Shown: piece by piece, positions 1 through 64,000 of the stretch
Layout of the letters: each line of letters begins with the position of its first letter
How positions within the stretch are numbered: position 1 is the first letter of the stretch
Notes under the pieces: generated by a model
Told to the model about the DNA's origin: nothing
Seen by the model: only the letters and a program-made list of their open reading frames with translations
Database searches by the model: none
Made by a program: the position numbers and the translations under genes
Assembly (NCBI GenBank): GCA_016839705.1
Contig: JAEOTR010000014.1
Coordinates: 63,294 to 127,293 of the forward strand
DNA length: 64,000 nt
Reading direction: 5' to 3'
Source: Promethearchaeota archaeon
GTDB taxonomy: Archaea; Asgardarchaeota; Lokiarchaeia; Sigyniarchaeales; SOKP01

Positions 1-1
1 A

Positions 2-484
2 ATTGCAATCCGTGAGTTATTTGAAGAAACGGGGGTTTTAATCGCTATTAATAAAACAGGAAATCCACAAGGAATAATTGAAGAAACACCCAAGAAAGTA
101 AAGAAATATCAGAAGAATCTTCAAAAAAAACGCAGAACTATGACAAGTGTTTTAAAAAGGGAAAATCTTTATTATGCGGGGAATAATTTAAGGTATTTTG
201 GAAGACTGGTGACTCCAGAAATATCCCCTATTAGATTTGATACACAATTCTTTTTATGCAAATTTCCCAAAAATCAGAACATTAATTTATTTAATGATGA
301 ATTAACAGAGTGTTTATGGGGATCTCCAAAACATTTACTTGAGCTTTTTAAAAAAAAACAAATAAAATTAATATTCCCTCAATATTCCACACTCCAGCGA
401 TTGAAAGAGTTTAGAACTATTCAAGAGGTATTTGAAAATTCAAAAGAAGTGTCTAGTCATAATCGACTGAATGATTTCCAATAG
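2..484 (+). CDS. NUDIX hydrolase (NUDT19/acyl-CoA diphosphatase-like), 5'-truncated by window edge
   Basis: Frame is open from base 2: IAIRELFEETGVL (Nudix box), later VTPEISPIRFDTQFF and LIFPQ, typical of NUDT19-like proteins. Confidence 0.8.
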   Translation: MAIRELFEETGVLIAINKTGNPQGIIEETPKKVKKYQKNLQKKRRTMTSVLKRENLYYAGNNLRYFGRLVTPEISPIRFDTQFFLCKFPKNQNINLFNDELTECLWGSPKHLLELFKKKQIKLIFPQYSTLQRLKEFRTIQEVFENSKEVSSHNRLNDFQ

Positions 485-549
485 AGATTTTGGTAGGTTA
501 TAAGAAGGGTCTTCTTTTAGATTTTTTTAAGCAAAACAAAATTTAGGCT

Positions 550-909
550 TTAGTACATTAAAATGCCAGTTTGTTGAGTTTCATTAAATATTTCGTTAGC
601 TTTTATAAACAGATAAGTTTTTTCCCATAATTCGGAATTGACTCTTATAAGTTTTCCACTAACTTTTATAGCATCCCCAACACTTACATAACATAATTTT
701 GAGCATTTAACCACGATAGTTGAATTTGCCTTTAATATTTCACCTTTCGCTTTTTTAAAGGTGAATTCAATATCTTCAGTAAGTACTATGGGAAAGATTA
801 ACCTATGACGCACATAATCACCAGGAGACAAAACTGCATATATAGGTTTATCTTTTACTAAACCTCTAATAATTATCCCACTTTCTTTACTTGCTTCAGC
901 AACAGACAT
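550..909 (-). CDS. hypothetical protein, possibly OB-fold
   Basis: 119-aa ORF; beta-rich, with VSVGDAIKVSGKL pattern. Confidence 0.55.
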   Translation of the reverse strand: MSVAEASKESGIIIRGLVKDKPIYAVLSPGDYVRHRLIFPIVLTEDIEFTFKKAKGEILKANSTIVVKCSKLCYVSVGDAIKVSGKLIRVNSELWEKTYLFIKANEIFNETQQTGILMY

Positions 910-1079
910 ACATCAATTTCACTACTATTTTAATATAATATTTATCGAGATTTTATTTATCAATTATCTTTTTTTCTAAAAAATCTTATAGATATTATCT
1001 TAAAGAAGACAATTGCCATAATTAAAAAAAGATAGTTTTATTTAGTAACTAATTCAATTAGAATAGAAGGTGAATTGTT

Positions 1080-2159
1080 TTGACTTTAAAAACGAATATT
1101 ACCGAAATGTTTGGAGTTAAGCATCCAATCGCAAATGCAGCTATGGGTCCTTTTAGAACAACCGAAATGGCAATAGCAGTCGCAGAGGCTGGCGGACTTG
1201 GCATGATCTCTCATGCAAACCAATCCATGGATGGAAGAGAAATAGATGCGATTGTTGCTATGAAGAAAAATCTTGATTACGTCGTTGAACATACTGATGG
1301 GATTTTTGGATTCAATATAAGAACTTCGAGAAATACAATAAATTGTGATAATTTGATTTCGGAAACTGCAAAGCATATAATGGGAAATCCCAAATTGAAA
1401 GAACAATGCCTGTATGCGCTCACCAGTGCGGGTTCAGCATCCAGAATGCCCCAAAATAAGGATTTTCAAAAATTAAGGGAAAATTCACAAGTTAAGCACT
1501 TCCATGTTGCCCCTGCACTTTGGTTGGCAGACAAGTGTGTGGCTGCGGGATGTGACGGACTTGTCGTAACAGGTTTTGAAGGGGGAGGACACCAATCATA
1601 TGAAAAAGTTGGTGGGATAGTTTTATTGCAGCAGGTACAGCAGAAGCACCCAGATATCCCAAAAATCGCGTGTGGTGGATATGCTACAGGTGACGGTATG
1701 GCAGCTGCCTTATCCATAGGTGCAGGAGGCATTGCTATGGGATCGAGGTTCATCGCGTCGAAGGATGCCGAATTTCATGAAAACTACAAAAATGTAATTC
1801 CCCCAGCAAAAGCTCAAGATACTATTGTGAGAACGGGAGGTTTAGGAACTATTAGACTCTGGAAGAACAAATTTTCATTGGCAAAAGGATTAGTAAAAAC
1901 TAAAGAAGAAAAAATGGCTGAGGAACAAGCATTACGAGACCACCGAACCGTCATATCACAAGAAGAACTCCGAGAAGAATTAAGAAGAGATGCAATTGCA
2001 GGTTTTGCCGCCTATGAAGGCGATGTAGAGAACGGTTATGTGTTATTAGGGCAGAGTATTGGTATTATAAACAAAATCGAAAGTATCTCGGACATCATCG
2101 AAAATGTTATAAAGGGTGCAGAAAAAGCGTTAAAAAAAGCCATTACATATGTGGGATAA
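1080..2159 (+). CDS. nitronate monooxygenase / FabK-type flavin enoyl reductase family
   Basis: HPIANAAMG, AVAEAGGLG, GFEGGGH, ACGGYATG and GIAMGSRF motifs; GGTGA RBS before TTG start. Confidence 0.88.
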   Translation: MTLKTNITEMFGVKHPIANAAMGPFRTTEMAIAVAEAGGLGMISHANQSMDGREIDAIVAMKKNLDYVVEHTDGIFGFNIRTSRNTINCDNLISETAKHIMGNPKLKEQCLYALTSAGSASRMPQNKDFQKLRENSQVKHFHVAPALWLADKCVAAGCDGLVVTGFEGGGHQSYEKVGGIVLLQQVQQKHPDIPKIACGGYATGDGMAAALSIGAGGIAMGSRFIASKDAEFHENYKNVIPPAKAQDTIVRTGGLGTIRLWKNKFSLAKGLVKTKEEKMAEEQALRDHRTVISQEELREELRRDAIAGFAAYEGDVENGYVLLGQSIGIINKIESISDIIENVIKGAEKALKKAITYVG

Positions 2160-2210
2160 CTCTCCTTTTTTTACTATTTAAATTATTTTTTTTTATTTAT
2201 ACTATCATTC

Positions 2211-2540
2211 TCACTTCCCAGCTTGGGAGAGCTCCGTTGCGCTACCTTCAGTGCAATAATGTCCCCAGCGAAGACTCATTGTTTTAGTAATTGGACACTG
2301 TCCACATAAACAAGCTTTCTTTTCAATTATTAGGGAACTCTTCCCCTCCATACAAAAAGCAAGCATTTCTTCTCCAGTTCCCTCATAACTCGGACATTTT
2401 CCGCAATACTCCCTACACATATATATTATTTGTTCACGACTATCCCTCTTTTCTTTCTCGGACATCTTGCTGTATAGCAATTTCATTTTTTCTTCAAAAG
2501 TAGTAGCTTTATAATACTCTTCCGACATTCGTATCATCAC
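2211..2540 (-). CDS. Cys-rich metal-binding protein (DUF2769-like)
   Basis: CxxxCxxCPSY...FC..GKS...CLCxxCP...YC pattern. Confidence 0.7.
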   Translation of the reverse strand: MMIRMSEEYYKATTFEEKMKLLYSKMSEKEKRDSREQIIYMCREYCGKCPSYEGTGEEMLAFCMEGKSSLIIEKKACLCGQCPITKTMSLRWGHYCTEGSATELSQAGK

Positions 2541-2941
2541 ACTTTTTTGTTTGTGAATTTGATGTAATTATGATTTAAGATGAAAATTTTTTAAGTTTTA
2601 TTGAACTTCAAAAATCAAATTGGGTGTTGAACTGATGAAATTCCTTCAACTTTAGTTATTTTTTCTATGCAAAAAACGAGAAAATCCTAAATAAAAATAG
2701 TTTTTTTAACATTCTTCAATCCTGAAAAAATAGTTTTACTTTCAGATAATTAAGAACAAATGGTAAATAGGTTTAAATTCCTCATTTTTAAATAATTAAC
2801 AGAATTTCAATATTGTACTTTTCACTAAATTTTCATTGAATTCAGACTCTGAATTTACTATCCCATTCTATATTATTATGTATTTCTCAATATTCATAGA
2901 AAAAATCATAAATAATCTAATATTTTGAACGATATAAAGAA

Positions 2942-4594
2942 ATGAAGAGACAATTTGTCGTTATATTGTCTAAGAATTGGTATAAAAAAATGAGTAATTC
3001 CGTTATTAAAATTGTTGATTTATTTTATAATCCAAAATCAGTCGCAGTAATTGGTGCTTCAAAGGTTCCTATGAAAGGTGGAAACCGTATAGTTCATAAT
3101 CTACACTCAAATGGCTACAAAGGTCAGATTTATCCTGTTAATCCCAACTATACTGAAGAAGATGATCTATGCGGTTTCAAATTCAATAAATCTGTTTTAG
3201 ATATTGAAGGGGAGGTAGATCTTGCCATTTTTTATGTAAACAATCGAATTGTAACTGATGTTCTAAAAGATTGTGTCAAGAAAGGAATAAAAGCAGCCAT
3301 AATACAAAGTGCTGGTTTTGAGGAAGTGGGGGAAGAAGGGTTAAAATTAAGGGATGAAATCGCAGCGATTACCGAAAATTTCTCCAAGTTACATATTGTT
3401 GGTCCTAACTGTATGGGAATCAGTCGGTTCGATGGGGATTTCGGTGATAAAGAAGGAGGTTTCTTCACTGGACAATTTACTCTCACGAATTATAAAAAAG
3501 GTAATGTTGCGATCATCACCCAAAGTGGTTTCTTGAATGGCGGAATAGCACCACTAATTTTTCGTCAGTACCCAAATCTAGGTTTTCGGTACATTGTTTC
3601 AATTGGAAACAAGATGGATTTGGGAGAAAATGAGTTTTTAGAATACATTTTAGAAGATGATACTGTAAACGTCATTGCACTATATTTAGAGTCATTTAAA
3701 GACCCTAGAAAATTCATCTCTTTATGTAGAAAAGCAAAACAACTACCCAAGAAAACTATTATCCTTCTAAAAGGGGGAAAAACAAGCCAAGGGATGAAAG
3801 CAGCTTCTAGTCACACAGGTGCTTTAGCTGAAAATGAAAAATTAATTGATGCTATCATTAAACAAGCAGGAGTTATTCAAGCAGATAATTTTTTTGAAAT
3901 GTTCCAATTTCTAAGAACGTTTTCTATGATGTATAAATCCGATAAAAAATTCCCTAGAGAAGGAAATATCGCTCTTGTTGTCGGGAGTGGAGGTATGGGA
4001 ACTGTAATGGGAGATGTTGCAATGAAATACGGTTTGAAGTTCCCGGAATTTGGTGAGAAAAGTTATAACATTCTTAAAAGTGTATTCCCGGATTGGATGC
4101 CTCCAAATCGATTTGCTCTCGTTGATGCTTGGCCTACGATGGAGAAAGCAATGATGGATGCTGCCAAAAAAGCCAAAAACACTGCTAAACAATCAACTGA
4201 AAAAACTAACGGAAATGAAAAAAATAGGAATCCATTTCGTATGATGGGTTCTTCTGGAAATGTTATGCAAGTAATTCAACAAGCAGTATTAGAAGAGCCT
4301 AAAATAGAAGGATTGTTTACATCAATGCCAGGTGGTCCAAGAAGTCATGGAGGAACAATGGATTTTATGAAACCGATGCTGGAACGCATAGCACAATACC
4401 CAAAACCTATCTTCTTTTATTCTGTGATGGAAAGTGAGGGATCTTTAGAAATGTTACGGTTATATGGTAAGTATAACATTCCCTTATTTACCAGAACTGA
4501 AGATGTTGCTAAGAATTTTGCGATTTTGGTTCAAGAAACAAAGAACAAAGAAAAATTTTCAAAAACACTTGAACCATTAATTTCGGATAAATAG
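2942..4594 (+). CDS. ADP-forming acyl-CoA synthetase alpha subunit (CoA-binding); true start may be 2990
   Basis: PKSVAVIGAS, IVGPNCMG, ITQSG, SIGNKMD and phospho-His motif SHTGALA. Confidence 0.88.
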   Translation: MKRQFVVILSKNWYKKMSNSVIKIVDLFYNPKSVAVIGASKVPMKGGNRIVHNLHSNGYKGQIYPVNPNYTEEDDLCGFKFNKSVLDIEGEVDLAIFYVNNRIVTDVLKDCVKKGIKAAIIQSAGFEEVGEEGLKLRDEIAAITENFSKLHIVGPNCMGISRFDGDFGDKEGGFFTGQFTLTNYKKGNVAIITQSGFLNGGIAPLIFRQYPNLGFRYIVSIGNKMDLGENEFLEYILEDDTVNVIALYLESFKDPRKFISLCRKAKQLPKKTIILLKGGKTSQGMKAASSHTGALAENEKLIDAIIKQAGVIQADNFFEMFQFLRTFSMMYKSDKKFPREGNIALVVGSGGMGTVMGDVAMKYGLKFPEFGEKSYNILKSVFPDWMPPNRFALVDAWPTMEKAMMDAAKKAKNTAKQSTEKTNGNEKNRNPFRMMGSSGNVMQVIQQAVLEEPKIEGLFTSMPGGPRSHGGTMDFMKPMLERIAQYPKPIFFYSVMESEGSLEMLRLYGKYNIPLFTRTEDVAKNFAILVQETKNKEKFSKTLEPLISDK

Positions 4595-4711
4595 AGATAC
4601 ATTTTAAACTCATCCGAAATTTTTAGATAATATAACAGATACTTTTTTATAGATTTAAGTTTAATATTGGAATGTCATTAAATAAGAGTTATATGAAGTT
4701 CTATAATCTGT

Positions 4712-5635
4712 TTGAAAAAAAAGGAGATGTGTATTATATTGGATGATATTGAAATAAAAGATGGAAAAATGTTTGGTGGCTGGCGAGCTCCTGAAAACCT
4801 GTATAGAGGTTTAAAAACCTCGATTCATGACGACAATGTTGCACAAAAAGTTGGAATGCGCGGTGGAACCATCCCTGGTACGATACATTTAAGTTTGTTT
4901 GCACCTTTAGGTCAGAAAATATTTGGCAATAGATGGTTCGAGAAAGGAACAGTGAGTATGTATTATACCTATGCAACTATCGATAAGGAGGAGGTTAGAG
5001 CAATTATTGAATTACCTGAAGGTACTACAAAAGATTCCTTACCCCTTACAGCAGATGATGTTCAATGTAAAGCTTGGGGTGAGCTGAGAAGCGGACAACA
5101 AATTATGATGGGAACCATATCTATAGATAATCCAAAAGAACCTTCATATCTACAATCACTTGAGTTAAAAAACAGCCCACCTGAGGAATTGCGTATTTTA
5201 GAGGGATATAAAGTAGGACAGGAATTTGGTCCTGAGGAAGTTTTAATTTCTCAAGATGCTGCTATTAAGGGATTGCCAGGTATAACTGATAGGCTGGAAT
5301 ATTACAAGGAAGGATCTCCATGGGGAAATTCTATTCTATCTCCAAGTGCGTCGTTTGGTGTAATGACGATGGGTTTAACAGCGTATAATAAGACATGGGA
5401 TAAAGGTGTTCCTTTTTTCGGTGCTACTGAGGTAAAATATATAAATGGACCGATACTTGTTGATGTACCATATATTGCAAAAGGTAACATCGCTAGCGCA
5501 GGTGTTTCCCGCAAAACTGAGTATTATTGGCTTGATGCTACCTTAGAAGAAAAAGAAACAGGGAAATTAGTAGCGTCAATGCGTCATATGAACAGATATA
5601 TGAAAGCTGGTTCACCAGTGTATAAAGATCAATAA
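4712..5635 (+). CDS. double hot-dog fold (MaoC-like) dehydratase family protein
   Basis: SIHDDNVAQKVGMRGGTIPG resembles the MaoC hydratase motif; second hot-dog-like half (SPWG...FFGATEVKYINGP). Confidence 0.6.
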   Translation: MKKKEMCIILDDIEIKDGKMFGGWRAPENLYRGLKTSIHDDNVAQKVGMRGGTIPGTIHLSLFAPLGQKIFGNRWFEKGTVSMYYTYATIDKEEVRAIIELPEGTTKDSLPLTADDVQCKAWGELRSGQQIMMGTISIDNPKEPSYLQSLELKNSPPEELRILEGYKVGQEFGPEEVLISQDAAIKGLPGITDRLEYYKEGSPWGNSILSPSASFGVMTMGLTAYNKTWDKGVPFFGATEVKYINGPILVDVPYIAKGNIASAGVSRKTEYYWLDATLEEKETGKLVASMRHMNRYMKAGSPVYKDQ

Positions 5636-5659
5636 TTTTTTTTTTAATTTATATTAAAT

Positions 5660-5990
5660 TCACGGCTTTTCTTCTTTATATTTATATTCTACTCTTCTTG
5701 AGGATTTTTTCTTATAAATCAAAATTATCACAATAATTATTATTATAGAGACGGTAACAACTACAACCAGTGCTATCATTGTAGGGGAAATAGGATTAAC
5801 AACGCTAGGAATCCCCTCTGTATTTTTGCTATTCCCGCTGAAAATGTTATTTGAAATGAAATAGTCTTCACTATGATATACATGAATGCCAACATTGTTA
5901 TTGGTTATCGTGTTTCCCGTGATTCTGTTATTACTACCATAACTTATCTGGATTCCATCGTAATTAGAATCCATAATATTCCTAATACTC
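5660..5990 (-). pseudogene. remnant C-terminus of a NosD/parallel beta-helix membrane protein
   Basis: Only about 2-3 PbH1 repeats (NNRITGNTITNNNVGI) plus a TM helix and basic tail; the ORF's extended N-terminus overlaps the opposite-strand gene at 6040. Confidence 0.5.
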
Positions 5991-6039
5991 ACATCAAAAT
6001 CTAAGTTAAAATGAATAATTAATAGAAGGTGAAAAAAAA

Positions 6040-6369
6040 ATGGTATTAATGGTGGTAACTTCATATTTCCCAATTGATAAAGCAAGTGAGGCAGCGAAAA
6101 GTTATATTAAAAGTTTACAAAAATATCCCCCAGATGCATCATTAGCTAAGACACTTACCATAGGAGTAAGAGCAACCAAGGATGGTTATAAAGTTATAGG
6201 AATTGGCGATGTAGTAAAAGGAAAATATGAAGAAGCGTTACTCCGACAAATTCAGAGTGCGCAAGAGTTTAATGCAGGTATCGAGGGATATAGATACAAA
6301 ATAGAAACTTTCATGGATATAACAGAAGCCATGCCAATAGTAGGAATAGAAGCCCCTGAAGACAGGTAA
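6040..6369 (+). CDS. hypothetical protein
   Basis: 109-aa ORF with GGTGA RBS and a downstream T-tract. Confidence 0.75.
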   Translation: MVLMVVTSYFPIDKASEAAKSYIKSLQKYPPDASLAKTLTIGVRATKDGYKVIGIGDVVKGKYEEALLRQIQSAQEFNAGIEGYRYKIETFMDITEAMPIVGIEAPEDR

Positions 6370-6432
6370 CTAATCCAAAAAACCTCTCAAATTTTTTTTT
6401 TATATATTTTTTTCCATACCTTTACCATTACT

Positions 6433-6879
6433 ATGAAAGTCGAAAGAAAAATTATTATTCGGAACAAACAGTTGAGAAGGATAAGATATAATCTTAGAGA
6501 GATTATTATTAGAGCTGTTTATGATGAAATAGAAAGGTTGAGTTCAATCTCTGACCTATATGGACCGATACTTGATCTAACCCCAGCTGAAGAAAAAGAA
6601 GTGTACTTTCTAGAAGGAACAAAGCATAATCTTTCGAGTGCATTGAATAATTCGATTTGTGTTTGCCCTTTATGCACTAGAGCGGATAAAGATATGATAT
6701 ACATTCCTAAACATGAAACGTGGTATTGCATTGAATGTCAAGAAAAAGGGCTTATTTGGTATCCCTGTCACGGAAGTGAAGAGGATAGGTGGCAGAATGA
6801 TTATATTAATATGTATTATGAATTAAAAGATAAATTCGAGAAAAAGTATTTAAACAAAGGAGATTTTAATTTAGGTTAA
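6433..6879 (+). CDS. hypothetical zinc-finger protein
   Basis: CPLC...WYCIEC motif. Confidence 0.65.
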   Translation: MKVERKIIIRNKQLRRIRYNLREIIIRAVYDEIERLSSISDLYGPILDLTPAEEKEVYFLEGTKHNLSSALNNSICVCPLCTRADKDMIYIPKHETWYCIECQEKGLIWYPCHGSEEDRWQNDYINMYYELKDKFEKKYLNKGDFNLG

Positions 6880-6923
6880 TAGGTTAATGGGATCTTGGAA
6901 TGAGATAATTTCCTCAGAGATAA

Positions 6924-7325
6924 TTAAACTCTCCTCCCACGATGTCCACCCTTGCGCCTACAATGGTCATGTGATCTAGGTGTGACTTCTTCAATCCTTC
7001 CGACTTGTAAACCTGAACGTGCGAGTGCACGAATACAAGCTTGAGCTCCAGGTCCAGGAGTTTGACTTTTATTTCCACCAGGGGCTCGAACTTTAATATG
7101 AATGCCCAGAATTCCTTTATCTCGAAGGTCGTTAGCAACACGGAATCCACATTGCATCGCGGCATAGGGGGAAGATTCATCGCGGCTAGCTTTAACCACC
7201 ATACCGGCGGTACATTTTGCGAATGTTTCAGCACCACTTAAATCGGTGGCAGTAACAAGGGTGTTGTTATAACTCGAAAAAATATGGACAATTGCCCATT
7301 TTCTATCATCATTTCTTCTGCTCAT
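6924..7325 (-). CDS. rps11: 30S ribosomal protein uS11
   Basis: [33 protein letters not shown]. Confidence 0.98.
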
Positions 7326-7843
7326 TATGCTTCACTTTTGGTGGTAGTTTCTTTAGGTTTTGAGAGGGGGCTATTAGGGGTAAAATCAATAAAGTCTTCT
7401 TCTTTCAGTTTAACGAGATATGAAGGGGCATTAATTTTTTTTCCTAGGATTTGAATGTGACCATGAACGATATATTGTCGTGCTTGGTGTGGAGTGCTTG
7501 CCAATCCTTTCTCAAATACAAGTGTTTGTAATCTTCTTTTAAGAACGTCTTCTACTGTCAAAAGAAGGACGTCTTCGAATTCTGCTTCCGCCCCGATGAT
7601 GCCTAATTTGTTTAATTTCCTAATTAAATCTTGTTGGACCTCGATAGCTTTCTCTCTAGTTAATCTTCTAGATTGTCTAGCAAGGTTTCGCCAATCGGCG
7701 AGTATCGTTCTAGCTTTCCAGTATTCTCGTTTATTTCTTAGACCATATTTACCCAAAAATTCAAGCTCTTCCAATATTCTTTCTTTTTGGAAGGGATGTT
7801 TTGGTTTCCTAAACTTCTTCTTTAAGCGCCTTGGATCTCCCAT
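7325..7843 (-). CDS. rps4: 30S ribosomal protein uS4 (start at MGDPRR, 7843)
   Basis: [27 protein letters not shown]; GGTGA RBS before 7843. Confidence 0.97.
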
Positions 7844-7856
7844 ATTTTCACCTTTT

Positions 7857-8348
7857 TCAACTTGGTGGTTGTCCTTTCTTTCTTCGCATAACTCCAACTA
7901 CTAGGCCATGACGACCAGTGCTTCTTGTTCTTTGACCACGTACTTTCAATCTTAGATGATGGCGAACACCTTTATAAGATTTAATTTTTTTCATTCTATC
8001 TATGTCTCTTTTAAGGGAAATATCAAGTCTATTTCCTATAATATGAAGATCCTCACCAGTACGCAAGTCCTTTTTTCTATTTACCATCCAATTTGGAATG
8101 CCATTTTTAACTGGATCTAAAATAATTTCTTCAATTCTATTTAAGTCTTTTTCTGGTATTGCACCAATCCTTATATTAGGATTTATCTTTGCGACATGTA
8201 CGACTGCTTGGGCAAATCTCATTCCAACTCCTCTAATTTGGGTCAATCCATATTCTACTTTTGCATTTCCATCTACTTGCGCACGGAGTTGTCTGAAGAA
8301 AACTTTTTCACGAAAATTTTTTGGTCTAAGCGGAGATACAGAACTCAT
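7857..8348 (-). CDS. rps13: 30S ribosomal protein uS13
   Basis: LTQIRGVG, IPNWMVNR, SYKGVRH, VRGQRTRSTGR. Confidence 0.97.
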   Translation of the reverse strand: MSSVSPLRPKNFREKVFFRQLRAQVDGNAKVEYGLTQIRGVGMRFAQAVVHVAKINPNIRIGAIPEKDLNRIEEIILDPVKNGIPNWMVNRKKDLRTGEDLHIIGNRLDISLKRDIDRMKKIKSYKGVRHHLRLKVRGQRTRSTGRHGLVVGVMRRKKGQPPS

Positions 8349-8546
8349 TTGAATTCAATCAATAATTAGTTTATTTAATATTTTGATTTAATGTTAGTAA
8401 ATACAGAATTTAATAATAAATTTTTGGTTTTCTCATAGAATCAGTAATATTCACTTCTTCTGTACATCTTATTATATTTACATTCAATTATTTTAAATTA
8501 GGTAGGAAATACAGGTAGAATAGGCAAATTCTAAAATATAACCAAC

Positions 8547-10046
8547 TCAATAATTAGGTACTCTCTTATTTTCTTCCAATCGTGTATTAATATGTTTTTT
8601 GCTATTATTTTTCTTAGATCCCGCAATCCTTTGGAGTAGGGGTAACCCTGGTTTTACTTCTTCTAAAGGTTTTGATTCAATTAGATTGTTAGATATTAAT
8701 TTTTCATAAAGTTCTTTTCCCTTCATCGTTCTAATTAGTACAGTATTCCAGCCAGAAGGAGAGCCTATTGATCCGATTGAGATATCTGCAGATTCTGAAG
8801 TTAAGTCAAAACACATTTCACAATCTTCACGGCCTAGATGAGAAATTTCTTTGATGGGTATGTTTAATTCTTCACCACTATTCGTATACACGAAGAATTT
8901 ACCTTTATTAATATCCATTTTTTTAGCATTTTTAATATCTACCTTCAATTTCTCACAAATTTTTAAAAGAGATTCATATGAAAACGATTCCATACAAAAT
9001 ATTCCAATCCGGTATTCAACATTATTCAAGGAAGGAAATCCTATATCATAGATTGTTGATTTTAAAAGAGCTTGAATCTGACAAGGAACACCCACCACAG
9101 CGATTTTTTTATTGTGGAGTTCACTTTGATTTAATATTTGCAGATTAGGATTATTAACATATTTAGTACCTGCCGTTGAAAAGATTTCTTCTTTACTTTT
9201 GAGTAATATTGGTTCAGGTCGCCATAAGGTATTACTCATTTTCGCTCCAATGGCAACATCTACTGCATTATTTTCTAAAAGGTAATGAAGGCAAGTGCTT
9301 GAAACACCCCCATCTTGACAGATTTCTGATATTTCTTTTATTTTAGTACGAGCAGAATATGCTTCAAGAAAGAAGCCTACATTTTGATATTCTTTGATTT
9401 CAGAAGTGCTCTCTTGAGTCATATTCAAAACTCTCACGGGTAAGTATGTTCTAGGACATACAAAATAACACAGTCCACAGCGAATACACTTATCTTCATC
9501 AATTTTTCCGAAACCATTATAAATTTGAAGACAATTAACAGGGCATATTCCTGCACACAACCCGCAACCAGAACAGTTTTTTGTTTCAAAAATGATTTTA
9601 ACTGGTTCATAAATAGGCTTTAATTGAGAAGTCTGCGTTTTATTTGGTTTTATTAAAAAATCCTTGAAGATGAGTTGTTCAGGATTATTCTCATATCCTT
9701 CAATCTTATCATAAAGTTCTTCTGAGCTTACAAGATTTTCATTTTTTAGTAATTCTAAGAAGCTCAATGTTTTATTTAGTTCAATAGAATTCATTTCAGA
9801 AAATAGTTCGAGGGATTTTAAATTGCTCTCAGAATTTTGTTTTAAGAAGTTAAGAAGAGAATATTTTAATTTCTCTTCATCTAGCATTTTGATTAGTATA
9901 GTTTCATATTGGGATTCATCATAAATTCCCGCATCAAGTATATCTTGTTTTGCGTCAATTAATGCTCGAATTCTATATGAATCTAAGGCATCCGCTACAT
10001 TTTTTAAATAATCCCATGAAAAATTTTCTTCAATACTCATAATCAT
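8547..10046 (-). CDS. FrhB/FdhB-family F420-binding subunit with 2x[4Fe-4S] ferredoxin and a ~150-aa N-terminal extension
   Basis: Two CxxCxxCxxxCP motifs, QDGG, AGTKY, VGVPCQ, IGIFCMESF, ADISIGSIGSPSGW. Confidence 0.88.
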   Translation of the reverse strand: MIMSIEENFSWDYLKNVADALDSYRIRALIDAKQDILDAGIYDESQYETILIKMLDEEKLKYSLLNFLKQNSESNLKSLELFSEMNSIELNKTLSFLELLKNENLVSSEELYDKIEGYENNPEQLIFKDFLIKPNKTQTSQLKPIYEPVKIIFETKNCSGCGLCAGICPVNCLQIYNGFGKIDEDKCIRCGLCYFVCPRTYLPVRVLNMTQESTSEIKEYQNVGFFLEAYSARTKIKEISEICQDGGVSSTCLHYLLENNAVDVAIGAKMSNTLWRPEPILLKSKEEIFSTAGTKYVNNPNLQILNQSELHNKKIAVVGVPCQIQALLKSTIYDIGFPSLNNVEYRIGIFCMESFSYESLLKICEKLKVDIKNAKKMDINKGKFFVYTNSGEELNIPIKEISHLGREDCEMCFDLTSESADISIGSIGSPSGWNTVLIRTMKGKELYEKLISNNLIESKPLEEVKPGLPLLQRIAGSKKNNSKKHINTRLEENKRVPNY

Positions 10047-10074
10047 TCTTACAATATTTTTTAAAGTAAATTAT

Positions 10075-10145
10075 TCCGAAAACCCTTGCTATGGGTTAGT
10101 TCCTTCTCAACTATAATTTTTTTGAGAAGATCATTCTAATTCGGA
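10075..10145 (-). promoter_or_regulatory. putative SECIS element (eukaryote/Loki-type AUGA...GA kink-turn hairpin)
   Basis: Minus strand right after the mvhD stop: AUGA-U-CUUCUCAA-(AAAAAUUAUAG)-UUGAGAAG-GA, closed by UUAG/CUAA and UCCGAA/UUCGGA helices. Confidence 0.8.
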
Positions 10146-10567
10146 TTGTGTTTTGGTAGAGGAGGCAAGCGATAAATTTTATTGGTAATATCTGCTACAG
10201 AATTTATAAATTTCTCAACTTCTGCTGCGGAACAAAAGTATTGTTGGACTCGATCTTCAGAAATACCTTCATGCTTTAACAATTTTTTCAGTGCAAGTAT
10301 ATGTTCGTAGGTATTCGTATTTCCATTTTCAAATTCACATTCACCTACTTTTCAAGATATAATCGCAACACCATCAGCACCGTTTAAGAAAGCTTCCATG
10401 ATTAGATGGATGCCAACACGTCCAGTGCATCTTACTCGGATGAGATGAAAATCTGTAGAGTATGATTTTCTTGTGACTCCTGTTAAATCTGCTACGGAAT
10501 ATCCTCATTTATCGCAGCCAAAGGCAACAATTTTTCTTGATTCTTCATTTTTTACTTCAGACATCAT
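10136..10567 (-). CDS. mvhD: MvhD/VhuD/FlpD [2Fe-2S] subunit, selenoprotein (U21, U72); absent from ORF track
   Basis: Manual translation: MMSEVKNEESRKIVAFGCDK(TGA)GYSVADLTG...IRVRCTGRV...AFLNGADGVAIIS(TGA)KVGECEFENGN...YFCSAAE...PLPKHNPN-TAG; TGAs at 10505-10507 and 10352-10354 sit at conserved Cys positions. Confidence 0.93.
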
Positions 10568-10585
10568 AAATACCCTTTAATTTGT

Positions 10586-12583
10586 TTATTCTTCTATACT
10601 CTCAGGTATTTTTTCTACAGTTTCTATTTCACTACATCCAATGCCCTTAAGTTCCTGCGTGAATTGAATATCTCTATAATACTTTAGGTCTATTGCTCTT
10701 GCTGGGCAAGAAGATATACATACACCACAGCCTTTACATTTTAAATCATCAACCTTAGCAATCTCGTTCTCATTAACTTTAATTGCTTCATAAAAGCATA
10801 GTTTTTCACACCGATGGCAACCCATGCATAAATCTTCATTCACTTCAGCAATAATTAATTCTTGTTTAATGGTATCATGTGATAATAGAGTAGATGCTTT
10901 ACTTGCTGCTGCTAACGCAGAGGATACGGAATATGGAATATTTTTTGGTCCTGCGGCACATCCCGCAATATAAATTCCTATGTCTTTTGTCTCTTGAGGG
11001 CTTAAGCATCCATGAACTTCAGAAAGAAACCCACTTGGACCTCTACTTAATCCCATAACATTTATCATCTCTTCAGTTCCTTTTGAAGGATTCATCCCCG
11101 TTGATAACACGACAAGATCAGCATTAATTTTTACAATTTCACCTGTTAACGATGAATACGCTCTGACCTTCAACTTATTTGTTTCTTTATCCTCTATAAT
11201 TTCACCTACTTTTCCCCTAATCATTCGTACCCCAGTCTCTCTTATTTTTCTATAGTATTCTTCGTTTCCTTTATCTGTCGTTCGAATATCAATATAAAAC
11301 ATAAATACTTCCATATCAGGATACTCTTGTTTTAAGAGTTGTGCATTTTTAAGAGCAACATTACAACAGACAAAGGAGCAATATGGGTTAGCATTTATGT
11401 CTCTCGAACCAACACACTGGATCATTACTATCGTTTTTGGTGATTCTCCAGTGGAGATTCGATAAATATGTCCGCCAGTTGGCCCTATAGGGCTTAGCAT
11501 CCTTTCTAATTCAATCTGTGTTATTACATCAGGATAATAACCGTAGTTATATTCATTTGATTCCCAAATTGGATACTCATCCCATCCTGTCGCGACAATA
11601 GCTGCTCCGACCGTAATATCGATGAATTCATCCTCTTGTTCAAATTCAATGGCCTCAGCAGGACAAATTCGTTCGCAGTTTTTACAATCAATGCATACAT
11701 TTCTATCCATAACAGCTAGTTTTGGAACAGCTTGGGGAAATGGTATATAAATTGCATTTCTTTCACCAATACCTCGATCAAATTCACTCGGTACTTTAAT
11801 TGGGCACTTAGTTGTACACAACCCACATCCAGTGCATTTTTTCTCGTTCACATATCGAGCATTTTTTCTAATCTTGACTTTATAATCTCCAGGGATTCCA
11901 CTAAACTCTACAACATCGCTATAAGTATACAGATTTATATTTGGATGTTTCGATGCGTTTACCATTATTGGGGCGAGAACTCATATCCCACAATCATCAG
12001 TAGGATAAATTCGATCTAATTGTGCCATTTTTCCTCCAATTGTAGCTTCTTTTTCAACCAAATAGACAGGTATTCCCTGATTTGCTAAGTCTAGAGCAGC
12101 ATTCATTCCAGCAATCCCTGCTCCAACTACTAAAACTGCCCTTTCTGCAGGAATTTCTTTTCGAGGAACATTTTCTAATTCTCTAGCTCTATTAATTCCT
12201 GCTTTTACTAATCGTATAGCTTTCTCTGTAGCTTTTTTCTTATCATCTCTATGAACAAAAGAGCAATGTTCTCTTAAATTAACCATTTGGAAATAATATG
12301 GGCTAATTCCCGCCTCAACTAAAACAGCTCTGTAGGTGGGTTCATGAATTTTTGGTGTACATGCCGCAACGACAACTCTGTTCAAATCTTGTTCCAAAAT
12401 ATCATTTTTTATTATATTTTGGCCAGGATCAGAGCAAGTAAATGCATTAACTCTGGAGATAATTACATTAGGAAGATGTTCGATAGCATCTCTGACTGCA
12501 TCACAATCAACAGAAGCTTTAATATTTACGCCTCACTCGCATACATAGACTCCTATTCTAACAATGGTCTGATTCTCAGACAA
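10586..12583 (-). CDS. hdrA: heterodisulfide reductase subunit A, selenoprotein (U17, U201), 665 aa; joins ORFs 11981-12397 and 10586-11965
   Basis: TTG start at 12583 after AGGTG; RIGVYVCE(TGA)GVNI at 12533-12535 and YPTDDCGI(TGA)VLAPIMV at 11981-11983, all in one frame; GAGIAG FAD motif, QCVGSR, YCSxVCC and ferredoxin motifs. Confidence 0.95.
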
Positions 12584-12851
12584 ATAATACACCTTTTTGT
12601 AAAACTTCACCATTAATTTTTTGTTAATCTGAAATATTACATAAAATCTTATTGGATGATGAAATTATTGAAAGAATTTATTTTTTCTGATTAAGCTTCA
12701 TAATAATGATAATGATAATAAATTGTAATTTTAATAAATGATTTCGAACATTTTTTTTTCAAGAAGAGCTTTATAGTCAGTTGTTCTTAATTTAGATTAA
12801 TTATTTAGTGCAATTTTTTATAGTACAAACAAGTTTAAGAAGTAGTGAATT

Positions 12852-13613
12852 ATGAAAAAGAATAATGAGGAGTATTATTACATTAATGGGAAGCATTATG
12901 ATAATATGATAAAGAGCAGAAATGCGTATGAATCCATTCCATTTTATGTAAAGCAAGTAAAAAAATATGGTGGTCCTATTCTCGAGTTAGCCTGTGGAAC
13001 TGGAAGAATTACCATTCCCATTGCAAAAAAAGGAATATCAATTGTTGGGTTGGATTTCTCTGTAAAAATGTTAGAACAAGCCAAAAGAAACTCAATAGGT
13101 AATAATGTAGAAATTGAATGGATAGAAGCTGATATGACAAACTATAGCCTAAGTAGAAAATTTTCTGTAATACTAATGCCCGCTGCTGCAATGAATTGGG
13201 TGCTTGAGAATAAAGACATAGAAAAATGTTTAACCTGTATAAAGGACCATCTAAACCAAGATGGGATATTTATTTTTAATGTGTTTAATCCCAATTTGGA
13301 TATTTTAAAGAGAGATCCTTCAAAAAAATATGATATATCTAAATACCCAAATCCAGATGGTAAAGGAATTGTAGTTGTAACCGAAAGCAATTATTATGAC
13401 AAAGCTACTCAAATTAATCACATAACCTCGTATTATAATATTAATAGTAAGGAAATAATCAAGAAATTGAAATTAAGAATGTTTTTTCCACAAGAATTAG
13501 ACGCTTTACTTAATTACAATGGTTTTAAAATTGACCATAAATATGGATCTTTTGTCGAAGAACCATTTAATTCCGATTCAAACTGGCAAATTGTAATCTG
13601 TCATAAGAAGTAA
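12852..13613 (+). CDS. class I SAM-dependent methyltransferase
   Basis: ILELACGTGR, GLDFS, EADM motifs. Confidence 0.9.
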   Translation: MKKNNEEYYYINGKHYDNMIKSRNAYESIPFYVKQVKKYGGPILELACGTGRITIPIAKKGISIVGLDFSVKMLEQAKRNSIGNNVEIEWIEADMTNYSLSRKFSVILMPAAAMNWVLENKDIEKCLTCIKDHLNQDGIFIFNVFNPNLDILKRDPSKKYDISKYPNPDGKGIVVVTESNYYDKATQINHITSYYNINSKEIIKKLKLRMFFPQELDALLNYNGFKIDHKYGSFVEEPFNSDSNWQIVICHKK

Positions 13614-13666
13614 ATAAAAATTTCTTTACTCGTGAAATTTTTTATGAAAAGTTCATTATTATTTTT

Positions 13667-13852
13667 ATGGTACAAGAAGAAGAATCAAAGAAGGAAGAGT
13701 TTGCGAAAGAATTTATGGCAGAAGAAGGCTTGAAAGGTAAGGCCAGAAGGATTAAAATAATGAGGATTATCGATACTGTGGGGTATGATAAGCGAAAGAT
13801 TAAGACAGCATTAGCTCGATCTACATTAGCAGATAGGATTCATCATGAATAA
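13667..13852 (+). CDS. small hypothetical protein
   Basis: 61-aa ORF with coding-like composition filling an intergenic gap. Confidence 0.6.
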   Translation: MVQEEESKKEEFAKEFMAEEGLKGKARRIKIMRIIDTVGYDKRKIKTALARSTLADRIHHE

Positions 13853-13960
13853 ATTAGGATATCCAATTGTATTTCAGACGATGATCATAAATTAAATTAA
13901 TTTTATTAAATATATTCGAATTATAGTATTTACTTACATCTAAAAAAAGGGTTTATTAGA

Positions 13961-15250
13961 GTGCTTGATATTGAATTATTTCGGAAAAATGTTGAGGAAA
14001 TTGTTAATTCAGAAAAGAAACGATTTAAAGATCCGATTAATGCAGAAAAAACCTTAGACTTTGACAGAAAGTGGAGAGAGATCTTACAAAAAATCCAGGA
14101 TTTACGGAAAGATAGGAATGAGATCTCTTCTCAAATAGCCGACTTCAAAAAAAGGGGAGAAACTAAAAAAGCTGAAGATGCCATTAACACTTCCAAGGAG
14201 ATAAAAGCTAAAATTGATGAATTAGAAAAAAAACAAATAGAATTTCTTGAGCAAAGAGAAGAACATCGTTATGCAGTCGGCAATATATTACATGATTCTG
14301 TTCCAATTGGAGAAACTGAAGAATTTAATGAAATTATAAGGAGTAGTGGTGAAAAAAAACAGTTTAATTTTCAACCGCTCTCCCATGTTGATTTGATTTC
14401 TCAAATTGATGGAGCTGACACGAAAAAAGCATCAGAAGTGGTAGGAACAAGATTTTATTATTTAAAAAGGGATTTGGTACTTTTAAATCTAGCTTTATTA
14501 AAGTATGCCTTAGATAAGCTTGTAAGTAAAGGTTACATTCCAATGTGGACTCCTTTTTTTATTAAACATGAAGTGATGAAAGCAGCTGCGGAATTAGCAG
14601 AATTTGAAGACCAATTATATAAAATTGAAGGAGAAGACCTTTATATGATCGCTACTTCTGAACAAACCTTAGCAGCATTTCATTATAATGAAATTATTGA
14701 TCCTAAAATATTACCACTAAAATATGCAGGAATCTCTTCGTGTTTCAGAAGAGAAGCAGGTTCACATGGTAAAGATACACTTGGTATATTTAGAGTTCAT
14801 CGATTTGAAAAGGTTGAACAGTTTATATTCTGTAAGCCTGAGGATTCTTGGAAATACCATGAAGAATTAATATCGAATTCTGAAGAAATTTTTAAAGAAT
14901 TAGAACTTCCATATAGAATTGTCAATATAGCTTCTGGAGAGTTAAATGATAACGCTGCTAAAAAATATGATTTAGAAGCCTGGTTTCCTGCCTCAGAAAC
15001 GTTCCGTGAACTAGTATCCTGCAGTAACTGTTTAGATTATCAAGCAAGAAAATTAAAAATTAGAATGGGTAAGGTTGGTGGGGCTCAAGAAAAAGAAATT
15101 CTACATACTCTTAATTCAACCGCAATAGCAACTGAACGGACAATCTGTTGTATTTTGGAAAATTATCAGAATGAAGACCATTCAATTACTATTCCGAAAA
15201 TACTTCAAAATTATATGAATGGGAAAAAAGTTATAAAAGCAGTTAAATAG
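13961..15250 (+). CDS. serS: seryl-tRNA synthetase (bacterial/eukaryal type)
   Basis: N-terminal coiled arm, IATSEQ, CFRREAGSHGKDTLGIFRVH, ELVSCSNCLDYQARKL, HTLNST. Confidence 0.97.
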   Translation: MLDIELFRKNVEEIVNSEKKRFKDPINAEKTLDFDRKWREILQKIQDLRKDRNEISSQIADFKKRGETKKAEDAINTSKEIKAKIDELEKKQIEFLEQREEHRYAVGNILHDSVPIGETEEFNEIIRSSGEKKQFNFQPLSHVDLISQIDGADTKKASEVVGTRFYYLKRDLVLLNLALLKYALDKLVSKGYIPMWTPFFIKHEVMKAAAELAEFEDQLYKIEGEDLYMIATSEQTLAAFHYNEIIDPKILPLKYAGISSCFRREAGSHGKDTLGIFRVHRFEKVEQFIFCKPEDSWKYHEELISNSEEIFKELELPYRIVNIASGELNDNAAKKYDLEAWFPASETFRELVSCSNCLDYQARKLKIRMGKVGGAQEKEILHTLNSTAIATERTICCILENYQNEDHSITIPKILQNYMNGKKVIKAVK

Positions 15251-15268
15251 ATCTAAATAGAGTTTAAC

Positions 15269-16501
15269 ATGATCGAAAAAGATTTGGAGGAGTTTGAAGA
15301 ATTTTATAATGAAAAAATCAACGCTATTTTTTCAAAGGTAAAAAGAGCTTCGAAAAAGATAATATTAGAGATCCGAGATAATTTAATTGAAATTAAAGTA
15401 TGTTTAGATCATTTTATTGAAGCTGGGAAAGATAAAATTGATCAGAAGTCTCAGAAGTCTCTCAACTTTTTCTCTGATAGAATTAGAAAGGAAATAGATG
15501 AGATTGAGGTCCCCGACAATGAGATAAACTATGACAATATTATGGATTTGTTGAACTCAATAAAGAAACTATTCACAAACATTAATGAAATTGCTAGAAA
15601 ATCCCTCCCTAAATTTCAGAAAGAGGTTCAACCTCAAATCAAAGAGTTAAATTATATAACTCGTAAACTGGGTAAAAAACAAGCTATTTTGGACGAATTT
15701 CTTAGAAAAAAATATACTGATCTTAAAAATGCAGAATATTTATTGAAAAAATTACCTAAAATTTTTACTCTAAAGGATAATATAGAGCACTCAAAAACAG
15801 ATTTGGAGCAATTTGAAACGGAGTTAGAAGAAAGAAAAGAAACCGAAGAAGAGTTAAATGCAAAATTAGTAGAACTTGAAAAAAATAATTTATTCAAAGA
15901 ATTGGAAACGGAGAAAGATAAATTATTTCAATTACAAATGAGAATTAATGACGAAATTGGTTTTAAAAAGGCTTTAAAGAAATTTAAGTTTGAATTAGAA
16001 AAAAATACAATACATGCTCCTAGTGTAAATATAAATTATTTAAAAGATTTTCTTAAAAACCCAATTGGTGTTCTCATCTCTGAGAGAAAGGATTTACCAA
16101 AGTTTACTAGTTTGATGGTTCAATTAAGGCATGTTTTGGAGGAAAACAGGTTAAATCTCAAATCTGACACAAAACAAAAAACAGTTGAACAAATTAATGC
16201 AATTTTTGAAGAAAAGCTGCTGCAGGAAAACATTGAAAAATTTCTGCAATTTAGAGAAAAGATAACTCAAATTGAGGAAAAAATTGAAGCTGCAGGTTTA
16301 GCAAAGAAATTAGAAGAATTGAAAAACCAAATCTCTTCAAATGCTGTAAAACTCGAACATGTCGAAAATGACCATAATAGAAAAAACAAAGATTATTTAC
16401 GATATCTTAACACTTTAAAATCTGAAAGAGAAGAGTTTCAATCTCTGGTAGAGGAAGTATTAAATGAGAGTATAAAAATAAATATCGTTTTTGCTTTTTA
16501 A
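15269..16501 (+). CDS. coiled-coil hypothetical protein
   Basis: 410 aa, E/K/L-rich heptads, 18 bp after serS. Confidence 0.75.
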   Translation: MIEKDLEEFEEFYNEKINAIFSKVKRASKKIILEIRDNLIEIKVCLDHFIEAGKDKIDQKSQKSLNFFSDRIRKEIDEIEVPDNEINYDNIMDLLNSIKKLFTNINEIARKSLPKFQKEVQPQIKELNYITRKLGKKQAILDEFLRKKYTDLKNAEYLLKKLPKIFTLKDNIEHSKTDLEQFETELEERKETEEELNAKLVELEKNNLFKELETEKDKLFQLQMRINDEIGFKKALKKFKFELEKNTIHAPSVNINYLKDFLKNPIGVLISERKDLPKFTSLMVQLRHVLEENRLNLKSDTKQKTVEQINAIFEEKLLQENIEKFLQFREKITQIEEKIEAAGLAKKLEELKNQISSNAVKLEHVENDHNRKNKDYLRYLNTLKSEREEFQSLVEEVLNESIKINIVFAF

Positions 16502-16503
16502 GA

Positions 16504-17235
16504 TTACTTTTTTTCTAATATTTCAAAATTACGATTATTATTCACATTTTTTTTCTTGAAGGAGAATGTTAAATTTTTTTTTAAGAATTTAAAAACCTCC
16601 GTGTCTCGTAAGTTAAAAATTTTCAAATATTCATATCCTAAAACTACATCTTGTTTCAGATCCATATCAAATCCAGCTCTAAAAGAATCGTAAATAAATA
16701 TCTTGCTTATGTCATTCTTAGACGCATTATTAAGTAAGGCAACTAAAGAAGGTGTATTCGGATCTGAAAAATATGATGAGATAATATCAGGCGGATTCCT
16801 ACTTAATATTGAAATCCCAGCGGAATGAATAGCAGGACAAATAACTAACTGATTCTTTTGTATTAGAGTATTAATTTCATAAAAATTTTTAGCAGTGATT
16901 AAAATTAAATCTAAAAAGGCAATGGTTGTTTGTTTTGCCTTGAATTTTTCAATAGCAATTTTATTGAATTTGCTTATTACATCATCGAAAGGTTTTGGAA
17001 TGTCTGCTGAATCTTCCTTGATTCCAATTAAACCATTTTCTTCTGCAAGTTCTAGTATTTCTGAAGCATTACAATATACCAATATTTGTTTAAAACAATT
17101 TACATCAGACAATGTGTTAATTAAATCCTTAAACATTGCAATTGTAAAATCCTTAAGTTGATCAGCTGAAAAGCAGTCCCCGAGACGAGATTTTGTTGTT
17201 GAAAAAGGGGCTATAGGAATTAATAAAGAACTCAT
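16504..17235 (-). CDS. cofC: 2-phospho-L-lactate/PEP guanylyltransferase-like (F420 biosynthesis)
   Basis: LIPI...TKSRL...AMFKD N-terminus and FDMD near the C-terminus; divergent. Confidence 0.65.
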   Translation of the reverse strand: MSSLLIPIAPFSTTKSRLGDCFSADQLKDFTIAMFKDLINTLSDVNCFKQILVYCNASEILELAEENGLIGIKEDSADIPKPFDDVISKFNKIAIEKFKAKQTTIAFLDLILITAKNFYEINTLIQKNQLVICPAIHSAGISILSRNPPDIISSYFSDPNTPSLVALLNNASKNDISKIFIYDSFRAGFDMDLKQDVVLGYEYLKIFNLRDTEVFKFLKKNLTFSFKKKNVNNNRNFEILEKK

Positions 17236-17321
17236 AATCTTCGAAGATAGAATCTCACTAAAAATATTAGTTTAAGTTGTTAAAGTCAAAAATAACCTTT
17301 TATATTTAAGATTATTTAGTC

Positions 17322-17879
17322 TTATCTTAAATCATTTAAAATTTGAATTGATAAACATTCAAAGGCTTTATCAATGTTCTTATTTGATTTTGCTGAAGTT
17401 TCCACATATTCCACTTTATAGGATTCTGATTTTTCCTTTGCTTCCTCGAATGAAACTACCCTTTCATCTATTTTATCAATTTTATTACCAATTATTATAA
17501 AAGGAATCTCACCGCTTAATTCTTTTAACTTAGAAATCCAAAAGTCAATATTATCAAAAGACTCCCTATTAATTACATCATATACTATAAAGGCACCAAC
17601 AGCTTGGACAAAATAATACTCATTACTAAACAATTTATCATGCTGGCCACCTAAATCCCAAAAATAAAGTTTGAACTCTTGAACATCCTTTTTCGATTTG
17701 AAATTTTTTATATTTAACTTATTAATTACTTTACTTAATTCAATTTCCTTTATTAAAAAATTAGCACCTATTGTCTGATCATATTCCTCGCTAAACTGGT
17801 CATCTACATAACGGGCTAATATGCTGGTTTTACCCACTGAAGGGTCACCGCATAAAATAACTTTTCCACGATAAGACAT
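17322..17879 (-). CDS. Rab-like small GTPase
   Basis: GDPSVGKTS, TIGANF, WDLGGQ, GNKID, ETSAK; no C-terminal prenylation Cys. Confidence 0.93.
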   Translation of the reverse strand: MSYRGKVILCGDPSVGKTSILARYVDDQFSEEYDQTIGANFLIKEIELSKVINKLNIKNFKSKKDVQEFKLYFWDLGGQHDKLFSNEYYFVQAVGAFIVYDVINRESFDNIDFWISKLKELSGEIPFIIIGNKIDKIDERVVSFEEAKEKSESYKVEYVETSAKSNKNIDKAFECLSIQILNDLR

Positions 17880-18021
17880 AAAGTTTTATCCCTTGTACTT
17901 GTAATACTATAATTGATTTTTATTTCCTAATTTTTGACATATTATATGCAATTTTGTTAGTTAGAATATATATTTTTTTGAATAATTCATATTATTCCGT
18001 TTTAAGTAGGAATATTAGAAT

Positions 18022-18858
18022 TTATTTTGTAAATGGTGTCTTTTTAGCTGTCAATTGTATTAATTTACATTGGCTTGTAATAAAGTATCGAAACAAATGC
18101 TCGTATCCTATAATCTGCTTTGGCATACCATCCTCTAACCATAATCCTGATGTGTACTCCGGGGCTTCCTTTACTTGATCCAAGGTAGTTAGAAGAAATT
18201 GATTATCAGAGATTAGCAATCCGAAAGGAATAACATTTTCACCTTCTATCGAATGAATTGTTACAGAGACTTTTAGAAGCTTTTTTATTTCCTCTTTTAA
18301 AATTTCATTATATTTCAATGCGATAACAAGTTGGATATCAGAAGAAAATTTCTTATTCCATAGTTCTTTTAATACCCATTCATACCCCCCTAATTCATTC
18401 ATAAGCAAATCAGGAGTAAGAATGAAAAAAATACGTTCCTTGGCAGAATTTATTAATTCCTTTATTTTCTTTCTAATTTTTGATCTTGAATTTATAGCCC
18501 AGACACGGGGTTCTGTTTCTTCTTTTGTTATCTCTAATTCGCCAATAATTTTTTCTAATACTAAGGTATCTTCAATCCGTTGTTTATATTGCTCACGTAT
18601 TACCTTGAAAATTCTATCAATTGGAATAACTTGATAATTGGCGCCCCTCTTAATAGGTTCTTTTTGAATAAAGCCCTTATCTATTAATCTATTTAAAGAA
18701 TCATAAACTCTGGCCCTATCCACTCCAGAATGTTTAGCAATATCCGCAGGGCTTAATATTTTATACTGACAAAGAGTAAGTAAAACTTTAGAATCATTTT
18801 TCGTGAATCCTAATGACTGGAGTGCTTCTTCAATCTCAGATGTTTCTAGCTCATTCAT
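18022..18858 (-). CDS. TrmB-family transcriptional regulator
   Basis: LQSLGFT..DSKV, IAKHSGVDRARVYDSLNRLIDKGFI wHTH plus C-terminal effector domain. Confidence 0.9.
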   Translation of the reverse strand: MNELETSEIEEALQSLGFTKNDSKVLLTLCQYKILSPADIAKHSGVDRARVYDSLNRLIDKGFIQKEPIKRGANYQVIPIDRIFKVIREQYKQRIEDTLVLEKIIGELEITKEETEPRVWAINSRSKIRKKIKELINSAKERIFFILTPDLLMNELGGYEWVLKELWNKKFSSDIQLVIALKYNEILKEEIKKLLKVSVTIHSIEGENVIPFGLLISDNQFLLTTLDQVKEAPEYTSGLWLEDGMPKQIIGYEHLFRYFITSQCKLIQLTAKKTPFTK

Positions 18859-19415
18859 GCTTAGTTTTTAAGAATTAAAGACAATAATTATGCCAATAAT
18901 ATTAAAATTTTCTGTATATTGCAATAGTTAAAGAGCTTATATTTTAATTTATTTTTTTAGTAAAAATTTTGATCATTTTTCATTTTCCAATAAGTATTTC
19001 AAATATATTTCGAAATGCACACTTAGAAGCTTTACAATAAATTTTGTGAAGATTTAAAAATGCCATTACATCATAATTTGTAATTCTATTAAAGGTTCTG
19101 CATTAATTTCTAACTGAAAGCTAGACAATTGTGATGTTTTTTCAAAAAAAAATATCAAGATATTATTAAATAGAACTTGAAAACAATATAATTCTGCAAT
19201 CAGTAAAAATTTAACAATGTTTAATAATGGCTTATTTTAGTTTCAAAAATTTTTATTGAAACGTTAATAAAAGGGAAAATTCAATAATTTAAGAGAACAA
19301 GCTTTTATTTCCGACAAAATAAAAAAATAATTTTTATTAGAAATTAATATCATATTAATAAACCGATCTAATTTTCGAACTTAACGATTCGAATTAAAAG
19401 ATCATCTAAAATTAT

Positions 19416-19440
19416 TGATTCGAATCATAATATTTATATA
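19416..19440 (+). promoter_or_regulatory. palindrome plus TATA box upstream of the histone gene
   Basis: TGATTCGAATCA (19416-19427) followed by TTTATA (19433-19438); GGAGG RBS at 19500-19504. Confidence 0.45.
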
Positions 19441-19511
19441 ATAGAAATGTGTAGTAATACTTAATTAACATCTAAATAACAATCCTATATTAAAAAGTTG
19501 GAGGAATAAAA

Positions 19512-19745
19512 ATGGCAAAAAAGAAAGCTCCCGCGAAGAAATCTGAAGGTTATATTGCTAAAGCTCCTATCAGACGATTAATGAAGAAAGAAGGAGCCGA
19601 TCTAGTAGCAGCAGAAGCTTTAGATAAACTTATTGGTTTCCTTGAAAGCAGTGCCGCAACGGCAACAAAGGATGCCATAAAAGTTTGCAAAGCAGATAAA
19701 CGCAAAAGAGTTACTGCTGCAGATATTCGCGCCGCAACTCGCTAA
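19512..19745 (+). CDS. archaeal histone with Lys-rich N-terminal tail
   Basis: Histone fold IAKAPIRRLMK..GA..V..EA...KRKRVTAADI, preceded by MAKKKAPAKKSEG. Confidence 0.93.
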   Translation: MAKKKAPAKKSEGYIAKAPIRRLMKKEGADLVAAEALDKLIGFLESSAATATKDAIKVCKADKRKRVTAADIRAATR

Positions 19746-19804
19746 ATACCTTTAGATTTTAACATTTAATGTTATTTTTTTTTTTCTTTTTTTGATAATA
19801 ATAG

Positions 19805-20323
19805 TCAGAAGTTTTCAAAAAATTCTTGATTCAAATAGTTATGTATATTTTCATCAAGTTTCTTCTTTACTGCATCTAAACCTTCAGGAAGTACACGAGT
19901 TTTTCCTACGATATCAATGAAACCAAGCTCAGTTCCATACCTCGGAATTAAATGAAAATGTAAATGATCAATACTACCGCCTGCATCCCTACCCTGATTT
20001 AACCCAATATTATATCCTTTAGGATTATATAAATCGTCTAAAAGCAACTGAATTCCTTGAATTGCTCGATTGATATGAATTATTTCTTCCTTTGTAAGTT
20101 CAAGAAATTTAGTTAAGTGTCTTTGAGTTACAATCATTAAATGAGCAGGATTATAAGGATATAAATTCAAAATGATAAAACATGTATCGTCTTCATATAC
20201 TTTCAGAATTTCAACACGATCATCATTATCTCTTACAGCACATAATATACAATCCACATTTGGTCTTGCCTTCCCTTGTACATAATCTAATTTCCCTAAA
20301 GCTTGTAACCAATCCTTAAAAAT
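19805..20323 (-). CDS. HIT-family hydrolase; probable ATT start at 20323
   Basis: HLHFHLIPR triad, CILC, NLYPYNPAH; frame open upstream as (I)FKDWLQALGKLDYVQG. Confidence 0.88.
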   Translation of the reverse strand: MFKDWLQALGKLDYVQGKARPNVDCILCAVRDNDDRVEILKVYEDDTCFIILNLYPYNPAHLMIVTQRHLTKFLELTKEEIIHINRAIQGIQLLLDDLYNPKGYNIGLNQGRDAGGSIDHLHFHLIPRYGTELGFIDIVGKTRVLPEGLDAVKKKLDENIHNYLNQEFFENF

Positions 20324-20352
20324 AAGTTTTCACCATATGTAGTGTATACAAC

Positions 20353-20901
20353 TCAAGAATATAATGAGAAATCAGAACCCCCAACAAAATCTTTAGCTTT
20401 CGTAAAATCATCTGGTTTTATTTTACCTGAGCAATACTCACCTAATAATATATTACTATATGCCGCGCTGTCAAATACACGTCTAATTGACTTGAAAAAT
20501 GAATTTTTAGAAACAGTTCCATCATTTTTAAGGAATATCTGGTCGCTTATTTCATAACGGTGATTATTAATATCAATTCTATAGAATAAATCTTTAATAA
20601 GAAAAAATTTTCTCAGATCCCAGAAAAATTGCATTTTTCTATTTTCTTTTAATGAATTTAGAGTATCTACATGTGGTTTAGCCATTTGAGTTCCAAGTGA
20701 AAAAATTATAAGAGATTTATTTTTGGGTTTAATAACCACCATTCTCCTGCCAATTGGTCGTCCCGCAGGATCATTTCCAGGAGGAAAAATAAATTGAAAT
20801 CCAAAATCTAGCTTAGAATCAGAAATTTTTTCTCTTAATAATCCCTCATCTAATAAATATTCTTGAACCAAATTCTTTATTTTACTTTCTTTATCAGACA
20901 T
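20353..20901 (-). CDS. DUF2299-like hypothetical protein
   Basis: VQEYLLDEG N-terminus and IFLKNDGTVSKNSF...SIRRV C-terminus. Confidence 0.6.
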   Translation of the reverse strand: MSDKESKIKNLVQEYLLDEGLLREKISDSKLDFGFQFIFPPGNDPAGRPIGRRMVVIKPKNKSLIIFSLGTQMAKPHVDTLNSLKENRKMQFFWDLRKFFLIKDLFYRIDINNHRYEISDQIFLKNDGTVSKNSFFKSIRRVFDSAAYSNILLGEYCSGKIKPDDFTKAKDFVGGSDFSLYS

Positions 20902-20965
20902 ATTTGTTCGATGATCTTAAGAATGAAGTAAGTAATATAATTTTTTATGAGGAATTTTTAATAAC

Positions 20966-21319
20966 TTAATACTTCCCCTTAGGTCGGATTTGAGGTTCAA
21001 TTCCTGCTTCTTTTAATTTTGTTATATTATTTTCTAACTCTTCTAAGGGGGTGCAAAAAATTACTTGAAGAGTATTATAGTCAAAATATATCTTCCCAAC
21101 AATGCCTAAGCCCATCATTTGATTATTACCATCGATAAATGTATGGTCTATATCCATTTTAATTGCTTTTTTTTCTTCTTCAAGTTCAATTAAAGAAGGC
21201 TGACAAGCAGTAAACCCCGGTCCTCGATTTTGGATTAAATAGTTCATTATAGCGTAATCTAATTCATCATTAATTTCTCCGTTCTCTTGAAGGACTTTAA
21301 CAATAGATGGATCTTCCAT
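20966..21319 (-). CDS. hypothetical protein
   Basis: 117-aa ORF co-oriented with neighbours. Confidence 0.7.
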   Translation of the reverse strand: MEDPSIVKVLQENGEINDELDYAIMNYLIQNRGPGFTACQPSLIELEEEKKAIKMDIDHTFIDGNNQMMGLGIVGKIYFDYNTLQVIFCTPLEELENNITKLKEAGIEPQIRPKGKY

Positions 21320-21482
21320 AATAAAAAAAAAATTTTCTTTAGATAAAAAAGAGAATAACTAATTTTTATTTTTTCGGGTGAATCATAATAATAAAAATTA
21401 TTCGGCATTCGAACTGCTTATTAACTCGAAACCTGAAATAAGGAAACTAAAAGAAAATAAAGTAATGATATTAATATTATGC

Positions 21483-21734
21483 CTATTCTTTCTCAAACAG
21501 CACTTCGTCAATACTGTGAACGGCACAGTTTAAAGATGATAATTTTTCGGTTATCACTTCTAATGACACATCATTTCCTATAATATTAATATGTAGGGAG
21601 GCTGTTTTTTGATCTAATTCGTCCAGCTTTACACTAACTTTAGAAATTCCTGTAATATCCATCAGAGCTCCCGCCACGTAATCAATTGAAGGAGAATGAG
21701 GTTTAAGGACATCCAAAAAGTATTCTATTCTCAT
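21483..21734 (-). CDS. DUF211-family protein
   Basis: LDVLKPHSPS...AVHSIDEV signature. Confidence 0.85.
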   Translation of the reverse strand: MRIEYFLDVLKPHSPSIDYVAGALMDITGISKVSVKLDELDQKTASLHINIIGNDVSLEVITEKLSSLNCAVHSIDEVLFEKE

Positions 21735-21808
21735 GGTTTTTATTTAACTTTTAAGATTAATTGAATAATAATAGTTTAAATGGTTATTTTATATTTTTTT
21801 TTATTTCT

Positions 21809-22501
21809 TTATAAAAGTTTCTTAATTTCTTCAATTAATTTTTGAGGAATTTCACTTTCCTTTACAATTACATCTGCTTTATTAAGGGTTTCAACAATAG
21901 CTAGCTTAGTATGAACCGCGATAGAATAGGCACTAACGTTAATTGCTGCCTCGATATCTCTGTAATTATCTCCAATAACTAAAATTTCATAAGGATTAAC
22001 CCCAAGCTTATCACAAATAATTTGGAGATGGTCTGGATGTGGTTTTGGATTACTAACATTATCTCTACCGATTATAACATCAAAAAACTTTAGAAGTTTT
22101 ACTTTTTCAAGAGATAACTTAGCATGTTCATATTTATTAAACGTAAATATTGCTTGTTTAAGATTATTGTATTGAGCAAAAATGAGGACATCTTCGATAC
22201 CTTTTATCATTGTGGCATTAAGAGCAGCTTTATACTCAATTTTACTTACTTCTATATCGACTTCTTGTAAAATTTTGTTTATTTGGTTTGGATCAGTGCC
22301 ATTTTGTTGAAAAATTTCTTTAGAAATATTTATATTATCCAAGATGCTTTTTTGAATCGAAAGTTTTTTTTTATCTATGCCGTGTGCCACAAGAATATTA
22401 ATCGCAGCCTTTCGAGCGTCAATTGAGTTAATTTTGAAGTGTATTAAAGTTCCATCTAAATCCCAAACAATTGCTTTGATAGGTTTTTTATTATTATTCA
22501 T
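21809..22501 (-). CDS. HAD-superfamily phosphatase
   Basis: WDLDGTL, KPHPD, IGDNYRD. Confidence 0.92.
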   Translation of the reverse strand: MNNNKKPIKAIVWDLDGTLIHFKINSIDARKAAINILVAHGIDKKKLSIQKSILDNINISKEIFQQNGTDPNQINKILQEVDIEVSKIEYKAALNATMIKGIEDVLIFAQYNNLKQAIFTFNKYEHAKLSLEKVKLLKFFDVIIGRDNVSNPKPHPDHLQIICDKLGVNPYEILVIGDNYRDIEAAINVSAYSIAVHTKLAIVETLNKADVIVKESEIPQKLIEEIKKLL

Positions 22502-22520
22502 TAATCTAAGGGATATATCT

Positions 22521-23093
22521 TTAAAATTCTAAATCAGAATAAATCGGTCCTTTTGGAGTTAACTCTGATTTTTTAAGCTTTATCTGACTAATGTTAAATG
22601 GTCCAAACTCCACGTTTTTATTCTCATTGACGAGTTTCTTAAAAATATCAAATGTTTTATAATTAATTTTTTCTTTTCTTAATCTCCCAATGGTCAGATG
22701 TGGTTTAAATTGTGTTCTTTTATCGCGATCTACATTTAATCTTATATTCAGTAAATCTTCCACAGAGTCTTTAATTGTTTGTAAAAAAGGAATATCTCCA
22801 ATAAGTTTTAACCATATAACTGAAAATCTGTTGAACTGACCTACACCCTTCAAATAATATTTGAATTCTTTACCCTGAAAGTGTTTTTCATTTATTTCTG
22901 TCTTTAATATTTCATATATCTGTGGAGCTAATAATTCAGAAATATTACCTAAGAATTTAACAGTCATATGTAAATTTTCCGGTTTAACTAACTTCAGATT
23001 TGGTTGGTTTTTCTTCAGTCGAGAAGTAAGGGTGGTAATATTCTCAATAGTACTATTTTCTTTTAATTCCAGTGCAATGAAGGATCTAATCAT
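22521..23093 (-). CDS. thpR: RNA 2',3'-cyclic phosphodiesterase (2H family)
   Basis: RSFIA, two HxT motifs (HMT, HLT), S.LTPKGPIY; ATG overlaps upstream TGA. Confidence 0.9.
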   Translation of the reverse strand: MIRSFIALELKENSTIENITTLTSRLKKNQPNLKLVKPENLHMTVKFLGNISELLAPQIYEILKTEINEKHFQGKEFKYYLKGVGQFNRFSVIWLKLIGDIPFLQTIKDSVEDLLNIRLNVDRDKRTQFKPHLTIGRLRKEKINYKTFDIFKKLVNENKNVEFGPFNISQIKLKKSELTPKGPIYSDLEF

Positions 23094-24265
23094 TTTTTGT
23101 CCCAATAGTTAAAAATTCTCCATTGTTTATCTTTTAATTGCTTCTTATGTTCCGGGATAATATGAACTTCATCTAAATCTTCTAAGGATGAAGATTTTAT
23201 TATATTAATCATGTCTTGTAAAAAGAGTATATTCATCTTACCTCTTGTATCTGCATCTGCAGAAGCATTATGAGGAATAAGTATCATACGAATTTCAGGT
23301 CGTTGTTGCTTGATTTTCTTAAACCTTTCGAGGATTTTACTATTGAGTGGTTCTATTGGAAAGACATCAAAGGCAATGTTTATAGAGATTTCATTTGTTT
23401 CAAGCATATCAAGTAGAGAATCCAAATCCAGAACCGGTCCTCTTGCAGTATTTACTAGTAGAGCATTTTTTTTCATTAATTTCAATAAATCCCGATTGAC
23501 CATTTTTTCAGTATATTTATTTAAAGGAACATGGATACTAACGATATCTGAGTCTCTGAAGACATCCTCTATATTTTCTTTGAATTCAATGGAAGGGAAA
23601 TCCTGTTCGAACTCATTCATCTGATTAATATCATAATACAGAATTTTAATCCCCCAAGGATATAACCTTCTAATTATTTCTTTTCCAATTTCACCCAATC
23701 CAACGATACCGAGTACTTTACCAGTGATTACAGAAGAAAGAGATTGATCTAAATCCCATTTATCTTCAGGTGTCCATTGATTATCCCAAATATAATTATG
23801 GAGATCAACAAGATTCCTCAAGTTTGCCATAATTATTGCTATCGTATAATCTGCAACTGTTTCATGGAGAACTCCAGGAGTATGAGTTATAATAATATTA
23901 TCTTTATGAGTTCTCTGAATGTGATTATATCCGACTGTTGATGTAGAAATAGCAAAAACATTTGAATTTTCCAACGTTTCTGAATTTAAAAAATGACTTA
24001 AGTGGCATCCAATGATATCAGGTTTAAATTCCTCAACTCTCTTGTTAATCTGATCTTCAGAGGGAAATCTCCCTTTGAATACTTTTAAATTTGAGATTTG
24101 ATCTAGTTCTTGCCATAAATTTTTAATATCTTTGCGGATCACTTCAGAGATTGCTTCATTAGATCCAATTTCCATATCTGAGAAAACATTTGAGGTGAGA
24201 AATACCTTAGGTTTGTAGGTCATACTCATAACCAGTATTTTTGTACTTTTGAATTTTATGATCAT
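23090..24265 (-). CDS. D-isomer-specific 2-hydroxyacid dehydrogenase (glyoxylate reductase-like)
   Basis: HTPGVL, GIVGLGEIG, VNTARG, DVFPIEP, PHNASA. Confidence 0.9.
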   Translation of the reverse strand: MIIKFKSTKILVMSMTYKPKVFLTSNVFSDMEIGSNEAISEVIRKDIKNLWQELDQISNLKVFKGRFPSEDQINKRVEEFKPDIIGCHLSHFLNSETLENSNVFAISTSTVGYNHIQRTHKDNIIITHTPGVLHETVADYTIAIIMANLRNLVDLHNYIWDNQWTPEDKWDLDQSLSSVITGKVLGIVGLGEIGKEIIRRLYPWGIKILYYDINQMNEFEQDFPSIEFKENIEDVFRDSDIVSIHVPLNKYTEKMVNRDLLKLMKKNALLVNTARGPVLDLDSLLDMLETNEISINIAFDVFPIEPLNSKILERFKKIKQQRPEIRMILIPHNASADADTRGKMNILFLQDMINIIKSSSLEDLDEVHIIPEHKKQLKDKQWRIFNYWDKK

Positions 24266-24354
24266 TAATTTTAATATTCAATTTTATCTAATTATCAAGA
24301 TTTATTAAAACAAACTCTATTTTATAATTAAAAATATTGAGCAAGTGGTATGAA

Positions 24355-24507
24355 ATGGCAAAAGTTAAATGTCAACAATGTAAAGAAGAAATAGTTGGAG
24401 GGGCTAAAATACAAGAATTTGACCCTATTGAACCTACAACGATGCATGTATTTTGTTCTAAGGAATGTAAGGACCAGTGGCTCGCTTTAATAAGTGAAAA
24501 ACAATAG
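24355..24507 (+). CDS. 50-aa TRASH/YHS-type metal-binding protein; absent from ORF track
   Basis: MAKVKCQQCKEEI...HVFCSKECKDQW. Confidence 0.75.
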   Translation: MAKVKCQQCKEEIVGGAKIQEFDPIEPTTMHVFCSKECKDQWLALISEKQ

Positions 24508-24608
24508 ATTTTTTATTATTCCTATATTTTAGATATTCAATTTTTCTTCAAGATTGAAGATTCATTTTAAGATAAAAAATCCCCAAATTTTATGTGAAAT
24601 TACTATTA

Positions 24609-24977
24609 TTAGGTGATATTTAATTTTTTTCTGTTTTCTTCTATATCCTTAAAAATCTGCCATTTTGAAAGGAGAGCATTTTCAATTGTCGCAGTCCATA
24701 TACAATGATCTTCTTCTTTAGAATCCTTAGACCATAGAGCATAACCAATTAAAATTACCAAATTCTCTCGAGATTCAACTCTGGTAAAAATATTTTTATA
24801 AGTAGGCCATTCATTGAAAAATCTTTTCCATCCATTGACCATATCTCTATCCCAATATCCTTTACGATCAATAAATATATGGTCTTCTGCCATTAAACCA
24901 ATTAATCCCTCAATGTCTTGATTGTTGATATATTCATTAAATTGAAGAGCTGTTAATTTCGGATCTCGTTTATTCAT
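24609..24977 (-). CDS. NTF2/SnoaL-like protein
   Basis: FNEYINNQDIEGL..LMAED..FID pattern. Confidence 0.75.
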   Translation of the reverse strand: MNKRDPKLTALQFNEYINNQDIEGLIGLMAEDHIFIDRKGYWDRDMVNGWKRFFNEWPTYKNIFTRVESRENLVILIGYALWSKDSKEEDHCIWTATIENALLSKWQIFKDIEENRKKLNIT

Positions 24978-25010
24978 AATAACACTTCGAAAATTACTAC
25001 TAAGTCGATT

Positions 25011-25973
25011 TTATCTCTTAATTTTTTCAGGGAGATAAAAATCATAGGTTTTCTTAAGCAGTTTGGTTTTAATATACCTATCAATTCTCCTAGCATTTTG
25101 AAAGATTACCCATATCAATTTATCACTCTTATAATATTTTTGTACTTCAATAAAAGTGATCGGGTCTAATTCAAATTCACTTGCTTCTTCTTTTAAGAAT
25201 TTGTTAACCCTTTTGATTAACCGAGGTATAATTTTCGGTAATTGTTCCTTAAAAAAGTTAGCAAGTAAGTCAATAATTACTAGCCTCAGGTCATAATAAC
25301 GATCTAATACATCTTGAATGAAAAATGCCTTTATTAGGAATCTTAAGAATGATGGTGTGCTATTTAAGAACAATTCTGCCTCCATTGCTTCCACACTATT
25401 TTTTCGAAGGAACGGGGTGCTGGTATCAAGATATAATAATCTAGAATTTTCATTTACAAAAGGGTTTTTTGCATCGTAATCTATTAAGACAAAATTAGAA
25501 ATTTGACCATCCAATCCTATTTCTATATCTTCTTTTTGCTTATTTAATGTCCATACTTTCTTAAATTCTCTTAAAACAAGTAAAACCAGTATTTCTACCT
25601 CATCATCGCTTACCTGGTGAATAATTTTGTTTCCAACAGATTCCGGATCAATTTTAGCTTGAACGCTATAAAACTGGATTTTTCCTTTATTATCTAAGAA
25701 CCATATTACTTGATGTTCTGGAAGAATCAAGCCAATCTGCTTCTCTAAAATCCTGCAATATTCATTGTACGCCCAAACATGCCTTCGAACTTGCTTTTCA
25801 TTATCAAATATTGGAATTCTTTTATAGGCTAGATGTTCTGGATCTCCAATAATTTCAAACACTAAACTCATTTCTCCAAATCCAAGTATTTTTATGGGGA
25901 TTTTTCCTGTTTCTGGATGAATAGTGTCAATTGTTTTTTCAAATTCTTTTAACAATTCAATATTGATTTTCAT
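25011..25973 (-). CDS. DUF6206-like (kinase-like fold) protein
   Basis: ILGFGEMS, AYKRIP, GLDGQISNF, YLDTSTP. Confidence 0.65.
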   Translation of the reverse strand: MKINIELLKEFEKTIDTIHPETGKIPIKILGFGEMSLVFEIIGDPEHLAYKRIPIFDNEKQVRRHVWAYNEYCRILEKQIGLILPEHQVIWFLDNKGKIQFYSVQAKIDPESVGNKIIHQVSDDEVEILVLLVLREFKKVWTLNKQKEDIEIGLDGQISNFVLIDYDAKNPFVNENSRLLYLDTSTPFLRKNSVEAMEAELFLNSTPSFLRFLIKAFFIQDVLDRYYDLRLVIIDLLANFFKEQLPKIIPRLIKRVNKFLKEEASEFELDPITFIEVQKYYKSDKLIWVIFQNARRIDRYIKTKLLKKTYDFYLPEKIKR

Positions 25974-26102
25974 AAGCTATCAACTATTATTATGTAATCT
26001 CTCTCAAACTTAGTTTATCATTATTTTTTTATGTTAATAAATGTTAATTAATTTCCCTCAATTTTACAAATAGGTTTATTTGAGACAGAACATTGCACTA
26101 TT

Positions 26103-26189
26103 AGGATATTCGAATATGATGAGAATTGTGGCATGAGGAAAAAGATTTTTTCTATGATCATGGAGCAGAGATCTGAATTCGAATATCCT
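26103..26189 (+). ncRNA. box C/D 2'-O-methylation guide sRNA
   Basis: 13-bp perfect terminal inverted repeat AGGATATTCGAAT/ATTCGAATATCCT; C ATGATGA 26116-22, D' ATGA 26133-36, C' ATGATCA 26154-60, D CTGA 26173-76; 10-12 nt guides. Confidence 0.8.
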
Positions 26190-26199
26190 TATCTTCATT

Positions 26200-27678
26200 T
26201 TATTGATTTTTTATTGAATAATTTTCTTCACGATCAAGAATTGTTTTAACCATACCATCTCTTTCTGATTCTTGTAGTCGTTGAATATATCTTTCCAGTT
26301 GATCCCTCGTATGGTATGGACCACCTTCTCTTAACACGGTTTTCATTGGGTCTTCATGATTTGGAAATTTCTCTAGCATTTCTTTATGCCATTTATCAAG
26401 AAACTTTAATCCATAACTTACAATTTGGGGTTTTTCATCTACCTTATTTTTTTTCATATGAAAATCATTTTCATAATCATATAGCATTAACTCGGGGAAA
26501 TTCTTTAAACCGGTATGGTAAGTTTTGATTAGTGTCCAATTATCGAATCTTACAGTGCGTTGACAACTCCATGCATTCTGACTAATAACAAGGAAGTTCC
26601 TACCAAACTTTTCATCAGCTTCAATATTTCTAAAGAAACTCTTTCCGTCCCAAAATTCAGGGACTTCCAATCCTAAACCTTCTATAATAGTAGCTGCTAT
26701 ATCAGATTGATAAATTAGTGAATTGTATTCTGAATTCCATTTTTTTCTTGGCCACTTTATTATCATTGGGACTCTGTTGGTTATGGGACAAGCAGTTGCA
26801 TGATCTCCATAAATGTTTAATTCTCCTTGATTTTCACCGTGATCAGAACTAACAATTATCATTGTATCTTCATAGGTACCTTTATCCTTAAACATTTCAA
26901 TAATTTTTCCGATGTATTCATCTGCATATTTTATTCCCACATCATATCCATCAATCCATTGTTTGAAATCATTTAAATTTCTAATTTCATTAAGTCCCTT
27001 TAATCTAGGAAGCTCTGGGGGTGGTGTATAAGCAATAGTTCCAAATGGTTCACAAGCAGAATGAGGTCCGTAACTCCTTCTATGTTTATTTATGTCTTCT
27101 TGTTTTAGCCAGGAAGGTGCGGGTTCATTCTCAAAGGGATTTCCAAATCCCATTGGAGTTCGGTAGGGTGTGTGAGGGTCCCAGAAATTTACGTGTAAAA
27201 ACCAATTATCATTCTGCATATTTCCTTTTAACCATTTCTCTACATAAGGAAAAACTTGATCTGCTCTATCCATACCTCTAAATCCAGGATTATAGATTTC
27301 TTTCCATCCAGAATAAAACCAAAAAGCAGAATGCCGTTCTGCGAAGGAAGATATAGAGACTGGATATAACTTTGCCCTTCTGAGCATACTGATCCAGTTA
27401 TAACGTAAAAATTGATCTTGAAATCCTCGTGTATTACCAGTTAAACGTAAATCTGCAGCGGTCCCACCATGTCCGACAATACCAGAATGTATTCCAAATC
27501 GTCCCGTAAAAAGTGAGGCTCTTGATGGCAAACATGGGGCATCTGAAACATAACACTCTGTAAAAATTGTCCCTTCCATTGCAATTTTATCAATATTAGG
27601 TGATGTGTTGCGGTGGTACCCATAACACCCAAGATGATCAGGTCTTAAAGTATCAATATCAAGATAAAGAATTCTCAT
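26200..27678 (-). CDS. Cys-type (formylglycine) sulfatase
   Basis: DIDTLRPDHLGCYGY, CLPSRASLFTG, DPHTPY, SDHGE. Confidence 0.93.
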   Translation of the reverse strand: MRILYLDIDTLRPDHLGCYGYHRNTSPNIDKIAMEGTIFTECYVSDAPCLPSRASLFTGRFGIHSGIVGHGGTAADLRLTGNTRGFQDQFLRYNWISMLRRAKLYPVSISSFAERHSAFWFYSGWKEIYNPGFRGMDRADQVFPYVEKWLKGNMQNDNWFLHVNFWDPHTPYRTPMGFGNPFENEPAPSWLKQEDINKHRRSYGPHSACEPFGTIAYTPPPELPRLKGLNEIRNLNDFKQWIDGYDVGIKYADEYIGKIIEMFKDKGTYEDTMIIVSSDHGENQGELNIYGDHATACPITNRVPMIIKWPRKKWNSEYNSLIYQSDIAATIIEGLGLEVPEFWDGKSFFRNIEADEKFGRNFLVISQNAWSCQRTVRFDNWTLIKTYHTGLKNFPELMLYDYENDFHMKKNKVDEKPQIVSYGLKFLDKWHKEMLEKFPNHEDPMKTVLREGGPYHTRDQLERYIQRLQESERDGMVKTILDREENYSIKNQ

Positions 27679-27739
27679 ATTTCTAAGATAAAACAAATTG
27701 TTTTTTAAGGTTTTTAGATTTTTTAATCCACATCTATAG

Positions 27740-30913
<3,174 letters not shown>

Positions 30914-30991
30914 TCTGTAGATAGAGAATTTATTATTTAAAATTTAACTTACAATTATAATTAGATTATTTTTCAAGAAACTGGTGTTTGA

Positions 30992-31807
30992 ATGGCGCGA
31001 CCTTTATGGTTTGTTAAACTATTAAAAAAAGCATTCCCAAATGTAAAACTCATAGCTAAATTAACAAATTTGCCGATTTTAGGAACTCTGATTGATCATC
31101 TTCTTTTTAAAGGTGATGACATCATTTATCTCCCTCAAGATAAAGTAATCAACATCAATAAACCACTGGAGGAATATGACGAATACGTTTTACCCTCTCA
31201 AGTATTAGAATATTTTATTAATAAATCAAAAAATCACTGGGTTATGAATTTCTGTATCTGTCGCTCTAGTATGGGTTGCAAAGATTTTCCTCAGGAGTTA
31301 GGTTGTTTGTTTCTTGGTGATGCCGTTCTTGATATAAACCCACAATTAGGAAGGTTGGTAAGTAAAGAAGAAGCTTTGGAACATTTAAATAAATGTAGAG
31401 ATGCGGGATTAGTTCAAATGATAGGTAGAAATAGATTAGACGCCCAATGGCTTGGTGTTAGGGAGGGGGAGAAATTATTAAGTATTTGTAATTGTGACCC
31501 ATGCTGTTGTCTTTGGCGTGTATCCTCAATATTGGCCCCAAAAATCGGAGCGAAAATAAAAAAAATGCCTGGAGTAACAGTTCAAGTATCAGATAAGTGT
31601 ATCGGATGTGGATCTTGTACCGAGGGGATTTGTTTTGTTAATGCTATAAGTCTAATCAATGATAAAGCTATAATAAATGGGAATTGTAGGGGTTGTGGTC
31701 GCTGTGTTGATATCTGTCCTCAAAAAGCAATTGAATTAACGATTCAAGATAAACGTTATATTCAAAAATCTCTCAAAGAATTAGACAGGATAATAAATGT
31801 TGCATAA
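30992..31807 (+). CDS. 4Fe-4S dicluster / ferredoxin-domain protein
   Basis: CICR, ICNCDPCCC and two C-terminal CxxCxxC motifs. Confidence 0.85.
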   Translation: MARPLWFVKLLKKAFPNVKLIAKLTNLPILGTLIDHLLFKGDDIIYLPQDKVININKPLEEYDEYVLPSQVLEYFINKSKNHWVMNFCICRSSMGCKDFPQELGCLFLGDAVLDINPQLGRLVSKEEALEHLNKCRDAGLVQMIGRNRLDAQWLGVREGEKLLSICNCDPCCCLWRVSSILAPKIGAKIKKMPGVTVQVSDKCIGCGSCTEGICFVNAISLINDKAIINGNCRGCGRCVDICPQKAIELTIQDKRYIQKSLKELDRIINVA

Positions 31808-31826
31808 TTGAAAGTAAATTGATGAA

Positions 31827-33266
31827 TTATTCCCAGGAAAGATTTCCTTTTTTAAGATTATTAATTCTTGTTCTATGTTTTAATGCTGAAACTGCTTGTA
31901 CAGTTTCTTTGATTGAATGAAACACAGGTATATTTGCGAGTTCTAAAGATTCTATGATTAATGAATATTTCGAAACATAAGGAATAAAGCATACTACTGG
32001 CTTATTTTTCGATGTTACAATATTTGCTATTCTTCTACCTATCTGAAATGATATATTAGGGGGATAAGGCAAGAGTAATACAATTATACATTCAATTCTT
32101 TCAACATCCGATAAATATCGAATTACATCTTCGATGTCTGTGTCAAGAACAGAACCCGTGAGATCAATTGGGTTGTTAAAGGAAGCAATTTCTTTAGCTG
32201 TAGGATTCACTAGACTTTTTAAGTGTCTTTTTTCTTGAGGTGAGAATCGTACAGCATTCAATCCATATTTCTTTAACATATCAGAAGCCAATACAGCGTG
32301 TCCTCCTGATACAGATATTATCGCCACATTACCATAAGTCACTACATTATTTCCAAAAGGATTTCTTCGTTGTGATAATACATCATACACCTTTAAACTA
32401 GTCAATAATTCGGTTTCAGAATGAGGTTGGATTATTAGATGTTGTCTTAGAGCATTGTAAATTATGTTATAATTTCCTGCTAAACTGGCTGTATGTGATT
32501 GCGTTGCAACTTTACCTTCTCTTGTTTTACCTCCATAATATACAATAACGGTATCTTCCGATTCTTTCGCTAATTGAAGAAAATCTCTTGACTTTCCCTC
32601 TTTAAAACCCTCTAAATAAAATGCAATATTTGATGTTTCTTGATCTACTTGACTGAAGTATTCTAGTAACATTACCTCATCCACTACTGCTCGATTACCT
32701 ATTGAAACGGCAGTTGATACCCCTATATTTCTTTCATGAAATTTCTCGAAGAACATATCTACCAGTACTCCTCCCGATTGACTAATGAGTGCCACAGATC
32801 CTTTTTTTGGTCGTGTGATCCGTTCTGTGGGTAAAAAAATAGTATCGACTCTCGGTGGTGCATAAACACCTAGACAATTTGGACCAAGTAATGCAATATC
32901 ATTTTCAAAAGCTATTTTTTGAAGTTTTTCTTGTCTCTTCTTTCCTTTTCCGCCAATTTCCGCAAATCCTCCACCAATTATAACACTTGAAGGGATTCCT
33001 AATTCAGCACAATCCTGAACATATTCTAAAGTAGCATTTGGTTCTAATGCTATGACAAGGAGATCAGGGATTTCTGGTAATTCATCCAATCTATTATATA
33101 ACCTAATTCCTTCAATTTCTCCTCCTCCAGGATAAATCCCAAAAACTTTAACATCCATTTCAAATACGTTTTTCAATAAAATAATACGTCCTGGACTAAG
33201 AGGATTTTTCTTGGAAATACCTACTACCGCAATAGATTTGGGTTTAAATAATTTCTCTAAATCCAT
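31827..33266 (-). CDS. ADP-forming acyl-CoA synthetase alpha subunit, second copy
   Basis: PKSIAVVG, LGPNCLG, ISQSGG, SHTASLAG, NNPIDLTG. Confidence 0.9.
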   Translation of the reverse strand: MDLEKLFKPKSIAVVGISKKNPLSPGRIILLKNVFEMDVKVFGIYPGGGEIEGIRLYNRLDELPEIPDLLVIALEPNATLEYVQDCAELGIPSSVIIGGGFAEIGGKGKKRQEKLQKIAFENDIALLGPNCLGVYAPPRVDTIFLPTERITRPKKGSVALISQSGGVLVDMFFEKFHERNIGVSTAVSIGNRAVVDEVMLLEYFSQVDQETSNIAFYLEGFKEGKSRDFLQLAKESEDTVIVYYGGKTREGKVATQSHTASLAGNYNIIYNALRQHLIIQPHSETELLTSLKVYDVLSQRRNPFGNNVVTYGNVAIISVSGGHAVLASDMLKKYGLNAVRFSPQEKRHLKSLVNPTAKEIASFNNPIDLTGSVLDTDIEDVIRYLSDVERIECIIVLLLPYPPNISFQIGRRIANIVTSKNKPVVCFIPYVSKYSLIIESLELANIPVFHSIKETVQAVSALKHRTRINNLKKGNLSWE

Positions 33267-33379
33267 TTTAACTAGAAATTTGTAGTCTATAATTTTGAGA
33301 TATGATAGTTAAAGAGAATAACATATTTAATATTGCTTTAATTTAGCACTAAAAAATGAAAGGAGTAAATGATGATGAA

Positions 33380-34345
33380 TTAACTGCTAACAATATCTTT
33401 GAAAATATTGACAAAAGAGTTAAAATCTTGGTTTAAAAAATTAGTATCAAAAGGACCGTGCTTTTTTAAAGCAAGCATATAGTAGGGGAGAGTAGTTTCT
33501 TTTATAGTTATAGGTTTAAACATAAAGTAGTTTCCAGATTTTTTTAAGATGATTTGATCTTCTTGTTTTTCTAACTCCATCTCTTCAAATACGTCATTGA
33601 GAGAAAGAAAATAAGCAATTGTACCACTTAACTTTTTTCTTGAATTATCATCTTTAAAGCAGGAACCCAAAATAATCGAATTTCTATCAACAATAATTAA
33701 ACCTTCACAATCTAATTTTTTCGAATATTCTGTAATGGTTTTTTGAATTAATTCTGATTTTGGGAATAGTTCCAAGAGTAGAGTTGATAAGGCGCTCATG
33801 ATTGTAAACGGATCATAAATTGAAGTTCTATAAAAATTAATCTTCCAATAGTTAGCAGTCTCAACAATTTCTTTTTGCAGTTTTTGAATTTCATTTTCTA
33901 TTTCTTGTTTTACACTTTGTATTAATTTCGGATCATGTTTATGAAAGAAAACATAGACAGGTGGTGATATGTTCAATTCTTTGAACTTTTCAATAACATC
34001 ATAAAAATAACTCATTGATTCTGTTATACGAGAAGTATCTAATATATCAATAACATATATAGCAATTTCTGTATCCTCGAAAAATTTACTTGGGTTTTTC
34101 AAATATGCAATACGGTAACTTTTTTGACCCCCTAAATCCCATTCACTTATCTCTTTTCCTAATAATGTAAAATTGCTTCTCTGAGCACCCCTAGTGGGCT
34201 CAACTAAAGCAATTTTAGAAAATTCTCTCTTTAAGGCTAAGATTATGCTGGTCTTACCCGCAGCATCCAAACCAGTAAATAAAATTTTGAGTGCCTTCTC
34301 TTTAGATTGTCCTTCTTCTTGGAAAAATAATAGTGAGTCTTCCAA
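33380..34345 (-). CDS. Rag/Gtr-like small GTPase with C-terminal roadblock/longin-like domain
   Basis: GLDAAGKTS, PT, WDLGGQ, HKHD, TSIY plus ~125-aa C-terminal domain. Confidence 0.85.
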   Translation of the reverse strand: MEDSLLFFQEEGQSKEKALKILFTGLDAAGKTSIILALKREFSKIALVEPTRGAQRSNFTLLGKEISEWDLGGQKSYRIAYLKNPSKFFEDTEIAIYVIDILDTSRITESMSYFYDVIEKFKELNISPPVYVFFHKHDPKLIQSVKQEIENEIQKLQKEIVETANYWKINFYRTSIYDPFTIMSALSTLLLELFPKSELIQKTITEYSKKLDCEGLIIVDRNSIILGSCFKDDNSRKKLSGTIAYFLSLNDVFEEMELEKQEDQIILKKSGNYFMFKPITIKETTLPYYMLALKKHGPFDTNFLNQDFNSFVNIFKDIVSS

Positions 34346-34535
34346 ATGGTTTTCAACTATAAGTAATTATATGAATATTCCAACCAAGAATTAAACAGAT
34401 AGTCTGTTATTTAAATCTATGGTAAGAGGCACAATTAAGTTTAGATTGAATTATTTTGAATTATTTTTTCCTATTATAATCTCAATTAAATATTTATTAG
34501 TAAAGAAAGAGAAATATTATTAATTCAAATTTTTT

Positions 34536-35981
34536 TTGAATAAAAAAATGAGTGAAAAAGAATTAGAGAAGAATGAAGGTTATTCTTTTAAAAGAGCTGC
34601 TAGCTTTGCTACAGGACAGATAGCTGATCAAGGTGCATATCAAACATTTACATTTTTAGTATTTACGTTCTATTATGCTGTTGTTCAGCTCAATATTACG
34701 CTAATTACAATTGGATTCATAATATGGGCGTTTTGGAATAGTTTTAATGATCCAATGTTAGGTTATTTATCAGACAGAACACATACTAAATTCGGACGTC
34801 GTTTACCATATATTATGATAGCAATAATACCTCTTGGTCTAATCCTATTTTTTCTATTTACCCCTCCACTACCTTTGGGAGTCGCATATCAAATGGGAAA
34901 TTTTATTTATTTCATGGTTATTATAATAGTATTCGAATTCTTCTATACAATGTACAGTCTTAACACTACTTCATTATTTCCAGAAACTTTTATTTCTGAA
35001 GATGAAAGAACTAAAGCCAATAATGTTAGACAAGGATTTCTTATTCTAGGACTAATAGTAGCATTCGTATTACCCGGTCTATTCATTAGCGACTATACTC
35101 CAGATCCAGGAGATTCTGTTGCTATTAATACAGCTTTAGGAGAATATCAGTTATTCGGGATAATAGCAGCAATAATAGTCATCATCATCGGGATTATCTT
35201 CATAGTATTTACTCCAAGAGAAAAAAAGGAATTTAAAGAAGATTATAAAATAGCCCCAAGTTTTTTCAACTCGATTAAGTTGTGTTTGAAAAGTAAATCA
35301 TTCATGTGGTATATTCCTGCGGAAATCGCCAATTGGTTTGTATATGGAATTTTGCCTACACTAATTCCTCTTTATGCAAAAGCTGTATTAGGTATAGTAG
35401 ATCCTCTTATGATATCACTCCTTATGGGAGCGGCTTTTATTTCCTCGGTAATATTTATAACATTCGTATGGAAACCTATAGTTAGAAGGATGGGTAACAG
35501 AAAAGCTTGGATGATTTCAATGTCATCTTGGATCTTGACACTACTTCCATTGATGTTTCTTGGACCAAATATGGATATACTGGCAATAATTGTGTTCTTT
35601 TTTATTGGTTTAGGGCTATCCGGTTCATTTTATATAATCGATTTAGTTGTTAGCGATATAATTGATGAGGATGAAGTTAATACTGGAACACGTAGAGAGG
35701 CGGGATATTATGGTGTGAATGCTTTTTTCTTACGATTAGCTATCATAGTTGTTTTTCTAAGTATTGGTCCAATGTTTATTATTGCAGATTGGCAAGTTTT
35801 TACACTACCAGCTTCCCCAGAAATCCAACTCATGCTTCGAATCTTAATGTTTGTCTATCCTGCAGTAGCATTAGTGATTGCAATTTTATCCATTTATAAG
35901 TATCCTTTACATGGAAAAAGATTAGAACAAGTAAAAGAGAACCTCAAAGAAATACACGAACAGAAAAAAGCTAAATTTTAA
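34536..35981 (+). CDS. MFS glycoside-pentoside-hexuronide (GPH) transporter
   Basis: NDPMLGYLSDRTHTKFGRRLPY, DEDEVNTGTRREAGYYG, about 12 TM segments. Confidence 0.9.
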   Translation: MNKKMSEKELEKNEGYSFKRAASFATGQIADQGAYQTFTFLVFTFYYAVVQLNITLITIGFIIWAFWNSFNDPMLGYLSDRTHTKFGRRLPYIMIAIIPLGLILFFLFTPPLPLGVAYQMGNFIYFMVIIIVFEFFYTMYSLNTTSLFPETFISEDERTKANNVRQGFLILGLIVAFVLPGLFISDYTPDPGDSVAINTALGEYQLFGIIAAIIVIIIGIIFIVFTPREKKEFKEDYKIAPSFFNSIKLCLKSKSFMWYIPAEIANWFVYGILPTLIPLYAKAVLGIVDPLMISLLMGAAFISSVIFITFVWKPIVRRMGNRKAWMISMSSWILTLLPLMFLGPNMDILAIIVFFFIGLGLSGSFYIIDLVVSDIIDEDEVNTGTRREAGYYGVNAFFLRLAIIVVFLSIGPMFIIADWQVFTLPASPEIQLMLRILMFVYPAVALVIAILSIYKYPLHGKRLEQVKENLKEIHEQKKAKF

Positions 35982-35986
35982 ATCTT

Positions 35987-37300
35987 TTATCTTTTTTTTA
36001 TATCTTTCAGTTGTGTTATTCCTAGTCGAATTCTAGATAGAATTTCTTCAAGGTCTTCTTTTTTTACAATTAGCGGGGGCATGATAATGAGAGTGTCTTT
36101 TTTATTCCCACAATAATTGAGAAGTACTCCTTGTTTAATTATAGAAAGCATACTTAGCTGAGAATCCTCTACGTTATTAAATTCTAAACCCCACATTAAT
36201 CCTCTACCCCTTGCTTCTTTTAGGATATCGATATTTTCTTCCACGATTTTCTTTAAACCTTTACCAAAGATATTACCCATCTCTTTCACATGATCCAAAA
36301 AGTTTGGATCAGATTGAATCTTTAGCATTTCGAGAGCCACAGCACAAGCAAGATCTGACCCTCCCGTAGTAGAAATGTGAATAAAAGGATCTTCCTTGAA
36401 AACAGCTTTTTCTATACAAGGTTTGTAACTACACGTTGATAAAGGATAAATTCCAGAACTCATACCTTTTCCGCATACAATAAAATCGGGTACTACTTTT
36501 TCATTGGGATATATTCCGCCATAAATCGCCCAAAAATGTCCAGTCCGCCCAAGTCCTGATTGGACCTCATCCATAATCAGCATTATGCCACTATCATCAC
36601 AAATTTCTCTAACCTCTTGAAAATACCCCTCAGGGGCAATTAAAACACCTCCAGTAGCAGGAATCGTTTCCAAAATTACGCACGCAATATCATCTGTAAT
36701 TGCATTTCTTATAGAATCAGCATCTCCAAAGGGAACCTGCTTAAATTCAGGAAAATTCCATAAAAAGGGATCTTTAAAATCAATGTCCCCGGTTAATAAA
36801 GCAAATCCAGTATGACCATGGTATCCACCTAAGGCAGAAATGCACCCTTTTCTTTTAGTGTAAGCTCTTGAAAACTTGATGGCAGTATCAATTGCTTCAC
36901 CACCACTTACTCCGAATGTTGTTTTACTAATATCACCTGGCATTAATTCCGCTAATTTTTCACCTAAAAGAGCACGCTGCTCTGACAAAAGCATATGATC
37001 ACCGAGGTCTAACCCCCCATCAAGAGCATCTTTAAGAGTTTTAATAATTTTAGGATGGCGATGGCCTAAATTAAAGACGCCTCCCGAGGACCGACAATTA
37101 ATAAGTTCTAATGGAGGTTCATTAGGTCTAGAACCTTCTAAAGTTTTCATATATACACCATTTCTCTCACCGGGAATTACAGCTAAACCGAATCCTTTAA
37201 AAAACCTAGCCTTTGGTTTATTTACATACTTGGCATATAATTTTAGTAATTTCTGTTGAGGTAAAGTTCCTATATATTTTTCTTTCAGATTATCCTTCAT
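35987..37300 (-). CDS. class III PLP aminotransferase (putrescine/ornithine-like)
   Basis: SGGEA, YHGHT, DEVQSGLGRTG, CGKGMSSG. Confidence 0.9.
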   Translation of the reverse strand: MKDNLKEKYIGTLPQQKLLKLYAKYVNKPKARFFKGFGLAVIPGERNGVYMKTLEGSRPNEPPLELINCRSSGGVFNLGHRHPKIIKTLKDALDGGLDLGDHMLLSEQRALLGEKLAELMPGDISKTTFGVSGGEAIDTAIKFSRAYTKRKGCISALGGYHGHTGFALLTGDIDFKDPFLWNFPEFKQVPFGDADSIRNAITDDIACVILETIPATGGVLIAPEGYFQEVREICDDSGIMLIMDEVQSGLGRTGHFWAIYGGIYPNEKVVPDFIVCGKGMSSGIYPLSTCSYKPCIEKAVFKEDPFIHISTTGGSDLACAVALEMLKIQSDPNFLDHVKEMGNIFGKGLKKIVEENIDILKEARGRGLMWGLEFNNVEDSQLSMLSIIKQGVLLNYCGNKKDTLIIMPPLIVKKEDLEEILSRIRLGITQLKDIKKR

Positions 37301-37427
37301 AATTTTAATTAAAACCAGTAAAGTATTTTAAAATTATGGATTGGAGTATTAAACAATTACATAAAAGAAAAAAGGAAATTTAAAAAACTTGTTAAGATTT
37401 TTCTGTCAAGATTGCGATCGGGTTATT

Positions 37428-38297
37428 CTAGAACTCGTAACCGCATTTTTTACAAACACTCTTCTTCGCATACATCGGTATATGTCCCACGTATGAGAGT
37501 ATTTTGCTTTTATCTTCGACAGATTTTATATCATGACCCACAGCACCACACATTGGGCATGTGATACGTTCTTCGGACGCAAATCCACCTGCACCTATAT
37601 CTGGTGGTTTCAATTCTTGTAATTCGGATTCTACTTCACTGAGGTGAGCAGTTGTTGATTCAATGACAGTTTCTTTTTCAGAAAGTGCTTCATTTAACTC
37701 TTGAATTTGTGTATCTCGCTGTAATAAGGTGTTATTTAATTCACCTAGTTGTGAGTTTAATTGAGTAACTTCTTCCTGAGACGCTGAAACTTTAGAAGTC
37801 AATTCTTCAATTTCAGATTTTAATTTAGGAATTTCTTCTACTTTTGCTTCTAACTCGGTGTTGCTTTGTTTAGTTGTTTCTAACTCTGAAGTTATATTTG
37901 CTATATTTTCCTCGGATGTACTTACTTTCGAATCTTTCAAAGCTAGGTTATTTTCAAGATCACTTATTTTAGTCTTAGCTTCTTCTAATTCTGTCTTAAG
38001 CCCGTCATTTTCAGTGGTTAAATTGGTAATAGTTTGATCGTTTTCCCCGATAGTAGCTTGATCATCCGCAAGTGTTTTTTCAAGAGTACTCTTTGTCTCG
38101 TCAAGAGTATTTTTTGTATCAGTAAGTTCAGTTTCAGTTCTTAAAAGTTGTTCTTTTGTTTGAGTTAATTCAGTTTTGGATTCAGATAATTGCTTTTCCA
38201 GATCATTAACTTTAGCTCTAAGGTCTAATAGAAATCTACCCTCAATGGAAACCTTTTTATCAGGTTTTGCTTCGGCTTTTTCCCAGTCAATTGGAAT
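37428..38297 (-). CDS. long coiled-coil protein with C-terminal zinc ribbon; probable ATT start (289 aa, longer than the 170-aa ORF)
   Basis: Frame open from 38297 (IPIDWEKAEAK...) through heptad repeats to CPMCG...CKKCGYEF. Confidence 0.8.
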   Translation of the reverse strand: MPIDWEKAEAKPDKKVSIEGRFLLDLRAKVNDLEKQLSESKTELTQTKEQLLRTETELTDTKNTLDETKSTLEKTLADDQATIGENDQTITNLTTENDGLKTELEEAKTKISDLENNLALKDSKVSTSEENIANITSELETTKQSNTELEAKVEEIPKLKSEIEELTSKVSASQEEVTQLNSQLGELNNTLLQRDTQIQELNEALSEKETVIESTTAHLSEVESELQELKPPDIGAGGFASEERITCPMCGAVGHDIKSVEDKSKILSYVGHIPMYAKKSVCKKCGYEF

Positions 38298-38507
38298 ATT
38301 ATTTCACCTTTGAGTAATTCAAATATCGATAATTTAAAATTGGTTTTTTGAATTAATTTGATTATTAATATATATATCATATTGAATTAAGCTTTTAATT
38401 TTTTTTGACTTTAGGATTTCAAAAATATGTATTAAGTATTATGATTTAATTACTGTTGTGATCATAATATATTATAATGAAATTAATAGTGAATCTCGAT
38501 AAAATAA

Positions 38508-39356
38508 ATGGAACAGAAAGATAGTACGGAATTTAAAATTGATTATATTTCAACATCGGGAGTGTTTAAAACACCTTTTACCCTAATTATACTTTTACAG
38601 TTATTTTTTGGTTTTTCAATTGCATTATTAATCAATATATGGTTTTATAATGATCTTTATTTTCTAATTACAGGAAAAGGTTTTTTATCTTTTATCTTGA
38701 TTGGACAGTGGTGGGAATGGTTTTTACTGCCATTGAATTTGTATGGTAATATCTTTCTTTTTGCTTTTTCTATTATTTTGATTTCCGCAGGGATTAATAA
38801 AGTCTTAAATAGATTATGTCCTCCGAAAGAGGGAGTATTTAACAAAGGAAGTAAAGAATGGAAATATACTCATCGAAGATTTTGGAATGCCTATTTTCCT
38901 ATTTGGTTGGCAAGAGCTATTCCTATACCATGGTCAGATATTTTTGTTTATAGATTATTCGGAGTTCCGATAGGGAAGAATGTTGTTGCTTATGAAGGAT
39001 ATATAGATCCGGAACTAGTGGAAATAGGAGATTTCACCATGACGTCGTTAAACATATGCATTTTCTCGCATTTGATATACCAGGAATATATTATTATCAA
39101 AAAAGTTAAGATCGGTAAGGCTTGTGTTGTTGGACCCCAAACAATAATAAGTCCAGGTACTCATATGAGAGATGGATCAATTTTAGGCGCAAACAGCTAT
39201 ACTTGGATTGATCAAGTATTAGAAGGAGATCTTATCCATGTCGGAACTCCTGTGAGTATAAACTTTCCAATTCAATCCGTAGAAGAATCTCTAGAAAAAG
39301 CAGAAAGGGTAAAGGGAGATGTTTCTGAAAATATTGAAGGAGATGATAAAGTATAA
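38508..39356 (+). CDS. membrane-anchored left-handed beta-helix acyltransferase-like protein
   Basis: Two TM helices, PPKEG, RLFGVPIGKN, hexapeptide repeats. Confidence 0.75.
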   Translation: MEQKDSTEFKIDYISTSGVFKTPFTLIILLQLFFGFSIALLINIWFYNDLYFLITGKGFLSFILIGQWWEWFLLPLNLYGNIFLFAFSIILISAGINKVLNRLCPPKEGVFNKGSKEWKYTHRRFWNAYFPIWLARAIPIPWSDIFVYRLFGVPIGKNVVAYEGYIDPELVEIGDFTMTSLNICIFSHLIYQEYIIIKKVKIGKACVVGPQTIISPGTHMRDGSILGANSYTWIDQVLEGDLIHVGTPVSINFPIQSVEESLEKAERVKGDVSENIEGDDKV

Positions 39357-40094
39357 ATGTTTCAGCCGGCGAGTTTAAAAGGCGATTCCCCTACACCAAT
39401 AGATGAGGGTGTACGAAACAAATATACAATTATATATTACGTAATTATTATACTAAGTTTTATTCCTTGTTCGATCTTTGAATCTATTTATTTAATATAT
39501 TTGTGGAGGGAAGGATATTATTTATTATTCATCATATTGCTCCCTTTTAATTTTTTTATCTTAATGTATATCCTTCAGTTAAGTGCAATTATTTTCTCAT
39601 CGTTGTCATTAATTATTATTAAATTAATATTTCCCCCGAAAGAAGGTAGCTTTTCTCGAGATATTCATGACAAAAACTATTTGTTTTGGAATCTTAGGAA
39701 TATTTCAAAAAAATGGGCTCTGTTTGTTACCGCCTCAAATCCTTTCCCGTGGTTAAAAAATCGGTTTACACTGAGATTTTTTGGGATAAAGATTGGGAAG
39801 AAAACCCTATGCGATACGTGCTGGATTTCTTCAGAATTTATAGAAATTGGTAATAACGTAATTATAGGAATGGGAAGTACTCTGTTAAGTTTTGGAATTG
39901 AGCAAGATAAATTCTTTTTAAAGAAGATTCAAGTGGAGAATAATGTGGTTATTGGAGCAAAATGTGTAGTACTACCCGGGACATCATTTCAAAAAGGAGC
40001 GAAATTATCTGCTCATTCTTATACTCAATTTGACGATAAGTTAGAAGAAAACTCAATTTATTCGGGACATCCTGCAAAATTAAAAGAATCGTAA
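39357..40094 (+). CDS. membrane-anchored left-handed beta-helix acyltransferase-like protein (paralog)
   Basis: TM helices, PPKEG, RFFGIKIGK, VVIGAKCVVLPG, YSGHPAK; abuts previous gene. Confidence 0.78.
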   Translation: MFQPASLKGDSPTPIDEGVRNKYTIIYYVIIILSFIPCSIFESIYLIYLWREGYYLLFIILLPFNFFILMYILQLSAIIFSSLSLIIIKLIFPPKEGSFSRDIHDKNYLFWNLRNISKKWALFVTASNPFPWLKNRFTLRFFGIKIGKKTLCDTCWISSEFIEIGNNVIIGMGSTLLSFGIEQDKFFLKKIQVENNVVIGAKCVVLPGTSFQKGAKLSAHSYTQFDDKLEENSIYSGHPAKLKES

Positions 40095-40099
40095 GTATT

Positions 40100-41695
40100 A
40101 TGACGGTAGAAAAAATTGCAAACTTAAATTCAAAGGGTAAAATTGAAACTAAAAAGAGGTTTGTAATAATCTCTGATACCCATATTAGTCGATCGGGGGG
40201 TGCTTTTAACCTTCATACATTCAATTTAGGCGTAGAACAGATAAATAAAGTAAAAAATGTTGATTTATTTATGCATTTAGGTGATATCACCCAAAATGGT
40301 ACATTATTGGAGTATGAGTATGCTGAAGAGCAGTTAAAAAAATTCCAACCCATTTCTAAATACCCATTAATATCTATTATTGGAAATCATGATGCTATGA
40401 ATGTGGGATACCTCCTTTTCGAAGAAATGATAGGAAAAAGGCATATTGAATATGAGGATGACGAAATCTTTGTAATTGGAATCGATAGTACTAAACCAGA
40501 CTTGCCTGGAGGAATTATCCATCATAATATAATTGAACTTGTAAGAAATGAGTTAATGAAAAGGGAGAGAGAAAATAAATTTAAGGTTGTTTGTTTTCAC
40601 CACCAACTCATTCCGATCCCGAATACTGGAAAAGAAAGATCCGCAATCGATGATTCAGGAGATATGCTACAAATGCTTTTAGAAGCAAAAGCAGATTTAA
40701 TTTTAAATGGTCATCGACACACGTCAAATTTATATACTCTGAGTAATAGTGAAAAAGATCTTTATATTTTTAATGCGGGTACATTTTGTTGTAATAAAAC
40801 AAGATATCGTGATTTATTTACATATGCAATTATTGATATTGAGGGAAGTAAACTCACTTTTAGAGTGATTCCTATACTAGATTCATCAATTTTGCAGGAG
40901 ATTCATCGTGAAGTCAACTATTATCTTCCTTTAGAAATAGAAAAGAATCAAAAACCTCTTTGTCGGTTTATACAATTATCACACTCGTTAATAAATGAAG
41001 AAGTAGAAAATAAAATTACAAATTTTGATAAAGCTATTGAAAGAATAAATAGCTTCAAAGATATAGATTTAGTCATCCATACAGGGAACGTAACACAAAA
41101 CAGTTATAAAGAAGAATTTAGAATAGCCAAGGATAAAATAGAAAAATTAAATTATCCATATTTAGTCGTTCCAGGATATACAGATTCTAAACCCCCCTTT
41201 TGGGAGTACTGGAAAAAGTACTTTGGTGAGTTAGATCCAATCTTTGAAAATGAGAAATTTTATTTTCAGGGATTAAATTCGACTACTAGGGATTCAAAAG
41301 AGGGATTCATAGGGAGAAATAGAATGAATAAGTATATTGAAAAAGTACTATCAATAAGTCATCAAAAAATATTGGGGGTATGTTGTTTTCATAGTCTAAT
41401 CCCAACTCCTTTAAGTGTGTGGAGAACAGAATTAACTGATTCTGGAGATGTTCTCTCTCAATTTTCTCGTTCTCAAATTGACCTTTGCTTAAATAGCTCC
41501 CCCAGTATAGCCTTTAATGTAAAGATTGATAACACTATATTCACCAATGGGGGGAATCTTAATCCTAAAAGATTTAATGATGCTTTTATTGAAATAGAAA
41601 TCTATAAAAAAGGATTTGTTATATTAAAGGAACATGACTTAAAAACCGGGCAAAAGAAAATAGTTGGTGCTTACACTATTACGATTTTTATATAG
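40100..41695 (+). CDS. tandem calcineurin-like metallophosphoesterase (second domain degenerate)
   Basis: Domain 1 DTH/GD/GNHD/HH/GHRH intact; domain 2 SHS/GN/PGYTD/FHS. Confidence 0.85.
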   Translation: MTVEKIANLNSKGKIETKKRFVIISDTHISRSGGAFNLHTFNLGVEQINKVKNVDLFMHLGDITQNGTLLEYEYAEEQLKKFQPISKYPLISIIGNHDAMNVGYLLFEEMIGKRHIEYEDDEIFVIGIDSTKPDLPGGIIHHNIIELVRNELMKRERENKFKVVCFHHQLIPIPNTGKERSAIDDSGDMLQMLLEAKADLILNGHRHTSNLYTLSNSEKDLYIFNAGTFCCNKTRYRDLFTYAIIDIEGSKLTFRVIPILDSSILQEIHREVNYYLPLEIEKNQKPLCRFIQLSHSLINEEVENKITNFDKAIERINSFKDIDLVIHTGNVTQNSYKEEFRIAKDKIEKLNYPYLVVPGYTDSKPPFWEYWKKYFGELDPIFENEKFYFQGLNSTTRDSKEGFIGRNRMNKYIEKVLSISHQKILGVCCFHSLIPTPLSVWRTELTDSGDVLSQFSRSQIDLCLNSSPSIAFNVKIDNTIFTNGGNLNPKRFNDAFIEIEIYKKGFVILKEHDLKTGQKKIVGAYTITIFI

Positions 41696-41806
41696 GTTTA
41701 AAATAAAATTAAAAAGCATATTTTTATTTATAGGATTAAGTAAAGACACTCTTATTAAACAATTTTTAGAGATTTTTTTACAACTAACAAAAGTTATCGT
41801 ATTTTT

Positions 41807-42088
41807 ATGGCTAAAGTCAAATTACATTTATTAAATATTTTTCAACTGAGAACCGACATTAAATTTATAGAATATGAAGGCAAAACCGTTGGTGATATAA
41901 TCTCTCAGTTCCTCAGAGAACATAGCAGTAAATTAGATGACGAGATGCTAAGTAAAAATAAGAAGAAGTTTAATTCTCAAGTACTTATACTGTTAAATGG
42001 AAGAAATATTAAATATCTGAAAGACTACAAAACAAAATTAAAAGACTCTGATGAATTGTATCTTAGTTTTGCTTTAGCAGGGGGGTAA
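41807..42088 (+). CDS. MoaD/SAMP/Urm1-type ubiquitin-like protein
   Basis: TVGDII, ILLNGRNI, C-terminal AGG. Confidence 0.88.
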   Translation: MAKVKLHLLNIFQLRTDIKFIEYEGKTVGDIISQFLREHSSKLDDEMLSKNKKKFNSQVLILLNGRNIKYLKDYKTKLKDSDELYLSFALAGG

Positions 42089-42233
42089 AGCAAATATATC
42101 GAGTTTGTAAACGTTAACCTTAAATATTAAAACTATCATATTTTTTGTACTAAAAGCGATTATTTATTAATAGTATTAAATTTTGAAATAATTAGGAAGG
42201 AGCTTTTAGAAATGCAATTAAGTTATCATATAG

Positions 42234-43178
42234 GTGGAATTTAAAGTGAAGAAAATAGCCTTTTTGGGCTTGGACAACGCCGGCAAGACCAGTATAATTA
42301 CAGCAATTTCACAACGATTTGGATTTGAGGAAACTGTTGCTAAATTAATGCCAACAAGAAGAATTGCTCGTGATACTTTCAAATTTTTAGGATTAGAATT
42401 TTCAAGGCTTGATTTTGGTGGACAGAGAATATATAGAAACGACTATTTAAAACATCCTGAGAAATTCTTGAGTGGAATAGATTTAATCTTCTATGTTATT
42501 GATGCTCAGGATTTTGATAGATACATTGAATCCATAGATTATTTGGAGGAAGTTTTGCTATTTTTTAAAGAAACTCAAGAAGATGTTATGGTTTCAATAC
42601 TTTTTCATAAGTTTGATCCCCAGCTTGTTGATAATGTCGAAATAAACAAAAGAATCCTTACTCTCAAACAAGCTTTAACAAGGTATTCGAATCATTTTGA
42701 TATATTTTTCTTCGAAACCACGATATTTGATATTAAATCGATAATGGATACTTTTTCAAGTGGCCTATCAATGCTATTTGAAAAAATAGAAATGGTTTCT
42801 AACTTATTTTCAGAAATTAGTAAAAATTATAATACAATATTGATATCTTTATTCGATTCGAAAGGTATCACTCTTGGGGAGAGCTATCGTCCTCACTTAC
42901 AATTGACACAGAAATTAAAGATTTATGAAATTTATTTAAATTTACAGAAACGTATTATTGCAGAAAATCGAACGTTATTTGAATTTTCTGATAAGTTTGA
43001 AGATGGGGAGAGATTTTCTGGTATTATAGAAGTATTAAAATTTGGAAAATTAGATTTCTATCTACTATTTATAATAGAAGAAGATGAAACAGATTTAGAG
43101 AAGACAGTATCGCTTTTGGACAAAATTGAAGCGGCAAAACCTCAAATGGAAAATTTGATTTTACAATTAATTCAATAA
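42234..43178 (+). CDS. Rag/Gtr-like small GTPase with C-terminal roadblock/longin-like domain
   Basis: GLDNAGKTS, PT, DFGGQ, HKFD, TTIF plus C-terminal domain. Confidence 0.85.
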   Translation: MEFKVKKIAFLGLDNAGKTSIITAISQRFGFEETVAKLMPTRRIARDTFKFLGLEFSRLDFGGQRIYRNDYLKHPEKFLSGIDLIFYVIDAQDFDRYIESIDYLEEVLLFFKETQEDVMVSILFHKFDPQLVDNVEINKRILTLKQALTRYSNHFDIFFFETTIFDIKSIMDTFSSGLSMLFEKIEMVSNLFSEISKNYNTILISLFDSKGITLGESYRPHLQLTQKLKIYEIYLNLQKRIIAENRTLFEFSDKFEDGERFSGIIEVLKFGKLDFYLLFIIEEDETDLEKTVSLLDKIEAAKPQMENLILQLIQ

Positions 43179-43230
43179 AATATAGATCCACTTTTTTAAT
43201 AACAAAAGTAATTTCTTAAGTTTAGAAGAA

Positions 43231-43335
43231 CGCAGATGGAGGGACTCGAACCCCCGAACGCTTCCGCGCACCAGCTTTCTCGAATGATGAGAAAGATACT
43301 CGAAGCTGGCGTCTTACCAGCTAGGCTACATCTGC
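43231..43335 (-). tRNA. tRNA-Ser(CGA) with 22-nt intron at 37/38 (43277-43298)
   Basis: Acceptor GCAGATG/CATCTGC plus G73, anticodon stem CCAGC/GCTGG, CGA at 43300-43302, long variable arm, GGTTCGAGTCC T-arm, bulge-helix-bulge. Confidence 0.92.
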
Positions 43336-43472
43336 TTTATGTGAATCTATTTAAAATGTTATACTGAATACAATTCCTTATTAAATTTAAAACATATCAA
43401 ATTTAAAATTCTTACTCTTTAGGATAACGGGGAGTAAATATATAATCTTTGTTTGAATTTATGTTTAAAATG

Positions 43473-43775
43473 TTACTGTGTAGTGGGAACATAAATTTTT
43501 AGTTTTAAGGTCGGATCCAGAAGTTTTATTAGTCCTTCTCCTTCATATTGTTTTATAAGAAGTTTTGCTGTTGAGACTCTTATATCAAATTTAAATGCGA
43601 GATCCGTCGGTAAGATTGATTTTTTCTTTGTAATATACTCTCTGATATCTTTTTCTACTTTTTTAGGAACAAAAGCATCTCTTTCAACGATATTGATTTG
43701 CTTAGATCTCCCGTATTTTCTCCTAAGATTTATCGTTGCTTTTCTAACTAGGAGTTTTTCTTCTTTCTCAGACAT
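43473..43775 (-). CDS. rps25e: ribosomal protein eS25
   Basis: Basic N-terminus and wHTH ILPTDLAFKFDIRVSTAKLLIKQYEGEGLIK. Confidence 0.75.
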   Translation of the reverse strand: MSEKEEKLLVRKATINLRRKYGRSKQINIVERDAFVPKKVEKDIREYITKKKSILPTDLAFKFDIRVSTAKLLIKQYEGEGLIKLLDPTLKLKIYVPTTQ

Positions 43776-43923
43776 ATTAGGTCAAATTTAATGAAACACA
43801 GTTTAAAAAATTAAAATAGAATGCAAATATAAATATTTAGAATTAAATAAAATTTTTGGTTTATTATTTAAAACCTAATTGATTTTATTTTAACAATGAA
43901 TTGAAAGAACTATTAAGATTTTA

Positions 43924-44565
43924 ATGAAATTGAACGGAGAATATGACTTCAACATAAAGAAGAAACGACCAGAGGAAGAATATGAAAAAGTCTCAGATTA
44001 TTTTAAGGGAAAAATCCTCACTCAGTATGCACACTCTAAAAGTATGATGAGGATACAACAAAAAATTACTAAAAGAGCTTTAGAATTATTGAGTCTTAAA
44101 AATAGAAACGCATTAATCTTAGATGCTGGTTGTGGACCCGGATTTGCTTCAATATATTTAAAAGAGATCGGATATAAGATAGTAGCACTTGATTTAATAT
44201 CAGAATTCTTGAGTTTTTATGAAATTAAAGATCTAAATCCTATTAACTCAGATATGTGTTTTCCTCCTTTTCGACCAAGCACTTTTGATGCAATTATTTC
44301 TATTTCAGCATTACAATGGATTTTTCGAGACGATAATAATAAATTGATGATTTCAATGCTAAAAAGTCTATTCCAAGCTTTTTTCCAAATTCTGAAGCCA
44401 ACTAGCAGAGTCCTTATGCAATTTTACCCAAAGAATAAGGAAATAATGGAAAAAATTGGAAAAATAATTACGAATCACACAGAATTTCATGGTCAGTTCA
44501 TAATAGATAACCCAAATAGCCAAAAAAAAAGGAAGATTTTTCTTTTGCTAAATAAGAAATCGTAA
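43924..44565 (+). CDS. Bud23/WBSCR22-like SSU rRNA m7G methyltransferase
   Basis: RPE...IQQKITKRALELL...ILDAGCGPG...PFRPSTFDAIISISALQW...QFYPKN...IDNPNSQKKRKIFL. Confidence 0.82.
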   Translation: MKLNGEYDFNIKKKRPEEEYEKVSDYFKGKILTQYAHSKSMMRIQQKITKRALELLSLKNRNALILDAGCGPGFASIYLKEIGYKIVALDLISEFLSFYEIKDLNPINSDMCFPPFRPSTFDAIISISALQWIFRDDNNKLMISMLKSLFQAFFQILKPTSRVLMQFYPKNKEIMEKIGKIITNHTEFHGQFIIDNPNSQKKRKIFLLLNKKS

Positions 44566-44719
44566 ATTTAAGATTTTTTTCTTTAAAAACAAGTGAATCT
44601 GCATATAAAATTACTAGTAGATTTTACCTTTATACATAATATTTTATTTATCTTCTGTTATAATATTGTTAAAAATTTATTACAAAATTTTAAAAATTTC
44701 AATTTAAAAAGATGATTTT

Positions 44720-47700
44720 ATGAATTTACGAAATATACATAAAATTCGATTAAAAAGAGTGTCATTACTCTTAACGTTGGTACTAACGATCCTTTTTCCA
44801 ACGTACTTGATAAATTTTTCTAATTTTACAGGGTTTTCAAAGAATATGAGTGAAAACAATGTCAAAGACAATGATTTTATTAATCCAAAGGATTTAAAAT
44901 TAAGTGTTTTTGGTTCTGCTCCTTGGTGGGATAGCTCATATGAATATCGAATATTGATCAATGTTACGAATACATATGGATACGATTTTACAAATTATGG
45001 GGTAGAGTTTTCGTTTAATTATGAAGAGTTAGTACAAGCTGGAAAAATGCAAGCTGATTTGGATGATGTTAGGATTGTAGAAAATGAAGATGTGCGAAAC
45101 TATTATATTATAAAAGATTACCCTTCGCAGGACTATGCTACAATATTTTTTGACACAGATATTTTAGCAAGTATGACAGAAACCGATACGTATATGTATT
45201 TCGGCAATGTTGCTGCTGTAAATGCAGAGGCTGATCAACCTAATGAGAGTTTTGGATGGGTAAAAAACGGAGATTTTGAGTTAGATATTGACTCTAGTGA
45301 TAAATTCGAACCTTATGGTTGGTATTTCTCACATAACCCCGTTGACGAAATAATGGGATTAGCAAATCCAACTCCAACCGAAATTAATAGTTCTGCAACG
45401 AGCTTCCAACTATTTGTAAATAAACTTATTAACACCCCCGCGGGGGGAGAACGAGTTGCAAATGGAAACTTTGCTTATAAATGGGGGACACCAGATACTA
45501 CTCTATCGGGAGGAAATATTAATGATTATGCAGGTACTCTTTTTACATATCCTTTCACGGTTCCAAATGTAGATGGGGGTATTTCTTTATCATTTTACCG
45601 AAATATTAGAACCTTTAGATTTGAAGAGCCAAAAAATCCTCCGGGTCCGGGTCCTATAGATATTGATGGCTATTTTATTAGAGTTTTGAACGGCTCTAAT
45701 GGTGTTTATGATACTAATCCAGATAATCATGATGATGACGATATTGATCCTACATATGGAAATTATGCTGAAGTTTATGATGGTCATGCTTGGTATAATC
45801 CATCATCGAAGAAATGGACTGACGACACAATGCTTAAAGACTTTTCAGTACATACTTTAATACACGATACTAAATCAGATTCCTCAGCAGATGGAGATTT
45901 GACGGGTTATTCAGAAATAGATCTAACTCCTTATATGGGAAAGGAAATATTTTTTGAAATTGGTGCGTGGGGTGACGAGTCGAATGCTGAGAGAAAACAA
46001 AAAGACGCCTTTTTCCAAGTGGATGATCTAAAATTTAATTACACACTCTCAACTTCTGCTAATGAGGTTCAGGCTAGAAAATCTGATGTAACTGTTATTG
46101 CAAGAGATATTGATGGAAGGATTGTTCCTAATGCAGAGATAATCATGATAAACAAATCATCTCAGGCAATAATATCCACAGGATTTACATCTGAACTAAA
46201 TGGATCAATCAGTTTTGATCAGTTACTTAATGGGGAATATAATATAACCGCAAATTACACTTTAGGTTCTAATGAGAATTATGTTGGAAGTATGTTAACC
46301 AACTTTTCTGGAAAAGAATATACTGTTGAAATCACACTAAACTTATGGACAATTGATTTTGAGATTGTTGATTGGGACGGAATTCCTTTAAGTTATGGAT
46401 TTATTGAAGTTAATGAAAGCATAAGTAAAGCATTTGTAGAAAAACTAACGTTAGATAGCAATGGAAAAGCAACATTTCGTTGGTTGTATACTCAGGATTA
46501 CTACATAAGAGTTTTTTATGAAAATGAGGACTACACGGGTACTCAATTTCTATTGAATGAATCTACTCTATACCGAAATATTTATGATCGAGTTGGAGCA
46601 AAATATCAAACTCAATCATTATGGGTAAATAATACAAACAGGAACTTAGTAGGTGAGAATTCCTATGCTGTTAGTGAGAGAGTTTATTCAAATGGTTCTC
46701 TAACTGATTTTGGAAACTCAAAACTCATTAAAGTTAATGTATCTTTAACTGATATGATTAACCAACTAGAAAATGTATACGTTTATTATATTGATAAAGA
46801 CAATTCTACAGGTACTGGTACTGAAAATCTAATTTACTTCGAAAACGGGTATGCTCCAGGAACATCAAGCGATTTTATTGAGTTAGATATACCTAAAGTT
46901 GATAATGTAAAATTACAGTCTGAAAAATTTGAGGCTTATGGATTGCTAATTGAAGTAAATGGAGTTAATTTTACTCAATGTGACGGAAACATAAAAATTG
47001 ATACAATTGAAACATGTAATATCTATAATAGAACTCATCTTGCTCGAATGGATATTAAGGTAGTTAATATCAATCCCTTAACACCGGAAGGGGCACCTTT
47101 AGATACAATAATTAAAGTAACTAATAATGCGACTGGTGAATCCATAATAAATTTGACATCAAATTCAGGAAGAGAGGGCTTAGCCTTTGGTCAAATTAAT
47201 GATATACCATTTTGGTTTTTCAAGGATAGAGTGTATAACTTTTCAATAGATGTTATTAATATAACGAATGTGGAATTTAATGTCTCAGCGATGTCACCTG
47301 TAGATCAATGGCGTCCCACAAGTAGTGCAGGAGTTAATTGGTACAATTATACTTTATATGGAGGAGCCTCATTGACATTTAATGTAATATTTTCTCAAGA
47401 CATAAATATAAGTAATTATATTACATCTTTTTTCAATACTACAGGAACAGAAGTTGTTTTCTGGGGTGAAGATTTGATTTTCTCGACTGATTTCAGATTC
47501 AGTGTGGATGATGCACAGTCTTGGTCTCCTGTAATAAGTCCCGATGCAGATTGTTTTGTGTATATTAGAAATGTCGGATCAGAAATAAATTTAATAGCAG
47601 AAGAAATGGTTCATTTAGGCTCGGGAAATTACTCTATAACAATAAATTCAAATCTTTTATCAGCAGGAGGAGATTCTAATTACTACTCTGTAAAAATTGA

Positions 47701-49117
47701 AGGGTTTTATCCCGGATATCCCGATCCTAGTCTAGAAAACATATTAATTCAAGTGAAATCGATCCCTACAGAAATTAAATCATATGACTATGACTCATTG
47801 ACAGAATTACAAGGAGATTCTCTTACTGCTTACTATGATGAACTGATCAATATAACAATTAGATATTCAATTGCTGGATCTGGGAATCCACTAAATAATT
47901 CTCTTCTCAGTTATGACTGGATAGGTCTTGGTCCAATTAGTTTCTCTTCTGATCCTTTAAACAGTGGTTATTATACATTTATAATTAATACAGCAGATGC
48001 TCAGAGTACAGGGTTAAAAGTTATTAGTATTACTGCATTTCTTGAAAACTACACATCGCAGGAAAATTTTCTAATTTATCTTAACATTCTTCAAAGACGA
48101 ACCACACTTAATGATAACAGTGATTTAGTATACATGAGTCCGTTGATATGGGTTCAAGATACTCATTATTATACATTTACTTATAGAGACGCTAATACAT
48201 TAGATATTATCGGTGATTTAAATATAAAAACTTTTAGTTGGTATGAATTAGATGAATTTGGTGATCGAATCCCTGGAAATCAAGGTACGGGAACACTTAT
48301 TCAAAACTTGAATAAAACTTATTACGTGGATTTTGATACTGAATTAAAGCACGTTGGATTTTATTTCTTTCATATTACACTTCAAAAGGAAAATTATGAA
48401 CCAAGATTTGCCTATATAAATCTCCAGATTAAACTAAGAGAATTCGAGGTTTCCTTAGAAGGTACAGAACCTACTGTGGGAAATAACAACCAAATTAGAG
48501 TAGCTCAAGGAGCAGATGTATTATTTGAAATTAGTTTAATAGATCTTACACGTGGAAATATAGCCTTAGAAAATGCTCAAATTACATTGAATCTTGGGGG
48601 TATTGATTATAGTTTTAATGGATCTCTAGGGATATACACTCGAACCTTTAGAACTAATGCAATTGACACTTTCATCACTTCAAAAACATTAGCGGGTAAA
48701 ATAACGGTTGAAATGGATAATTTTACAACTCAAGAAATTTCAATTACCGTAATTGTTGCAATGGAAGAAATCTTTTCAGGAATGCCAACATTCTACTTTA
48801 TTCTGATTATAGCATCAGTAATAGGTGTTGTAGGAAGTATCGTAGGGTATCGAGTCATCCAACAAGCAAGAATTCCTAAACATGTGAAAAAGATTAGGAA
48901 ACTTAAAAGTGCAATAAAATCTAAGAAGAAAATTGCTGACACATTCGCAATTCCATCAAAAGCAGAAATGATAGCAAAATTATTCGGGGATGATTGGAAA
49001 GAGCTAGGTCTTTCAATTAACGAAACTTTAGGAATTAAAGATCTAAAATCAAAGAAGCCACCAGTTAATGATAAGATAGTTAAAGATAAATTCAATGAAG
49101 GAGGTCAGATTGAATAA
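44720..49117 (+). CDS. large single-pass surface (glyco)protein: signal peptide, DUF2341-like domain, beta-sandwich repeats, TM, cytoplasmic tail
   Basis: Hydrophobic N-terminus, PWWDSSYEYRILINVTN...DVRIV...YMYFGN, many NxS/T sequons, TM at ~48791-48850, ~88-aa tail. Confidence 0.85.
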   Translation: MNLRNIHKIRLKRVSLLLTLVLTILFPTYLINFSNFTGFSKNMSENNVKDNDFINPKDLKLSVFGSAPWWDSSYEYRILINVTNTYGYDFTNYGVEFSFNYEELVQAGKMQADLDDVRIVENEDVRNYYIIKDYPSQDYATIFFDTDILASMTETDTYMYFGNVAAVNAEADQPNESFGWVKNGDFELDIDSSDKFEPYGWYFSHNPVDEIMGLANPTPTEINSSATSFQLFVNKLINTPAGGERVANGNFAYKWGTPDTTLSGGNINDYAGTLFTYPFTVPNVDGGISLSFYRNIRTFRFEEPKNPPGPGPIDIDGYFIRVLNGSNGVYDTNPDNHDDDDIDPTYGNYAEVYDGHAWYNPSSKKWTDDTMLKDFSVHTLIHDTKSDSSADGDLTGYSEIDLTPYMGKEIFFEIGAWGDESNAERKQKDAFFQVDDLKFNYTLSTSANEVQARKSDVTVIARDIDGRIVPNAEIIMINKSSQAIISTGFTSELNGSISFDQLLNGEYNITANYTLGSNENYVGSMLTNFSGKEYTVEITLNLWTIDFEIVDWDGIPLSYGFIEVNESISKAFVEKLTLDSNGKATFRWLYTQDYYIRVFYENEDYTGTQFLLNESTLYRNIYDRVGAKYQTQSLWVNNTNRNLVGENSYAVSERVYSNGSLTDFGNSKLIKVNVSLTDMINQLENVYVYYIDKDNSTGTGTENLIYFENGYAPGTSSDFIELDIPKVDNVKLQSEKFEAYGLLIEVNGVNFTQCDGNIKIDTIETCNIYNRTHLARMDIKVVNINPLTPEGAPLDTIIKVTNNATGESIINLTSNSGREGLAFGQINDIPFWFFKDRVYNFSIDVINITNVEFNVSAMSPVDQWRPTSSAGVNWYNYTLYGGASLTFNVIFSQDINISNYITSFFNTTGTEVVFWGEDLIFSTDFRFSVDDAQSWSPVISPDADCFVYIRNVGSEINLIAEEMVHLGSGNYSITINSNLLSAGGDSNYYSVKIEGFYPGYPDPSLENILIQVKSIPTEIKSYDYDSLTELQGDSLTAYYDELINITIRYSIAGSGNPLNNSLLSYDWIGLGPISFSSDPLNSGYYTFIINTADAQSTGLKVISITAFLENYTSQENFLIYLNILQRRTTLNDNSDLVYMSPLIWVQDTHYYTFTYRDANTLDIIGDLNIKTFSWYELDEFGDRIPGNQGTGTLIQNLNKTYYVDFDTELKHVGFYFFHITLQKENYEPRFAYINLQIKLREFEVSLEGTEPTVGNNNQIRVAQGADVLFEISLIDLTRGNIALENAQITLNLGGIDYSFNGSLGIYTRTFRTNAIDTFITSKTLAGKITVEMDNFTTQEISITVIVAMEEIFSGMPTFYFILIIASVIGVVGSIVGYRVIQQARIPKHVKKIRKLKSAIKSKKKIADTFAIPSKAEMIAKLFGDDWKELGLSINETLGIKDLKSKKPPVNDKIVKDKFNEGGQIE

Positions 49118-50226
49118 TGCCAATTGGATTAGTAATAATGAGATGGGATATAAAAGTTAGCACGGAGATCCTTGCAAAATATCCCGATGAGCTCGTAATA
49201 ACCGAGGAAACCTTAATGCAAATATATGCCGCTCATGAATATACAGGGGAGCCGGGAATGATTAGTTTACTTGTTGGCCCATTAAATATTGCTTCATATT
49301 ATACCGGTAGAGAAAAACCTCTTTATATTATTCTGCTTTTAAACCTAGATGAAGATGCTGATGCGTATGAAGGGGGATTATCTGATATATCACGTGTGAT
49401 TTTTCAAAATTATGAAGATAATGCATATTTAGAGATGATCCCATTCCTATTCCAACGTCTTTCAACCTATCCTTATTTAAATGAGGAGCAAAGTTTAGCG
49501 ATTACATACCTTGATAACGTAAACAGATTAATCATAAATAGATTAAGAGACGAAGGTGTGATTTCAAAATCAGAGTTAAAAATTTGGTTAAAGGATAGGT
49601 ATAGAGAGGGCTTTTTCGATGTAGATGCTATTTTAATGGAACTAATCAAAAAGGAGATAGTGAAAGAAGCATCTGTTAAGGGGATGCCTTCAGAACTAAT
49701 CTTTCTTATAAATGATTTATTTATGATTCGCCGACCACCAATTTCTTTACTAAAGAATCCTTCTGAGAGAGGACTCCCTGAGAGATTTGTAGAGGAGTAT
49801 AAAGTGGCAATTCGGAAATTCTTCCAAAAGTATCGACCTTCAGATGATGACAATCTTAAAATTTTAGATAGCGTAATAGCTGATCCTCAAGTATATGAAA
49901 TTCTGAAACTATTAAGAATCTCGATTGTTACGAAAAATGTTTTAGAGAAGCTTCGAAAAAAGGGGGTTGATGATATCGATGATGGGTTGAAAAAGCTATG
50001 GGATAATCAAATGATACACGTATTTCAAGATACTAAGGGAAATGAATACTATGCACTACTTACAGATTTTTATAACTCTTTAGTATATCCTAAATACATG
50101 ATAAACACAATAATTCATCAATATACTGTAAAATCCAAATCAAATTCTGTTCTTATTGAATATCTCAATGTATTGGACGATAGCTATAAACCAGCTAAAG
50201 TAAATGTAGAAGAAAACGAAGATTAA
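49117..50226 (+). CDS. longin/uDENN-like plus winged-helix-like protein (copy 1)
   Basis: GLVIMRWD....TEILAKYP N-terminus; TAATG overlap with upstream gene. Confidence 0.7.
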   Translation: MPIGLVIMRWDIKVSTEILAKYPDELVITEETLMQIYAAHEYTGEPGMISLLVGPLNIASYYTGREKPLYIILLLNLDEDADAYEGGLSDISRVIFQNYEDNAYLEMIPFLFQRLSTYPYLNEEQSLAITYLDNVNRLIINRLRDEGVISKSELKIWLKDRYREGFFDVDAILMELIKKEIVKEASVKGMPSELIFLINDLFMIRRPPISLLKNPSERGLPERFVEEYKVAIRKFFQKYRPSDDDNLKILDSVIADPQVYEILKLLRISIVTKNVLEKLRKKGVDDIDDGLKKLWDNQMIHVFQDTKGNEYYALLTDFYNSLVYPKYMINTIIHQYTVKSKSNSVLIEYLNVLDDSYKPAKVNVEENED

Positions 50227-50327
50227 ACATATTTATTTTTTATTCTTATTTTTGTTTTAATTAATTTTACTAGAGTGAAGAAGTATATAATCTCGAAAAA
50301 AAGAGAAAAATTTCAAAATTAGCTTAT

Positions 50328-51359
50328 TTATTGGTTTATATAACTTTTCAATTTAGTGGCTTTTTCATAGAACTCTTTATAAAGTAAGTCATCTCCCAGT
50401 TCAAGGCATAGATCTGAAATCTTTTCAAAATATTCTGCTGTTTGGGCAATGTCTCCATTTTCAAGGCAACTTCTAGCTTTATTTATCAATTGATCTCTTT
50501 CAAATAATGGTTTTAGTAAGGGTGAAGCATCTGTATTAATTTCTAAAATATCTGCAATAATCTGTATCATCTTTTCGCGGTTTGCAGAATCGATTGCTAC
50601 CATTGAATATGTTTTCAAACTTAAAATTTCTTGTATATTTTGAACGGTTAATGCCCCTGGTAAGTCTTGTTTATTCCCAATTATCGCTGTGTGAGCATAA
50701 GGAGCATGTTCTTTAATTAATTCAATAAAGAACTTACTTTTTTCAACATTTTCTAAGGTAGAGTCTGTAATAATAAGAACTGCATCACTCCCAAGAATAA
50801 AGTCATTCCATAAATAGCTAAATTGCTCTTGTCCTGCGAAATCCCATAAATGGAAATATAATTTTCCGATTTTAACTGTAGAAATCTTCCCCGTTATAGT
50901 AGGAATATGTATAGAAGGAATTTCATCAGCACAAATCAATTTAGTGGAAGTTGTTTTCCCTACTCCTGAAAAGCCCACTAGCGAGATTTTAGTTTTAAGA
51001 TTTCTATGGGTTGTATCTATAATAGGGTCAAGTACTTCCATAAGTACCGGATCCAGATTTTCTAGATTATCTCCAAATGTTTCTAAAAACTCTTTCTTTA
51101 ATTTTTCTAATTCTATTTTAGTTCTGTTTGAGTCATCATTAATATCAGTTATGAACATAAAAACTAATCTATCTTCTTTTACTAGTGAATAAACAATTTT
51201 AAATTTAAAAAAATCATAACTATCCAAATTTGTACCCTTTTCTGTTTCTTCTAAAATCTCTTGATATAATTTCTGAAAATCTTCAACAGAGAGCGACTTC
51301 CCAAAATTCTTGTTATACAGAATATTATCGTCTTTTAAAATGTATACTTGTCTTAACAT
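50328..51359 (-). CDS. longin-like + small GTPase + C-terminal helical (TPR/MIT-like) protein
   Basis: GFSGVGKTT, HIPTI, WDFAGQE, GNKQD after a ~120-aa N-terminal domain. Confidence 0.87.
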   Translation of the reverse strand: MLRQVYILKDDNILYNKNFGKSLSVEDFQKLYQEILEETEKGTNLDSYDFFKFKIVYSLVKEDRLVFMFITDINDDSNRTKIELEKLKKEFLETFGDNLENLDPVLMEVLDPIIDTTHRNLKTKISLVGFSGVGKTTSTKLICADEIPSIHIPTITGKISTVKIGKLYFHLWDFAGQEQFSYLWNDFILGSDAVLIITDSTLENVEKSKFFIELIKEHAPYAHTAIIGNKQDLPGALTVQNIQEILSLKTYSMVAIDSANREKMIQIIADILEINTDASPLLKPLFERDQLINKARSCLENGDIAQTAEYFEKISDLCLELGDDLLYKEFYEKATKLKSYINQ

Positions 51360-51904
51360 TATTTCTTACCTATTTATAATTAAATTGAAATAAAAAAATC
51401 TTAATCATTTCAATTTCAGTATAAAAAATTCGAAATTTTTACTTGATCCTTCAATCTAAATTAAAATATTTAAATTTTTAGGATTATTAAAACGTGAGAT
51501 ACAGTAGAAAGAAGTTGTATACCTATTCAAGTTAAAAAGAAATTTGAAGCTTATTTAAGAAATTAAATATATAGTACAATTTTATTTTTGTTTTATCGGA
51601 GCGAATATTTATTGATTAGTAAACATCTGAATTTTGATAATAAAAAGAGGGTGATCTCTCTCAAAATAAAGTGTTTTGAATTATACAGGTGTCTAATCAA
51701 ATTGAATGCTGAAAATTTTAAAAAGAAAAAATCATTTCAATGAGTTTCACGCAATTTGAATAATATTATCTAAAAACTTTACAACAATTTTTTTTCTTTG
51801 AGTGTTTTGTATGTAAAATTTGTTATCAGAAAATAAAAGATTAAATATCAAAATTAGTATTATTATTGAAAACCTTTATTTAAAATAAGAATTTCAAACA
51901 AATT

Positions 51905-54900
51905 TTGAAAAAAAATGATGATGAAGATAAAATGAAAAACATAAATAAAAACATTAAACATAGAATTACGACTAGTTTCTTATTGATTCTTACTATTGGT
52001 ACAATTTTCTTTGTAACTCCATTAATTTACAATAATAGTTTGAACACCACTGATAATAACTCGGATAAATATGAAGAAAGCTTAACATTACCAGTAATTA
52101 GTAATGGTATTGGCGAAGATCCGTGGTGGAATGCATCTTATCAATGGAGACAATGCATTAATATTACGAATCCAGGAGCCTACAATATAACTGATAATTA
52201 TGTTAGTATAGAATTTGACTATACAGTATTAAGAGATAATTATAACATGGATCCTGACTTATATGATGTTAGAATTGTAGAAAACAATGCTGTCAGAAAT
52301 TATCATGTAAAAAAAGATTTTCCCTCAAATGGTATTGCAACTATCTGGTTTGAAACAAACTCTACGTTAGCTACTTCAGAATATGACACGTATATGTACT
52401 GGGGCAACGCATCTATAAATGATCGCGGGATAAATCATGTGAGTTATGATCCTTCTGGAACTTCGTGGTGGAGTTTTGAGGAGGGTTCTGGTGCCTATGG
52501 AGATACTGTTGTTGATTCATTAAATTTTGCCAATGCCACACTCTGGGGTACAGGTAGTAGTTATTCACCAGATTATGATATTGATAGTGCTGTGGGTTCA
52601 TATTCTCTGAACTTCAACGGTAACAATGATTTCATTTATGTAAACGATGAGTTGCATTTTACTGACCCAAATGAAATTTCCACGGTAACAGTTAGTTGTT
52701 GGTTTAAGACATCATATATCAGTGGAGGTTGGACTGATAATTGGGCTTTTTTTGATTTTGATAGATCTGAATATTTCAACTTTTATATCGATCCAACGGA
52801 TGGAAGCATTGGATTTGCTACCGCAGCTTCTGGATATGGAATTCATGATTTTTCTAGTATCACTACTGGATTAAACGACGGTGAATGGCATTTTGCCACT
52901 GTTGTGTATGATGGTTCAGATAAAATAATTTATATCGATAATGGTGTAGAAGATAGAAGATCCGTAAGTGCTATGGGAGATAGAGCTATTGGCACGGGTA
53001 CAGATAGATGGGGATTTTTCGGGGATGGTTCTGAGGCTTCTAGCGTAAATGGGGGTAGAAATAATCGATATTACTCAGGAAATATAGATGAAATCAGGTA
53101 TTTTGAGTATGCAGTTGCTCCAGACGAAATCGATTGGTTAGCAAATTATTACGAAATTCAAACTGATTTATTGCCTGTAACAGAACGAGCGGCAAGTGTC
53201 ACTATCATTGTGGAAGATATAGATGGTCGAAGAGTTCCAGGTGCAGAAGTCTCTTTATGGGATAACTTAACACATATATTGGAAGTCGGAAGCACAACAT
53301 ATACAGAGTATACTGCATCAGATGGTACAGTATCATTTACAAAAGTTCCATTTGGATTTTATAACATTACAGTCAATTATACATTAAATAGTGGATTATA
53401 TGAAAATATTGTCTATGACGGTCGTATAAACCCTGCAGATGAAGTAGAATTTAAGGGTTTAACTGCTATAACAAATGTTACTGTTGATCTATGGACTATA
53501 GATTTTGATGTTGAAGATTGGGATGGAGATCCATTAAATTATGGATATGTAAATATGAGTGCTGGTGCTAGTGAAGTTTTAGAATCTTTAACCTTAGATT
53601 CTGCTGGTGAAACGACTTTTCGTTGGCTAAATAGATCTAGTTATAACTATACAATATACTATGATAATCCCGACTATACAATACAAAATCCTACTTCACT
53701 AAATGCTAGTATAATTAACCGTGCAGGAATAATGAATTACACTGAATCTGTGATAACAATCTTATCAAAATTAGATATACGTATAATGGACAATACGGGA
53801 ACAGAAAGTGTAACCGGTGTAACTGTTAAAGTACAATTAAATAATACGAGCACTGATGTAGTAGAATTACAAACAGATACTACGGGATATGCTTATGGAG
53901 ATCTAACAAAAGATTTCGGATTTTGGTATAAAACAGGACTGGTTTACAATTTCAGTCTATGGATTATTGGTCAACAACAAAATTTCAAAGTCAACACATC
54001 AGATAAATGGAAACCCATACTTACAGATTATTATAATTATACATTAGATCAAGCATCTACTTTAGTATTTTTCTTGGATGGTTTGAACTTTACTGAAAGA
54101 ATCGCTAATTTTACAGATTGGGGTGGAACCACTGAGGTTGTCTGGGGAGAAGACATGTCTTTCTGGGTATTATATGAAACATCGAATAATAGTGGGTTGA
54201 ATTGGACAGGTGATTGGAATCGAGATGGTTTCTCAACGAATGCAATGTGGACGATTTATTCAAAATCCGGACAAAAGATATATGAACAACCAATGGTTCA
54301 TGCGTCAGGTCCAACTGGGAATTTTACAATTACGATAAACTCTAATTTTCTTTCAGCAGGTGATGGTTCCGAGTTTTATTTTGCCCTTGTGTCTGGTTAT
54401 AAGCCTTTCTGGAATGATCCTATTGACCAGTATTTTGGGATTACTGTAAAGGCAAAAGTAGCAGGTCTAACTCTACACAATTATACAGTTGTAGCTCAGG
54501 AATTGTCTAAAAACATAGCACTTGAATATGAAATTTCGGAGTATTATGGGAATATTATCAATGTTGCAGCAAGATATTATGATGATATAACTAAGGGAGC
54601 TTTAGTACCTGATACATTTACTTATGATTGGGATTATGGTTCAGGAACATTAGTATCGGGACCTGTAGCAGAATATTACTATTTTAGTTTTGATACAACA
54701 CTTGCTACAAATGTTGGGAAATATAGAATAGATATTTCAGTAAGTCGAGAGAATTATTCGATGATTGAAAACTTTGGGATATATATTAATATCATTTCAA
54801 GACCTACGACTATAAATGGTTCTTCTGGATTACTATATGTTTCTGAGGATATTTTTATTTTTGAAGAAAAATCTTTTGCTTTTAACTATATAGATTATTT

Positions 54901-64000: not shown

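Follow-up and report, generated by a model that had tools for sequence, protein, structure and literature searches.

The window analysed here, the whole 64,000-nucleotide stretch G000:C81:63294-127293, encodes two giant type I surface proteins, each with a long cytoplasmic tail and each followed by a gene for a longin/winged-helix protein that we call the adaptor. The relatives of these window proteins are labelled Promethearchaeota or Lokiarchaeota. The features discussed below, numbered from the first position of the window, are as follows:

44720-49117, + strand: giant type I surface protein 1, 1465 aa (from the open reading frame [ORF] list, topology and Pfam)
48791-48847, + strand: transmembrane (TM) helix of surface protein 1, residues 1358-1376
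48848-49039, + strand: conserved core of tail 1, 64 aa (from the alignment and models)
49040-49117, + strand: variable linker of tail 1, with a GGAGGT ribosome-binding site (RBS) at 49100-49105 and a TAATG stop/start overlap
49117-50226, + strand: adaptor 1, 369 aa; longin, two winged helices and C-terminal helices
50328-51359, - strand: longin-like domain, Arf-like small GTPase and helical C terminus, 343 aa
51905-55801, + strand: giant type I surface protein 2, 1298 aa counted from TTG
55481-55537, + strand: TM helix of surface protein 2, residues 1193-1211
55538-55729, + strand: conserved core of tail 2, 64 aa; predicted interface residues 10-26, 29-42 and 46-61
55730-55801, + strand: variable linker of tail 2, with GGAGGT at 55787-55792; the stop is followed at once by the in-frame adaptor ATG
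55802-56917, + strand: adaptor 2, 371 aa, 67% identical to adaptor 1

Surface protein 1 begins with an N-terminal signal or TM segment and continues as a beta-rich stalk bearing 34 N-glycosylation sequons, followed by a single TM helix and the tail; its matches to DUF2341 and CarboxypepD_reg are both weak. Surface protein 2, whose true start is possibly the ATG at 51932, has an N-terminal hydrophobic segment, a LamG-like head, the stalk common to both proteins, 33 sequons, one TM helix and the tail, together with a weak DUF2341 match. The heads of the two paralogs differ, and the stalk puts more than 600 aa between head and TM. The stalks are 34% identical; for the tails, tblastn against the whole genome aligns 69 aa at 52% identity with E 1e-13. 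The distribution of sequons, with 33 to 34 in the ectodomains, none or one in the tails and none in the adaptors, is consistent with the topology. A RuBisCO large-chain-like gene (57036-58370) lies directly 3' of adaptor 2.

A consensus proposed for the two tails in a sequence-only reading of this DNA, YRxxQQARIPxxVKKxRKxKxxIKxKKxIxDxxxxPxKxExxxKxxGDxWxxLGLSxxxxLG, fits both at every letter, the leading Tyr lying at 48848 and 55538, one codon 5' of where that reading had placed it. Conservation does not extend over the whole of the roughly 87 aa first suggested: it covers the first 62 to 64 aa or so, and the last 22 to 25 aa or so form a variable Lys/Glu-rich linker. Across copies, linker length varies and the total tail length ranges from 77 to 144 aa. 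The core consists of a short helix, Pro10, a basic amphipathic helix (residues 11-24), an extended segment, a helix (38-51), Trp50 and a short helix (57-61). In the Trp/Gly motif that had been singled out, Trp50 is invariant, as is Pro10 (71 aligned tails), whereas the neighbouring Gly is not, Asp standing there in about one third. The C-terminal Gly-Gly was discarded as a protein motif, since it consists of the codons of the next gene's GGAGGT RBS. Searches with the tail gave nothing above the cut-off in Pfam, no usable match in the ESM Atlas and, among PDB sequences, at best a 20-aa stretch of an HMG-box protein (E 0.037).

The tail core is more conserved than the ectodomain, with mean pairwise identities of 73 versus 45% (14 protein 1 orthologs), 70 versus 39% (16 protein-2-type sequences), 40 versus 25% (family f2) and 46 versus 28% (all 58 sequences), and none of these sets contains a 64-aa ectodomain window as conserved as the tail. 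The adverse outcome named in the sequence-only reading, a tail no more conserved than the ectodomain, is thus not what is found in Lokiarchaeia, where the tails of both ortholog sets exceed every such window. In the copies in which tail and adaptor are fused (n = 18), the tail reaches 59% against 51 to 56% for the stalk/ectodomain, and 27% of ectodomain windows equal or exceed it. The TM helix is as conserved as the tail (66 to 78% across sets; 78% among protein 1 orthologs), and the adaptors surpass the tail (81 to 88% within class). Cytoplasmic parts are commonly more conserved than ectodomains, and a passive role has to be weighed, in which the tail would be a stop-transfer segment or an amphipathic anchor at the membrane surface, its conservation reflecting slow cytoplasmic evolution and its linkage to the adaptor an operon effect. 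The 22 Lys/Arg residues per tail and the hydrophobic moment of helix 1 (0.5 to 0.6) would suit such an anchor, as would a predicted interface that is not enriched in conserved residues (see below). We nevertheless consider it highly improbable, given the invariance of Pro10 and Trp50, the gene fusions and the controlled complex prediction. Furthermore, the Pro-x-x-hydrophobic-basic juxtamembrane motif is missing from 51 of the 56 type-I-like membrane proteins of the genome and present in five, all of them coupled to an adaptor gene; the tail is therefore neither a chance occurrence nor a generic positive-inside tail.

The tail is present in 26 of 31 related genomes. These 26 genomes hold 73 distinct Loki-type tail loci, and in all 72 that could be assessed the adaptor is tied to the tail, either as the next gene (48 split copies) or within one ORF (24 fused copies). 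Within Lokiarchaeia, the answer to whether the tail always sits at the longin-like gene is thus affirmative (72/72), and a long, conserved tail with such a constant partner gene bears out the earlier view that this is not a passive S-layer or adhesin anchor. In the split copies, the gap between surface protein and adaptor is -1 to +2 nt, that is, the two genes are translationally coupled; a sequencing artefact at the stop codons was ruled out, as all 48 retain stop, RBS and start. In the fused copies, the adaptor begins 82 to 86 aa beyond the TM. Three fused copies occur in this genome, as ORFs that combine ectodomain, TM, tail and adaptor and reach up to 2673 aa, at C29:25411-41512(+) (a pair) and C85:2-3859(+) of G000; genes with small-GTPase-like ends (23112-25115 and 42720-43706) flank the C29 pair. 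A phylum-wide draw added 24 further loci, every one coupled to the adaptor. The gene arrangement itself thus establishes that surface protein and adaptor would be synthesised jointly, either through coupled translation or within a single fused polypeptide.

In a tree of TM plus tail, built on few columns and rooted at the midpoint, the fused copies cluster together (support 90/90) within the split copies, and f2 is entirely split; fusion therefore looks derived. Mirror-distance correlations with the adaptor (rho 0.89 for the tail, 0.74 for the stalk and 0.62 for the TM) come from pairs that are not independent, and we do not count them as co-evolution because linked genes share history. Four sediment metatranscriptomes from one study yielded only short contigs (151 to 272 nt, a few identical) over 48288-48868, which cannot show transcription or co-transcription.

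The sequence-only reading had suggested predicting the tail-adaptor complex, which we did with ESMFold2 for tail 2 and adaptor 2 alongside three controls. The pair scored 0.80 (runs 0.80, 0.82 and 0.80) against 0.00 for the best control, on a benchmark that pairs derived from a sometimes-fused gene tend to pass. Of 80 solved complexes, 58 attain the benchmark mark; of 110 mismatched pairs, 2 do. These counts are rough with the alignments used here. At least 95% of the contacts, about 88 in number, agree between runs, with a partner pLDDT of at least 77, and the tail has a pLDDT of 78 with the adaptor versus 30 beside an unrelated protein. The predicted tail-binding surface of adaptor 2 comprises residues 200-241 (56399-56524) and 318-360 (56753-56881), and the longin (residues 1-120) is untouched by the tail in the model. 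In addition, AF2 models a natural fused copy with a tail pLDDT of 92 to 97, a linker pLDDT of about 51 and a pTM of 0.86, and a fused relative, as modelled in the ESM Atlas, superposes on residues 1-450 with a TM-score of 0.91 and an rmsd of 2.6. Among the solved structures of the PDB, no sequence is similar to this tail-adaptor pair. The predicted interface is not significantly more conserved than the remaining residues (p = 0.13 for the tail, p = 0.49 for the adaptor). Modeled alone from 71 sequences with AF2, the tail shows the same helices (pLDDT 75; pTM 0.44), and their packing is not confident. The idea of a small folded docking domain therefore holds for docking, through the coupling in 72 of 72 copies and the controlled complex model, and falls short for an autonomous fold; because the tail has no confident fold alone and becomes ordered on the adaptor, we describe it as a fold-on-binding clamp rather than as a domain. 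Judging from these models, the tail very probably binds the adaptor.

Beyond Lokiarchaeia, the picture is less uniform. The adaptor family was found in 146 of 201 Asgard genomes and, with the query used, not in the other 55, among them entire families (f7, 0/21; f24, 0/10; f16, 0/7; f18, 0/5). The expectation that the tail is always next to its partner gene, which holds in Lokiarchaeia, breaks down in f21, f23, f17 and f9, where no adaptor lies directly downstream of the tail-like proteins (13 loci). These tail-like proteins are weak HMM matches confined to the first helix (E 1e-4 to 1e-6), and the genomes of all four families encode adaptors elsewhere. Elsewhere, the adaptor lies 3' of a tail-like protein in f5, f23, f28 and f6, and 5' of a giant surface protein in f9 and f15. 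In distant families (L118-L129, L137), small acidic helical repeats come after tail helix 1, in place of an adjacent adaptor gene. Within the genome studied here, C65:13464-19718(-) of G000 carries a shorter tail type that lacks the Trp motif, followed by a distant adaptor and then a gene for a TrmB-like helical protein. Other distant adaptor-like genes of this genome lie at C1:67935-69011, C49:54255-55475 and C97:85939-86586 (E 1e-12 to 1e-34); in the two neighbourhoods covered, those of the C1 and C97 copies, there is no upstream surface protein. In P0161 and P0174 (Helarchaeota, adjacent accessions), the adaptor domain is N-terminal in proteins of about 1000 aa, one of them named "SIR2 family protein" at the source; these are adaptor-effector fusions.

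Some of these arrangements bring to mind a sorting tag read in trans, whereby the adaptor, adaptin-like, would recognise many surface proteins as cargo and position them, for example, in protrusions or vesicles. A shorter tail type lacking the Trp motif occurs in two or three tandem surface proteins per single adaptor gene (L133, L135 and L136), and f21 genomes carry up to four tail-like proteins each, apart from the adaptor-GTPase operon, both of which would fit such a function. However, 24 of 72 copies are permanently fused and the present family has one adaptor per protein, pointing to a stable 1:1 unit, and the predicted interface of about 88 contacts wraps around the adaptor in a manner unlike that of a transient short motif. 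On balance, we regard trans sorting as unlikely.

The adaptor itself consists of a longin, two winged helices and terminal helices, and across the whole chain its fold most resembles that of GATOR1/SEA chains (Foldseek E 2e-4 to 1e-3, at TM-scores of just about 0.2 to 0.3). The longin matches known folds with Z 11.3 to 11.7 (rmsd of about 3 Å over about 120 to 123 aligned residues) and the first winged helix matches winged-helix proteins with Z 8.4 to 8.9, while the second is assigned from secondary structure and from a match to the archaeal regulator PH1932 (E 0.0035). This match, together with the TrmB-like gene 3' of the distant C65 paralog, could indicate a membrane-tethered transcription regulator, with the tail holding a DNA-binding adaptor at the membrane until release. 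Such a role is very unlikely in our view, as the adaptor is fused to a membrane protein and linked to a GTPase gene, and the winged helices of GATOR1/SEA, which provides the best whole-chain folds, are protein-interaction modules. The winged-helix arrangement of the adaptor differs from that of NPRL2/NPRL3 (TM-score of about 0.2), and no adaptor matches Pfam NPR2/NPR3. A GP motif before strand 2 has been described in the longin GAP subunits NPRL2, FLCN and SMCR8 (PMC12290439). The motif is absent from the adaptors, which have Gly (53/67) or Ser (14/67) at this position and never Pro after it (0/67), and is present in some distant relatives. Given the missing GP motif and the missing Pfam NPR2/NPR3 match, the adaptor is viewed as working like an NPRL2/3-type module but is not classed as one.

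Ser15 and Arg65 are found in 14 of 14 adaptor 1 orthologs, the class that adjoins the GTPase gene; at these positions the remaining Loki classes carry Gly and, for the most part, Pro. Arg65, located in the β4-β5 loop, is absent from those classes. A longin-only profile run against PDB and Pfam for the residue register with NPRL2 returned no relevant match. In a comparison with tripartite DENN proteins, in which cDENN and dDENN come after the longin, the DENN matches of the VIA search cover the longin only. Arg65 is possibly an arginine finger, adaptors 1 and 2 possibly form a pair, and Ser15/Arg65 offer a lead toward a class-specific GTPase contact.

The gene for the longin-Arf-like GTPase is convergent on adaptor 1 in all 14 assessable orthologous loci, and homologs (26 to 40% identical, full length) abut the adaptor in six more families (f10, f21, f14, f17, f11 and f9); no adjoining GTPase was found in family f2 (13 loci). 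We rate the chance that the adaptor engages a small GTPase as about even. The linkage would also be expected of a true receptor, in which a ligand bound at the lectin-like head would act through the conserved TM and tail on a putative GEF or GAP switch in the adaptor. A TM conserved like the tail, paralog heads that differ (LamG-like in protein 2) and the adaptor 1 class with its fixed Arg in the β4-β5 loop speak for this possibility; the long stalk between head and TM and the absent GP motif speak against it, and we hold it to be rather unlikely. A further objection comes from carriers that have no ectodomain at all: proteins of 151 to 156 aa with two or three TMs bear the tail upstream of an adaptor (L059:9305-9772(+), L116 and L173). 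In view of these small carriers, the evidence favors a tether over a signalling role. The conserved TM leaves outside-in signalling possible, and a regulated form of it seems to us rather unlikely.

We favor tethering: beneath each surface protein, the tail is probably a fold-on-binding clamp by which the longin/winged-helix adaptor, translated together with it, is held against the cytoplasmic side of the membrane. In the predicted complex, the basic helix would place its hydrophobic side (Pro10, Phe/His12, Val13, residues 16 and 19, and Ile23) in a groove formed by adaptor residues 331-356, tail segment 29-37 would run alongside residues 322-329, and Trp50-Leu55 would pack on residues 200-241, Trp50 resting against the invariant Pro207. 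The conserved tail lysines 14, 21 and 27, outside the interface, may face the membrane. Docking would keep the adaptor at the membrane with its longin free for a GTPase, and gene linkage suggests that the free longin may engage the longin-Arf-like GTPase, as a recruiter or a regulator, at sites marked by the surface proteins. The pair offers a predicted interface that is small and expressible, 64 aa on 370 aa, and in which individual residues can be targeted by mutation, and it would put a eukaryote-like longin regulator at the membrane together with a candidate GTPase.

Cultured Lokiarchaea have a single membrane with complex, unordered surface proteins (PMC9834061); they crawl with actin-filled protrusions, and an ARF GTPase is among the Lokiactin coimmunoprecipitation matches (PMC13716822). 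We found no paper naming a link from surface protein to cytoplasm in Lokiarchaea and no description of the tail or of its surface-protein connection in a literature search whose coverage excluded most subscription papers; the tail and its tie to the adaptor are real, and the predicted docking is a variant for which we found no published description. A broader speculation, which we think has little likelihood, is that of an ancient Asgard surface-to-GTPase signalling unit. In it, variable lectin or adhesin heads would act through the conserved TM and tail clamp on an NPRL2/3-like adaptor, adaptor 1 (Arg65) and adaptor 2 would resemble a catalytic/noncatalytic longin pair acting on the longin-Arf-like GTPase, and the whole would be a prokaryotic forerunner of GATOR1-type regulation at a membrane tether, with adhesion and protrusions as processes that it possibly steers.

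With archaeal S-layer and adhesin C-terminal TM anchors, the surface proteins share a signal segment, a glycosylated beta-rich ectodomain, a single C-terminal TM and basic residues after it, but they differ in their long conserved tail with invariant Pro and Trp and in their obligate partner gene. As in eukaryotic cargo recognition by AP complexes reading YxxPhi or dileucine signals, or in the docking of talin to integrin tails, the cytoplasmic tail of a single-pass protein would dock a soluble adaptor, and AP sigma and mu longins are among the fold matches of the adaptor longin. The Asgard signal is instead a helical clamp of about 55 aa, predicted to bind outside the longin, with coupled or fused genes and no sequence homology to those systems. 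Asgard "NPRL2-like longin" families have been described in the accessible portion of an earlier report, with NPRL2-like proteins, two-component-domain fusions and a Roadblock-GTPase-DENN operon (Liu et al., bioRxiv 10.1101/2020.10.19.343400), and Asgard longins with the GP motif appear in the available part of another (PMC12290439). Our adaptors resemble them in having an NPRL2/uDENN-type longin expanded in Asgard genomes, whereas the surface protein, tail and tether go unmentioned in those portions of the two reports. Like NPRL2/NPRL3 (Npr2/Npr3; GATOR1/SEACIT), the adaptor has an N-terminal longin and a tandem winged-helix C-terminal region; unlike them, it would be held by the tail of a giant surface glycoprotein, to which it is often fused, and its neighbouring GTPase is longin-Arf-like rather than Rag. 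Longin GAP complexes are tethered to the lysosome by KICSTOR, Ragulator/LAMTOR1 and WDR41-PQLC2, and by analogy the Asgard tail and adaptor may work like such a membrane-tethered GTPase-regulator module.
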